64,000 bases of DNA from an uncultured delta proteobacterium (GTDB taxonomy: Bacteria > Myxococcota_A > Polyangia > Polyangiales > Polyangiaceae). Each line of letters begins with the position of its first letter. Positions within the stretch are counted from its first letter, which is position 1. This document shows, one piece after another, positions 1 to 64,000 of the stretch. A program made the translations under genes and the position numbers. Location of the stretch: NCBI GenBank assembly GCA_963716725.1, contig CAVQUB010000010.1, positions 64,001 to 128,000 on the forward strand. The letters run 5' to 3'. The notes under the pieces were generated by a model, which was not told where the DNA came from, did not search any database, and saw only the letters and a list, made by a program, of their open reading frames with translations.

Positions 1-337
1 CGTCCAGCTCGGACAAGACGTCATCAGCGAAAGCATCCAGATCCCGAACTCCGCCCGCGGCTTGCGCGAGGTCGCGCTCGAGCGACGCGGTGATGTCACC
101 CAGAGAGGCGTCGGTGTGGCCATTGGCCGCTTCATCAGCCGAACTCCGGGTACCGGGCGAGTCGTTGCCGTTTGCAAATGCCCCGGCGAATGAGAGCCCA
201 ACGCCTTGTGCGGGCTCTGACAGCACGGGCTCCGCTGTCGGGGGGAGCATGGCGGTCAGCGCGTCGAAGGCGACAGCAACCTGCGCAAGCTCAGCAACGG
301 CGGCCCGCCAGTTTGTCTCTGGGTCAGCGGTGGACAT
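1..337 (-). CDS. Partial hypothetical helical protein (runs off window start), cargo of the integrated element
   Basis: ATG at 337 lies 2 nt after the stop of the 340-1176 ORF; open frame MSTADPETNWRAAVAELAQ... to position 1. Confidence 0.55.
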   Translation of the reverse strand, partial: MSTADPETNWRAAVAELAQVAVAFDALTAMLPPTAEPVLSEPAQGVGLSFAGAFANGNDSPGTRSSADEAANGHTDASLGDITASLERDLAQAAGGVRDLDAFADDVLSELD

Positions 338-339
338 GC

Positions 340-1176
340 CTACAAAATTGCTTTCGCCATCTCGAGGATGGGCTTGATGGTCTCGATGACATCCAGTATC
401 GGGCGGATCTTTCCGATCAGGCCGGCCAGCGAGTCCTCGAACTCCCCCACACCTTCCTCCTTCGCATTGCCCAGCAACGAGGTCGCGGCGCGGACGCCGG
501 ACGCTGCGGTTTCGAGCGACTGGATGGCTTGAGTGAGGAAGCTCGATTCGATCTTCGAGGAACTAGTGTTGACGGAGCCGTCGAGGTGGTCCGAGAAATT
601 CTCAGAACGTCCACGAAAGTGTTCGGTCAAGGAATCTACCGCTTGCGCCAACGTCTCCGAGTTCGCCTTCACCGTGGACGCCCATGAGGAGAGTCGCTCC
701 TCCACTGTCCCGGCTCGTTCTTCGGTCTCGGTCAAGAGCAGCCCCGTGGCGTCGTTCACCTCCGACATTGCAGCTTCGGCGGAGGACAACCGAGTGCTCA
801 ACAACTCTTGAAGCTCACTCGCACGCGACGAGATGCTCGAGAGCGAGTCCTCCCCCTGGTTCTCGAGCGTCTCAACCAGCGAGCGCAGCGACGCTACACG
901 GGGCGCTAGCTCGCCCAAGTTCTCGCCGCTGGTCGTGCCGCGAGCCGCGCGAAGGCTCTCGAGCCGGCTTCGAGCCAGGTCGACTTCGGTGTCCCAATCG
1001 GTCTGTGCCGCGTTGAGGTTGCCGCGCGACCGCTCCAGAAGAACCCGCGCGTCTGCGACCGCGGCGCAGAACGCATGGTGCGTGGTGCGCGCTTGCTCTG
1101 CGAGTCGCGTCATCGCGGCAGTCGCGGACCGCAGCTGCGCCACGGCGTCCGCGTCCGAAGCCGGGTGGAGTGGCAC
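340..1176 (-). CDS. Hypothetical coiled-coil/apolipoprotein-like protein
   Basis: 278 aa, Ala/Ser/Glu/Leu-rich heptads, amphipathic C-terminus IRPILDVIETIKPILEMAKAIL. Confidence 0.7.
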   Translation of the reverse strand: MPLHPASDADAVAQLRSATAAMTRLAEQARTTHHAFCAAVADARVLLERSRGNLNAAQTDWDTEVDLARSRLESLRAARGTTSGENLGELAPRVASLRSLVETLENQGEDSLSSISSRASELQELLSTRLSSAEAAMSEVNDATGLLLTETEERAGTVEERLSSWASTVKANSETLAQAVDSLTEHFRGRSENFSDHLDGSVNTSSSKIESSFLTQAIQSLETAASGVRAATSLLGNAKEEGVGEFEDSLAGLIGKIRPILDVIETIKPILEMAKAIL

Positions 1177-1547
1177 GGGGGCATGTTAGCCGGCCATCGA
1201 GGCCGGGGTCGAGGGTTCGGCGTGCCTCCCGGCGGGATCGCGCACCGACGCATCGGCCGCCGACAAGCGCACCTCGGATGCCCAGCCGATTTGGGCTGGG
1301 GCTCGCGAGCGGAACAGACGCGCGCGGCCGCCCTTGGCCGGCGGTGGGGAGGGGCTCAGGCCCGGAAATGGCTCGACGTGATCCGGTGGCGCCCTGACCC
1401 CTGCCGTCGCGAAGGCCTGGAGCAGTCTCCTTCCGGAAGGGAAGCAGCCTGTCGCGAGCGAGTAGCTACCGATGGACGCACCGCGTCAGCCCCGAGGCGG
1501 CGGCGGCGCTGTCCATGTCCCCGCTCCGCTGCTAAACTTGGGCGGTC

Positions 1548-2216
1548 ATGACACGGTCGCCTGCAGGTTCGGAGCGGAGTCAGCGTGATCGCTCGGCGAG
1601 CCATGAACTGCTCACTGAAACGTACGAGCACGAGTCGGTGGTGAACATCTACCAGTCGCGCCTTCAGTCTTTGTTCTACGACCTCGCTGCCATGTCGCGC
1701 GCGATCGGCATGGACGCGCGCGTCGAGCTCACGCCATCGAGGCGGCGCATCGAGTTGGCCACTGGCTCGTACTTGGCATTGAGGCCGTTTCCAGCAGAAA
1801 TTCCCCGGGAACTGCTCGCGAAGCTTGACCAGATATTCGCTGCTGCGCGCGACGATGATGCCCGTGGTGCGGCGCGCGTGTTCCTGCTCGCGCAGATCGA
1901 CGCCGAGTCGCGACGGACGGGTGGACGCGTCGAGCTGCGCAGGTTCGAAGGAATCAGGATCATATTTGCGGCGCAGTATCCCGAATACGCGACCGGTCTG
2001 ACCGACGAGCGGCTCCAGACCGCCCTCGACGTTTGGGTTCGCCGGGGTGGCCCACGGAAGAACAAGACCATTCCCAAGAAGTGGGTTGCGCTCGCGAACC
2101 TCATGAACGAGGTCGGCCTCGGGCCGATCAAGGCCAGTAGCCTCGCCCAGCAGTGGTTGAGTTCCCCCTGCAACCAAGCCGTGTCCCGGCGGAGAACTCC
2201 TAGGTCGGGGAACTGA
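1548..2216 (+). CDS. Hypothetical protein, possible C-terminal DNA-binding helix bundle
   Basis: 222-aa ORF co-oriented upstream of xis-int; basic segment RRGGPRKNKTIPKKW followed by short helices. Confidence 0.55.
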   Translation: MTRSPAGSERSQRDRSASHELLTETYEHESVVNIYQSRLQSLFYDLAAMSRAIGMDARVELTPSRRRIELATGSYLALRPFPAEIPRELLAKLDQIFAAARDDDARGAARVFLLAQIDAESRRTGGRVELRRFEGIRIIFAAQYPEYATGLTDERLQTALDVWVRRGGPRKNKTIPKKWVALANLMNEVGLGPIKASSLAQQWLSSPCNQAVSRRRTPRSGN

Positions 2217-2228
2217 ACAGTTAGTTCC
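2209..2228. promoter_or_regulatory. Candidate operator palindrome upstream of xis-int
   Basis: GGAACT-N8-AGTTCC in an AT-richer patch about 80 nt before the xis ATG. Confidence 0.35.
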
Positions 2229-2308
2229 TTGGGCTGTCTGTTTTGGTGCTCGACGCGGTCGTAAGACTTCAGGGTCGGCGGCCCCAAACCAACCCCCCTG
2301 GAGAACCA

Positions 2309-2551
2309 ATGCAGACCAATGATTCGAACCCCCCGGACCAGGAAGGCGCGCTCTGGGACGCCAACGATGTCGCGTCGTACCTCAAAGCCAGCCGGAGCTG
2401 GGTCTACCAGCGCGCTGAAGCTGGCCAGCTCCCTTGCCTTCGCATCGGCGGCTTGCTCCGTTTCGACCCTGCGGCGGTCCGCGCCCATGCACGTGGCGAG
2501 CAGCCCGTGCACGCCCGCGTGATACCCTTGACTCCGCGGCGGAGGAAGTGA
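2309..2551 (+). CDS. Excisionase-like HTH (MerR/HTH_17) protein
   Basis: WDANDVASYLKASRSWVYQRAEAGQLPCLRIGGLLRFD signature; GGAG RBS before ATG 2309; 3 nt from integrase start. Confidence 0.85.
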   Translation: MQTNDSNPPDQEGALWDANDVASYLKASRSWVYQRAEAGQLPCLRIGGLLRFDPAAVRAHARGEQPVHARVIPLTPRRRK

Positions 2552-2554
2552 GCG

Positions 2555-4075
2555 ATGGCCTCGGTCTACCAGCGTGGAACGAAGTGGTACCTGCGGTTTC
2601 GCGACCGTCATGGTCGCTGGCGCGATCGCGTCTCCGCGGCCCGGACCAAGACCGAGGCCAAGCGGCTTGCCATCGAGGTCGAACAGCGCTCGGAGCGAGA
2701 GCGGCTCGGCTTGGAGGTTCCCCGGGAGCACGACGAGCGCACCGTAGCCGACCTGCTCACCTGGTGGCTCGACACCTACTCGAAGGGCAGCCCCTCGCAT
2801 GAACGGAACCGGGCGACCGTCGAGAAGAACCTGTTAGGGAGCGAGCTAGGCAAGACCCGCCTCGACGACCTGGGCCCCGGGCAGATCGAGACCTACCTGC
2901 AGGCGCGCTCTGCCAGTCTCGCACCGCAGAGCCTGAACCACTTGCGCCGGTTCATCCTCACCGCATTCAACAAGGCCAAGGCAGCCGGAAAATGGCACGG
3001 AGCGAATCCGGCTGCGGAGGTGGCCCGTCGCAAGGTGCCGAAGGGGTTGCCCAGCTTCCTGGCCGCGGACGAGGTTCCGAAGGTGCTCGCGGCCCTGGCC
3101 CCGCGATGGCGCCCGTTGTTCGCTACGGCCATCTACACCGGGCTTCGCCGGGGAGAGCTGCTTGGTCTTCGCAAGCGCGACGTGGACTTCCAGGCCGGCC
3201 TCGTTCACGTGAAGCGTTCCCACGCCGCGAACACTACCAAGGGCGGGCACGCGGACGCAGTCCCGATCGCGACCGAGTTGATCCCCTACCTCCGCGAGGC
3301 ATTCGCTCGCTCGCCGTCCGACTTGGTCTTCCCGAAGGCGGACGGGACCATGATGCGCCCCGACGTAGCCCTCGAAGGCGTCCTTCGCCGTGCGATGGCC
3401 CGTGCCGGCATCGTGGAGGGCTACCAGCACGTCTGCCGGAAGAAAGGCTGCAAGCATGTTGAGCACGTCCTCGACGCGTCAGAACGGCGCTGCCCGGTTC
3501 ACAACCACCGCCTATGGCCCAAGGCCAAGGTCCGCCCCATCCGTTTCCACGATCTCCGCCACACCACGGCGAGCTTGCTCATGATGGCGGGATCCAGCAC
3601 CGCTGCGGTCCAGCGCATCCTGCGCCACAAGGACCCGCGCGTCACGGTCGAGGTCTACGGCCACCTCACGCCCGGATACCTGCGTGCAGAAGTCGATCGC
3701 TTGCAGTTCAATCCCAAGCCGACCGAGCAGAACGAGCAACGGCAAGTCCAACCTGTCGCAGTCAATGCCGATGCGTTTGCTGCACCCGTGCTGCAGAGCT
3801 CGGAGAGCGACACTTCCGACGACGACAGCAGCGACGAAAGTCCCGAGTCGTCTCCACCGGTTAACTTCGCGCGCCCGAGAGGATTCGAACCTCTGACCTA
3901 CGGCTCCGGAGGCCGTCGCTCTATCCAGCTGAGCTACGGGCGCAGTTGGGCGCTCTCACTAGCACGGGGCAACCCGCTGGGAAAGTGGGGTGCTTCGCGC
4001 CTGAGCGGGGGTAAGCTGCGGCCGAAATGCGCGTCATCGTCGTCCCGTGCCTCCAGGACAACTACGCCTACCTGA
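2555..4075 (+). CDS. Tyrosine recombinase/phage integrase (integrated-state C-terminus read through the tRNA)
   Basis: TGLRRGEL (R), FHDLRH (HxxR), LRH..VTVEVY (H,Y); N-terminal arm-binding beta domain. Confidence 0.95.
   Translation: MASVYQRGTKWYLRFRDRHGRWRDRVSAARTKTEAKRLAIEVEQRSERERLGLEVPREHDERTVADLLTWWLDTYSKGSPSHERNRATVEKNLLGSELGKTRLDDLGPGQIETYLQARSASLAPQSLNHLRRFILTAFNKAKAAGKWHGANPAAEVARRKVPKGLPSFLAADEVPKVLAALAPRWRPLFATAIYTGLRRGELLGLRKRDVDFQAGLVHVKRSHAANTTKGGHADAVPIATELIPYLREAFARSPSDLVFPKADGTMMRPDVALEGVLRRAMARAGIVEGYQHVCRKKGCKHVEHVLDASERRCPVHNHRLWPKAKVRPIRFHDLRHTTASLLMMAGSSTAAVQRILRHKDPRVTVEVYGHLTPGYLRAEVDRLQFNPKPTEQNEQRQVQPVAVNADAFAAPVLQSSESDTSDDDSSDESPESSPPVNFARPRGFEPLTYGSGGRRSIQLSYGRSWALSLARGNPLGKWGASRLSGGKLRPKCASSSSRASRTTTPT
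3870..3943 (-). tRNA. tRNA-Arg (anticodon CCG), CCA not encoded
   Basis: GCGCCCG/CGGGCGC acceptor stem, D arm TAGCTCAGCTGGATAGAGC, anticodon arm ACGGC-CTCCGGA-GCCGT, GTTCGAATC T loop. Confidence 0.97.
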
Positions 4076-4788
4076 TCCACCTGGAGGGCAGCGGCGACGC
4101 CGTGGTCGTCGATCCGAGCGAGACCGCGCCGGTGGTCGCCGCGCTGGAGGCGCACGGGCTGAGACTCACCGGGATCCTCTCGACCCACCACCACTGGGAC
4201 CACATCGGCGGAAATGAGGAGCTGAGCGAGCGCTTTGGGCACCCGCCGGTATACGGACACCGCTCCGACGCCGGGCGCATCCCGCTGCTGAGCGTGAAGC
4301 TGGACCACGAAGAGCAGTTCGAACTCGCCGGGCTCGGCTTCCGCGCGCTGCACGTCCCCGGGCACACCTCGGGGGCACTCGCCTACGTTACGGGAGACGC
4401 GGTGTTCACTGGGGACACCTTGTTCGCGGCGGGCTGCGGCCGCCTGTTCGAGGGCACACCGAAGCAGATGTACGAGTCGTTGAACGTGAAGCTCGGGGGA
4501 CTCCCGGATGCGACGCGCGTGTTCTGCGGCCACGAGTACACGGCATCGAACCTGCACTTCGCGCAGTCGGTCGAGCCAGATAACGCCGACGTGCGGGCGA
4601 GGGTCGAGCGCGTGGCTTCGCTGCAATCACGCGGCGAGCCCACCGTGCCCTCGAGCATCGGCGATGAGCGGCGGACCAATCCGTTCATGCGCTGCGACAG
4701 CCCGGCGATTCGACGCAAGTTCGAGGGCGCGCAGAGCGCGGTGGACGTGCTCGCGCAGCTCCGCGAGGCGAAGGACTCTTTCCAGTGA
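4027..4788 (+). CDS. gloB: Hydroxyacylglutathione hydrolase (glyoxalase II)
   Basis: DNYAY, THHHWDHIGG, PGHT, FTGDTLF, GCGRLFEG, GHEYT, TNPFMR. Confidence 0.95.
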   Translation: MRVIVVPCLQDNYAYLIHLEGSGDAVVVDPSETAPVVAALEAHGLRLTGILSTHHHWDHIGGNEELSERFGHPPVYGHRSDAGRIPLLSVKLDHEEQFELAGLGFRALHVPGHTSGALAYVTGDAVFTGDTLFAAGCGRLFEGTPKQMYESLNVKLGGLPDATRVFCGHEYTASNLHFAQSVEPDNADVRARVERVASLQSRGEPTVPSSIGDERRTNPFMRCDSPAIRRKFEGAQSAVDVLAQLREAKDSFQ

Positions 4789-5792
4789 CGGCGGGCCGAG
4801 CGCCGCTGGTGCTGGCGCTGGCGCTAGTGGCCCTGGCCTGCGACGGGCGTGGAGCGAAGGCGAATTCGCCGGCGGTCCCCGAAGCGGCACCCGCCGCTTC
4901 AGGCTCGACCCTTGCGAAGGTCGAGTCAGCACCGAGCGCGAGCGCGAACGCGGGACCGACGGGGCCGATCACCCCCGCGACCGAGGTCACGTGGGTCTAC
5001 GACTCGACGCCGGTCGGACCGATGCAGATCGTGGTGCGGCTGCCGGCGCGCCGAGCGGGGCAGCGGTTTCCGGTGCTGATCGCCATGCACGGGCGGGGCG
5101 AGGCGATGAAGGGGCCCGCCCACGGGGCCCGCGGCTGGGTCGACGACTATGGGCTCGTGGCGGCTCTCGGACGCCTGCACGCGCCGCCGCTGGTCCCAAA
5201 GGATCTCGAGGCCCTCGCGGCGCCGGAGCGCCTCGCCCGCCTGAACGCGGCGCTCGTGGATCGCGCCTTCGGCGATCTCGTCGTGGTGTGTCCGTACACG
5301 CCCGACATCCTGGCCGGCGATCGTGCCTTCAGCGCAGCGTTGCCCCTCGCTCGCTTCCTGGTCGACGAGCTCTTGCCTCGCGTGAACCGCGAGACACCGT
5401 CGCTCGGCACGGCAGCATCGACGGGGATCGATGGAGTGAGCCTGGGGGGGCGCGCGGCGCTACTCGTCGGGCTGGAGCGCGCCGAGTCGTTTGGAGCAGT
5501 GGCCGCGCTTCAGGCGGCCTTCGACTCGGCCGACGCGCCCGAGCTGACACGTCGCGCCAAGCGCGCTCGGGAGAAGAACCCGAAGCTCTCGATCCGCCTG
5601 CTCACGAGTGAGGGCGACTTCTTTCTGCGCGCCAACAAGAACATCTCGAAGGCATTCGGCGAGGCCGGGGTGCCCCACGAGCTTCGCGTGGTGCCCGGCC
5701 CGCACGACTACGTGTTCAATCGAGGGCCAGGGGTCTACGAGATGCTCCTGTTCCACGACCGCGTGCTGCGTGGCGCCGCGGCCATCCCCTGA
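4785..5792 (+). CDS. Alpha/beta-hydrolase (esterase) lipoprotein
   Basis: Lipobox ALAC, MHGRG, GVSLGG nucleophile elbow, GPHDY. Confidence 0.85.
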   Translation: MTAGRAPLVLALALVALACDGRGAKANSPAVPEAAPAASGSTLAKVESAPSASANAGPTGPITPATEVTWVYDSTPVGPMQIVVRLPARRAGQRFPVLIAMHGRGEAMKGPAHGARGWVDDYGLVAALGRLHAPPLVPKDLEALAAPERLARLNAALVDRAFGDLVVVCPYTPDILAGDRAFSAALPLARFLVDELLPRVNRETPSLGTAASTGIDGVSLGGRAALLVGLERAESFGAVAALQAAFDSADAPELTRRAKRAREKNPKLSIRLLTSEGDFFLRANKNISKAFGEAGVPHELRVVPGPHDYVFNRGPGVYEMLLFHDRVLRGAAAIP

Positions 5793-5796
5793 GCGG

Positions 5797-6132
5797 CTAC
5801 TCGTACGCGTCGACGGTCAGCAGATCGATGAGGCCGCGGATCGCCGCCGACGAAGGCTCGAAGCACAGGCCGAGCTCGCTCACGCCATCTCGCTCGTGAG
5901 CCCAGGCCACGCGCGCGGGCACCTCGAGGGGGTCCCAACGGTTCGGGCTTTCGACGGACAAGCGGACCGAGGCGCCCGTGGGGACGTCCGCGTCCGTTTC
6001 GAGGCGCGCGCCTCCGAGCGAGAGATCGACGATGCGCGCCGGGCGCCGCCACAGTCCGTCGGAGCCGCCCAGCGACCCCACCAGCCGGGTCGAGTGGCGC
6101 CCGAGGCCGCGAAAATGCCCGCGTCCGCTCAT
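5797..6132 (-). CDS. Single-domain PilZ-like protein
   Basis: DLSLGG motif, ARVAW, LGLCF; start placed at ATG 6132. Confidence 0.75.
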   Translation of the reverse strand: MSGRGHFRGLGRHSTRLVGSLGGSDGLWRRPARIVDLSLGGARLETDADVPTGASVRLSVESPNRWDPLEVPARVAWAHERDGVSELGLCFEPSSAAIRGLIDLLTVDAYE

Positions 6133-6291
6133 GTTCCGGCCCAAACCTATCATGCCGGCGGCGCGCTGGCCGGTAGTGATGGACTTGGGGTCGCCGCGCC
6201 GGTGGGGGTAGGATAGCGTTCCAAACGCCGGTTCCTGATCGGCACCCAAGCGCCCCGAGAAGCGGTGCGTCAGAGTACGGAAGAGAGATTC

Positions 6292-7749
6292 ATGTCCCAG
6301 GACACGCGAAAAGACCCGCGCGCAAAGGTGCTCACGATGACGGTCCGCTACAAGAGCGCGACCCTGGACGAGTTCATCGAGCATCACTCCCACGACGTGA
6401 GTCGGGGCGGGATGTTCATCAAGACCCCGTCGCCTTTCCCCCCGGGGACTCTGCTCAAGTTCGAGGTGAAGATCGCCGAGGACAAGAAGGTCATGCAGGG
6501 CGTGGGCCGGGTGGTGTGGAAGCGCGAGTCCACCGATTCCAGCTCTGACAATCCCTCCGGGATGGGCGTGAAGTTCATCAAGATCGACGACGATTCGACC
6601 AAGGTCATCGACACCCTGGTGAAGGGACGCGGGGAAGGGGGCGCTGCCTTCGAGGCCGGGGAAGCCGAGACGCCCGCCCCCGCCGGCGCGCCCAAGCCCG
6701 CCGCCGCTCCCTCGGCTGCGCCCGCGGCGAAGCCCGTCATCACCAAGGCGCCCACCGCGGCTCCCAAGGAATCCACGCCTGCTCCCGCGGTCACGACCGC
6801 GGGCCCGAAGCCTGCCGAGGGACCCAAGCGCAAGTCGACCATGATCGGCCTCGGCGCCGTCGGCGCGTCGGCGACGCCTCCGAAGCCCTCGGAGCCGGCG
6901 CCGGCTGCCAAAGAGGACTCGTCATTCTTCCCCAAGACGGAGTCCGAGAAGGACATGCCGCCGCCGGAAGATCGCACGGTGATGAAGCAAGCCGCTGAGT
7001 TGCTCAAGGACGCACTGCGCGAAGCGGGTGGATCGATGGACGAGGTCGGCGAGGCGCCGGCCGCCGAGGAGCCCGAGAAACCGCCCGAGAAGTCCAAGAG
7101 CGACCCGCCGCCCGCGAAGGCGAAGAGCGATCCGGCCCCGACAGGCAAGAAGGGCGAGTCTGCCGCTGCGGCGGTAGCCGCGGAGACCAAGAAGGCATCG
7201 GCCAAGCCCGAACCTGCGCGCGCGTCGGAACCCCGAGTCGAGAAGAAGGAAAGCGTTCGACCCGCGGCGGTTGCGCGCGCCGTGCCGTCCGTCGCACCAG
7301 CAGCTCAGGCGAGCGGCGGCGGTGCCGCAAAGGCCATCGGCCTGTTGGTCGCCGTTGGCGTGATCGCTGGCGCGGTGTTCATGTTCACCCGCGAGAAGCC
7401 TGCGGAGACCCCGCCGCCTCCGCCGGAACCAACTGTCGCGACCACGCCGGCCGTGACCGCGGAACCCACCCCGACACCAGTCGAAACGGCGCCCGCGGCG
7501 CCGACGGTGAGCGCGCCGCCCGAGGCCTCGGCCGCACCCCAGGCGACGAGCGCGGCGCCCCCTCCCAAGCCGCCGCCTGTGGCCGTGCCCAAGCCGCCAC
7601 CCGTCGTGGCCGTGCCCGTGCCCAAGCCTCCCAAGCCTCCGCCCGTGGTCGTGGCTCCGACACCACCCGTGCCGAAGCCGCCCCCGGTGGTGCCCACTCC
7701 CCCGACGCCGAAGCCGCCGCCGGTGAACACCAGCGACAACCCATACTGA
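6292..7749 (+). CDS. TIGR02266-type PilZ-domain membrane protein with Pro-rich tail
   Basis: RKDPR, DVSRGGMFIKT, GRVVW, GMGVKF; single TM; Pro-rich C-terminus ending DNPY. Confidence 0.85.
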   Translation: MSQDTRKDPRAKVLTMTVRYKSATLDEFIEHHSHDVSRGGMFIKTPSPFPPGTLLKFEVKIAEDKKVMQGVGRVVWKRESTDSSSDNPSGMGVKFIKIDDDSTKVIDTLVKGRGEGGAAFEAGEAETPAPAGAPKPAAAPSAAPAAKPVITKAPTAAPKESTPAPAVTTAGPKPAEGPKRKSTMIGLGAVGASATPPKPSEPAPAAKEDSSFFPKTESEKDMPPPEDRTVMKQAAELLKDALREAGGSMDEVGEAPAAEEPEKPPEKSKSDPPPAKAKSDPAPTGKKGESAAAAVAAETKKASAKPEPARASEPRVEKKESVRPAAVARAVPSVAPAAQASGGGAAKAIGLLVAVGVIAGAVFMFTREKPAETPPPPPEPTVATTPAVTAEPTPTPVETAPAAPTVSAPPEASAAPQATSAAPPPKPPPVAVPKPPPVVAVPVPKPPKPPPVVVAPTPPVPKPPPVVPTPPTPKPPPVNTSDNPY

Positions 7750-7828
7750 CCATGTCCGGACCACTCACCGGATCGGCATCGATCGACTGAGCGGTCGCTC
7801 GATCGACGCCGGCCCACCCTCGTCTCGC

Positions 7829-10000
7829 ATGTCGCCCCCGACGACTCCAGGCTCCGACGTTGCCGGGAGCGGCAAGGTTGCCGACGAGCGGGTTGGGTCG
7901 GTCCTCTCCGATCGTTATCGGCTCGACTCGCTCCTCGGCGAGGGCGGCATGGGCAAGGTCTACGCCGCCGAGCACGTGCTGATGCGCAAGAAGCTGGCGG
8001 TGAAGATCCTGCACCGCGAGCTGACGGCGGTGCCCGAGGTCGTCGCGCGCTTCGAACGCGAGGCCATGGCCGCGGCGAACATCGACCATCCCAACGTCGC
8101 CGCAGCGACGGACTTCGGCAAGCTCGCCGACGGCTCTGTGTTCTTGGTGCTCGAGTTCGTGCGGGGGAGAAACCTCCGCGACGAGATCGCCAAGGGCCCG
8201 ATGGTCATCGAGCGAGCGCTGGCCATCGTGCGTCAGATTGCCGCGGGCCTGGCTGCGGCCCATTCGCTCGACATCGTGCACCGGGACCTCAAGCCCGAGA
8301 ACGTGATGCTGATCGAGAAGGGCTCGGATCCCGACTTCGCGAAGGTCCTCGACTTCGGCATCGCCAAGGTCCCCATCGGTGAGAAGAGCGCGGACGGGAC
8401 CGTGGGCAAACCGATCACCAAGGTGGGCATGGTGTTTGGCACGCCGGAATACATGGCCCCCGAGCAAGCACTGGGTCAGAGCGTGGACGCGCGCGCCGAC
8501 GTGTACGCGCTTGGCGTGATGCTCTTCGAAATGCTGGCCGGCGTGCGCCCCTTCAGCAGCAAGAGCCCAGTGGGGATCTTGGGCCAGCAGCTCTCGAAGA
8601 ACGCGCCGAGCGTGGCGGAGCGCGCGCCGGGGTTGTTTGTTCCGCCCGCGGTCGAGCATCTCGTGCAGCACATGCTCGCGCGCGAGTCGTCGGAGCGGGT
8701 CCAAACCGCCAGCGAGGTGGTGGCTGCCATCGACGCGCTGCTCGGCCCTGCACCCGCCGGCGGCGCGCGTCTGTTCACCATGGCGGTGGGCTCGCCGCCG
8801 TCGTCGCCGATGAACCCGCGGGTCCAGACCATCCCCGACCTCGACGAGCCCGTGCCGGTCTTGGTCCCGCCGGATGTGATGCGCAACATGGCATCGTCGC
8901 CGGCGCTGTCCCTGGGGTCGTCGCCGGAGGTAGCGCTCGTCGCTCCCCCAGAGTCGTTCCGCGGGCCGGTCTCCGTTCCCGACGCCCTCGAAGCGGATCT
9001 CGACGCGCCGTCCCACCCGTCGCTCAGCATTCCGGGCCTCACCGGAGTCGGCAAGAAGGACGCGTTCCGAGCCGCCCTCGACGACATTGCATTCAAGGCC
9101 AAGCGTGGGCTGTCGAACACCCTCGATTGGATCGACGCGCAGCGTCCGCGCTTGCCGCCGTCGGTGCGAGAGCCGCTCGCTCAAGTGCCAGCATCGGCCT
9201 TGTTCGCCGCGGGCCTGGTACTGCTCGCGCTGGCCGTGCTGATCCCGGTGTTGACCGTGGGAGCTGTGGTCGGAGGACGGAGCGGTGCGGCGACGTCCGT
9301 GAGCGCGCCTGCCACGGGCTCCGCTCCCGGCCCGTCTGGCGCCGCCGCTCAGCCGACCGAGCCAAACCTGCTCGCGAACGAAGATGACCTCGCGTCGGCC
9401 AGGAAGGCGGGAGTGCCCGCCCTCGCGGAGCTCCTGGCGAAGCACCCGAAGGATGCGCGCATCTTGATCGCGGCGGCCAAGCTGGAAATCGCGGCCAAAA
9501 AGCACGCGGACGCGGTCGCGACCCTCGGCAAGGCGCTGGTGATCGATCCCAGCATCAACGAGAGCCCGGAGCTTGCCAGCGCGCTGTGGACCACGGCGCA
9601 AGCCAAGGACTCGACGGCCGCGAGCTTCGAGTTACTCGAAGGTCCGATGGGCGCTCGGGGCGCAGACATGATCCACGATCTGGCGACGGACAAACGGGTT
9701 CGACGCGAGGTGCGCGAGCGCGCGGACACCTGGCTCGGATCCGGGCAGTTCCAGCGTCAATCGGATCCCAAGCTCAATGTGCTGGTCGCGCTCGAGCGGG
9801 CCACGACCTGCAAGCAGCGTTACGCGCTGTTGGCCCGGGCCAAGAGCCAAGGGGACGAACGCGCCCTGGCCTTGCTCCAGAGCTACCAAAAGCAGAGCGG
9901 CTGCGGCAAGAAGGGCACCGACGACTGCAACCCGTGCATGCGTTCGGACGACCGTCTCGCCGAGGCAACGGCGGCCATCCGCGAGCGAACCAAGAAGTAG
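7829..10000 (+). CDS. Hanks-type Ser/Thr kinase, membrane-anchored, TPR-like C-terminus
   Basis: GEGGMG, AVK, HRDLKPEN, DFG, GTPEYMAPE; TM segment. Confidence 0.95.
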   Translation: MSPPTTPGSDVAGSGKVADERVGSVLSDRYRLDSLLGEGGMGKVYAAEHVLMRKKLAVKILHRELTAVPEVVARFEREAMAAANIDHPNVAAATDFGKLADGSVFLVLEFVRGRNLRDEIAKGPMVIERALAIVRQIAAGLAAAHSLDIVHRDLKPENVMLIEKGSDPDFAKVLDFGIAKVPIGEKSADGTVGKPITKVGMVFGTPEYMAPEQALGQSVDARADVYALGVMLFEMLAGVRPFSSKSPVGILGQQLSKNAPSVAERAPGLFVPPAVEHLVQHMLARESSERVQTASEVVAAIDALLGPAPAGGARLFTMAVGSPPSSPMNPRVQTIPDLDEPVPVLVPPDVMRNMASSPALSLGSSPEVALVAPPESFRGPVSVPDALEADLDAPSHPSLSIPGLTGVGKKDAFRAALDDIAFKAKRGLSNTLDWIDAQRPRLPPSVREPLAQVPASALFAAGLVLLALAVLIPVLTVGAVVGGRSGAATSVSAPATGSAPGPSGAAAQPTEPNLLANEDDLASARKAGVPALAELLAKHPKDARILIAAAKLEIAAKKHADAVATLGKALVIDPSINESPELASALWTTAQAKDSTAASFELLEGPMGARGADMIHDLATDKRVRREVRERADTWLGSGQFQRQSDPKLNVLVALERATTCKQRYALLARAKSQGDERALALLQSYQKQSGCGKKGTDDCNPCMRSDDRLAEATAAIRERTKK

Positions 10001-10001
10001 G

Positions 10002-12035
10002 TCACGGCGCCGGCTGGCGTCCGAGCTTGGCGTCCTCGAGGGCGCGATCGATGACCTTCTCGAAGGCACGCAGCGATTGCGCCCCGCTCAGGCTGTACCC
10101 GTTCACGATGAACGAAGGCGTCCCGCTGACGCCCGCGGATTTCGCCGCCGCCTCGTCCGCGGCGATCACGGGCTCGTGCACGTCAGCCTCGAGCGCCGCG
10201 CGAAACTTCAGCATGTCGAGCCCGAGCTTCTTCGCGTGGGACTCGAGGGAGGACCGGTCGAGGCTCGACTGGTTGGCGAAGAGCAGATCGTGCATCTTCC
10301 AGAAGCCACCGTCGCCCTTCTGAGCATGCGCTTCCATTGCGGCCTGGGCAGCGAGACGCGCATCGCCGTGGAAGGACAGCGGCATGTTGCGCCACACGAT
10401 GCGAACGCGGCCGGCGTACTTCTTCTCGACCTGCGCCAAGGTCGGCAGCACGCGCGAGCAGAAGGGGCACTGGAAGTCCGAGAACACCTGGACAGTGACC
10501 GGAGCCTTGGTCGGGCCTTTGCTCGGGTTGTCCTTGCCGAAGCCCGGCGTCGAGGCCGCGACCGGGAGCGGCTTGCCCGATGCCCCGTGCTTGATCAGCT
10601 CTGCGTACACACCGGCAGCCGGCGTTCCGGCGGAGACCGTGGCCTCGGCTGCCCTGAGCTCGGCGTCGATGAGCGCCTGGAACTTTTCGATGGGCTGGGC
10701 GCCCGAGAGCTTCCGGCCGTTGATGTAGTAGGCGGGCGTTCCCGTGGCGCTCACGTCTTGTGCCAGGTCCATATCGGCTTCAATCGCCGCCTTGTGCGTC
10801 TGCTTGGATAGCGCGGCCTTCACCCGGGCGACGTTGAGCTTCATGGTTGCCGCGAGGGCCACGAGATCCTCGTCGGCCAGCCGGGGGGCAGCGTCAAAGA
10901 GCAACTGGGCCGCCTCCCAGAACCCTTTGTCGCCGCGTTGGGCGCGCGCTTCCGTGGCGAACAGCGCCGCCGGCATGGCGCGATGGTGAAAGGGAAGGGG
11001 CTGGTGCTTGAAGACGACGCGGATCTTGCCGGGATAGCGGCGCAGGAGTTCTTGCACCGTCTTGTGCCCCTTCTTGCAGAAAGGACACTCGAAGTCCGAG
11101 AACTCGACCACGGTCACCAGGGCGTTGGCCGGTCCCGTGCTCGGTGACTTGCCGACGGGCACCTTCCAGACCGTCGTGTCGGGAGGCGGAGGAGCCACCG
11201 GCCCGTCGTCGTCGTCTTCATCGGGAGCGGGGACGCGCAGATTCTCGGCCACGCGTGCCGGATACACCGCGCTAGGGATGGTGCCTGCGCTCCGGAGCTT
11301 CTGTGCGGCGCCGAGCTCATCGTCGACGAGAGACTTGAACGCCTCGTAGGGCTGCGCGCCGATCAGGCGCGAGCCGTTGACTAGAAATGCGGGCGTGCCG
11401 CGCAGCCCGACCCGTTGGGCCAGGGCCATGTCGGCCTCGAGTTTGGCTTGGAGATCTCTGGACCCCACCTTCCGGATCAGCGCGCCTCGGTCCACGCCGA
11501 CCTGGGCGGCCCACGCGAGCAGGTTGGCGTCGGAGAGCTGGGACTGCCCCTGGAAGACGAGCTCCACATAGGCGAAGAACGCGGAGGCGCCGGCCAGCTC
11601 GTAGACGGCTTGGGCCGCCAGAGCCGCGGGTACGGCGTCCTGGTGAAATGGCAGCGGGTTGTGCTTGAAGACCACCCGCAGCTTGCTGGGGCCGTACTCG
11701 CGCATCAGCTGAGTGACGCGGGGATGGGCCCGGGAACAGAACGGACACTGGAAGTCCGTGAAGACCATGATCGTGACCGGCGCGTCGCCATTGCCCCACA
11801 CCGCGTCGCGCCCGGTCACGGGGACTTCGGTGCTGGAGGCGCCGGCATGTGTGGAGCTACTCCACGCCACATCGCCCGGGGCCGCGCTGTCGTTCGTCGT
11901 CGTTCGAGCCAGGTCGACGTCCGTCGACTTGGGCGTGTTCGCGCCGCGAGGGGAGCCGGAGCCCCCCCCACACGCGACGCCGAGCAGCGTCAATACGACG
12001 GCGAAGAAGATCTTCGCTGCTCGGCGCTTCGTCAC
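10002..12035 (-). CDS. Triple thioredoxin-fold DsbA-family lipoprotein
   Basis: Lipobox GVAC; three DF(Q/E)CPFC motifs each with a GTP cis-Pro loop. Confidence 0.92.
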   Translation of the reverse strand: MTKRRAAKIFFAVVLTLLGVACGGGSGSPRGANTPKSTDVDLARTTTNDSAAPGDVAWSSSTHAGASSTEVPVTGRDAVWGNGDAPVTIMVFTDFQCPFCSRAHPRVTQLMREYGPSKLRVVFKHNPLPFHQDAVPAALAAQAVYELAGASAFFAYVELVFQGQSQLSDANLLAWAAQVGVDRGALIRKVGSRDLQAKLEADMALAQRVGLRGTPAFLVNGSRLIGAQPYEAFKSLVDDELGAAQKLRSAGTIPSAVYPARVAENLRVPAPDEDDDDGPVAPPPPDTTVWKVPVGKSPSTGPANALVTVVEFSDFECPFCKKGHKTVQELLRRYPGKIRVVFKHQPLPFHHRAMPAALFATEARAQRGDKGFWEAAQLLFDAAPRLADEDLVALAATMKLNVARVKAALSKQTHKAAIEADMDLAQDVSATGTPAYYINGRKLSGAQPIEKFQALIDAELRAAEATVSAGTPAAGVYAELIKHGASGKPLPVAASTPGFGKDNPSKGPTKAPVTVQVFSDFQCPFCSRVLPTLAQVEKKYAGRVRIVWRNMPLSFHGDARLAAQAAMEAHAQKGDGGFWKMHDLLFANQSSLDRSSLESHAKKLGLDMLKFRAALEADVHEPVIAADEAAAKSAGVSGTPSFIVNGYSLSGAQSLRAFEKVIDRALEDAKLGRQPAP

Positions 12036-14002
12036 TTCACTTCCTTCATCGCGCGGTTGATCACCTTCTTGAAGGCGCTGATCGGTTGCGCACCGCTGAT
12101 GTAGTAACCGTTGATGACGAACGACGGGGTGCCGCTCACTCCCGCCTTGTTGGCGACCTCGGCGTCCTTCTCGACGCGCGCCTTGTGCTTGCCGCTGTCC
12201 ATGGCCGCTTTGAACTTCGCCATGTCGAGGCCAAGCTCCTCGGCGATCTTGTCGAGGCCCGGGCGCTTCAGGCCATCCGGCGAGCCGGAGGCTTCGAAGA
12301 GCTTGCCGTGGAACTTCCAGAATCCAGCGTTGCCCTTTTGAGCATAGGCCTCGCGCGCGGCCTGAGCGGCGCCGGGGGCTTCCTGGTGGAAGGGCAGCGG
12401 CAGGTCACGCCACACGATCTTCACCTTGTTGCCGTACTCCTTCTCGATCTCCGTGACCGTCGGCTCGACTCGCTTGCAGAAGGGGCACTGGTAGTCGCTC
12501 CAGAACTGGATCACGACCTTGGCGTCCTTGCCGCCTTTGTAGGCGTTGTCGGCCTCGGGCGGCGGGACTTCCTTCTTCTCGGGTGGCGGGGGCTCCTTGC
12601 CCTCCTTCATGATCTCTTCGTAGATCTTCGCCTTGGGAGTGCCCTTGGCGACGAGCGCCTTGGCCTTCTCGAGCTCGACGTCGATGACCTTCTTGAAGCT
12701 CTCGAAGGGCTGAGCGCCGCTCAGCTTGCGGCCGTTGATGAAGAATGCCGGAGTGCCGCGGGCGTCGAGATCGCCGGCCTGCTCCATGTTGGCGTCGATC
12801 TTCGCCGCGTACTTCTTGGCGTCGATGTCCTTCTTGATGGTGTCCCACGACAGACCGAGCTTCTCGGCGACGGCCTTGAGATCGTCGTCCTCGAGCTTCG
12901 GCGCGCTCTCGAAGAGCGCGTGGTGGGCGTCCCAGAAGCCCTTGTCGCCCTTCGCCTTGTAGTTCGCGATGCCGACGTAAGCGGCCGGGATGGCCCGGGG
13001 GTGGAAGGGCAGCGCGTTGTCCTTCCAGACCACGCGGACGTCGCCCTTGTAGGCGTCGACGACCTGCTTCATCGTGTCTTCGACGCGCTTGCAGAAGGGG
13101 CACTGGTAGTCGGACCACTGCACGATGGTCACGAGCGCGTCCTTGGGCCCGAGCACCGGATCGTCCGAGGCGACGTTCACCTTGTAGACGGTGGTGTCCT
13201 CGGGCGGCGGCTGCGGGGGCTTCTGCGGCTCGGACGGCTTGCGATCGGCGGCGGCCTCGGGGCCTCCGGCGGCGTTCTTCTTGGTCAGCTCGACGTAGAC
13301 CTTGTCTTTGGGCGTGCCTGCGGCGACGAGCTTCTGCGCCTCCGCGAGCTGCGCGTCGATGACCTCTTTGAACTTCTCGAAGGGCTGCGCGCCCACGACC
13401 GCGACGCCATTGATGCGGAACGCCGGGGTGCCGGTCGCGCCGATCTTGGTCGCCATGGCCATGTCCTCGTCGACCTTGGCCGCGTACTTCTTGGAGGCTA
13501 CGGCCGCCTTGAACTTCGCCATGTCGACGCCGGCAGCCTGCGCCCACTTCTCGAAGTTCTCCGGGGTCAACGCCTGCGCGTTCGCGAACGCGCTGTCGTG
13601 GAACTTCCAGAACGCGTCATTGCCGGCGATGTCGTAGACGGCAGCGGCGGCTTCGTGGGCCGGGCGAGCCTTGTCGTGGAAGGGCAGCGGCTGGTGCTTC
13701 CAGACGATGCGGACCTTCTGCGGGCCGTAGGTGTCCTTGATCTGCTTCATCGTCGGCCCAACGCGGCTGCAGAAGGGGCATTGGAAGTCGCTGATCTCCA
13801 CGATGGTGACCGGCGCGTCCGCGTTGCCCCAGCTCGGGTCCTTGCTGGTGACGGGGATGGGCGAGGCACTGTGGTCGAGGGAGCCGGCTTCGGCGCCCTC
13901 CGCGCTGATCGCTGCGCCCTTGCTGCGATCGATGCCCCACATGAGGCCCATCCCTGCCAAGAAGCAGAGAAAGAAGCCTACGATTGCTGTTCCTTTGTTC
14001 AT
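12032..14002 (-). CDS. Triple thioredoxin-fold DsbA-family protein with N-terminal membrane anchor
   Basis: Three SD(F/Y)QCPFC motifs with GTP loops; AGGAG RBS before ATG 14002. Confidence 0.93.
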   Translation of the reverse strand: MNKGTAIVGFFLCFLAGMGLMWGIDRSKGAAISAEGAEAGSLDHSASPIPVTSKDPSWGNADAPVTIVEISDFQCPFCSRVGPTMKQIKDTYGPQKVRIVWKHQPLPFHDKARPAHEAAAAVYDIAGNDAFWKFHDSAFANAQALTPENFEKWAQAAGVDMAKFKAAVASKKYAAKVDEDMAMATKIGATGTPAFRINGVAVVGAQPFEKFKEVIDAQLAEAQKLVAAGTPKDKVYVELTKKNAAGGPEAAADRKPSEPQKPPQPPPEDTTVYKVNVASDDPVLGPKDALVTIVQWSDYQCPFCKRVEDTMKQVVDAYKGDVRVVWKDNALPFHPRAIPAAYVGIANYKAKGDKGFWDAHHALFESAPKLEDDDLKAVAEKLGLSWDTIKKDIDAKKYAAKIDANMEQAGDLDARGTPAFFINGRKLSGAQPFESFKKVIDVELEKAKALVAKGTPKAKIYEEIMKEGKEPPPPEKKEVPPPEADNAYKGGKDAKVVIQFWSDYQCPFCKRVEPTVTEIEKEYGNKVKIVWRDLPLPFHQEAPGAAQAAREAYAQKGNAGFWKFHGKLFEASGSPDGLKRPGLDKIAEELGLDMAKFKAAMDSGKHKARVEKDAEVANKAGVSGTPSFVINGYYISGAQPISAFKKVINRAMKEVK

Positions 14003-14181
14003 TTCAATCTCCTGAAGATACTCAAATCCAGACCTAGACATTCAGCGCGCCCACGGGCCACCTCGGCAATGCCCGAGGCGACGCGCGGTGCGTGCTCGAC
14101 GACGGGGTGCCGGCTGGCGCCTGCACCCATCCTGATCGATGGCCCTGCGCCGAAGCGCGAGCACTCGTTGACCTGCGACGC

Positions 14182-14601
14182 TCAGGCCGAGCGAGGAGGG
14201 CGGAACACGTCGCTGCAGAAGCCGGGGCACGCAGCGGCGCGCTCCGCATCGCGTGGCGGCTCGGCGCGACCGCGGTCGCGCATGACCTTGAACTCTGCCA
14301 CCGGAGGCGCGCGTTCGACTCCGTCGAAGGGAGCGCTCTGCGGCTGCTCACGCTCCGGTGCCGGGGCGCGCCCGAGCTCGTAGCGCCCCTTGCCTTTGCA
14401 CGGTCTGCCAGTGCGCGCCTCGCCGTCGTGGGACGGGAAGAGCGGGAAGGGAGCGGCGATGCTCTGCGCGTGCTCGTCGCACATCGGGGCGGTTGCGGCG
14501 CTGGCGGCGCTGGTCGCGAGTAACACCACCAACGCCGCGAGCGCGGCGATGCTTCGCGCCGTGGCGCGAGAGCTGAGGCGGACGAGGTGGCGACCGGGCA
14601 T
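14182..14601 (-). CDS. Small exported-type protein ending FRPPRSA; candidate leader/arrest peptide
   Basis: Signal peptide (IAALAALVVLLATSAASA), 4 Cys, C-terminal RPP, co-oriented upstream of the dsbA pair. Confidence 0.65.
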   Translation of the reverse strand: MPGRHLVRLSSRATARSIAALAALVVLLATSAASAATAPMCDEHAQSIAAPFPLFPSHDGEARTGRPCKGKGRYELGRAPAPEREQPQSAPFDGVERAPPVAEFKVMRDRGRAEPPRDAERAAACPGFCSDVFRPPRSA

Positions 14602-14725
14602 CGAGACTGGCGGAGTCTACTCCGAGCTTCCCCGCTCTCAACCAGGCACGAATGCACGATGTTCCGGCTCAGGTGCCCCGTGTCGTTTAGTTGGCCACCT
14701 ACGCCTACATTGGCACCATGCGCTC

Positions 14726-17566
14726 ATGTCCGACCAGAGCCCCGCGCAGAAGTCACCGAAATCGGGCAATAATCCTGCGACCAGCGGCGAGCCGGGGGAG
14801 GTGCTGCCTCGCAGGTTCGGCCGCCTCACGCTGCTCAGGCTGATGGCCCGTGGCGGCATGGGGGAGGTCTTCTTGGCCGCTACTGGGGCCATCGAAGGAG
14901 CAGAGCGCCCCTGCGTCGTGAAGATCATCCGTCGCGAGCACGCCGGCGACCGCTCGTTCTTGGCTCGCTTCCTCGACGAGGCTCGGATCCAATCGCAGCT
15001 GCAGCACCCCGGGGTCGCGCAGATCCTCGAAGCCGCCAACGATGGGAGCGGTCAGCCCTTCGTAGTGGTGGAGCACGTGGAGGGGCGCAACCTCGGAGAG
15101 GTCCGCAACCGAGTGCAACAGCTCGGTGCTCGTATCAACTGGCCCGAAGCGCTCGCCATCAGCGTCAATATGGCGGAAGCGCTGGCTCACGTGCACGAAC
15201 GCACTGACGCGGGGGGGCGCCCCCTCGAGATCGTGCACCGAGACCTGAGCCCGCAGAACGTCATGCTCGGATACACCGGCGACGTCAAACTGATCGACTT
15301 TGGCACTGCGCGCGGTGAAAACCGTCGCTGTCACACCGTCGCCGGAATCGTCTTCGCCAAGCCGGGCTACGTCGCGCCCGAGGTCGCCAACAATACGCCC
15401 GGCGGCGTGCCGGCGGATCTCTACGCCTTCGGTATCATGCTCTGGGAGCTGATCGTTGGGCGGCGGTTCCTCTCTGGAGAGGCGTCGGAGCACATGGCCG
15501 CGGTCGGCGCCGGCAAGAAGAGCCCCATGCCCGTGGCTCAGCTCTGCGACGCGCCGCCCGAGCTCGATTCGATCATCGCGCGACTCACCGCGACCCGGAT
15601 CGAAGATCGCTATGCTTCGGCACGCGAGGCGCTCGGCGACCTGGTCGAGCTGATGAAGCGGGCCCCGAGTCTGCCCAACGGCGAGCGTGGGGTACGGAGC
15701 CGAATCACGCAGCTCATGCACCGGCTGTACCCGGCGGAGCCCGCCCGCAGCCGCGCAGAATTCGTGCGTCTGCTGGCGCAGGCCAAGAAGATCCCGAAGC
15801 CGCGCGTGGTGCTGCCGCCGCCGTCGCCGACGCCGGCGCCGGTCGACGCAGATCCGACCCTGCTGCCCGGCACGCGCTACCGGCTGACCCGGGAGCTCGG
15901 CGCGGGAGCCATGGGCGTGGTGCACGAGGCGTGTCACGTGGATCTGGGCCGGCGCCTCGCGGTCAAGGTCTTGTCGCCAGAGCAGTCGTCGAGCGCCGCA
16001 TCGGAGCGCCTGCGGGCCGAAGCACGCGCCATCGCTCGGGTCGAGCACGAGAACCTGGTTCGGCTTCTTGATTTCGGGATCAGCAGCGACGGGCGCGCCT
16101 TCTACGCGATGGAGCTGCTCGAGGGTGAGACGCTGGACCGCCGGCTTGCTCGTGCGGACTTCGTTGGCTGGCGTGAAGCGGCGCGCATCGGAGCCCAGGC
16201 CTGCGCTGCGCTGGCCGCCGCGCACGCGGCAGGCGTGGTGCACCGAGACATCAAGCCTGCCAACCTCTTCTTGACCACCGACGGGACGGTGAAGCTGCTC
16301 GACTTCGGTGTCGCGAAGCTCGCTCGTGAACTCGACGAAGTCGCCACCGACGGCGAGGCATTCTCCGTGGTCGGCACGCCGGACTACATGGCGCCGGAGC
16401 AGGCGCGGCGTGGCGAGAGCGATGACCGCAGCGATCTCTATGCCCTGGGCGCGGTGCTCTACGAGCTGGTCACCGGCCGACTCCCTTTCGACGCGCCGAG
16501 CACGGTCGCGCTCTTGGACCAAAAGACGAAAAACAAGCCAGAGGCGCCGCGCTTGCGGGCCCCACAGAGAGGAATACCGACCATGCTGGACAAGACCATC
16601 TCCCAAGCCCTCGAGCCGATTGCCGACGACCGTTTCCAAAGCGCAGACGAGATGCGCGAGGCGCTCGATGCGGCCCTTCGTGAGCCCGACGAGAAGCGTC
16701 GTCTGCGTCGTCGCATCGGGCTGGGTATCGTCGGAGCGATGGTGATCGCCATCGGAGTGGTCGGTGGTGTCGCTGGCGCGAAGCCGGACGTTCGCGCTCG
16801 CGCCTGGGCCGCGGCTCAGCCCATCGTGCAGCGTATCAAGGGAACGCCGCCCGCGCCGGTCGCTGCTGCGCCCGCCGTGGACGAGAACGCCGAACCCGCG
16901 GGAGAGACCGACGAGGCCGCGGAGATGGGCGGCGCTGAAGCGCCGGTCGCTGCCGCCGAGGCGCCCAGCGAGGAGAGCACCGAGTCCCCCGCGACGGAGC
17001 AGGTCGAGCCCGAGAAGGCGGAGGCTGAGGCCGAGGTCGCGGCCGCCGAGCCCGAGAAGGCGGAGGGTGAGCCCGAGCAGGCGGAGGGTGAGCCCGAGAA
17101 GGCCGAGGTCGCCAAGGCCGAGCCGAAAAAGGCAGAGTCGAAGGCCGCTGCCGACGACGAGATGTTCAGTGCGCAGCCGGTCGCGGCCGGGAGCGCCGAT
17201 CAGGTGGAAGGCTCGCTGGCGAAGGCCGCCGAGCTCCTGCAGAGCGGCAAGAAGGTCAAGGCGCTCAACGAGTATCGCAAGATCGGCAAGAAGAACCGCA
17301 AGGATCCCCGGGCGCTGAAGGCGTGGAGCGAAGCCGCCGCGCAGATGAAGGGCTACGGCGAGTCGCTCCGGGTCGCGAAGCAATGGGCAGCGGTCGACAA
17401 GGGCATCGAGTCCCGCATGTTCCTCGCCGGCATGCAGCGGAAAGTGGGCAAGCGTGAGGAGGCGATCAAGACCTTGAACGAGCTGCTCACCGAGCGACCC
17501 GGCTGTCAGGAAGCGCGGACGATGCTCAAGGGCCTGAGCCCCGAAGCGCGGGTCGCGCAACGCTGA
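14726..17566 (+). CDS. Ser/Thr kinase with two tandem kinase domains, TM, acidic linker and TPR tail
   Basis: HRDLSPQN/DFG/APE and HRDIKPAN/DFG/APE; start placed at ATG 14726. Confidence 0.92.
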   Translation: MSDQSPAQKSPKSGNNPATSGEPGEVLPRRFGRLTLLRLMARGGMGEVFLAATGAIEGAERPCVVKIIRREHAGDRSFLARFLDEARIQSQLQHPGVAQILEAANDGSGQPFVVVEHVEGRNLGEVRNRVQQLGARINWPEALAISVNMAEALAHVHERTDAGGRPLEIVHRDLSPQNVMLGYTGDVKLIDFGTARGENRRCHTVAGIVFAKPGYVAPEVANNTPGGVPADLYAFGIMLWELIVGRRFLSGEASEHMAAVGAGKKSPMPVAQLCDAPPELDSIIARLTATRIEDRYASAREALGDLVELMKRAPSLPNGERGVRSRITQLMHRLYPAEPARSRAEFVRLLAQAKKIPKPRVVLPPPSPTPAPVDADPTLLPGTRYRLTRELGAGAMGVVHEACHVDLGRRLAVKVLSPEQSSSAASERLRAEARAIARVEHENLVRLLDFGISSDGRAFYAMELLEGETLDRRLARADFVGWREAARIGAQACAALAAAHAAGVVHRDIKPANLFLTTDGTVKLLDFGVAKLARELDEVATDGEAFSVVGTPDYMAPEQARRGESDDRSDLYALGAVLYELVTGRLPFDAPSTVALLDQKTKNKPEAPRLRAPQRGIPTMLDKTISQALEPIADDRFQSADEMREALDAALREPDEKRRLRRRIGLGIVGAMVIAIGVVGGVAGAKPDVRARAWAAAQPIVQRIKGTPPAPVAAAPAVDENAEPAGETDEAAEMGGAEAPVAAAEAPSEESTESPATEQVEPEKAEAEAEVAAAEPEKAEGEPEQAEGEPEKAEVAKAEPKKAESKAAADDEMFSAQPVAAGSADQVEGSLAKAAELLQSGKKVKALNEYRKIGKKNRKDPRALKAWSEAAAQMKGYGESLRVAKQWAAVDKGIESRMFLAGMQRKVGKREEAIKTLNELLTERPGCQEARTMLKGLSPEARVAQR

Positions 17567-17668
17567 CGCGCATTTAGTCGCAGGTAGCGGCACCCCAAGC
17601 TGCGCCGGGTCGTCCTTGGTGGACAGCCCGGCGCATTGGCTCTAAGAGCCGGGGCCTCCCGAGTCACG

Positions 17669-19104
17669 ATGGCCGCCCCGGCACAGTCCGCCGTCAAGCT
17701 CGACACCACCGGATCTCCGTCCAAGGTGGTGCTCAAGCTCGCGACACCCACCGTCTTGGCGATGCTCACCCAGAGCGTCGTCAATGAGGTGGATATCGTC
17801 TTCTTCTCGTGGTTGCCGTGCCCCGAGTCGTCGAACGCCCAGGCGGCCCTCCTGCCGTCGCTGATCCTGCTCTGGCTGTTCGGAGGATCGCTCTCGGCCA
17901 TCTCTGTGGGCACTCAAGCGCTGGCAGCGCGACGCTTTGCCCAGCAGAAGAACGCCGACGCCGGCGCAGTGCTGGTCAACTCGTGGTTCTTCTCGCTCAC
18001 CGCCGGCATCCTGTTCACCATTGGCGGCTATCTGAGCTTGCCCCACGTGCTGAGCGCGCTGATCAAAGTCCCCGAAGTGCGCCAGGCGGCCACCGAATAC
18101 CTGAACTGGCGCCTCTTGGGCATCGTCAGCATGGCGATGACCTTCAGCTTCAAGTCGTTCTTCGACGGCATCGGCAAGACGCACGTGCACCTGTTCAGTG
18201 CAATCGTGATGAACGCGCTGAATATCGTGCTCTGCATGATCTTCATCTTCGGTCACTGGGGCGCGCCGCGCATGGGCATCGCGGGTGCCGGCCTTGCGGG
18301 TTTCGTCTCGACCTGGCTCGGCCTCCTGATCATGATCTTGTGGGCGACCTTTGCGAAGTACCGGAACCCATTCGGGCCCTTCAACCTGAAGAAACTCGAT
18401 CGGTCCCTGACCCGAGACATCCTGAAGCTCTCGATCCCGAGCGCCATCGCGACCGTGGCCGTGATGAGCGGCTTCGCCCTGTTTGCCATGATCGTGAGCA
18501 AGCTCGACGCTCTCGCGGGCGCCACGGCGCTGATCAACCCGTCTTGCCCGGGCGGGAAGGCTGAAGCCGTGAACAGCGCCGCCACGACGGTCATCGTTGG
18601 CGTCTTGAAGCTCACCTTCACTGCCTGCCTCGCGTTCGGCACCTCGACGGCGACTCTCGTCAGTCAGTCGCTGGGCGAAGGCAATCCCGACAAGGCGGAG
18701 CGCTTTGGCTGGGTCAGCGTCCGGCTGGGTCTGATCATCTTCGGCGTGGTCGGCGTGCTCGAAGGGGTGATCTTTCCCAGGCAAATCCTGGCTATCGTGA
18801 GCCACAGCCCAGCCGTGATCGATGCGGCGTTGATGCCGATGCGGGTCATGGGCATCTGCACGCCCGCGATTGCGGTCGGCATGATCCTGACTCAGGCGCT
18901 CTTCGGCGCTGGCAACACGCGTTTCGTGATGGTCGTCGAGCTCATCTTGCACTTCGTGTGCCTGGTGCCGCTGGCATGGTTGCTCGGGATCACTCTGGGC
19001 TACGGCCTCATGGGCATCTGGAGCGCCGCGGTGACCTACGTCGCGCTCCTCAGCGCAGTCATGGTCTGGAAGTTTCGCAGCGGCGACTGGAAGGCCATAA
19101 AGAT

Positions 19105-19108
<4 letters not shown>
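17669..19108 (+). CDS. MATE family efflux transporter
   Basis: About 12 TM; NALNIVL..IFG..GAPRMGIAGAGLA, SQSLGEG motifs. Confidence 0.9.
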
Positions 19109-21078
<1,970 letters not shown>

Positions 21079-21140
21079 CGACGGCGATCGGCGACGGGTG
21101 AGCACTCTCGCCGTCGCGCGCGGAGCGCTGCGTCGCGACG

Positions 21141-22769
21141 CTACTCCTTCATGAACTCGTCGAGCATCTGCTCTTCGCTGTCTTCGTCGTCCTTCTTCGG
21201 CGCGCCCGCTCCGGCGTCGGGCTTTGTTTCGCCCATCATCTCTTTGAGCATGTCGTCTTCTTCCTCGCCTGCGCCGGCATCGTCGCCTGCGGGCTCAGCG
21301 CTCGGATCGGGGGTGGGCTGGTCGGGCGTTGGCTCGTTTGCCCGCTTGATCTCCTTGCCCGCACCCCACTTCTCCTTGTCCTCTTTGGTGCAGGGCAGCG
21401 GGTTGTTCCGGTCCTCTTGCACGCATTCCATCATCCAAGCGTCGCGGGGCGGCTCGCCGTGCTCGGCGGCCTTGGCTTTGGCGGCGCGGATGTCGCCTTC
21501 CACCGCGATCGTCGACAGCTTGGGCAGGGTCATGATCAAGATTAGTCCGACGATCAGGATCCCGATGAAGGGCAGCGCCAATCGGTACAGATAGACCATC
21601 GGTTTGTTGAACCTGAAACTGGTCACGAACAGGTTCTGCCCGAGTGGCGGGCTCAAGTACGCGATCTCGAGGTTCAGGAGGAACATCATCGCCAGGTGGA
21701 AGGGCGACAGACCGAACTGGGCCGCGAAGGGGATCAGCAGCGGCACCGCCACCAGGATGGCGCTGAAGCCGTCCATCACCATGCCCTGGATGTACAGGAA
21801 CACGTTGAGGGCGATCAGGAACTGCCACTGCTCCTTGACGCCCATCCCGGTCACCCACTCGAAGATCTGCTGTGGGATCTTCTCGTTGATGATGAAGTTG
21901 GTGAGCGCCATGGCCATGGCCATGATCAAGATGATGGCGCCGGCCAGCGCGATGGAACTCCGGGCGATGCGCGGGATGTCCTTGATGGTGAGATCTTTGT
22001 AGACGTAGATCTCGACCACGACGACGTAGAGCGCGGCCAACGCCGCGACCTCGTCGATGTCGGTGAGCCCGGTGAACAGGCCGCCCAAGATGAGGAAGGG
22101 GATCCCGAGCTCCCACTTCACGTACCAGAGGCTCGAGCCCATCTCCGAGAGGTTGGGCTTCGAGCGGGGGATCTTGGCCTTGATGCCCACGTACGCTGCG
22201 TGCACGCCGAGCAGCGCAACCACCAGCAGTCCCGGGATCAACGCTGCCTTGAAGGCCTTGGTGAAGTCGATGCCGGCGACCAGCGAGTAGACCAGGATGG
22301 GCAGCGACGGGGGGAGGAGCAGGCCCAAAGAGCCGCCCGTCATCACCACGCCGAGCGCGTAGTCCTGGGGGTATCCCCGCTTGATCAACGCCGGATAGAG
22401 CAGTGCGCCGATGGCCACGATGGTCACCGCGCTGCCACCCGTCAGCGTGGTGAAGAATGCGCTGGCGATGATGCAGACGATGGCGAGACCACCGGGCATC
22501 CAGCCGAAGAACGCGTTGGAAGCGCGCACGATGCGCTCCGGCGTCTTCGACTCGGCCATGGTGTAGCCGATGAAGGTGAAGAGCGGCACCGTGACCATGA
22601 TGGGCGATCCCACGAATCGCTCGTCGAGCACGTCCGGCGCCAGGAAGCGCATGAAGCGCTGACCTTCTTCGGCGTGAGTGAACCACGCGAGCTGAGTGGC
22701 GCCCGCCATGATGGCAAACACGGGCGCGCCGAGCAGCGCGAAGATCAGGACGAACAGGAAGATGATCAT
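21141..22769 (-). CDS. dctM: TRAP transporter large permease
   Basis: VPLFTFIG, PGGLAI, GLLLPPS, YLSPPLGQNLF. Confidence 0.92.
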   Translation of the reverse strand: MIIFLFVLIFALLGAPVFAIMAGATQLAWFTHAEEGQRFMRFLAPDVLDERFVGSPIMVTVPLFTFIGYTMAESKTPERIVRASNAFFGWMPGGLAIVCIIASAFFTTLTGGSAVTIVAIGALLYPALIKRGYPQDYALGVVMTGGSLGLLLPPSLPILVYSLVAGIDFTKAFKAALIPGLLVVALLGVHAAYVGIKAKIPRSKPNLSEMGSSLWYVKWELGIPFLILGGLFTGLTDIDEVAALAALYVVVVEIYVYKDLTIKDIPRIARSSIALAGAIILIMAMAMALTNFIINEKIPQQIFEWVTGMGVKEQWQFLIALNVFLYIQGMVMDGFSAILVAVPLLIPFAAQFGLSPFHLAMMFLLNLEIAYLSPPLGQNLFVTSFRFNKPMVYLYRLALPFIGILIVGLILIMTLPKLSTIAVEGDIRAAKAKAAEHGEPPRDAWMMECVQEDRNNPLPCTKEDKEKWGAGKEIKRANEPTPDQPTPDPSAEPAGDDAGAGEEEDDMLKEMMGETKPDAGAGAPKKDDEDSEEQMLDEFMKE

Positions 22770-24115
22770 GCTCCCTGCCCCTCCTCGCCGTCCGAGCCCT
22801 CTTTGCCGTGTTCGTCGTGCCGGCGTTTGATCTCGTCGGCCGTGGACTCGAAGTTGACGCTGAAGTGCCCGCTGAGGGCCAACAGCGAGAGCAGCACGAA
22901 GCGGAACACCAGCACGAAGAGCCCGAAGGGGAAGGCGAGGTTGGCGGTCTTCACCAGCTCACCTCTCGGCTCGCCCTTCTCGGGGATGACCACGATGGGC
23001 GAGCGCTTCATGTCGGGGGTGATCTCGAGCAGCTTGGCCTTCTCTTCTCCGTAGCGCTCGACGAATCCCGAGGTGCGGATCCAGTCGTTCCACTCTTCGT
23101 GCCCGAGCCATTCCGCGTAGCGCTCGCCCTTCACGACGTGGGGCAGCGCCTTGAGATCCAGCGCGACTTGCTTCCGGAGCATGAAGGCGTGCTCGCCCAT
23201 GCCCGTGGTCACCGCGGAGAACTTCTCGGAGGGGCGCGCGTCGGCCTTGGCGTCGAAGTCGTCGATGGCGATGTGGTCGAAGAACCCCCAGCCCGCGACG
23301 CCGCAGATGAACGCCGTGGAGAGCCACCCGAACACCACCACGTAAAGCCGCGCTTTGGGGCGGAGGAAGCGCGTTACCAGATCGATGTTGATGTGCTTGC
23401 CCGAGGCAGTGGCGAGGGAGCCGCCGAGCAGCGCTAGCACCAGCGTCAGGCGGGTGCCGAAGCCCCGAAGGCCGCCGAAGAGCGTGAGCGTCGACGCCTG
23501 CTGGAACCAGTTGAGCATGTTGGACGCCCACTCGACGCCAACATTTCCCCAGTACTTGGCAGTCGCGATTCCGATGACGACCCCGCTGATAGATGCGATG
23601 CGCTGCAGCGACTTCTTCTGCTTGCGCGTCGCGAGAAATCCCACGCTGCCGAGCACCAAGGCGCCGGACAACATGCGAAAGACGATCCCGGCGTTGCTCG
23701 CCCCGTCGGACGATGTGGACAGGCCCTTGAGACCCACCCACAGCGAGAGCACCAACACCTCGAGCACGAGCACGGTCGTGCAGAGGAAGACCTCCCACTT
23801 CGTCCAGCCGGAGTCGATGCGGACGAACGGCAGCCCCCAAGCGGCGGGCTTGGGCTGGCCATTGTCCGGGTCGGCGTCCACTGTGGGAGCGCGCGACTTG
23901 GATTCCACCGCGGCGTCGGGTCGAGGCGCCTGCTTGGCGTCGCCGCCTGCGTCGCCGCCGCCTGCGTCGTCGGGGCTCGCTTTCGCGTCCGGGGCCTCGA
24001 CGGGGCTCTGGTCCTTGGTGCTCGCGTCTTTCGCGTCCGGGTCGTCCGAGGTCTCGGCAGGGCCTGCGCCCTTGTCGCCCCCGTCTCGCTCGTCACGTTC
24101 GTCTTGGTCGCTCAT
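22766..24115 (-). CDS. TRAP small permease (DctQ-like), enlarged
   Basis: GGSLATASGKHINIDLV motif; position between dctP and dctM. Confidence 0.8.
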   Translation of the reverse strand: MSDQDERDERDGGDKGAGPAETSDDPDAKDASTKDQSPVEAPDAKASPDDAGGGDAGGDAKQAPRPDAAVESKSRAPTVDADPDNGQPKPAAWGLPFVRIDSGWTKWEVFLCTTVLVLEVLVLSLWVGLKGLSTSSDGASNAGIVFRMLSGALVLGSVGFLATRKQKKSLQRIASISGVVIGIATAKYWGNVGVEWASNMLNWFQQASTLTLFGGLRGFGTRLTLVLALLGGSLATASGKHINIDLVTRFLRPKARLYVVVFGWLSTAFICGVAGWGFFDHIAIDDFDAKADARPSEKFSAVTTGMGEHAFMLRKQVALDLKALPHVVKGERYAEWLGHEEWNDWIRTSGFVERYGEEKAKLLEITPDMKRSPIVVIPEKGEPRGELVKTANLAFPFGLFVLVFRFVLLSLLALSGHFSVNFESTADEIKRRHDEHGKEGSDGEEGQGA

Positions 24116-24272
24116 CCCTGAGCGCGCACGTTATCAAAGCTGGACGGGCTGGGGGGCCGAGATGCCTACAAAACACGAGAGGGCCGAGCCCGAAGGCCCA
24201 GCCCCATGCTTTTGGCTCTCGCGTCGCGACTGCCCAGGTGCTCGTCCGAGCCCCAGGCGGTCGCGATTTCCG

Positions 24273-25256
24273 TCAGCAGGCGCCGACTTTGCCCAGCGCG
24301 TCGCCCGGGATGGCCGACTTGAGGTTCTGGCAGGCCTTCTTGAAGACCGCCTTCCACTCGGCCTTTTCTGCCGCGGACGGCTCGTGGACGGTCATCTTTG
24401 CCTTGAGGCGCTTGAAGGAAGCGGCGTCGGCGCTGCGGATGCGCTTGGTCAGCATCTCGGCGGCCTTGGCCCCGGTGCTCTTGACCACCTCGCGCTGATC
24501 GGCGGTGAGCTTGTCGATCTCTTTCTGGCTGATCACCACGGCGCCGATGCCGAAGTAGGTCTCGGCCGTGTTGATGTGGTCGAGGCGGGATGCCCACTGG
24601 AGCTGCTCCGCGGCCAACGAGGGTGTGTTCATCACGTCGATGGCGCCGCTGTTCAGCTTCGGCAGGAAGCCAGTGACCGGCGAGGGAACGCCGGAGACGC
24701 CACCGATGGCCTCGTAGACCTTGGGCGCGATGATGTCCTCGTTGATCATGCCGGGGTGTTTGCCCTTGAGGTCGGCCGGAACCTTGACCGCAAAGCCCTT
24801 GGACATCACCCGGCCGATGCCGACGTCGCCAAAGCCGCCGATGTGGAAGCCGTCTTTGGCCGCCGACTCGATCAGCTCCTTCGCGTACTTGCCGCGCGCG
24901 GCGTCCAGCTCCGCCCAGCTTCCAAAAGCGCCGGGCATCTGGAGAGCCATGAAGCGCTTGTCGATGGCGCCAAGGCCCACGGCCGTGATGGCGCCGCCGC
25001 CAATCTGACCGCTCTTGATCTTGCCGACCACCGCGCCTTCGGGGCCGCCGGTGCCGTTCCAGAGCCAGTCGAGCTTGACCTCGCCGTTGGTCTTTTGCTC
25101 AACGGCCTTGGACCAGGTCGTGAAGACCTTGCCCCAGGGGCTCCGCTTTGGAGCCAGCGTTGCCATCTTCAATGTCGACTTGGCGTGAGCCGCACCCGCC
25201 GTGCCCATGACGACGAACGAAGCGGCCACGACTGCCGCGAGAACCTTTCGGACCAT
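24273..25256 (-). CDS. dctP: TRAP substrate-binding protein
   Basis: LKMATLAPKRSPW, signal peptide, PADLKG. Confidence 0.9.
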   Translation of the reverse strand: MVRKVLAAVVAASFVVMGTAGAAHAKSTLKMATLAPKRSPWGKVFTTWSKAVEQKTNGEVKLDWLWNGTGGPEGAVVGKIKSGQIGGGAITAVGLGAIDKRFMALQMPGAFGSWAELDAARGKYAKELIESAAKDGFHIGGFGDVGIGRVMSKGFAVKVPADLKGKHPGMINEDIIAPKVYEAIGGVSGVPSPVTGFLPKLNSGAIDVMNTPSLAAEQLQWASRLDHINTAETYFGIGAVVISQKEIDKLTADQREVVKSTGAKAAEMLTKRIRSADAASFKRLKAKMTVHEPSAAEKAEWKAVFKKACQNLKSAIPGDALGKVGAC

Positions 25257-25414
25257 TTCCTAGTACCTCCTCGAATCGTTGCGAATGGCTGGCCAGCCGA
25301 TGGGCCACCCGGCTCAGGTGAGACGGAGCGGCCTGCAAAAGCGATCAACGAATATGCGAAAACCCTGCCCCGGGCCAGGCGCGCCGCGCTGCCCTCCCCT
25401 TCGGATGCAGTGCG

Positions 25415-26344
25415 TCAGATGCGGAACCCGCACTCTTCCTGCCAAATCTTGTTGCCCAGGTAGCGTCGCGCCCGGCGTTTCGCGATGACGTTTTGTAGCC
25501 GGGCTTCGGGCAGGTCGTCCCCGGCGGCGAGCACCTCGTTCAGGGTCTTCTCGTAGGCCGCCCTGTCGCCCTTGGCGCAGTAGTAGCGCTGCGCGTAGTT
25601 CAGCTTGGTCGGCAGGAACTTCCCGCCGCTGATCGCCAACGCCTTCTCGAAGCTCTCCTTCGACTGGTCGAGCTCGGCCATGGCCGTGCGCGCGTGGTAG
25701 GCCCCCATCACCGTGTAGCCCGTGCCGTAGACGAGCGTGTCGTCGAGCTTCAGGGAGCGCTTGATCATCTCCACTCCGACATAGAGTTCGCCCACGATTT
25801 CCGGGACGTCCTTTGACGTGGAGACGTGGCCGACCCAGGCGTAGCCGATCCACAGCAGATCTTCGGCCTGCTCCTTGTCGGTGAAGTTTTGCTCGAGCCA
25901 GGCCGAGATGGTTGCTTGATTGCGCTTGGCTGCGTCGAAACCCTCGGCGTGGTGACCGAGCAGTTCGACGCCGTAGTGCTTGGCGCGGGCGAAGCCGGCG
26001 CGGGCGCGAAGCAGGTGGTACTCGGCCATCACGTCGTCGCCCTTTTCGTAGGCCTCTTCGTAGTCGTCCTCGGTGAAGCCGAAGGACACACCTGCCCAAG
26101 CCCGAGTGAGCATGAAGAGCGCGTCGGTGTTGGCCGGCGCAAGCGTGTGGAAACCTTCGAGCTGCCCGATACCGGCCTGGGCGACTCCCCGGGCGATTTC
26201 CCAGTCGTGCAGCGTGTTCACGGCCGCCGAGCCCTGGCGAGTGCCCTTGATCTGCCCGTTGAGCAGCATCGCCTTGAGACAGCCGGTGCTCGACAGGGCG
26301 AGCGCCGAGAGACCCAATACACAGATACCCCGCGCGAGATTCAT
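25415..26344 (-). CDS. TRAP-associated TatT-family TPR lipoprotein
   Basis: Lipobox STGC, all-helical, C-terminal NVIAKRRA; directly upstream of dctP. Confidence 0.8.
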   Translation of the reverse strand: MNLARGICVLGLSALALSSTGCLKAMLLNGQIKGTRQGSAAVNTLHDWEIARGVAQAGIGQLEGFHTLAPANTDALFMLTRAWAGVSFGFTEDDYEEAYEKGDDVMAEYHLLRARAGFARAKHYGVELLGHHAEGFDAAKRNQATISAWLEQNFTDKEQAEDLLWIGYAWVGHVSTSKDVPEIVGELYVGVEMIKRSLKLDDTLVYGTGYTVMGAYHARTAMAELDQSKESFEKALAISGGKFLPTKLNYAQRYYCAKGDRAAYEKTLNEVLAAGDDLPEARLQNVIAKRRARRYLGNKIWQEECGFRI

Positions 26345-26405
26345 GACGCGCGGGGATACCCGTCTTTTCCTCGGGATTCAACCGGTGCGTCGCGAATTGC
26401 GCTGC

Positions 26406-27683
26406 TCAATCCCGGGCCGCCAGGACGGCGCAGGCCACGGCTGTCCGCACACCCGGGTCATCGTCCGCCAGCGCGGTAGCGGCTTTTTGGTAGTCCCCCA
26501 GGGCCAGCAGGCCCTGGGCGGCGACGGTGCGCGTGTGGGCCTTGGGGGAGCCCAAGAGGTCTACCAGCTGCTTTTGTACCCCGGCGTCCCCCGCCGCAGC
26601 CAGGGCCGCGCGCGCTTGCAGCCCCAGTTCGTCGTCCTTCTTGGCCAGCTCGCGAAGCCCTTCGAGGGCCTTCTTCTTGTGAGCGTCATCGCCGGCCAGC
26701 CGCGCGAGCGCGATGACCTTCACTTCCTTGTCGGCGTCCTTGGTGGCCTTCTCGATGGCGGCCACGACGTCCTTGTCCGAAAAGGGAGCGAGGCGAATGG
26801 CCAGGCGTCGTTCGGCCTCGGTGCCCTGGCCGATGGCTCGCAGTAGCGTCGCGACGCCGGAGCCCGCAAAGCGCCCGCGCGAACGCACCAAGGCGTCCGC
26901 CGCCGCGATGGCCAGCATGCCCTGCCGGTTTTCCGTCAGCGTCACGAGCTCGTGCTCGCCACCCGCCCGATACGCGGCGGGCATCGCCCAGGCGTCGATG
27001 ATGGTGATGCGCGTCGGTTCGTCGGCGCTCACCCAGTGATCGCGGAGCGCAAGCACCGCCCTTTCGCCACCAATGGCGCCGACGGTGCGCGTCGCGTGAC
27101 CGCGGTTGACCAGGTCCGGATCGAGGCGGGCTGCCTCGAGGGCGCTCTCGAGATCATCGCTCGAACGCGCCTCGAGCGCCGCTCGGAGCGCCGCTCGGCG
27201 CACGCGCTCGTCGGGGTCCGCGAACAGCTTGCGACGCAGCGGGCCCTGCTCGTTGGCGACGGCAGCACGGGCCGCAACCGCTCGCCACGCTCCGCTCGAA
27301 GCGTCGCGATGGCGGCGCAGGAGCTCCGAGGAGTTGCGGCGCCCGAGCTCGAACAAGGTCAAGGTGGCCTCCGCTGCCGCGTCATCGGCTTGCTCAGCCC
27401 GTGCCTCGAGGACCCGAACGAGTGGGCGGGCGCAGCTCCGCACGTCGCGGACGCGATCGACGGCGGCGGTGCCGCTGGCGGAACGCAGCTCACGGCCGGC
27501 GACCGCCCAGGCCAGATCTTCTACCGTGGACTTGTCGAGGCGCCCGGCATCTTGGCTCCGCTTCACGTCGCGCTTGAGCGAGACGAGATCCCCGTGTAGG
27601 GCGGTGTCCACGACCTGAGCGGCTCCGCAGCCGGCGAGCAGCAGAGTGAGGCCGATGAGAACGTGGGCAGAGCGAGCGCGCAT
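26406..27683 (-). CDS. HEAT-repeat lipoprotein
   Basis: Lipobox LAGC; DPDERVRRAAL and DDPGVRTAVA repeats. Confidence 0.8.
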   Translation of the reverse strand: MRARSAHVLIGLTLLLAGCGAAQVVDTALHGDLVSLKRDVKRSQDAGRLDKSTVEDLAWAVAGRELRSASGTAAVDRVRDVRSCARPLVRVLEARAEQADDAAAEATLTLFELGRRNSSELLRRHRDASSGAWRAVAARAAVANEQGPLRRKLFADPDERVRRAALRAALEARSSDDLESALEAARLDPDLVNRGHATRTVGAIGGERAVLALRDHWVSADEPTRITIIDAWAMPAAYRAGGEHELVTLTENRQGMLAIAAADALVRSRGRFAGSGVATLLRAIGQGTEAERRLAIRLAPFSDKDVVAAIEKATKDADKEVKVIALARLAGDDAHKKKALEGLRELAKKDDELGLQARAALAAAGDAGVQKQLVDLLGSPKAHTRTVAAQGLLALGDYQKAATALADDDPGVRTAVACAVLAARD

Positions 27684-27702
27684 GCTCGGACGGTGATAGC
27701 AC

Positions 27703-30313
<2,611 letters not shown>

Positions 30314-30398
30314 TTAACACGCCTCGCCCAGACTTTCACCCCCGAATTCCGGAGGGCGCCAATCTCAAGGAAAGGCTGGGACTTCGAGCGCTCGGGCC

Positions 30399-30434
30399 GC
30401 GCGTGAAACGTCGCCGGGCGGAAGTTTCACGCGC
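30399..30434. terminator. Stem-loop at the 3' end of the 30444-30989 gene
   Basis: 11-bp stem GCGCGTGAAAC/GTTTCACGCGC; no U tract. Confidence 0.4.
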
Positions 30435-30443
30435 GCCTCCGGC

Positions 30444-30989
30444 TCAGAACAGTCCGACGAGTCCGAGGCCGACGCCGTCCTTGCCGGCCACGAAGGGCAC
30501 GGGGCGCACGCTCGCTGCTGGCGCGCGCCGCAGCTGGGGCAGGGGCTGCCGCTGAGGAGCCGAGGAAGCCTCTTGGGTCGGCATGAACAGCGCTTCGGCG
30601 GCAACGAGTACGCCGCCGGCCTGACCGACCGCGTCCATCGTCGTGAGGATCGCGCGCAGCACCACCGTGAAGGTCGAGCAGTTCGGATCGTCGTCGGCGC
30701 AGCCCGTGTCGGCCAACGCCATCCACGGTCCGGCGACGGGGATTCGCAGGTCGTTCGCGCCGGGTGCATCTGGCCAAGCGTACGAGGAGCCCACGGCCGC
30801 TCCGTACCAGAGCGAGGTCACGCCCAGACCCACCAGCGCGAGCTTGAGCTGGGTGCCCGACGGCGGGAATACGTCCGGGTCGACGTGAGTCGGGCGCACG
30901 GGCTCGTCGGCGAGCGCCGGGCGCGGGGCGCACAGCGTCGCGAGGGCGAGGGAACCAGTCAGGGCCAGGGTCGAGAAACGCATGGGCAC
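30444..30989 (-). CDS. Hypothetical exported/membrane protein
   Basis: Signal peptide, IPVAGPW motif, C-terminal GLGLVGLF. Confidence 0.75.
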   Translation of the reverse strand: MPMRFSTLALTGSLALATLCAPRPALADEPVRPTHVDPDVFPPSGTQLKLALVGLGVTSLWYGAAVGSSYAWPDAPGANDLRIPVAGPWMALADTGCADDDPNCSTFTVVLRAILTTMDAVGQAGGVLVAAEALFMPTQEASSAPQRQPLPQLRRAPAASVRPVPFVAGKDGVGLGLVGLF

Positions 30990-31051
30990 GCCGTTTTGAC
31001 CAAGCTTTGGGCGGAAGGCAAGGGAAGGCGACCCGAGGGCGCGAAAGCAGC

Positions 31052-31085
31052 CCGCTCGCGGGTCACGGCACCCGGGCGATAGCGA
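31052..31085. repeat. Left direct repeat (copy of the ABC SBP gene 3' end)
   Basis: 21-nt exact core GGGTCACGGCACCCGGGCGAT at 31060-31080; 30/34 identity to 36324-36357. Confidence 0.9.
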
Positions 31086-31226
31086 AGCGAGTCACTCGAC
31101 ACGGCCCGATCCCGTCCAGGCCGCCGAGGAGCGGCCTTCCGCTAGGTCGCCGCAACCGCCGGACGGGTTCAACGTCCTGGCAATGCGCGGACATGGTAAC
31201 CTGGAACCAGGCGGGAGGTCCGTGTG

Positions 31227-34200
31227 ATGGGGAAGGTGAATTCGCTGGTTGACTCGATGCGCCGGGGGGGGGGGCATCTTTCTCGGTTTGCCGCGAGCCG
31301 CAGGAGGGCTGCGACTTCGACGCTTGGTGGCACTGGGCCTGGTGCTCGGTGCTGTTCCTGCTTCGTGCGGCGGAGAGTCCCTCGGGTGGGACCTGAGCGA
31401 GTCCGGACAGCCCGTGATCTTCGGCGCAGACAATCGCAAGAACGTCATCGACTTCACCGGCAACAAGCAGACGCTGGGCTGGACTGACTCGGTCGCGATC
31501 GTCGGGCGCACCCCGGGCAAGACGGCGGCCGTTTGCAAGCAGACCACGACGGGGACGCGCTGCTACCTGAACACGTTACCTCGTACGAAGTGCCCGCTGC
31601 CCGGCTACTCCAATGCCAACGGGCTGTGCTCCGACCAGACGTTTGCGAGCGAGCGTTGGACTGGCGACTGCACCGCGTTTCGAGTTGGCGAGAAGCTGTT
31701 CGTCACCGCGGGGCATTGCCTCGGGCCCAACGACGGCAAGACCGGCGCGCCCAAGTGTTCGGAGACCGAGCTGGCGTTCGGGTTCCAGACAGCCTCGTTC
31801 AACCCCCAGACAAACAAGCCCAACGTGCCCGGCAGTGTCCGACGGAGGTCGGATGTCTACAAGTGCAGCAAAGTACTCGCACACCGGCATCCACTCATGA
31901 CAGACACCGACCGTCGCGACTACGCAGTCTTCGAGGTCGACCGCCCGGTCCTCGCGCACCACCTGTTGAGGATCCGAACACTGGGCGTGGCCAAGGTGGG
32001 AGACAGCGTCGCCCAACTTGGACACGGCCTGGGCCTTCCGCTCAAGGTCGTCGCCGCTGCGACCATCAAGCTTCTGCCGGATCCGAAGGCCACCTTCGAA
32101 TACTCCGCAGACGTAGTCGGTGGGGACAGCGGCGGGCCGGTGATCGACCTCGCCACCGGGCTGGTCACGGGCCTGGTCACCGCACGCCCGGACCCGCCCG
32201 GTGGCGAGTTCACCCTAGATTCGACGGGATCCTGCTATCGCTACGGTGCGTCTTGTAGCGAACTGGATGGATGCCCCGCCTTTGCGGGCGATCCGAAGTT
32301 CGCCGTCGCGACAGACCTGTCCGACGCGAACCTCCAGGGCGCGATCCCGACACCCCCACCCAACCCGACCCTCTTTGCGGATCTGGACCTCGACGGAGCC
32401 CCGGACGAGGTCTCCTTGAAGGTCGTGGCCGGCTTCTACGCCTTGGATCTGAAGATCAGCAGCGGGCAGATTTGCCCGCTTTGCCCCATCATCACGCCTA
32501 TACCGGCCGCGTTTCCGGCGCCGGATCTCTCGCCGGCGATCCACATCGGCGACTTCAACGGAGATCAGCGTCATGACGTGTTGGTCGTCTTCGATGGGTA
32601 TCCACCGGCGTACGCAGATGGCAAGAGCTTGCTGACGCTGAGCCCCTTCAGTCTCGCGCAGTCGTTCCTGTCGGGCTCGGTGTGGTCTCCGACGCCATAC
32701 TCGAGCTTCAGCGTTGCCGACTTCAACGAAGATGGCATCGACGATCTGCGCTCGCAAGACACCAGCGGGACAGTGCGGACGTTCATGGGGACTCGGTCGG
32801 GCCCCATCACCTCTGCGGGGCTCGCGCCGGCGGTCGAGGTACCCCCAGAGTGCGGAGAGAGCTCGCCCAGAGCGCTGAATTGGAGTTCCCTTCCCTTCAT
32901 GGCACGGCCGTACGAGGCCACGCGCGCGGTGGCGGTGGTGCCCGCCGACGTGGTCGGCGTTGCCGGCGGCGGAACTCTCCTCGCCATCGACTGCCCAGGG
33001 CCAACCAAGAAGAACCAGATCAAGCTCTTGGACCCGCGCAGCGGGGCCGTGAAGAAGACGATCGCCCTCACCGGCGGCGGCGAGTGGCGCTCATTCACGT
33101 ATCGGTTGGTGGAGAAGGACCTCCTTGCGCTGAGTAGCCCGCACGATCCGATGGGAAACTACACGGTCTTCCGCATCCCGCTCTCGAGCGGCTCGTCGGC
33201 CGCGGCGCAAACGCTCATCGTCCGCAAGCAAGATGGGATCGCGACCGGAGTCGGCTGGCACGCGAGCGCAGGGCGTATCCGTGTCCTCGTCGACGCGGGC
33301 GCCCCACGGGTCGACCGCTTTGCGCCGAACAACAGCTTCGTCATCGACGACTTCGTCGACGTCGCACCATGCATTCAAGGCCCCTACGAAAAAACGGCTC
33401 TCGTGGGCGGCCTCGCCGTCAGCGGAGAGGTGGAGGTTGGCGCATGCAACCACCTGGGTCTGGGCCGAGACAAGACGAACCTGCTCAATCTCGGCGTCAT
33501 CCAAGGGTCAAAGCGGCTCTCGGAGAACGCGCTGGAGTTGTTCCTGCACGACATCGAGTGCGACCCACTGACCTTCGAGACGGAGCCGAAGAACGTCATC
33601 TGGGGCGTGTCGCGCAGCGGTCGGATGATTCGGGCCTTCGAGGTCGATGGTGCAACGTGTGGGTTTGCGGGCTTTCCGCCGACGTCGAAGCTGTGCGTGA
33701 CGCCAGGCGACGGTCAGCCCGAAATCGTCGCCGTCTACTCCGGCGCAGGCGCGTCTTTCTTCCAGGGCGCGGACGGACGCATCTGGGCGTCCGGTGACAA
33801 CTCGCTCGGCCAACTCGGCCTCGGTGGCATTCCAAACGTGCTCGGCCCGACGTTGGTCCCGCCACTCCAGACTGCCAAAGGGATCGCCACGAGCTCGACG
33901 CACACGCTGGCCGTTCTTGGCGACGGAACCGTTGTCGCGACCGGGGACAACTCCTCCGGTCAACTCGGAAGGACGGACGTGGGCCCCAGCGGGCACCCGA
34001 TGCCGATCCCCTCCCTGACGGCTGCTGCAGTCGCGGCGGGCGACGGTTTCTCTGTGGCGTTGCTCGTGGACGGGACGGTCTGGACCTGGGGCGCGAATGA
34101 CGCGGGTCAGTTGGGCGACGGAACCACGCTCCCGCGCGCCGCTCCTGCCCCCGTCGCGTCCGACGTCGGGCCCATCGTGGCGATCGCAGCCGGGGGTCGC

Positions 34201-35559
34201 TTCGTGCTCGCGCTGGATGAAAACGGGCAAATCTGGGCCTGGGGAGCGAACGAGCGCGGGCAACTCGGCATTGGCAGCGAGTCGGCGTTCTCCGCGACAC
34301 CGGTTCGCGTTGCCCAGAGTGCCCGCGCGAACCCCGATGCCGACCGCGCGAGCGCGATTGCAGCGGGTCGCGCGCATGCGCTGGCTGCGACCGCCGATGG
34401 CCTGATCATCGCATGGGGCGAGAACTCTCGGGGCCAGCTTGGGAAGGCTCCGTCGAGCCCGGCCACGACACCTGTCCTGGTCCCAGGCGCGGCCGGCATC
34501 CGCGTGGTCGCAGCGGGTTCGGCGCACTCCGTCGCATTGACCGACGCAGGGAGCGTGTTCGCGTGGGGCGCCAACGACCACGGGGAACTCGGCGATGGAA
34601 CGACGCAGGAGCGCGCTACGCCTCTGCCGGTCCTCGATCGCTGCAGCCGCACAGGAACGGTCCGCGCAGCGTCGAGCGTTGCGGCGGGGGCGGCCCACAC
34701 GCTGGCCGTCGGCAGTGTGCTCGCTTGGGGGAGCAACGCGCAAGGGCAACTCGGGCTCGGCAGCTCCGAGGACGCTTCAACAGCCAGCCCGGTAGTGTTC
34801 AACCACGCTCCGAGCTGTGCGTCGGCCACGGCATTGCCGGGCGTCGTGCTCTGGCCGCCGAACGGAGCTCTCTTCGACGTGAGCGTCAGCGGCGTGATCG
34901 ATCCCGACGGGGATCCCGTCCAGATCGAGGTGACAGGCGTCTCCCAGGACGAGTCACAGCAAGCCCCCGGCCAGGGCAGCGTGAACCCAGATGCATTCAT
35001 CGTTCAGGGCAAGGCCAAACTCCGAGCCGAACGCTCAGGACAGGGCGACGGGCGCGTCTACCACCTCAGGTTCCGAGCGTCAGATCCGGGTGGAGCTGCG
35101 TGCACCGGCGTGATCCGAGTCTGCGTCCCACACAACGGAAAGACGTGCGGCGACGGAGGACCGCTTCACGTCTCGACCGAGCCGCCCGGCCTCGGAGCGT
35201 GTCAAAGCATGCCGGGCGAGCCGGACGACTGCCACGCTTGCTCGCGGACGCAGTGCTGCGGCGAGCTGACGGCCTGCGCAGCCGACGCTGCGTGCACGTC
35301 GGGGGGGCCCGACGGTCGCGGAGAGTTCGTGTGCCTGCGTGACTGCCTCGGCACAGCGGTCGCCACGTCGTACGACCTTGTCGCCGCCAGCGTTTCGTGT
35401 GCGGCCAGTTGCGCCACGAAGAGCAAGAAGCTCTCACCGAAGACCTCAAGCTTGCTCTCCTGCATCGCTGGATCCGTCGGAGCGATGGTCGGCGGGCACT
35501 GCGCCGCCGAGTGTCTGGGCGGGGACGCATCCCCCGTGCTGCTGGAGGCACCGAGGTGA
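31227..35559 (+). CDS. Large mosaic lipoprotein: trypsin-like protease, FG-GAP, RCC1 repeats, WPPN Ig-like domain, Cys-rich tail; 5' end out of frame at a G11 tract
   Basis: TAGHC/DYAVF/GDSGGP triad; GDFNGD and ADFNED; repeated WGxNxxGQLG; GGAGG RBS precedes ATG 31227, which joins the 31249-35559 frame if G11 (31264-31274) is G10. Confidence 0.85.
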
Positions 35560-36323
35560 GATGCGCTCGGTGGGCTTGCTCTGGCCTGCTCGTCGCCACG
35601 GGTTGCTCGACGCCACCACAACCAGCTGTCAAGCCCAGGCCCGCGCCAGTAGCGACGGCGACGGCGGACGCTGCCCAGCCCGCCCGGCCAACGCCAGAGG
35701 TGGGGGAGCACTCGGGCATCATGCCGGAGGATCTATGGATCCCGTACCGCTTCCAGCTCGTGCGAGAGAAGGAGCCGATCGATCCAGAGTGGTCGACTAG
35801 CACCGAGAACCTCCTGCTCGAACGCTTTGTCGATACCTCCAATCGCCATTTGGTCGCCGTGCAGTGCCGGCGCATGACGTGCCTCACGGCGTTCATCCTT
35901 CGCCCTCCCGCCGAACCACCGAACTGGCCGATCCTCGACTGGGCGGGTGCGCGTTGGGGAACCACCCGCGAGCGCTCCGACGGTTGGATCGACGTGCTCA
36001 TAGTCAACAAGCGGCACCCCGACGACCGGCCGGACGTCGGAGAGCGGGTTGCTTCCCATGGTGCTCCGAACTCCTCCGCGGCCTGCCGCGCCGAGCGGCG
36101 CGGGTATTCGACCGAGTCGGATTTTCGCACTTGCGCCGTCGTCGCGTCCTTCGGCCATGCGCAGGACTTCCTCTGCTTCGGGTCCCGGGATGATGCGTGC
36201 GACTGCGCGTGCAGCATGTGGGGACGTGAATTAACACGCTGTAGGATGGACGAAGCCCATCTCGTGGGCTGCTCCGGACCGCACCGTTACCCCGAGTGGA
36301 AGGTGGAGTTCTTTCCACCTTGA
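35556..36323 (+). CDS. Hypothetical Cys-rich lipoprotein
   Basis: GGAGG RBS, GTGA overlap with the upstream stop, lipobox ATGC. Confidence 0.65.
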   Translation: MRCARWACSGLLVATGCSTPPQPAVKPRPAPVATATADAAQPARPTPEVGEHSGIMPEDLWIPYRFQLVREKEPIDPEWSTSTENLLLERFVDTSNRHLVAVQCRRMTCLTAFILRPPAEPPNWPILDWAGARWGTTRERSDGWIDVLIVNKRHPDDRPDVGERVASHGAPNSSAACRAERRGYSTESDFRTCAVVASFGHAQDFLCFGSRDDACDCACSMWGRELTRCRMDEAHLVGCSGPHRYPEWKVEFFPP

Positions 36324-36357
36324 CCGCTCCTGGGTCACGGCACCCGGGCGATTCCGA
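36324..36357. repeat. Right direct repeat overlapping the SBP stop codon
   Basis: Exact core at 36332-36352, offset 5272 from the left copy. Confidence 0.9.
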
Positions 36358-37816
36358 GCCAGCGCCCCTCGGCGGAGAGGGCGAAGCTCGCTGCGCGGTC
36401 GGACACGACGGCGATTTGGTCTTCGTGCCACAGCGGTAGGACCGGCAGGTCGCGCTGCATGCGCTCGGCGATGCGAGCGTAGAGATCTTTGCGTCGAGCC
36501 GCGTCCCGCGTCGCGCCGGCGGCGTCGAGCCAATTGCCCACCTCGGGGTCGCGATAACGCGCGCGGTTCTTGCCCTCACCGCCCTCGCCGGGCACTCCGC
36601 GCGGGTGGAAGAACCACGCCAGCACGTTTGGCTCGGTGAGCTCGGGCATCTGAAGCGTCGCCATCTCGAAGTCGCCCGCGTCGAGGCGAGCGAGCAGCAC
36701 GCCGAAGTCGAGGGTGACGACGCGCACGCTCAGCCCCGCGTCTCCGAGCATCTGCGCGATGGCCCGCGCGATGGTCACGCGCAGCCAATCGGTGCTCGTG
36801 ACCAGCGTGACCTCGGGCAGACTCGCCAAGAGCGCGCGCTCGGGGCCGGGATCGAAGCGCTGACTCGGCAGCGACTCGGGCGCTGCCCAGTGGCCTCGTG
36901 GCAAGAGCCCGTTCGCGCTCTCGGCGCGTCCCGCCAGAAGCGTCCGCACGATCTGCTCGCGGTCGATGGATCGCGCGATGGCTCGGCGGACCTCTGGGCG
37001 ATCGAAGGGCGGCCGTTCGTTCTGGTACAGGAGGTAGCTGATGTTCGCGCCGGTGCGAGCTCGGATTGTCAGACCCGCGCGCCCTTCGAGTGACGGCAAC
37101 AGAGTCGGCGACAGCGCGTTGGGTGCGACGTCGGCGCGGCCGGCGAGCAGCCGGAGCGCGCGGGCGTTCTCGTCGCGGATGCTGCGAATCACGACGGAGT
37201 GGCGCGGCCGGGGCAGCACTCCGGTGTCGGCTGGTTCGAGCTCGACCACGGCCGGCGTTGCGCGGGTCACACGATACGGACCGATCCCGTCCAGGCCGCC
37301 CAGGGGCTGCGGGGCCCATCGAGCCTGGTCCTCTCGCAAGATCGGCACCTCGAGATCAGTGAGCAGCGTCGCACGATCGGTCGCGAGCTCGATGCGCAGC
37401 CGCTGTTCCGCCTGGGGCACGCAGGATCCAATGGCGCGTACGACCGCGCGGTGCGGGCTGCCGAGCTTGGCCTCCCCGAGGGCCGTGAGGGTCGCACACA
37501 CGTCCGCCGACGTGAGCGGCTTGCCGCTGTGGAAGGTCACGCCAGGCCGAAGCTCGACCTCGAGCACGCGGTCACTCACGAAGCGCCAGCGCTGGGCGGC
37601 CAAGGGCACGGGCGCGAGGGTGTCCGGATCGAGCCCGACCAGACCGGCGTGGATCAAGCGGGTCGTCTTGACGTCGTGGCCGCGGGTCGAGAACCTCGGA
37701 TCGAGGGTGGCGATCTCCTGGGGCAGCACGATCTCGAGGGGGCGCTCGCTCGGGGGCGCCCGCTCCGCGCAGCTCGATGCGGCTGAAAGCAGGCCGAAGA
37801 CCACCGCGATGCGCAC
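36335..37816 (-). CDS. ABC peptide/nickel substrate-binding protein (family 5), no adjacent permeases
   Basis: TLDPR, LRPGVTFHSG, GIGPY, VRRAIARSIDR, DLPVLPLW. Confidence 0.92.
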   Translation of the reverse strand: MRIAVVFGLLSAASSCAERAPPSERPLEIVLPQEIATLDPRFSTRGHDVKTTRLIHAGLVGLDPDTLAPVPLAAQRWRFVSDRVLEVELRPGVTFHSGKPLTSADVCATLTALGEAKLGSPHRAVVRAIGSCVPQAEQRLRIELATDRATLLTDLEVPILREDQARWAPQPLGGLDGIGPYRVTRATPAVVELEPADTGVLPRPRHSVVIRSIRDENARALRLLAGRADVAPNALSPTLLPSLEGRAGLTIRARTGANISYLLYQNERPPFDRPEVRRAIARSIDREQIVRTLLAGRAESANGLLPRGHWAAPESLPSQRFDPGPERALLASLPEVTLVTSTDWLRVTIARAIAQMLGDAGLSVRVVTLDFGVLLARLDAGDFEMATLQMPELTEPNVLAWFFHPRGVPGEGGEGKNRARYRDPEVGNWLDAAGATRDAARRKDLYARIAERMQRDLPVLPLWHEDQIAVVSDRAASFALSAEGRWLGIARVP

Positions 37817-37908
37817 GGGTCGGTCATAGACCAGGGCGGAGGCAGGCGCGAGTTTCCAGGGCCCAGGAATTGCCCAAAGGCCGAGCTGCGTTTATCTCCA
37901 GAGGGCCC

Positions 37909-39351
37909 ATGCGAAACGCGGTCCTAGCTCTGCTCGTCGCAGCCGCCTTGGCGGGCCACGCCGCGACAGCGAGCGCAGAGCCGCCGCCCGCCGCCGCCCG
38001 CGCGGTCGCCACGACGCAGACGGAGCTCGACCGCCTCGCAGCCTGGGTCGATCGCCAGAAGGGTGAGCTGTCGGCTCGGATCGTGGAAGTCGAGACGGGA
38101 CGGGTGATCGCCGAGAAGAACCCGGTGCTCTCCCTCAACCCGGCGTCCAATGCCAAGGTCGTCACCGCGGCGGCGCTGCTCGCACGGCTTGGGACGGACC
38201 ATCGCTTCAAGAGCGGGCTGTACGGCGAAGTCACCGGTGGAGTGGTGGCGCGGCTGGTGCTGCGCTCGAACGGTGATCCCAGCCTCTCGAGTCGAGACCT
38301 CGAGAAGCTGGTCAAGGCGGTCGCCGACGCGGGCGTCAAGCGTGTCGGCGAGATCTTGGTCGATCAGGGCGCCTTCGACCCGCGCTTCGTGCCGCCGGCG
38401 TTCGAGCAGCAGCCAGCCGAGTGGGCACCATTTCGTGCCCCGGTGAGCGCGGTGTCGCTCGATCGCAACGCCTTCGTCGTGCGCGTGGCTCCAGGATCCA
38501 TCGGCGAACCGGCCCGCGTCAGCGTCGATCCGGCGGGGTTCGTGGACATCGAGGGCAAGATCGTCACCGAGAAGAAGGGCAAGGGAAAGTCCCTCCGCGT
38601 CGAGATGCGCCCGAACGGCAGCGCGCTCGCGATCCGCTTGTCGGGTCACATCGCCATCGACGCCAAGCCCACTGCCTTCGCAAAACGCGTCGAGGATCCG
38701 CGGCTGTACGCTGGCCACGTGCTCAGGGCGCTGCTGAAGCGTCGCGGGGTCCCGGTCGATGGTGGTGTGAGCGAGGGCGGCAAAAGCGAGACCCACGCGC
38801 TAGCGGAGAAATCCAGCGAGCCCGTGTCGATGCTGCTGCGCGAGGTCGGGAAGCACAGCGACAACTTCACTGCCGAGACGCTGCTGAAGGCATTGGGCGC
38901 AGCGACCAGTCGCCGTCCTGGCAGCAGCGCCGACGGCGCGGCCGCGGTCAGCGAATGGATGAAGTCGGCGGGGGCCCTGGACTCGAGCACTCGTATCGTC
39001 AACGGATCCGGGCTGTTCGATGCGAATCGGATCAGCGCGGCGTCGCTCGTTGCTGCGCAGATCGCCGCATCGAAAGAACCCAAGACCGGATCGGCTTTCG
39101 TCGACCAACTCGCGGTGGGCGGAGTCGACGGCACGCTCCGCAACCGCTTTCGCAGCAAGCGGCTCAAGCAGAAGCTTCGCGGCAAGACCGGCACGCTGGC
39201 TCGCGCCCACTCGCTGTCCGGGGTCGTGCTCGGGGACGATGGGCGGCCCCGCTTCGCGTTCGCGCTGCTGATCAACGGCATCGGAACCAAAGCCGACGAG
39301 CAGCGACGCTGGATCGATCGCGTGGTGGAGAGGGCGGCGGCGGAGCGCTGA
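37909..39351 (+). CDS. dacB: D-Ala-D-Ala carboxypeptidase/endopeptidase PBP4
   Basis: PASNAK, GDPSL, SDN, NGSGL, GVDGTL, KTGTL. Confidence 0.93.
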   Translation: MRNAVLALLVAAALAGHAATASAEPPPAAARAVATTQTELDRLAAWVDRQKGELSARIVEVETGRVIAEKNPVLSLNPASNAKVVTAAALLARLGTDHRFKSGLYGEVTGGVVARLVLRSNGDPSLSSRDLEKLVKAVADAGVKRVGEILVDQGAFDPRFVPPAFEQQPAEWAPFRAPVSAVSLDRNAFVVRVAPGSIGEPARVSVDPAGFVDIEGKIVTEKKGKGKSLRVEMRPNGSALAIRLSGHIAIDAKPTAFAKRVEDPRLYAGHVLRALLKRRGVPVDGGVSEGGKSETHALAEKSSEPVSMLLREVGKHSDNFTAETLLKALGAATSRRPGSSADGAAAVSEWMKSAGALDSSTRIVNGSGLFDANRISAASLVAAQIAASKEPKTGSAFVDQLAVGGVDGTLRNRFRSKRLKQKLRGKTGTLARAHSLSGVVLGDDGRPRFAFALLINGIGTKADEQRRWIDRVVERAAAER

Positions 39352-39392
39352 TCGCCAGGCTGGGGGCGGGCTTCGGCGGCGCTCGTGCTTGG

Positions 39393-39411
39393 GTATGACC
39401 AGAGTTATACT
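39393..39411 (+). promoter_or_regulatory. TA operator palindrome overlapping a -10 box
   Basis: GTATGAC-N4-GTTATAC; TATACT at 39406-39411, 6 nt before GTG 39418 (leaderless geometry). Confidence 0.6.
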
Positions 39412-39417
39412 CCGGGA

Positions 39418-39660
39418 GTGAAGACGGCCATCTCGATCCCAGACGACGTGTTCCGCGACGCGGAGCGCTTCGCCAAGAAGCTGGGCCTCTCGCGCAGCGA
39501 GCTCTTCACCCGGGCGGTGCGGGGCTACGTCGAAGAGCACCAAGCTCGAGAGCTTCGCGCCTCGTACGATCGAGCGTTCGGGTCCGACAGCGGCGACGAC
39601 GACACGAGCGAGCTCGCAAAGCGCGCCGCAACTCGGGCACTTTCCGACGTCGAGTGGTGA
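39418..39660 (+). CDS. Ribbon-helix-helix antitoxin
   Basis: MKTAISIPDDVF...LGLSRSELFTRA. Confidence 0.9.
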   Translation: MKTAISIPDDVFRDAERFAKKLGLSRSELFTRAVRGYVEEHQARELRASYDRAFGSDSGDDDTSELAKRAATRALSDVEW

Positions 39661-40002
39661 TGGAAACGAGGGGAGGTGTGGTGGGCGGATTTCGGAGCTC
39701 CGAGAGGATAAGCCCCGGCGCTTCGCCGCCCGGTCTTGATTGTCCAAGACGACGTGCTCACCGAGTCTGCGCTGCGGACCGTAATGGTGGTGCCGTTGAC
39801 CTCGAATCTGCGTCGGGCGGAGGCCATCGGGAACGTGTTGTTACAGCCCCGCGAGACCGGGCTCGATCGCGCTTCCGTCGTTCTCGTGCGTCAGGTCATG
39901 ACGCTGGACGCCGCGCATTTCGATCGGATCGTCGGCAGCCTGTCGCCTCGCGCTCGCAAGACCGTGGACGCGGGGCTGAAGCTCGCGCTCGCCCTCGGAT
40001 GA
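39654..40002 (+). pseudogene. mazF: PemK/MazF toxin, broken in this sequence (+1 base near start, in-frame TAA 39709-39711); possibly sequencing error
   Basis: KRGEVWWADF..RG*APALRRPVLIVQDD..VVPLTSN..GNVLL. Confidence 0.6.
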
Positions 40003-40041
40003 GCCGCTGCAGGGCGCTCGGCCGTTGCCGCCTCCAGGGCC

Positions 40042-41304
40042 GTGGGGCATCGTAGGCGCGTGTCGGCAGACCCCCATCCTCCGCCCTGGGCGGAGCTCGG
40101 CAGCGCCTATCGCTCCGTGAAGGTCCTCGCGGGCGGCGAGCTCGGGGTCGCGACGAAGGACCACCTGGTGACGATCTTTGGTGCTGCGCGCACGGTCGTG
40201 CACCTGGATCTCGAAGGACGACTCCATCGGGCGTGGCTCGGCGACAGATCGTATCAACGCGGCCTCGACGGGAGGGTTCGACGCGTCACCTTCGAGGGCG
40301 AAGGTCGCGATCGTTCAATCGCCATCGAGATTGTGTCACCGGGGCTGGCGGCCGGCGTGTTCGCGCAAATTGGGGAGCTGGTCGCCGCTGCGCATGCTGC
40401 GCTGCCTGCCGACGTCGAGCCGGTCGTCGCCGAGACGCTCGCGCTTGCGCTGGGCGCGTTTGCTCCGAGCGCGGTGGAAGGGGAGGCGGCGAAATTCCGC
40501 GCCGCCTACGATCCGATCCCAATCCTGCCGCCGGATCGCAACCGCGCGCTGGTGATCCAGCTCACCTCCGGATGCTCCTGGAACCGTTGTACGTTCTGCC
40601 ACCTCTACCGCGATACGCGCTTCAGCATGAAGACGCCCGAGTCACTGGCGGACCACATCGGGCGGGTGCTCGGCGTGGTTGGCCGGGCGCTGCCGCTGCG
40701 CCGGGGTGTGTTTTTGGGCCAGGCCAACGCCCTGGTGATCGCGCGAGACAAGCTCTTGCCGCTGATCGACGTCGTGAACGCCGAGCTCCGGCGGGCGAGT
40801 GCTCCGGCTGCGTTCAGGTCGCTGTCGGCCTTCGTGGACGCCTTCTCGAGCCCGAAGCGCGTCGAGGAGTGGGCCGAACTCAGGCAGCGGGGCCTCGAGA
40901 GCGTGTCCCTCGGCCTCGAGAGCGGCAGCGACGACGTGCTGGCGACGCTGGGCAAGCCCGCGGAGTCGGCCGGCGCAGTTCGCCTGGTCGAGCAGCTCCG
41001 CGAGGCTGGCATCGGCGTCGGCGTCATCGTGCTCGCGGGCGCGGGTGGAGCGCGATGGCAAGAGCGCCACGTCGGCGCGACGGTCGAGGTCATTGCGCGC
41101 ATGGGCCTTCGGAAGGGCGATCGCGTGTACCTCTCGCCGCTGCAGGTCGAGCAGGGCTCGGGCTTTCAAGCGGCGTTCCAAGAGTTGGGAACGCTCTGCC
41201 TGGCCGAGATCGAGGCGCAGGCGAACAGCATCCGCGCGGGCCTGCGGGCGGCGGGGGTCAGCGTGCCCGTCGCGCGCTACGACATCCGAAGGTTCGTGTA
41301 CTGA
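40042..41304 (+). CDS. Radical SAM protein
   Basis: GCSWNRCTFC, GLESGSD; start uncertain. Confidence 0.88.
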   Translation: MGHRRRVSADPHPPPWAELGSAYRSVKVLAGGELGVATKDHLVTIFGAARTVVHLDLEGRLHRAWLGDRSYQRGLDGRVRRVTFEGEGRDRSIAIEIVSPGLAAGVFAQIGELVAAAHAALPADVEPVVAETLALALGAFAPSAVEGEAAKFRAAYDPIPILPPDRNRALVIQLTSGCSWNRCTFCHLYRDTRFSMKTPESLADHIGRVLGVVGRALPLRRGVFLGQANALVIARDKLLPLIDVVNAELRRASAPAAFRSLSAFVDAFSSPKRVEEWAELRQRGLESVSLGLESGSDDVLATLGKPAESAGAVRLVEQLREAGIGVGVIVLAGAGGARWQERHVGATVEVIARMGLRKGDRVYLSPLQVEQGSGFQAAFQELGTLCLAEIEAQANSIRAGLRAAGVSVPVARYDIRRFVY

Positions 41305-41389
41305 GGGTTCGGTCGAGCGGTCGGATTCACAGGAAGGCGGGAAGGCGGGAAGGCGGGAGGCGGTGCAGCATGACGGCAGCTCCGCCGCG

Positions 41390-41653
41390 CTACGCTGAAC
41401 TCGTCGAGGTCACGACTTTCGTCGCGTCCGTGCCGAGGGCGCGTTCGCGTTCGCGTTCGCGCCGCCGCACATGCCAGATGCCCAACCCGATGAGCGTGCC
41501 GATCAGCATCAGGGGAAACAGGCTCAAGAAGATGGTGGAGCCCACGTAGGCGTCGCGGGTGGCGTTGTTCTGCGGGGTCCCGCAGACCGGGCATCCGGCG
41601 GCCACGGCCGGAGCCAAGAAGGCGAGGCAGCCCGCCCAGAGCCCGGGCCTCAT
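41390..41653 (-). CDS. Small membrane protein with CPxC motif, last gene of the oxidase operon
   Basis: Signal-like N-terminus, CPVC, one TM, ATGA overlap. Confidence 0.75.
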   Translation of the reverse strand: MRPGLWAGCLAFLAPAVAAGCPVCGTPQNNATRDAYVGSTIFLSLFPLMLIGTLIGLGIWHVRRRERERERALGTDATKVVTSTSSA

Positions 41654-42243
41654 AGGTAGACCCTCCAGTAGAGGATCGGCCAGAGACCGACCACGAAGAA
41701 CCAATACAGGCGGGTGGCAGTGAAGAAACCGGGACCGAGCTGTCCGCGCTTCGCCTTCGCGCGCGCCGTCGCCAGGGCGAGGAGCCCAGCGACGGCGTGC
41801 AGGGCATGCGCGCCCACCAAGAGGTAGAAGAAGCTACCCGCCGGCCCCGAGCGCATGGTGAGGCCCTCGCCGATCAGGCGCACGCACTCGTAGCCTTGGA
41901 AGCCCACGAAGGCCGCGCCCAGCCCGAGCGCCGCTCCGAGCATCGTGGCCGCGCGCCCGGCCGCGACGCGGTACTCGCGGCGCGCGAAGTAGACCGCCAC
42001 CCCGCTGGCGATGAGCACGCCAGTGTTGACCGCCGTGGCCGCGATGGGCAGGCGCACTTGACCCGGTGGTGGCCAGGCCCCGGGGGTCGTGATGCGGGTG
42101 ATGGTGAAGGCGCTGATCAGCGCAGCGAAGAACATCGCCTCCGCCGCCAAGAAAATTGCCATGCCGATCACCGCGTTCGGCGCGACTGCTTCCCGCGGCG
42201 GCAGGCCGGCAGGGCGATCGACGGGCAGTGCGGCGGAGGTCAA
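41650..42243 (-). CDS. Heme-copper oxidase subunit III (paralog 2)
   Basis: FLAAEAMFF, NTGVLIASG, GAHALH, YWFFV. Confidence 0.9.
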   Translation of the reverse strand: MTSAALPVDRPAGLPPREAVAPNAVIGMAIFLAAEAMFFAALISAFTITRITTPGAWPPPGQVRLPIAATAVNTGVLIASGVAVYFARREYRVAAGRAATMLGAALGLGAAFVGFQGYECVRLIGEGLTMRSGPAGSFFYLLVGAHALHAVAGLLALATARAKAKRGQLGPGFFTATRLYWFFVVGLWPILYWRVYL

Positions 42244-42244
42244 G

Positions 42245-42691
42245 TCAGTGCGCCTGGTGGGGTTGGTGTTTGATTGCTTCGAGTGCGCGCTTCACCTCTT
42301 GCTCCGCGGCCTCGTTCTTCCAGTTGTGACCCTTGTGCGCCATCACGTCGGGTGCGACGCCGAAGAAGAGCAGCACCATGAACGCCACCATGGTCGCGAG
42401 CATGTAGACGATGTAGCGGCGCTCGGTTCCGAGGTGCATGAAGTGCTTGGCTACCAGGTAGGCCTTGACCGTCGCGATACCGAATGCCGTCACCAGGGTG
42501 AGCACCGGGTGACCCAGCATGGGACCGACAACGCTGACCACCAGGAGCGCGACCAAGACCGCCCAAATCTGGACGTAGTGCATGTCGCCGTGGGGCGTGG
42601 CGTGGCCGTGGCCAGCCTTGGCGGGCCGAGCTGCCGGCGGCTCGCTCTGGGCCGCGGCGCTTCGATCGTGTTTCTTGCCGGAAGAAGCCAT
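42245..42691 (-). CDS. Oxidase subunit IV family protein
   Basis: KAYLVAKHFMHL motif, 3 TM. Confidence 0.88.
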   Translation of the reverse strand: MASSGKKHDRSAAAQSEPPAARPAKAGHGHATPHGDMHYVQIWAVLVALLVVSVVGPMLGHPVLTLVTAFGIATVKAYLVAKHFMHLGTERRYIVYMLATMVAFMVLLFFGVAPDVMAHKGHNWKNEAAEQEVKRALEAIKHQPHQAH

Positions 42692-42702
42692 GGTGCCTCG
42701 CC

Positions 42703-43275
42703 TCACTTCGCGATGTAGAGCAGCGGAAACAGGAAGATCCACACCAGGTCGACGAAGTGCCAGTAGTTGGCGATGAGCTCGACGCGCTGGAGCTCTTTGC
42801 CCTCGGCGGCATCTTTGGCGACGATGCCCATGATGACCACGCCGGCGATCACGTGCACCGCGTGGAGCCCGGCGGCGGTGTAGTAGAACGACCAGAATGC
42901 GTTGGTGGTGAGCGTGAAGCCGTGGCTGATCTCCATGGTCCACTCGGCTGCCTTGACGCAGGCGAAGGTCAAGCCGCCGAGCATGGTGAACATCAGCAGC
43001 TTGGCGGCCCGCACGCCGTCTTTGCGCTCGGCCGCCTGATGGGCGAGCACGGCCGAGAGGCTCGAGCTGAGCAGCACCAGGGTGTTGAAGGCGCCTATCC
43101 ACGTGTTGGTGTTGGCGGCGTAGTCGCCAAACTCGGGGTGCCCGAGCCGGTGCATGATGTAGGAGGCCAAGAGACCGCCAAAGATCACGATTTCCGAGGC
43201 GATCAGCCACCAGACGGCGAGGCGACCGGTGGGGATGCCGGTGGCGCTGCGGGTCGTGGCAATGGGTTTGTTCAT
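42703..43275 (-). CDS. Heme-copper oxidase subunit III (paralog 1)
   Basis: ASEIVIFGG, NTLVLLSSS, GLHAVHV, YWHFVDLVW. Confidence 0.92.
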   Translation of the reverse strand: MNKPIATTRSATGIPTGRLAVWWLIASEIVIFGGLLASYIMHRLGHPEFGDYAANTNTWIGAFNTLVLLSSSLSAVLAHQAAERKDGVRAAKLLMFTMLGGLTFACVKAAEWTMEISHGFTLTTNAFWSFYYTAAGLHAVHVIAGVVIMGIVAKDAAEGKELQRVELIANYWHFVDLVWIFLFPLLYIAK

Positions 43276-44978
43276 TGCGCCGCCTCCGGCGTGGGCTCCG
43301 AGCCGTCGTCGGGCGGCTCGTCCTGGGGCCAGAAATCGCTCTCGCGCCCGGGCACCGAGTACTCGTAGGGGCCGCGGTAGACCGAGGGCAAGACCTCGAA
43401 GTTGCCATGCGGCGGCGGTGAGGCAGCCGCCCACTCGAGCGTATTGGCGTTCCAGGGGTTATTGCCCGCCCGCTTCCCGCTCTTCATGCTCTTGAAGAAA
43501 TTGTAGAAGAAGATCACCTGCGCCGCGAGCATCGCGACGGTGGCGATGGTGGCGATCATCCGGAGGTTCTGCAGGTCCGCGCGCGCGAGGTCGGGGAACT
43601 GCCGGTAGTCGTGGATGCGGCGGTGATCCCCGGCGGCGCCGGTGATGAACAGCGGGATGAAGATGAAGTTGAAGGGGATGATGGTCGTCCAGAAATGCAG
43701 CTTGCCCAGCTTCTCGTCCAGCATCTTGCCGAACATCTTCGGGAACCAGAAGGTGACGCCAGCGAAGGTCGCGATGATGGCGATGGGCACGAAGGTGTAG
43801 TGGAAGTGAGCGAGCACGAAGTAGGTGTCGTGGAAATAGATGTCCGAGCCGCTGGACCCCAGGTAGATGCCGGTCACGCCGCCGATTAGGAACTCGGCGA
43901 CGAAGGCCAGGGCCCAGAGCATGGGTGTCGTCAGCCGAATCGAGCCGCCGTAGAGCGTGGCGATGGTCACGAAAATCATCTCGGCGATGGGCACCGAGAT
44001 GAGCACCGTCGTGACCGTGAACACGTTGGCCATCCGCGGGTCGATGCCGGCCACGAACTGGTGATGTGCCCAGACGAAGAAGCTGAGAATACCCGTGGCA
44101 AAGGCCGTGTAGAGCACGGTCTTGTAGGCGAAGACCTTCTTCCGGGCGAAGACGGCGATGACGTCGATGGTGATGCCGGCCGCTGGCAGGAACACGACGT
44201 AGACCTCCGGGTGGCCGAAGAACCAGAACAAGTGCTGCCACAAGATCGGGTCACCGCCGCGGACCGGATCGTAGAAGCCGGTGCCGAACTGCTGGTCCAT
44301 GAGCAGCATGACCGCGCCGGCGACCAAGGGCCCGACGGAGCCCATGAACACGATGGTGGCCACCACGATCATCCAGATCACGACCGGGATCTGGTGCCAC
44401 TTCATGCCCGGGGCCCGCGAGTTCATCACGGTGGTCAGGAAGTTGATGCCGCCCATCAAGAAGGCGACGAACTCGAGGGCCACCGCCAAGAGCCAGAGCG
44501 TCGAGCCGGCTGGAGTGAGGCTGTATTGGTGCTTCGCCGAGAGCGGCGGATACGCTGTCCAGGCGCCGCCGAAGGCGCCGCCCGGCACGAAGAACGAGGC
44601 GAGCAGCACGAGGGCGCTGACGAGGAAGATCTGGTAGCTGAGACGATTCAGCCGCGGGAACACCATGTCGTCGCAGCCGATCATGAGCGGGATCAGGAAG
44701 TTCCCGAAGGCCGCGATCAGCACCGGCATCGCCACCCAGAAGATCATGATGGTGCCGTGGTTGGTGACCAGGGCGTTGTACTCGTTGGGCGATACCAAGC
44801 CGTAGCCAGGGACGCTCTGGCCCGGGAACCCGAGCTGCATGCGGAAGGCGTAGACGAAGAAGCCGCCGAGCAGGGCCATGGCCATGCCCGTGAACAGGTA
44901 CTGCAAACCGATGATCTTGTGGTCGGTGGACCACAGGTACTTCTTGACCCAGCCTTCTTGGGGGTGAGCGTGACTCAT
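43272..44978 (-). CDS. ctaD: Heme-copper oxidase subunit I, A-family-like, atypical proton channels
   Basis: TDHK, HGTIM, WTAYPPL, FGHPEVY, WAHH, HDTYFVLAHFHY, RR. Confidence 0.95.
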   Translation of the reverse strand: MSHAHPQEGWVKKYLWSTDHKIIGLQYLFTGMAMALLGGFFVYAFRMQLGFPGQSVPGYGLVSPNEYNALVTNHGTIMIFWVAMPVLIAAFGNFLIPLMIGCDDMVFPRLNRLSYQIFLVSALVLLASFFVPGGAFGGAWTAYPPLSAKHQYSLTPAGSTLWLLAVALEFVAFLMGGINFLTTVMNSRAPGMKWHQIPVVIWMIVVATIVFMGSVGPLVAGAVMLLMDQQFGTGFYDPVRGGDPILWQHLFWFFGHPEVYVVFLPAAGITIDVIAVFARKKVFAYKTVLYTAFATGILSFFVWAHHQFVAGIDPRMANVFTVTTVLISVPIAEMIFVTIATLYGGSIRLTTPMLWALAFVAEFLIGGVTGIYLGSSGSDIYFHDTYFVLAHFHYTFVPIAIIATFAGVTFWFPKMFGKMLDEKLGKLHFWTTIIPFNFIFIPLFITGAAGDHRRIHDYRQFPDLARADLQNLRMIATIATVAMLAAQVIFFYNFFKSMKSGKRAGNNPWNANTLEWAAASPPPHGNFEVLPSVYRGPYEYSVPGRESDFWPQDEPPDDGSEPTPEAAQ

Positions 44979-44981
44979 GGC

Positions 44982-45674
44982 TCAGGGGGCTTTCGCGCTG
45001 GCGAGCTTCTTCTGTGATTGCTCGGCGATCCAAGCGGCGTGCGCCGCGGGTGACTCGATGACGATGCGACCCGGCATCAGGCCGTGCCCTACGCCGCAGA
45101 TCTCGGCGCACTGGATGTCGAAGCTGCCGGTCTTGGTGGGCTTGAACCAGCCCTGGATGATGCGGCCCGGCACCGCGTCTTGCTTGAGGCGGAACACCGG
45201 AATGCTGAAGCTGTGCAGCACGTCGCGCGAGACCAAGTTGAAGTGGTAGGTCTTGTTGACTTCGACGTGCAGCTCGTCAGTCGTGCGGATGTCGTCATCG
45301 GTGCCGAGCTTGCCGTCCGAGCCGGGGTGCTCGAAGGTCCAGGCCCACTGCTGGGAGATGACGTTCACCTTTGCGTCGGGCTCCGGCATGGTCTGCTTCA
45401 CCGCGACCCAGACCTTGATCGCCATCACGATGATGACGATGTCGCAGGCCAAGATCATGTTGTGCGGGCGCGTGATCCACTTCTTCTCTTCCTTCTTCTC
45501 CCCGGTGATGTAGAGGGCCTTGCGACCCGCTTTCTCCTTGAATTTGAAGATGAGGTAGAAGAGCGCGCCCTGGGCGACGAAGAACCAGAAGCCGACCAGC
45601 ACCGTGATCAGCGTGATCAGGTTGTCGATCTCGGCGGCGTAGGTCGACGCTTGGGGGACGAGCCATTCAATCAT
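44982..45674 (-). CDS. ctaC: Oxidase subunit II with CuA site, no fused cytochrome c
   Basis: QQWAW, DVLHSF, CAEICGVGHGLM. Confidence 0.95.
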   Translation of the reverse strand: MIEWLVPQASTYAAEIDNLITLITVLVGFWFFVAQGALFYLIFKFKEKAGRKALYITGEKKEEKKWITRPHNMILACDIVIIVMAIKVWVAVKQTMPEPDAKVNVISQQWAWTFEHPGSDGKLGTDDDIRTTDELHVEVNKTYHFNLVSRDVLHSFSIPVFRLKQDAVPGRIIQGWFKPTKTGSFDIQCAEICGVGHGLMPGRIVIESPAAHAAWIAEQSQKKLASAKAP

Positions 45675-45823
45675 CGCGAAAGCTCCACGGACGTGTCGGG
45701 CGAGTGCTTCGGCTCGCCTGCCAGCGCGAGAACCGAGGCTGCGGCCACGTAGGCCACGAGGGCGCCGGCGGTGAGCCAGAAGGTCCACTTCGCCACGGCG
45801 TCGCTGCTGATGTCTTTTGCCAT
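45671..45823 (-). CDS. 50-aa single-TM protein (below the ORF-track cutoff)
   Basis: GGAG RBS; MAKDISSDAVAKWTFWLTAGALVAYVAAASVLALAGEPKHSPDTSVELSR; ATGA overlap with the subunit II start. Confidence 0.75.
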   Translation of the reverse strand: MAKDISSDAVAKWTFWLTAGALVAYVAAASVLALAGEPKHSPDTSVELSR

Positions 45824-45833
45824 GCCGCTCTCC

Positions 45834-46514
45834 TCACTTGGCCTGGGCGATGAACGCGGCGATGTCGCGCGTCGCCTGATCGTCGGGCAGCATCACGGCC
45901 TGGGGCCGCATCATGCCGCCGGTGGCGTCGTCCGGATGGGTGCCGCGGATGCCCTTGCGGAACCTCATGAGCTGAGTGGCGATGTACCAGTCACTCTGCG
46001 CCTGAAGGGGAGGCCCCTTGGTGCCCTCGTTGCCCTCGCCGCTCGCGCCGTGGCACGCAGCGCAGGGCTTGAAGAGGGTCGCACCGCGCGCCGGGTTTGC
46101 GTCCTTGATCTGCGCTTCAGGTCGGAAGCGGGGCATCTGCGAGACGTGCTGCGAGATGGTCTTGATGTCGCCGTCGTGGATCAGGGTGCGCGCTATGGGC
46201 CGCATCTGCATGCCCGTGATGTCGTCGGGGTGTGCTCCGCGCTGCCCACTGCGGAACTTGATCAGCTGCGCCTCGACGTACCAAGCGGGCAGTCCCGCGA
46301 TGGCCGGCGTGTTGGCAAAGCGGTTGCCGAGGCCGCTTTCGCCGTGGCACTGCGAGCAGAGCTGGTAGAGTTGCTCGGCCGAAGCGCCTGCGCCTGCGCC
46401 CGCGGGGGCGGTGTTGCACGCGGAGAGCGCGAGCAGCACGACGGCGGTGAGCGCCCCAACACAGAGTGCTCCCAGAGACCGGCGACTGTGGGTCGTCATC
46501 TGTCCAATCCGCAT
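45834..46514 (-). CDS. Di-heme cytochrome c4-like lipoprotein
   Basis: Lipobox LSAC; CSQCH and CAACH with distal Met. Confidence 0.92.
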   Translation of the reverse strand: MRIGQMTTHSRRSLGALCVGALTAVVLLALSACNTAPAGAGAGASAEQLYQLCSQCHGESGLGNRFANTPAIAGLPAWYVEAQLIKFRSGQRGAHPDDITGMQMRPIARTLIHDGDIKTISQHVSQMPRFRPEAQIKDANPARGATLFKPCAACHGASGEGNEGTKGPPLQAQSDWYIATQLMRFRKGIRGTHPDDATGGMMRPQAVMLPDDQATRDIAAFIAQAK

Positions 46515-46813
46515 CTCGATTCAGACGGCACCGTACAGCAAGCCGCAGCGCTTTCACCATGAAATTATCCCGAAAACAGACAGTTTTGTGTGGGATCGGG
46601 TCTGTGGGGGGGGGCGAGTGTTCCCGTTGGGGACGAACGACGGTCACGGGCGGCCTGCGCCGGACAGCGACGGGACATCGGTCCGTCGAACAGGGGGCGT
46701 GACCGGCCCCTCGCGGTACACGCACCGCCGCGCTCGGCGCAGCGGCGGCGCTGGGGACCGCGGGTGGGCGCGATCGATTCGACTGGACGTGGCCGTCCGG
46801 CGGACGCGCGGAT

Positions 46814-47353
46814 TCAGGGCGCTTCGGGCACTTCCGGCGCGGTCGGCGGCTTTGGAGCCGGCGTGGTCGGCGGCTTTGGAGCCGGCGTGGTCGGCGGCGC
46901 TGGCTTCTCTTCCGTCGGCTCCGGCGCTGCGGCGTCGGTCGCGGTCTCGGCCGCATCCGTGGTGGCCTCGCCGCCGTCCGCGCCTTCTGCCGTGACCTCG
47001 GCGCCGTCGGCGCCCGCATCTGCGTCGGGAACTTTCGGCGGCGGCGGTGGCGGGGTCGCCGACGCCGGGTCGTCGTTCAAGGACTTGACGACCATGGCCA
47101 TCGCGCGCTCGACAGGCAGCGCCGCGGTGCCCTTGGCCTTGTCCGACCAGGACGCAGGCGCGACGAGCTCGCCCTGCTGCTGGAGCGTCGTGTCCTTGGT
47201 AGCGCGCTCGAGGTCGATGGATTGATTGGCGAGCTGGGTCTCTGCGGCCTGGGTCGTCGACATCGTGTACGCGATGGAGGCGCCCACGCCCACCACACCC
47301 AGGAGCACCAACACGGCTGGAACGACGCTGGTCTGTTCGTTGTGCTTTGCCAT
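46814..47353 (-). CDS. ActG-like single-TM ACIII subunit
   Basis: Follows actF; LPVERAM motif; Pro-rich tail. Confidence 0.6.
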   Translation of the reverse strand: MAKHNEQTSVVPAVLVLLGVVGVGASIAYTMSTTQAAETQLANQSIDLERATKDTTLQQQGELVAPASWSDKAKGTAALPVERAMAMVVKSLNDDPASATPPPPPPKVPDADAGADGAEVTAEGADGGEATTDAAETATDAAAPEPTEEKPAPPTTPAPKPPTTPAPKPPTAPEVPEAP

Positions 47354-47372
47354 TCGTGGTCTCTCCGGCCGA

Positions 47373-48617
47373 TCAGAAGTTCTCGAACGCCAGCGATTTG
47401 TCCAGTCGCGGGTCCTTGATGGGCACCAGATTCACCTTCTGGGAGGAGAACGCGGCGGCAGCGATGAACAGCCCGAGCACACCAATGGTGCAGGTGAGGT
47501 CCATCAGGCTGAAGGGCAGATGCTCGGTGTGCATGTGCGGCTTGACCAGCCAGAACATGTCGAGCCAGTGCACGACCAAGATCCAGACCGCCCAGAAGCC
47601 AAGGCCAAAGCGATTGCGCTTCACGTGTCGCGACATCAGCCCGAAGAAAGGGATCACGAAGTTCACCGCGATCATCGCGAAGGAAACCATGCCCCACGGC
47701 CCGTGGGCGCGCAGGTGGTACCACTCCGTCTCTTCGGGGATGTTGGCGTACCAGATCAGCATGAACTGGCTGAAGGCGATGTAGGCCCAGAAGGCCGTGA
47801 ACGCGAACATCATCTTGCCGATGTCGTGGTAGTGCTCACTGGTCACGCTCTTGGCGAGGCGGCCGTTCTTTTGCAGCCACATCAGCGTGAGGGCGAAGAA
47901 CGAGTGGAAGCTGACCACCGCACCGGCGAAGTAGTAGACGCCGAAGATGGTCGAGTACCACTTGGGCTCCAGCGTCATCAGGAAGTCGATGGACGCGAAG
48001 GTCAGCGTCAACGCCAAGAGGATCATGCTCGGGGCACAGAGGCCCTGGAGCTTCGAACGGATTTCTGGCGCCCCGGTCTTGTCCTGCTCCACGCTCTTCG
48101 AGAACAGAAAGCGCGAGAGCACTCCCCAGAACACGAAGTAGATCACTAGGCGGACGACGAAGAAGTCCTTGTTGAGGTAGGCCGCCTTCTTGTGCAGCAT
48201 GTGGTCGGCCTGCATCTTGTTGCCGTCGGCCCAGATGTACAGCGTGGTGTCACCCATCAGGGTGGGGATCACGATGGGCAGCGAGAGCAGCGCCAGCATG
48301 GGCATCGTCGAAGCGAGGATCTCCCCGACGCGGCGGACCACGGTGCTCCACTTGGCGTTGACCAGGTGTTGGAGCACGACCCACCACAGGGCGCCGAGGC
48401 CGATGCTCAGGATCCACGCGTACGCCGTCAGGTACGAGTGCATGAACTGAGCCTTGTCGCCGGTGAACCCCAGGAAAAGGCTTGCGCCGAGGGCGACGGC
48501 GCCGACGCCGCCGGCGATCCCCATCAGCTTCGCAGCGAGGCCATCCATGCGGATGTTGTCGCCGAAGCCCCCGTCTTTGGCTGTCTCTGTCGTCTTGGCC
48601 ATCTCAGGGATCTCCAC
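47373..48617 (-). CDS. actF: Alternative complex III subunit F
   Basis: IDFLMTLEPKWYSTIFG, FSQFMLIWYANIPEET. Confidence 0.93.
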   Translation of the reverse strand: MEIPEMAKTTETAKDGGFGDNIRMDGLAAKLMGIAGGVGAVALGASLFLGFTGDKAQFMHSYLTAYAWILSIGLGALWWVVLQHLVNAKWSTVVRRVGEILASTMPMLALLSLPIVIPTLMGDTTLYIWADGNKMQADHMLHKKAAYLNKDFFVVRLVIYFVFWGVLSRFLFSKSVEQDKTGAPEIRSKLQGLCAPSMILLALTLTFASIDFLMTLEPKWYSTIFGVYYFAGAVVSFHSFFALTLMWLQKNGRLAKSVTSEHYHDIGKMMFAFTAFWAYIAFSQFMLIWYANIPEETEWYHLRAHGPWGMVSFAMIAVNFVIPFFGLMSRHVKRNRFGLGFWAVWILVVHWLDMFWLVKPHMHTEHLPFSLMDLTCTIGVLGLFIAAAAFSSQKVNLVPIKDPRLDKSLAFENF

Positions 48618-49826
48618 TCACTTCAACGTGGCGCGTTCGGCGTCAGTCAGCTCACCCACCGGGGCAGCTTTGGCCTTTTGCAGGGCGCGTAGGTAGAGGA
48701 CGACGGCCCAGCGATCGTTCAACGAGATCTGCGAGGCGTAGGGCGGCATGTTACGGACGCCGTGGGTGACGACGTCGTAGAGCTGTCCGACCGGCATCTG
48801 TCGGAGGTAGTCCATGCCCATGTTGGTCGGCGGCACCCAGGTGCCCTCGGCGAGCGTCATGGCGCGTTGCGAGACCGGCCCGTCGCCGTTGCCGCTGATC
48901 CCGTGGCACGGTGCGCAGAAGATCTCGAAGCGCTCCTTGCCCTTGGCCATGCTCGCGGCATCGACGCTGAAAGCTTGGGGGAAGGTCCGGGCGAACTGGC
49001 CGTCGACCTTGCCTGCGGTGAGGTGCTCGTCGTCCGGGTGTTCGTCCATGGCGACAGTGCCCGGTTCGGGAGCACGCATCGCCATTTGGTCGGGGAAGAG
49101 CGGGTTTGGTTGCTGAGCTTGGTACTTCACCTGCCAGTCCATGTCGCCGACCGCGTGGATGCGGGTCTCCGTGGTCTTCGCGGCGCGCGCCTTGGCGATG
49201 AAAGCAAAGGGCACCAGCGCGAGGACGGCCACGACGGCTGCGGTGAGCAGCAGCGGCTTGGGCAGGCGATCGGAGGTCGAGCGGTCCTCGTGGACGAGGT
49301 CCACGGCGACCGGGTGGGTCCCGTCGAGCAGCTGCTGGGTGTCGTTCGCGTCGAACTTCTCGTCGCGACGCTCGATGAAGAGGAAGAAGCGATCGTCCGT
49401 GGCACGGCCGAAGGCCTGCAGGTGATCCAGGGGGTGCGCCGGCTGCGGCAGGTTGTTCAAGATGAGCATGCCGAAGAGCGCCGCGAAGGCGCTAAAGAGG
49501 ATGGTCACCTCGAAGTAGACCGGCACGCTGGCCGGGATGCTCCACATTGGCTTGCCGCTGGAGATGAACTTGTAGTCCACCGCATTGGTCCACCACTGCA
49601 GCCAGATGGCCGCACCCAGGCCGAGCAGAGCGGCGATGAGCACGAGCCAGGGCAGGGCGGTCATGCGAATGCCCATGGCCTTGTCGATGCCGTGGACAGG
49701 GAAGGGCGTGTACGTGTCCCATTTGGCGTAGCCCGCGTCGCGCACCTTCTTGCAGGCCGCGACCAGCGCGCTCGGGGTCTCGTACTCCGCCAACAGGCCG
49801 TGCAGATCGTCGTCGTGTTCGCTCAT
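48618..49826 (-). CDS. Fused ACIII ActD-ActE (DUF3341 plus monoheme c)
   Basis: DTYTPFPVHG, SGKP, DMDWQ, CAPCHG. Confidence 0.9.
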   Translation of the reverse strand: MSEHDDDLHGLLAEYETPSALVAACKKVRDAGYAKWDTYTPFPVHGIDKAMGIRMTALPWLVLIAALLGLGAAIWLQWWTNAVDYKFISSGKPMWSIPASVPVYFEVTILFSAFAALFGMLILNNLPQPAHPLDHLQAFGRATDDRFFLFIERRDEKFDANDTQQLLDGTHPVAVDLVHEDRSTSDRLPKPLLLTAAVVAVLALVPFAFIAKARAAKTTETRIHAVGDMDWQVKYQAQQPNPLFPDQMAMRAPEPGTVAMDEHPDDEHLTAGKVDGQFARTFPQAFSVDAASMAKGKERFEIFCAPCHGISGNGDGPVSQRAMTLAEGTWVPPTNMGMDYLRQMPVGQLYDVVTHGVRNMPPYASQISLNDRWAVVLYLRALQKAKAAPVGELTDAERATLK

Positions 49827-49836
49827 GGTCGGACCC

Positions 49837-51204
49837 TCAGTGGTCGTCCCCGTGCGCATGCGCGGAGGGGTGGAAGGCCTTCACCTCGCTCATGGCGACC
49901 ATGGGCAGGTAACGGCAGAACAGGAGGAACAGGGTGAAGAAGAGGCCGAAGCTGCCAGCCAGCAGCGAGAAGTCCCAGAAGGTGGGCTTGTAGTAGCCCC
50001 AGCTCGACGGCAGGAAGTCCCGCGAGAGGCTGGTGATCACGATCACGAAGCGCTCGAACCACATGCCGATGTTCACGAGCACGCCCACCACCAAGATGAC
50101 CCAGGGGTTGGTGCGCATCTTCTTGGACCAGAACACCTGGGGCGTGACCACGTTGCAGAAGATCATGCACCAGTACGACCAGGCATAGGGACCGAGCGCC
50201 CGGTTGAAGAAGGTGAACATCTCGTAGTCGTTGCCGCTGTACCAAGCGGTGAAGAACTCCATCGAGTAGGCGTAGCCAACCATCATGCCCGTCGCGAGGA
50301 TGATCTTGGCCATCAGCTCGAGATGCCCGATGGTGATGATGCGCTTGAGCCCGAAGAACTGACGCGCCGGGACGGCGAGGGTCACGACCATGGCGAAGCC
50401 GCCGAAGATGGCGCCGGCCACGAAGTAGGGCGGGAAGATGGTGGCGTGCCAGCCGGGCAGCTGCGCCGTGGCGAAGTCGAATGAAACGACCGAGTGCACG
50501 CTGAGCACCAGCGGCGTGGCGAGTGCGGCCAGGATCAAGTACGCGCGCTCGTAGCGGTGCCACTGGCGGCTCGATCCACGCCAGCCCATGGCCAGGATGC
50601 CATAGGCGATCTTGCGACCCTTGGTCGTCGAGCGGTCGCGGAAGGTCCCAAAGTCCGGGATCATGCCCATGTACCAGAACAGGGTGGACACCGTGAAATA
50701 GGTGCCGACCGCGAACACGTCCCACTCGAGTGGGCTCCTGAACTGCGGCCACATGCTCATCTGGTTCGGCAGCGGAAACATCCAGTAGGGCAGCCAGGGC
50801 CGGCCGACGTGCAGTCCCGGGAAGATGCCGGCGCAGATGACCGCGAAGATGGTCATGGCCTCGGCGAAGCGGTTGATGGCGGTGCGCCAGTTCTGACGCA
50901 GCAGATACAGGATGGCGCTGATCAGCGTTCCGGCGTGGCCGATGCCGACCCAGAACACGAAGTTCACGATCGGCATGGCCCAGAACACTGGGTTCATGTT
51001 GCCGAAGATGCCGATGCCCGACCACATCAGCCAGCCGATGCTCACGCCGAAGATGGAGAGCAGCGTGAGGGCGATGCCGAAGGCGATGTACCAGCCGCGG
51101 GGCGGCCTTTGCACCTCGGCGACGCGGGCGACGTTGTGGGTGATCTTCGCGAACGCGTTCTCACCTTGCGGCGGGGCGTCGAAGGGATTGACGGCGATGG
51201 CCAT
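49837..51204 (-). CDS. actC: Alternative complex III subunit C (NrfD family)
   Basis: [34 protein letters not shown]. Confidence 0.95.
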
Positions 51205-51207
51205 GGC

Positions 51208-54255
<3,048 letters not shown>

Positions 54256-54268
<13 letters not shown>

Positions 54269-54900
54269 GCTGAGCAATCCTCGGGAGGGTTGATGTTGTT
54301 CGCCTTCTTGAACTCGGCGCCGAAGGTCGGGCTGGGCGCTTGCCAGCTCATGTTGGTCGCCTCCGCAGGCGGCCGGAGGTGCGGAGCGGGGTTGCGGTGA
54401 CACTCGAGGCACCAGCCCATGCTGAGCGGCTCGACCTGGGAAACCTCTGCCATCCGATCGACCCGCCCGTGACAGCTCACGCAGCCGATGCCGCGGGTCA
54501 CGTGCGCGCTGTGGTCGAAATAGACGTAGTCCGGCATGTCGTGGACCTTCACCCACTCCACCGGCTTGCCCGTCTCGAAGCTCTGGCGGATGAGCTCGAG
54601 TTTGTCGCTCTTGCCCCGGACGCGAGCGTGACAGTTCATGCACGTCTCGGTCGGCGGCGTGGCGGCGTGCGCCGCCCGATCGACGGTGTTGTGGCAGTAG
54701 CGGCAGTCGATGCCGAGCTCGCCGGCGTGCAGCGCGTGGCTGTACGCGACCGGTTGCTTCGGCTGATACCCGACGTCGGTGGTCTTTGGGGAGAACCCGT
54801 ACCAGACCAGTGCGGTCAGGTAGACCGGGGCGACGCCGAGCGCGACGCCGGCGAGCTGCCGGGTCTTATTGGCCCATCGCGGGAACGTGAATGAATTCAT
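54256..54900 (-). CDS. actA: Alternative complex III pentaheme cytochrome c
   Basis: Five CxxCH motifs; PKQPVAYSHALHAG. Confidence 0.95.
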
Positions 54901-55145
54901 CGGTTCGACCCTGAGCTGGGTCGTCCGGCGTGCGTGGCGCACGGCACCGGACGAGGAGGTGATCGGGGCGCCCCCCGGTAGCACGAGGCGGGGATGGAAG
55001 GCGACAGAAGAGACGCACCTTTGCCGACGAAATGACGGACGTCTGTCGCATGCGAGCGCGAGACCCCCCAAGTCGTCACGGCCCGCCCACGCCGCGCGGC
55101 GAGGTTATGCGAGAGTCCCCTCGGGTTGTAAAGCTAGAAATCCAC

Positions 55146-55790
55146 CTAGTCGGCCAGCGATCGCAGCCGGCCGAGGTCCGAGACGCGTACGGTCCGGCCG
55201 CGCGATAGCGCGCCGGCCTCGCGCAAATCAGCGAGGGCCCGGGACAGCGTCTCGGGGCGCATGCCGAGCATGCCTGCCAGCACCCGGTGTGGGGTTTCGA
55301 GGGTCTCTCCGCCGTCCTCCGCTTCGGAGTGTTGCAGCAGAAAGCGCGCCACACGCCGGACCGCGGACCCCTGCAGCGCCTGGCGCTCTCCCACGCGTCG
55401 CGCGGCTTCTTCGAGCGAGTAGACGAGCGCTGCGCCCGCCGGGGTGTTGCGCGAGCCAATCCACGCCTCTGCAGCTGCTCGATCGAGGGTGCAGTACGCG
55501 ACGTCGGTCAGCGCCCACACTTGATAGGGCATCGGCTGATTGAGGAGCAGCTCGAGGCCCAGCATGCTGTCCGGGCCGCGAACCGCGCACGAGACCTCGG
55601 CTCCCGACGCCGCCGTCGAGCTGAGCACGACCTGCCCTCGGCGAAGGTAGAGCGCGGCGTCGGGGGTCACCCCCTGTTGCAGCAGCACACTTCCGGACGC
55701 GCGCCGGGTGTCCCTGAAGGGACAATCGTGCACTCCCGAGCGTAGAACGAGAGCGCAGGTTTGACATCTGACCGGCAACGAGGCGTTCAT
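55146..55790 (-). CDS. Crp/Fnr-family regulator, FNR-like Cys set
   Basis: N-terminal CQTC-x10-C, central VAYC, recognition helix PETLSR. Confidence 0.88.
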   Translation of the reverse strand: MNASLPVRCQTCALVLRSGVHDCPFRDTRRASGSVLLQQGVTPDAALYLRRGQVVLSSTAASGAEVSCAVRGPDSMLGLELLLNQPMPYQVWALTDVAYCTLDRAAAEAWIGSRNTPAGAALVYSLEEAARRVGERQALQGSAVRRVARFLLQHSEAEDGGETLETPHRVLAGMLGMRPETLSRALADLREAGALSRGRTVRVSDLGRLRSLAD

Positions 55791-55820
55791 TGGGGAGCCG
55801 CTGCACTCGATTGTTGCACA

Positions 55821-55836
55821 ATTGACGATGGTCAAT
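55821..55836. promoter_or_regulatory. FNR-type box
   Basis: Perfect ATTGAC-GATG-GTCAAT between divergent genes. Confidence 0.8.
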
Positions 55837-55871
55837 GCCAGCGGCTTCGACTTTGGCAGAAGGAAGCACTC

Positions 55872-56045
55872 ATGCGCTGGTTATTCCTGGTTTTGTTGGT
55901 AGCGGCCGCCTGCGACAAGCCGGCGCAATCGCCGAAGGGAGGGGGAAAGGCTTCCCCCAAGCCCCAGCCGTCCGCTTCGGCGGGGGCTGAAGACGACGGC
56001 ATCGTCCCGCCCCCGGACAAGCCAGGGTACGAAAAGCCCGAGTAG
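55872..56045 (+). CDS. Small lipoprotein
   Basis: MRWLFLVLLVAAAC lipobox, 57 aa. Confidence 0.6.
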   Translation: MRWLFLVLLVAAACDKPAQSPKGGGKASPKPQPSASAGAEDDGIVPPPDKPGYEKPE

Positions 56046-56079
56046 GAAGGGCGCGTGGGGGCGTGCTAGCGGTCGACCC

Positions 56080-57477
56080 GTGCGAGCGCTGTTGCTCAGG
56101 CCCCGGGCGCGGGAGCGCTTCGGTCTTGGTCCGTTCTTTCGGGTGGAGCCCCTCGGGCTCGAGTACCTCGCGGCTGCGCTGATCCAGGAGGGACACGAGG
56201 TCGAGATCCGTGACCTCCGCTTGTCGCGCTCGCTGGGGTCCGCGCGCCCCGACTGGGTGGGCATCTCCTGCATCCACACCATCGACCTGCCCGAGACGCT
56301 CGAGTTGGCCCGGCGGGTGAAGCGGCGGTGGCCGGGGATCTTCGTGTCCGTCGGCGGTCACGCCGCGAGCTCGGATCCTGAAGCGCTCGCGGTGCCGGAG
56401 GTGGACGCGGTCGCGTTGGGCGCCGGCGAGCGAAGCGTGTGCCGCTTGGTGGCGGCGCTGAGTCGTGGTGACTCTCCGGCGGGGATCCCGGGGATCTGGG
56501 TCCGCGGGAGGGATCTGGTGCGCGGGGGCGAGGATCCTGATGGAGCCGATCCAGCCCTGCTGCCTGCCCGCAAGCTCGTGGCGAGGTACCGATCGAAGTA
56601 TCGATGTGTGCACCGCTCGCCGATCTGGGCGCTGGAGACCGGACGCGGCTGCCCCTTTCGTTGCTCGTTCTGCGCCGTCGGGCGTAGCGACGGGTATCGC
56701 GCGCGCGACATCGACGCGGTGGCTCGTGACTTCGCTGAGGTCGGCGACGACGTCTTCGTCATCGACGACCTGTTCTTCTACCCTCGGGAGCGCAGCCGCG
56801 AAATTGCCAGGAGGCTAGCGACTGGCGACCTGAAGAAGCGCTGGATTCTGGCCCAGACCCGGGCGGACACAGTCGTGAGGAGTACCGAGTTGCTCGAAGC
56901 TTGGCGCCCGCGCGCCGAGCGATTCGACCTGTTCTTTGGCTTCGAGGCCGCCACCGATCGAGCTCTCGCGGCGCTCGGGAAGGACGCGACCGTGAGCGAC
57001 ACCGAGGAAGCGGTGCGCATCTGCCGAGAGCTGGGCTTCGGTGTCACCGGCAACTTCGTGGTCGACCCGGACTGGAGTGAGAGCGACTTCGAAGATCTAT
57101 GGGCACTCCTCGATCGCGTGCGCCTCGACCGCGTCGGCTTCACGGTGCTCACCCCGCTGCCCGGCACGGACTACTACGAGCAGCAGCGTGCGAGGGTTGC
57201 CGAGAAGGACTTCTCGCGCTTCGACATGCACCACCTGCTCTGGGAGCCGCGCCTCGGCCGCAGGCGCTTCTACGAGCTGATGGTCGAGAGCTGGAAGCGC
57301 AACGTGCTGTCGAGCGGCAATGCGTCGCGGCGTTGGCTGAAGTGGTTTCGCGGCATCGGCGTGAAGGAGGCCCTCGCATTGGCGGGTGTCCTCTATCGGA
57401 CGCAGCGGCTCATGAACGTCGATGCCTACATGGACGATACCTTTCCCCTCGAGTTGCCCGCGCTGCTGTCCGAGTAG
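56080..57477 (+). CDS. B12-binding radical SAM methylase, HpnR-like
   Basis: EPLGLE, VGGHAAS, RGCPFRCSFC, VDPDW, TPLPGT, FDMHH. Confidence 0.85.
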   Translation: MRALLLRPRARERFGLGPFFRVEPLGLEYLAAALIQEGHEVEIRDLRLSRSLGSARPDWVGISCIHTIDLPETLELARRVKRRWPGIFVSVGGHAASSDPEALAVPEVDAVALGAGERSVCRLVAALSRGDSPAGIPGIWVRGRDLVRGGEDPDGADPALLPARKLVARYRSKYRCVHRSPIWALETGRGCPFRCSFCAVGRSDGYRARDIDAVARDFAEVGDDVFVIDDLFFYPRERSREIARRLATGDLKKRWILAQTRADTVVRSTELLEAWRPRAERFDLFFGFEAATDRALAALGKDATVSDTEEAVRICRELGFGVTGNFVVDPDWSESDFEDLWALLDRVRLDRVGFTVLTPLPGTDYYEQQRARVAEKDFSRFDMHHLLWEPRLGRRRFYELMVESWKRNVLSSGNASRRWLKWFRGIGVKEALALAGVLYRTQRLMNVDAYMDDTFPLELPALLSE

Positions 57478-57502
57478 ACGCGCGTCGGATAGGCTCACCG
57501 CC

Positions 57503-58534
57503 ATGGTGCGCTTCGCGAAGACCCTCTCGCCCTCGGCCTTGCTGCTCGTCGCCGTCGCCGCGTGTGATGCCCCGTCGAGCTCGCCGTCGCCCTCGACCTC
57601 CCCGCCTACGCCGTCGCCGCCGGTGGCAGTGGCCGCTCCGCCGGCGGCGAGCGCGTCCGCTCCGCCGGCAGAGAGCGCGGATCCGAAGGCCAAGCCGCCT
57701 CGGGAGCGACCGGGGCTCGCGGGCATGATGCTCGGGGCGGCCGCGGATTTGGTCGCGGGCGCGGAGCAGCGGGCTGCCATCGACTCGCTTGGCGACCAGC
57801 TCGACCGGGCCGCTCCCGCGGAGCTCGAGGCGCGCAAGGCCCTCCGCGCGGCGATGGTGGAGGCCGTGAAGACCGGAAAGGTCGAGATGTCGAAGCTCGA
57901 GCCCGCGCTCGTGCGGCTCGACAAAGCTGCCGTGGCGAACCAACAGCTCGAAGCCACGGTGCTGGACGCGCTCCACGCAAAGCTCGACGCCGCGCAGCGC
58001 AAGGCGCTGGTCGAGGTGGTCGGCAAGCGGCAGGCCGACCGCGACGCGCGCGTCGAAAAACGGGCGCAGCCCCCGGCGGCTGACTCCCTCGAGGATCCAG
58101 CGCGGGTGAAGCGTCGGGTCGAGCGTCTGTCAGGCGAGATCGGGCTCGACGCCGATCAGCGGAGACGGGTCGAGCCGATCCTGGCGAAGCAGGACGATGA
58201 AGTCTCCGCAGCGAAAGACACGCATGCGGCGACGAAGAAGCGCACCGCGGCCGTGCTCGCGGCCTTCGTCAAGGACACCTTCGATGCGTCGAAGTTCGAC
58301 CTCGGCGTGGAGCTGAAGCGGCACCGCGCCGGGACCCAGAAGAAGGTCGATACCTTGAACGCTCTCCTCGGCGTGATCGATCCGGAGCAGCGCGATGAAC
58401 TCGCCGCGACCCTCGACGATGCTCGGAGGAGCCCGCCCGGCCAGGGCTCGGTTGGCCAGTGGACCGGGCGGATGATGCGCTCGCCGCGGAGCGGGCCCCG
58501 GGGCGTCGGCGAGATCGCCGGACAGATCGACTGA
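57503..58534 (+). CDS. Helical lipoprotein, Spy/CpxP-like
   Basis: Lipobox VAAC; LDAAQR, LDADQR and IDPEQR repeats. Confidence 0.65.
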   Translation: MVRFAKTLSPSALLLVAVAACDAPSSSPSPSTSPPTPSPPVAVAAPPAASASAPPAESADPKAKPPRERPGLAGMMLGAAADLVAGAEQRAAIDSLGDQLDRAAPAELEARKALRAAMVEAVKTGKVEMSKLEPALVRLDKAAVANQQLEATVLDALHAKLDAAQRKALVEVVGKRQADRDARVEKRAQPPAADSLEDPARVKRRVERLSGEIGLDADQRRRVEPILAKQDDEVSAAKDTHAATKKRTAAVLAAFVKDTFDASKFDLGVELKRHRAGTQKKVDTLNALLGVIDPEQRDELAATLDDARRSPPGQGSVGQWTGRMMRSPRSGPRGVGEIAGQID

Positions 58535-58554
58535 AGGACGTGCCGCCCTGGCGG

Positions 58555-60088
58555 CTACCAGTTGTCCCGCATCTGCTTGCGGATCTTGCCAATAGCTTGC
58601 TCTTGCAGCTGTCGGATGCGTTCGCGCGACAGATTGTACTTGTCGCCGATCTCCTTGAGCGTGAGCTCGTCCTCGTTGTCGAGGCCGAAGCGCCAGCGAA
58701 TGATGCGGCTCTCGATCAGGGTGAGCGTTCCGAGCAGACGGCGGACCTCTGCGGCCCACTTCTGGTTGGCCAGGCTGTCGTAAGGCGAGAGGTTGTTCTC
58801 TTCGACCAAGAAGTCGATGAACCGGCGCCCGTCTTCGTCCCCGACCGGGCGGTCCAGAGAGAAAGGCGTGTCCGCGTACAGGTCGCGCACCTTGTCCAGC
58901 TTGTCCTTGGGGATGCCGGTCTCCTTCTCCAGCTCTTCCGGCGTCGGCTCGCGACCCGTGCGCGCGATGATGGTCTGCGTTGCCCGGGACACGCGGTTGT
59001 AGGTGTCGAGCATGTGCACCGGGATGCGGACCGCGCGACCCTTGTCGGCCAGCGCGCGGCTGATGGCGTGGCGGATCCACCACGATGCGTAGGTGCTGAA
59101 TCGATAGCCGCGCGAGTGGTCGAAGCGCTCCACCGCCTTCATCAGGCCGATGTTGCCCTCTTGGATCAGAATCGATCAGCGGCAGGCGGCCGCGGTTGTA
59201 GCGCCGCGCGATGCTCACCACCAAGCGTAGGTTCGCCTTCACGAAGCGGTTCTTCGCCTCGCGCTGTTCGTTGTCGGTGCCCTTCACCCGATCGATGAAG
59301 CGCTTGTAGGCAGCCGACTCCGGGAGCACCGGTCGCGCGAGGTCTTCGGTCGGCAGTTCGACCACCTCGCGCGCCACGCGGTTCGCGTTGGCCATCCAGA
59401 TCCGATCGGAGTCCGCCAGGCGGATGTCGCGCCCCAGAGACTCGCAGAGCTCGGCCCAGCGCTTTTGCTGCGGCGCCAGGAACTTGGAGCGCTGCTTCTT
59501 GTGCAGCTTGAGCAGCTTGCGCAGCTCCTCCCGCTGCGTAGCTTGCGGTCGCTCCTCTTCCGACACCGTCGCGATGTCCGCGTCGAGTTGGTCCAGGACC
59601 AGATCGGCGCAGGGCGGATATGCGAGCAAAGCGATCCAGTGCTCGACCTCGGCGCGTTCCACTCGCTGTGCGGTCTGCAGCTCTTCGTCGGGACCCATCA
59701 CCTGGTGGGTCGCCATCTCCCGAAAGTAGCGGGAGAGCATCGAGTCGGTGGAGCCGTCTTCGGCTTTGGATGCGGCCTTGGCGGGGGCCTCGGGCGCGGT
59801 ACGACGCTCACTCTCCGGCGATTCCTCCGGCATGATGGATGAACGTGCACGCACGTCGGTTTGTTCGTCGAACTCGTCGACGTCAGCGGCTTCGGTGGCG
59901 GTAGCGCGATTTTGGGCCATAGCGGTCCTCGGGTCGGGCGGGCGGCGACCGGGGAGGGGGAACCCCGGGCGCGGGGGAGCGGGCTTAGCGGCGGCTTCGG
60001 ACACGGTCGGTGGGGAGGGTTCGGCCGTGTCGGAGAATTGGTGGCTGGACTGCGGACGGATTCGTTTCAGTTTCACTGCAATGTCCAT
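58555..60088 (-). CDS. Sigma-70 (RpoD/RpoS-like) factor, +1 frameshift at 59170-59171; start 60088 or 59920
   Basis: [56 protein letters not shown]. Confidence 0.92.
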
Positions 60089-60247
60089 GCCCGTTGGTGG
60101 ACGGTTCCTGCGACGTGGGGGCTGGGTCTCCAGGCATTCGTTGATTGGTTCGCTGAGGCGACTTGAAACATTCGATGCAAGGCTGGGGCCGCTGGTGACG
60201 GGGCACGCGGTTCGGAGTAGTCGCTGCTCTCAGTAACTACGGACGAG

Positions 60248-61918
60248 ATGCCAAAAGCGATCCGCAGAAAGTCGAACACCGCGAAAATTCGCGGGTTCGC
60301 GGCCCAGATTTGGAGCGAAGTTCCGTCGCGACGCTCCCGCGGGCTCGCGCTGGGCGCGAGCTTGGCGTTGTCGGGCGTAGGGCACGGAGCCCTGGCGTTT
60401 GCGGCCGGATTGCTGACCCGATCACTGGCGCAGCCGCCAGGTGCCGGGAGCGAGGGGGTCGGACTGCTGGGAGTCTGTTATGTCGGGCTTGCGGCGGCGT
60501 GTGTCAAGGCCGCGGGGTCTACGCTCCTTGCGTACCTTCAGGCAAGAACCGCGGGTGACATCGGCCTCGGCTGGAGGAGGCGCTTCGTGGAGCGGTGGAG
60601 CGAGCACGGCCTGCCGGACGCAGCGCCCCGGGTCCTGGCAGTCGTCGCGGTACGCCTCGCCGAGCTCGAAGCCGCTGTCGTACATGGTGCGCTGGCCAGC
60701 GCGCGGGCGTTGGCACAGCTCCTCCCGATCGTGTTGGGTCTGATCTTCGTGTCACCCCTGCTCGCAGGAGTTGGCACCCTCGTGCTCGTGCCATTTTCGC
60801 TCGGGCTTGCCGCAGTGCGCCGAAAATTCCGGCGAGCAAACGAGCGAGCTCAGGCACGCGCGGTCGAGCTGCACGAGGGAGTCGACGTGCTGGTGAACCA
60901 CCTCGACCTCTGGCGGACTTTCGGTGCAACGCGGCGAGTCAGCACCGCGATAGCGAGTACCGGTGCGCTGGCCGTGGCTTCTGCGTCGAAGGTCGAGGCA
61001 TCTCGCGCCCTGCTGTCGGGAGCCAATGAGGTGCTGGGCGCCTTCGCGCTCGTCGGAGCCGTCACGCTCGCCCAGCGCGCCGGCGCGTCCCTGGGCGACG
61101 GCAACTTGGTGGCGTTCGCCGCAATCTGTTTCATGGCATATCGGCCAATGCGCGACCTGGGCGACGCGCGCGGTTGGGTCGAGCGCGGTCGCGCTGCCCA
61201 CGTCGCGCTGGGCGGCGTGATGACGGAAGCGCGAGGCAGTCTGCCCAGCGCCCGAGGCGCAGAGATCTGGGCCCGGCGTCGAGGTGCACTCGAGCTCGTC
61301 GACTTGGGGGCGCGAGACCGCGGCCCGCGAACTTCGACGACGCTTCACTTTGGCGCCACGCTCGCAGTGCTGGGCGCCAACGGATCAGGAAAGACCACGC
61401 TGCTTCGGACTCTGCTCGGGCTCGAGCCGGCGGTCGGTGCGCTGGCCTACGATGGGGTCCAGCTCGCGGAGCGTGGCGTGGGCCCCGACGCGCGCCCCTT
61501 CGCCTGGGTGCCGCAGGAGGCGCCGCTCGTCGCCGGCACCCTCCTCGACAACGTGGCGCTGGCCTGCGGTGACGAAGCCCGCGCGCGGCTGGCGCTGGCG
61601 GAGCTTGGAGCCGAACGCCTCCTGGCCCGAGCGAACGAGCGCGTGGGACCCGGCGGCTCCGCGCTCTCGGGTGGCGAACGGCGTCTTGTGGCCATGGCCC
61701 GTGCCTTGGCCACCGACCTGCCGGTCATCCTCATGGACGAACCGACGGAAGGACTCGACGATCGGAGCCGCGCGCGGGTACTCGCGGCCATCTCTGCGCT
61801 GTCGACGACGCGTACGGTCGTCTTGGTCACGCACCACGCCGACGTCGCGGCGCTTGCCGACCGCGTGATTTCTCTCGATTTCGTCCCAGCAGTCTTGGAT
61901 CTCGCCGCCGCCGAATGA
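60248..61918 (+). CDS. ABC transporter fused permease/ATPase
   Basis: TM domain, GANGSGKT, LSGGE, ILMDEPT, VTHH. Confidence 0.9.
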   Translation: MPKAIRRKSNTAKIRGFAAQIWSEVPSRRSRGLALGASLALSGVGHGALAFAAGLLTRSLAQPPGAGSEGVGLLGVCYVGLAAACVKAAGSTLLAYLQARTAGDIGLGWRRRFVERWSEHGLPDAAPRVLAVVAVRLAELEAAVVHGALASARALAQLLPIVLGLIFVSPLLAGVGTLVLVPFSLGLAAVRRKFRRANERAQARAVELHEGVDVLVNHLDLWRTFGATRRVSTAIASTGALAVASASKVEASRALLSGANEVLGAFALVGAVTLAQRAGASLGDGNLVAFAAICFMAYRPMRDLGDARGWVERGRAAHVALGGVMTEARGSLPSARGAEIWARRRGALELVDLGARDRGPRTSTTLHFGATLAVLGANGSGKTTLLRTLLGLEPAVGALAYDGVQLAERGVGPDARPFAWVPQEAPLVAGTLLDNVALACGDEARARLALAELGAERLLARANERVGPGGSALSGGERRLVAMARALATDLPVILMDEPTEGLDDRSRARVLAAISALSTTRTVVLVTHHADVAALADRVISLDFVPAVLDLAAAE

Positions 61919-61966
61919 GCGGAGGAATGCGCCCCCGGACCTCCGGCGTTGCACGAGAGAAGGCCC

Positions 61967-63055
61967 ATGGACCGGCGGAGCGCCCTCGCGTCGATGCTCA
62001 CGCTCGCGCTCGACCCTCGCAGCGCCGGGGCCAGGAGCGCCTCGCGGGAGCTGACTCGGCGCTTTCCGGGGCTCGCGGGGCTGCCGTGGCTCGATTTGGC
62101 TCGATTCCCGACTCCGCTCGAAGAGTCGCCCGCGCTCGCTCGTGCGCTCGGTGTCGGACGGTTGTTGATCAAGCGCGACGACCGCGCGGGGGCCACCTAC
62201 GGCGGCAGCAAGCTCCGAAAGCTCGAGCTGTTGCTCGGAGACGCCGAAGCACGCGGGCATCGCGCCGTCGCGGCGGTGGGCGGCGTCGGGTCGAATCAAA
62301 CGCTCGCTACGGCTGTGTTTGCCAAGCAGCGCGGACTCCGCGCCCACCTGTATCTGCTCGCTGAGCGACCCAGTGCCGGCGTGCGCGAGCATCTGCTGGC
62401 GCAGGCGGCGCTCGGTGCTCAGCAACAGCTGGTGGGCGCCGAATCCCAGGCGGTGCGCGCCATCGCCCGGCTGCCAGGTCGACCCTACTCGATCCCGATG
62501 GGCGGCAGTTCGCCCCTGGGCAACGTTGGCTTCGTCGAAGCGGGACTCGAACTCGCGCGGCAGGTGCAGGCGGACGTCGTCTACATGCCTCTCGGCACTG
62601 GCGGCAGCGCCGTGGGCCTGGCGCTGGGGCTCCAGGTGGCGGGAGCCGCCACCCACGTGGTGGCGGTGCGCACTGCGAGCATGCGCTACGCCTCGCCGTC
62701 GCTGATCCGCAGGAGCACCCGGGACATCAGCTCGGTGCTGCTCGCGCGGGATGCGCAGTTTCCAGCGCACGACCGCCTGCCGCACCTGGGGGTGCGCGAC
62801 GGCTTCGTGGGCAAGGGCTACGCGGAGCCGACCGAGGCTGGGCGCCGCATGCGCACCCTGGCCCGCGACGTGGCCGGGCTCGAACTCGATCTGACCTATT
62901 CGGCGAAAGCCATGGCCGCGCTCCGAGCAGACGCCGCGAAGCTGTGGGACAAGACGGTGGTGTTCTGGCTCAGCTACGACCCGCGTCGCGTCGACGCGGC
63001 GGGCGTCGGTCCCGGCGATCTGCCGCGCGCGCTGCGCGGTTACGTTCACGGCTAG
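61967..63055 (+). CDS. PLP enzyme, D-cysteine desulfhydrase/ACC deaminase family
   Basis: PTPL, KRDD, GGSKLRKLE, SNQ, GTGGS, YSAKA. Confidence 0.9.
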   Translation: MDRRSALASMLTLALDPRSAGARSASRELTRRFPGLAGLPWLDLARFPTPLEESPALARALGVGRLLIKRDDRAGATYGGSKLRKLELLLGDAEARGHRAVAAVGGVGSNQTLATAVFAKQRGLRAHLYLLAERPSAGVREHLLAQAALGAQQQLVGAESQAVRAIARLPGRPYSIPMGGSSPLGNVGFVEAGLELARQVQADVVYMPLGTGGSAVGLALGLQVAGAATHVVAVRTASMRYASPSLIRRSTRDISSVLLARDAQFPAHDRLPHLGVRDGFVGKGYAEPTEAGRRMRTLARDVAGLELDLTYSAKAMAALRADAAKLWDKTVVFWLSYDPRRVDAAGVGPGDLPRALRGYVHG

Positions 63056-63288
63056 CGTGTCATGGCGGCGCGCAGCGGCGGCCGGAACGTGCTCTGACGT
63101 GGTCGATGTCGCTGTGGGCGCCAAACGCCACCGCGCAACAGGCTGCGACGTGGTGAATGTCGCGGTGGGCGCCACGAACGAGCAGACGCGCTCGAAACCA
63201 AAAATTTCTGCGCTGTGTTCTCGGCGTTCTCGGCGTTCTCCGCGACTTCGTTCTCCGAGCGAATCGCGTTCTCCGCAGGGACGCGACG

Positions 63289-64000
63289 TCAGAACTGCGC
63301 CAGGAAGCGCGGGTCGTTCTCGAACAGCAGGCGGATGTCCGGGATCCCGTAGCGCAGCATGGCGACGCGCTCGACGCCCAGGCCGAAGGCGAAGCCGCTG
63401 TACTTCTCCGGATCGATGCCGCAGTGCTCGAACACGGCCGGGTGGATCATGCCGCAGCCGAGGATTTCGAGCCACCCAGTGGCCTTGCACACGCGGCAGG
63501 TGGCGCGCGAGCCGCGCCTATCCGCGGGGTCCCCGGCGTCGTCGTCGGCTCGACAGAATACGCAGCCGACGTCCATCTCGGCGCCGGGCTCGACGAAGGG
63601 GAAGTAGCTCGGGCGGAAGCGCACGGGTGTGCCCGGACCGTAGAGGCGCTCGGCGAACGCGGTGAGCACGCCCTTGAGCTCCGCGAAGCTGACGCGTTCG
63701 GCCACCAGGAAGCCCTCGATCTGGTGGAACATCGGCGAGTGCGTGACGTCGTCGTCGCGCCGGTAGACCGGGCCGCCGCTCACGATGGCCATTGGCGGGG
63801 TGTGCGTGCTCATCTCTCGGACCTGCACCGTGCTGGTGTGGGTGCGGAGCAGTACGCGCGCGTCGGGCTGGCCGCCTTCGACGCTGACCCAGAAGCTGTC
63901 CTGCATGTCGGTCGCCGGGTGGTCCGGTGGGAACGCGAGCTTCTCGAAGTTGTTCGCCTCGAGGTCGATCTCGGGCCCCCACGAAATCTCGAAGCCGAGG
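63289..64000 (-). CDS. pheS: Phenylalanyl-tRNA synthetase alpha subunit (5' end outside window)
   Basis: [37 protein letters not shown]. Confidence 0.98.

Follow-up and report, generated by a model that had tools for sequence, protein, structure and literature searches.

An A-family haem-copper oxidase clade without the K-channel lysine and with conserved membrane glutamates

Mechanistic models of aa3 oxidases treat Lys362 of subunit I (Rhodobacter sphaeroides numbering) as essential. In the 64,000-nucleotide stretch of DNA from an uncultured delta proteobacterium analysed here (contig CAVQUB010000010.1; hereafter, the window), the coxI gene (43272-44978) encodes a 568-aa subunit I of an A-family haem-copper oxidase that lacks this lysine, which raises the question of what such an enzyme reduces and how protons reach its active site. 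All genes and codons described below lie on the minus strand. Residues in three-letter code follow the R. sphaeroides (Rs) numbering unless another subunit is named, and those in one-letter code are numbered as in CoxI itself unless marked Rs.

The coxI reading frame translates without internal stops over its full length, and the product matches PF00115 in a profile search with 430 bits (cut-off 34.8). In a phmmer search of PDB chains, the top match is R. sphaeroides aa3 (1m56_A, E 1.3e-122), with the ba3 chains at about 1e-13, and the alignment to 1m56_A runs without gaps across helices IV, VI, VII and VIII, the offset staying the same throughout (CoxI position = Rs - 28). The earlier note had called the protein an A-type oxidase and had listed its substitutions from a gap-free alignment by eye; both the assignment and the alignment are borne out, and every listed substitution was recovered. 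An AlphaFold2 (AF2) model of CoxI (pLDDT 91.1) contains 12 transmembrane helices, the fold of the canonical A1 enzymes. The family nevertheless poses an annotation problem: NCBI names the proteins of the clade described below 'cbb3-type cytochrome c oxidase subunit I', and CoxI, with 584 bits in the profile search, falls below the cut-off of the CtaD equivalog TIGR02891 (670.75).

The catalytic core is conserved. The six His that bind haem a, haem a3 and CuB (H74, H256, H305, H306, H391 and H393, corresponding to Rs H102, H284, H333, H334, H419 and H421) are invariant across 73 aligned sequences, and the segment H256-P-E258-V-Y260 (44199-44213) retains the CuB ligand, the D-channel Glu and the cross-link Tyr. 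Conservation at other positions was counted over the best 120 database homologues of CoxI (74-100% identity), with 69 K-containing representatives as the comparison set for helices VII and IX. Both Glu286 (E258) and Tyr288 (Y260), the latter being the candidate for the covalent link, are found in 120/120 homologues, and the same holds for each of the other D-channel residues, Asp132 (D104), Asn121 (N93), Asn139 (N111) and Asn207 (N179). The HD (383-384) and RR (453-454) motifs of CoxI are kept as well. These results agree with the earlier note, which had described the six His, GHPEVY, the Mg-site HD and RR as intact, each of them being present in the 1m56_A alignment, and had listed Asp132, Asn139, Asn207 and Glu286 as kept. 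In its metal ligands, Tyr288, Glu286, D-channel entrance, Mg-site HD, RR pair and CuA subunit II, the enzyme resembles the canonical A1 aa3 oxidases of R. sphaeroides (1M56) and Paracoccus denitrificans (1AR1).

The K pathway, in contrast, differs from that of these canonical enzymes. In helix VIII, Thr359 is replaced by Ile (I331), Ile361 by Glu (E333, 43980-43982), Lys362 by Met (M334, 43977-43979) and Ser365 by Val (V337), so that the new Glu and the Met that replaces the lysine occupy adjacent codons (43977-43982). In helix VI, the codons at 44163-44168 specify Ile for Ser299 (I271) and Asp for His300 (D272). None of the 120 homologues has Lys at position 362 (Met in 112, Leu in 7, Thr in 1), and position 299 is A, I, G or C in 120/120; the lining formed by positions 299, 359 and 362 is hydrophobic across the clade sequences, bar the single Thr at 362. 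No Lys/Thr pair stands at the K-channel positions, which in CoxI hold M334 and I331. The acid at position 300 (E/D in 120/120) was considered as a clade novelty and rejected, being common in K-containing enzymes too.

Several polar residues are new to the membrane part of the protein. Glu361 is present in 120/120 homologues. In helix IV, Glu replaces Ser197 (E169, 44472-44474), again in 120/120, and alongside it A172 and F173 take the places of the D-channel residues Ser200 and Ser201, each with a conservation of 1.00. A third clade-specific membrane glutamate replaces Leu390 in helix IX (E362, 43893-43895); it occurs in 119/120 homologues, compared with L, M, T or V in the 69 K-containing representatives. 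Helix VII carries a stripe of hydroxyl residues, T287, T291, T295 and S299 (44082-44120; Rs 315, 319, 323 and 327), spaced i, i+4, i+8 and i+12: Thr319 is found in 120/120 clade homologues and is A or S elsewhere, Thr323 is likewise found in 120/120 and is Ile in 69/69 K-containing representatives, and Ser327 is found in 118/120. Next to the CuB ligands, Met335 is replaced by Gln (Q307) in 120/120, and Asp-His stands for Met-Pro ahead of the RR pair. All these features set the enzyme apart from canonical aa3 oxidases. The alignment confirms the changes that the earlier note had read at positions 197, 200, 201, 299, 359, 361, 362 and 365, as well as WAHHQ for WAHHM; of its count of two new membrane glutamates, both stand, and the third, in helix IX, had been missed, as had the helix VII stripe and the changes in subunit II described below. 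The conservation that the earlier note had proposed to examine is evident, and judging from these alignments, the substitution pattern is not due to chance, because it is fixed in the 120 best homologues.

The helix boundaries of the AF2 model put E333 9 residues away from the N-side end of helix VIII. Counted from the N-side start of their helices, T291 and T295 (helix VII) come at 6 and 10 residues and E362 (helix IX) at 11, so that the four are predicted to sit at a similar membrane depth. Counted from the P side, E169 comes 13 residues after the start of helix IV, and E258 14 residues after that of helix VI.

The genes around coxI form a module. Immediately upstream, coxII (44982-45788; PF00116; probable start at Met39, 45674) has an intact CuA site, comprising a His and the C-x-E-x-C-x3-H-x2-M motif. 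Its second transmembrane helix (TM2) contains His109 (45462-45464) and Asp116 (45441-45443), each of which is present in 19/19 core-clade loci. The Glu at the K-channel entry of subunit II is found in 3/19 core-clade loci versus 46/47 K-containing loci; the window's own CoxII carries a Glu at the aligned position (Glu101, 45486-45488). A gene for a dihaem cytochrome c (45834-46514) belongs to the conserved module of the clade: tblastn finds a match directly upstream of coxII in 18/20 core-clade loci (L004-L021 and L026), one of the 20, L018, having no upstream DNA. Downstream of coxI are two COX3-like genes, the first (42703-43275) with its ATG overlapping the coxI stop codon and the second (41650-42243) identified by profile search. 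Their products have five transmembrane helices each, and this pair, like the separate dihaem cytochrome c, is a further difference from canonical aa3 oxidases. Short metatranscriptome contigs (104-178 nt, 0-2 differences, depth 2-5) from two runs of one study cover coxI, the coxII/coxI junction and the cytochrome c/coxII junction; this is too little to establish transcription, and the contigs may stem from carried-over DNA.

Further upstream on the same strand are the genes of an alternative complex III (ACIII; 47373-55071): ActA (54256-55071), ActB (51208 to about 54240), ActC (49837-51204), ActD plus a cytochrome c (48618-49859) and a candidate ActF ORF (47373-48617) that has no family match and is assigned by position alone. 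Oxidase genes that follow actABCDEF on one strand are also a feature of the ACIII-linked caa3/aa3 oxidases of the Rhodothermus marinus and Flavobacterium johnsoniae type, although F. johnsoniae COX1 appears with a normal K channel in the available tables of PMC8239418. The operon that the earlier note had called intact is so only in part: ActB has an apparent frameshift near 52,735-52,745. That ACIII feeds the oxidase, as the note proposed, is plausible in the genome of the window but does not describe the clade: of the 16 clade loci in which 4 kb or more of sequence precedes the cytochrome c gene, L019 alone has ACIII genes in that stretch and the other 15 lack them, and ACIII was rejected as a clade feature.

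Phylogenetic analysis places CoxI in a clade with an SH-aLRT support of 100, the next relatives being at most 47% identical, and its members come from Myxococcota, Gemmatimonadota, Bdellovibrionota and other phyla. Going by these sequences, the clade is tight and widely transferred, and together with the 120/120 conservation this upholds the view of the earlier note that the coordinated changes mark a distinct subfamily. Among the 151 Myxococcota genomes surveyed, 42 hold a clade member, 34 of them without another P0001-like match (E<=1e-20), and most of the other genomes have a K-containing A-type enzyme instead. Second PF00115 matches of roughly 390 bits were observed in five genomes (G082, G125 and G153-G155). 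The named database matches are nearly all metagenome-assembled genomes (MAGs), the exception being L016 from 'Puniceicoccaceae bacterium K14', a variant that lacks Glu361, and no characterised organism was found among them. The DNA turns up in metagenomes from biofilters, wastewater, sediment and groundwater. In the tree, the clade adjoins K-containing 'SAIK' enzymes and is part of a wider lysine-less clade of 12 rows (SH-aLRT 100), which includes L023 (Ca. Calescibacterium).

Does the enzyme reduce oxygen? Clade enzymes are the only PF00115 match in G016 (100% complete), in G050 (95%) and in G152, a 2.9-Mb chromosome-level Longimicrobiales MAG, and no cytochrome bd (PF01654) was found in these three near-complete genomes. 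Haem A synthase was found in G016 and G050, the two of the three that were searched for it, and also in G000. The coxI product is apparently a working O2 reductase rather than an NO reductase, as judged from the conserved catalytic residues and from this status as the sole haem-copper oxidase without bd. The earlier note had raised the possibility of a different substrate, NO or peroxide, and a main activity as an NO reductase or a peroxidase-like enzyme would bring to mind the intramembrane Glu towards the active-site side, as in NO reductases, and the invariant Gln335 next to the CuB ligands; furthermore, A-family oxidases can reduce NO slowly, as stated in the accessible part of Murali et al. 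2024, where the Tyr cofactor and CuB are described as O2-reduction features. Nevertheless, the NO reductase families covered in the available text of PMC11214002 (cNOR, qNOR, eNOR, bNOR, sNOR, gNOR and nNOR) lack the cross-link Tyr and differ at the active site (Glu as a ligand or FeB, and Asp for His in gNOR), whereas the clade enzymes keep this Tyr, the three CuB His, CuA, the D-channel entrance and Glu286. The lack of any other haem-copper oxidase or bd match in the three genomes also contradicts this proposal, and the genome of the window already encodes a separate, Tyr-less NOR-like haem-copper oxidase (L002). We consider such an alternative substrate highly improbable.

Turning to the protons, we lean towards the view that the clade enzyme is a functional A-family cytochrome c:O2 oxidoreductase of the aa3 type with a re-lined second proton route; from the observed substitutions and how far they are conserved, from the clade and from its sole-oxidase status in some genomes, we infer O2 reduction and, with greater reserve, the route itself. 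Under this proposal, the path that brings in protons during the reductive half of the cycle would be re-lined, not lost. With hydrophobic residues in place of the K-pathway lining of subunit I (positions 299, 359 and 362) and of the subunit II entry Glu, new polar groups would occupy the same pore, on or towards helix VII, namely, the stripe Thr315, Thr319, Thr323 and Ser327 together with Glu361 of helix VIII. A helical-wheel argument, combined with the order of the helices reportedly given by Iwata and colleagues in 1995, would have Glu361 face helix VII. Glu390 of helix IX and the His...Asp pair of subunit II TM2 may be further members of the route, and entry from the N side may lie near Asp/Glu300 and Lys309. 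The D pathway would still serve pumping, its upper part remodelled by the changes of Ser200 to Ala and Ser201 to Phe and by Glu197 at the depth of Glu286. The result would be a carboxylate/hydroxyl route, of the kind called 'KC-like' by Degli Esposti.

The re-lined route is favoured by the hydrophobic K-pathway lining together with the strictly conserved Thr319, Thr323, Glu361 and Glu390, by the similar modelled depth of E333, T291, T295 and E362, by the agreement of Rs 319 and 327, in our own mapping, with published 'KC' columns, and by two further patterns. The only core member without Glu361, L016, where the residue is Ile, also lacks Thr315, Thr323, Thr437 and Trp383. In subunit II, most core loci are without the entry Glu, and the His and Asp of TM2 are fixed. 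Counting against it are the Glu101 at the entry position in the window's own CoxII and the absence of Glu361 from L016, from the copy in G082 (Gln) and from the deeper relatives, given that Glu361 is evidently not needed throughout. These deeper lysine-less relatives (L022, L023, L042 and L044) lack Glu361 as well as Thr319/Thr323, and all have E or D at position 197. The acid at 197 is thus common to the whole 12-row lysine-less clade and would be the oldest trait linked to the loss of the lysine, which favours a different reading, an oxidase with a single input channel. Here, the K-type route would be gone, and the D channel would take both chemical and pumped protons, with Glu197 beside Glu286 as the adaptation that lets it serve the reductive phase, a mirror image of the B and C families, which rely on the K-analogue only. 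The invariant D-channel entrance, the upper channel rebuilt by Ala and Phe at positions 200 and 201 in 120/120, and the modelled positions of E169 and E258, at nearly equal distances from the P-side helix starts, are in line with this reading, and one representative (P0268) combines Glu197 with Ala286, suggesting that both positions reach one cavity. However, it gives no reason for the strict fixation, in the core clade, of Glu361, Glu390, the Thr residues along helix VII and the His and Asp of subunit II, and the acid at 197 is missing from other lysine-less lineages of the sample. Moreover, K362M mutants stall in the reductive phase although their D channel is intact. On balance, the single input channel seems rather unlikely to us.

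The buried acids might also not be a proton path at all. E333 and E362 of CoxI and His109 and Asp116 of CoxII, three or four ionisable residues at a similar depth on helix VIII, helix IX and subunit II TM2, could form a structural or cation site at the interface of subunits I and II, with protons delivered via unassigned waters or the D channel. The helix IX Glu, which occurs outside the core in L042 and L044 also, is replaced by Thr in L004, L010 and L017, a change that would be less tolerable in a strict proton relay. Such a site would nonetheless be without a basic partner or a known metal motif; Glu361 co-varies with hydroxyl residues of helix VII rather than with subunit II, and the subunit II Asp is older, being present where Glu361 is absent. 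We regard this explanation as improbable, and the re-lined route remains the reading that we prefer.

Oxidases with a K-type route that has no Lys exist outside the A family: according to the available text of PMC8780969 and PMC11214002, the cbb3 (C family) and ba3 (B family) enzymes reduce O2 with a route lined by Ser, Thr and Tyr, to which a subunit II Glu contributes in ba3. Unlike the enzyme studied here, which keeps the entrance and Glu286, they have no D channel, and their sequence similarity to CoxI is far lower; the cross-link Tyr of CoxI is in helix VI, where the A and B families have it too. When CcoN S240, S244, H247 and Y255 are mapped to Rs 312, 316, 319 and 327 by our own spacing-based scheme, the corresponding CoxI residues are A284, V288, T291 and S299, two of the four being hydroxyl residues.

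The KC channel is said to have been defined in a 2020 review in BBA. Lysine-less oxidases of the A family are already catalogued by Degli Esposti et al. 2020/2021 (PMC8239418; bioRxiv 10.1101/2020.03.01.968255), whose accessible text and tables include 'KC-channel' A1 subclades in Elusimicrobia, Ca. Calescamantes, Methylacidiphilaceae and Oligoflexia, along with the 'modified' A2 rus-operon oxidases of acidophilic iron oxidisers. These enzymes share with the present clade a non-protonatable residue in place of the K-channel Lys and an entry Glu of COX2 that is often replaced. Hydroxyl residues at helix VII 'KC' positions may be a further likeness: by the same spacing-based mapping of ours, Rs 319 and 327 coincide with two 'KC-channel' columns of the table for Fig. 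S7 in the available version of PMC8239418. M334 is the non-protonatable residue at the position of P. denitrificans K354, and with Glu286 kept, CoxI is of the A1 type. The Calescamantes HR19 row of PMC8239418, as available, is of the 'KC-channel' A1 type (S291 to F, K354 to T, T351 to F), and L023 shows the same F/T/F pattern at the K site; our tree held L023 rather than the accessions tabulated there. The earlier note had left open whether the clade had been described: lysine-less A-family oxidases are in print, but the table columns of PMC8239418 in its accessible form do not include positions 197, 361, 390 or 323, hence not the Glu set of the clade, nor the His and Asp of subunit II, and no Myxococcota member of the lysine-less type appears in the available text and tables of the paper and its preprint. 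Our literature search found no report on K-channel oxidases in Myxococcota, only the Degli Esposti papers for Gemmatimonadota, and no biochemistry of any clade member. Degli Esposti et al. read the lysine-less forms as ancestral, to go by the accessible text, whereas the position of the clade in our sequence trees fits secondary loss of the lysine, provided that the root lies outside.

The surprise is limited accordingly by the lysine-less A-type oxidases already in print, including, in the available tables, a Calescamantes enzyme that matches L023 at the K site. Still, a large, conserved natural clade without Lys362, which appears from the genome sequences to provide the sole oxidase found in some genomes, would be a ready-made test of the role of the K pathway, and the replacement set (the glutamates at 197, 361 and 390, the Thr residues along helix VII, and His and Asp of subunit II) offers concrete residues to probe. 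It is possible, if somewhat doubtful, that the clade represents a natural family-A oxidase that combines O2 turnover and pumping without a basic residue in its second input route, by means of either an acid/hydroxyl path displaced towards helices VII and VIII (Glu361, Thr319, Thr323 and Ser327) or the passage of all eight protons via a D channel in which two glutamates, Glu197 and Glu286, are stacked. If so, Lys362, together with its proposed electrostatic gating role, would be dispensable in the A family, and the clade would point to specific substitutions by which K362M might be rescued in model enzymes.

The subunit I gene coxI (43272-44978, minus strand) is an open ORF of 568 amino acids, the product of which scores 430 bits on the Pfam COX1 profile and 584 bits on the NCBIfam CtaD equivalog, under the cut-off of that model (670.75). 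In a phmmer search of all PDB chains, the top match was subunit I of the Rhodobacter sphaeroides aa3 oxidase (1m56_A, E = 1.3e-122), and given that the alignment contains no gaps across helices IV, VI, VII, and VIII, query positions are obtained by subtracting 28 from the R. sphaeroides (Rs) positions. All the substitutions claimed in the earlier note are present in this alignment: T359 to I331, I361 to E333, K362 to M334, and S365 to V337 in helix VIII; S299 to I271 in helix VI; S197 to E169, S200 to A172, and S201 to F173 in helix IV; and M335 to Q307, which converts WAHHM to WAHHQ. The sites described there as intact, namely, the six His ligands, E286, Y288, D132, N139, N207, and the HD and RR pairs, are indeed retained, and so is another D-channel residue, N121.

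These replacements are conserved. Among the best 120 matches from 5.8 billion proteins (74-100% identity to the query; the named ones are MAG proteins from Polyangiaceae, Myxococcales, Sandaracinaceae, and similar taxa), none has Lys at Rs 362 (Met in 112, Leu in 7, Thr in 1), and Glu197 and Glu361 are present in all 120, as are Gln335, Glu286, Tyr288, and four D-channel entrance residues. When 1.84 billion representatives clustered at 50% identity are searched, the clade collapses to the full-length P0122 (979 bits), P0123, and fragments. The next matches score about 490 bits at 45% identity, which makes the lysine-less group tight and well separated. Many clade members carry the NCBI label 'cbb3-type cytochrome c oxidase subunit I' despite belonging to the A family and having a CuA subunit II, a naming that is the annotation fallback for proteins under the CtaD equivalog cut-off.

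Comparison of the 120 clade sequences with 69 representatives containing Lys at Rs 362 (hereafter K-containing) shows that the K-pathway residues S299, T359, and K362 and two D-channel serines (all Rs) are swapped for non-polar residues in the clade. A third membrane Glu, absent from the list in the earlier note, is E362 of the query in helix IX (Rs 390; 119 of 120 clade sequences). In helix VII, all 120 share Thr at query positions 291 and 295 (Rs 319 and 323), whereas the K-containing set has Ala or Ser at Rs 319 and an invariant Ile at Rs 323; T287 and S299 of the query, one turn below and above this pair, complete a helix VII stripe. Other clade-specific residues include K281, W355, H452 (preceding the RR pair), and R473. 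Asp or Glu at Rs 300 was considered as a clade novelty and rejected because, although universal in the clade, it is common in K-containing enzymes too.

In a survey with a single genome for each species, 80 loci were recovered, from which 18 core-clade subunit I genes were taken (L004-L021; best-segment identity 68-78%). By record name, these come from Myxococcota, Archangiaceae, Polyangiales, Gemmatimonadaceae, Gemmatimonadales, Longimicrobiales, Bradymonadia, Bdellovibrionaceae, Ca. Eisenbacteria, one Puniceicoccaceae isolate, and one mislabelled MAG. The latter (L017) is recorded as Klebsiella pneumoniae, probably a binning or labelling error given that its oxidase is 68% identical to the Myxococcota enzyme of the window. 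All 18 genes lack the Lys and encode Glu197, and 17 encode Glu361. The exception, L016, has Ile at this position and also lacks T315, T323, T437, and W383, which indicates that these positions co-vary with Glu361. Deeper relatives (L022, L023, L042, and L044; 51-59% identity) lack the Lys and have Glu or Asp at 197, with neither Glu361 nor the Thr319/Thr323 pair. One further clade member (L087, genome G082) has Gln at Rs 361 (helix VIII IAQM); the same genome holds a second COX1-family gene (about 390 bits).

Subunit II differs as well. The coxII gene (44982-45788, minus strand) has an intact CuA motif. Where subunit I is K-containing, the second transmembrane helix of subunit II starts with the conserved entry Glu in 46 of 47 loci; in the core clade, only 3 of 19 loci, the window among them, have Glu at this position. 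In all 19, this helix contains a His followed seven residues on by an Asp.

Phylogenetic trees (FastTree, 134 rows; quick IQ-TREE, 58 rows) both recovered a 12-row lysine-less clade including the window protein, with support of 100. It is nested in a starred set with two other groups, one of K-containing enzymes from Acidobacteria, Binatia, Poribacteria, and Gemmatimonadota (helix VIII SA[I/V]K) and another lysine-less one. On the trees, 5-6 changes of the Lys state are required, of which the starred branches force at least three, and 57 of the nearest 150 50%-identity representatives do not have Lys at 362; thus, the A family has lost this Lys repeatedly. The trees were rooted with a Tyr-less haem-copper oxidase (HCO) from the window's own genome, on a very long branch, and the loss in the clade is most simply secondary if the root, which is not secure, lies outside. 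Elsewhere in the family, a large set of A-family proteins of about 650-850 amino acids (P0149, P0150, P0175, P0183, P0187, and others) have Gln at position 362, most also with Glu at N207 and an altered N121, and form their own clade. The lysine-less P0268 combines Glu at Rs 197 with Ala at Rs 286, a possible natural case of the D-channel Glu having moved from helix VI to helix IV. P0158 and P0251 have Trp at the Glu286 position and Ala or Val at 362, with the D-channel entrance kept.

Lysine-less A-family oxidases are an already catalogued kind, and the clade described here, which is real and large, is, judging by sequence, a variant within them. In the accessible parts of the relevant papers, family-A COX1 proteins with hydrophobic residues for the K-channel Lys and a replaced COX2 entry Glu are reported first from acidophilic iron oxidisers and Thioclava (Degli Esposti et al., bioRxiv 10.1101/2020.03.01.968255), and K-channel variation is tabulated over about twenty bacterial subclades (Degli Esposti et al. 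2021, PMC8239418). Two A1-type subclades in that table are marked 'K-channel: no, KC', one comprising Elusimicrobia, Ca. Calescamantes, and Methylacidiphilaceae, the other Oligoflexia. In the row for Calescamantes, the three canonical sites read F, T, F, as they do in the deeper relative L023. By our own mapping from spacing, the four 'KC' columns correspond to Rs 312, 316, 319, and 327, two of which (319 and 327) are Thr291 and Ser299 of the window enzyme. The accessible text and tables of these papers include neither a lysine-less Myxococcota enzyme nor columns for 197, 361, 390, 323, or the subunit II His/Asp. Our literature search on K-channel oxidases with Myxococcota or Gemmatimonadota found no other paper.

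An AF2 model of the coxI product (pLDDT 91.1, pTM 0.91) supplies helix limits, from which residue depths were counted. Starting on the P side, E169 is 13 residues into helix IV and E258 is 14 into helix VI. Starting on the N side, T291 and T295 are 6 and 10 residues into helix VII and E362 is 11 into helix IX; E333 sits 9 residues before helix VIII ends on the N side. Iwata et al. reportedly found in 1995 that the helices run anticlockwise viewed from the P side. On a helical wheel with this order, Rs 361 would be turned towards helix VII, some 100 degrees away from 362, which agrees with Glu361 and the helix VII threonines varying together. We infer a mechanism in which the pore below haem a3 would remain a proton route, now lined by the helix VII hydroxyls and Glu361, and pumping would still be served by the upper D channel, rebuilt with Glu197 next to Glu286. 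The main rival is that the D channel is the only proton input in use; in its favor, the trait common to the whole lysine-less lineage is Glu/Asp197, not Glu361. We prefer the reading with the pore below haem a3 retained.

The conserved gene module of the clade consists of a dihaem cytochrome c, coxII, coxI, and two COX3-like genes. In the window, coxI and the first COX3-like gene overlap, with stop codon and ATG sharing the sequence ATGA (43272-43275), suggesting translational coupling. Among the loci compared, alternative complex III (ACIII) genes lie directly upstream of the module only in L019 and the window. The earlier note described an intact operon, with the oxidase fed by ACIII. The ACIII cluster is real, but ActB appears split between two reading frames within 52,690-52,780 (minus strand), the first followed as far as about 52,745 and the second taking over at about 52,735, with the molybdopterin-like N-terminal part in the frame of ORF 51266-54643 and the Fe-S part in ORF 51208-52722. 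This apparent single-base frameshift may be real or an assembly error. Directly upstream of ActA, on the same minus strand, a Crp/FNR-type gene (55146-55835; cNMP-binding and HTH_Crp_2 domains) is a candidate oxygen-responsive regulator of the cluster.

Among 151 Myxococcota genomes (149 of high quality), 42 encode a clade member, which is the sole query match at E<=1e-20 in 34 of them; most of the others have the K-containing type instead (36-46% identical). In whole-genome searches with Pfam COX1, the lysine-less enzyme is the single match in G016 (100% complete), G050 (95% complete, 2 contigs), and G152, a 2.9-Mb chromosome-level Longimicrobiales MAG, and a search of these three for cytochrome bd gave no match. 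Nor was cytochrome bd found in the window's own genome (G000, 84% complete) or its congener (G122, 98%), both of which encode, in addition to the lysine-less enzyme, an HCO without the cross-link Tyr (GHPSQQ), with residual COX1 matches of 21 and 37 bits, respectively. In G000, this second HCO (L002; contig C6, 216798-218159; 534 aa) resembles a member of one of the NO reductase families that derive from the B family; its gene follows closely on a gene for a CuA-type subunit II, and the HCO is conserved in the congener (L091). Haem A synthase was found in G000, G016, and G050. DNA of the window enzyme occurs in biofilter, wastewater, sediment, and groundwater metagenomes from eight studies; short RNA-library contigs match it too sparsely to claim expression.

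According to the accessible part of Murali et al. (2024), members of the HCO superfamily need the Tyr cofactor to reduce O2, and CuB is used by the O2 reductases characterised so far; the sequence of the window enzyme provides for both. We consider it highly probable that this enzyme is an O2 reductase. Of the earlier proposal of rewired proton delivery or a different substrate, the first part fits the coordinated, conserved changes at proton sites, whereas the retained oxidase features and the status of the enzyme as the sole COX1 match in three genomes with no bd match argue against the second. Most likely, the lysine-less enzyme is an oxidase of ordinary function with an unusual, conserved proton-input architecture.
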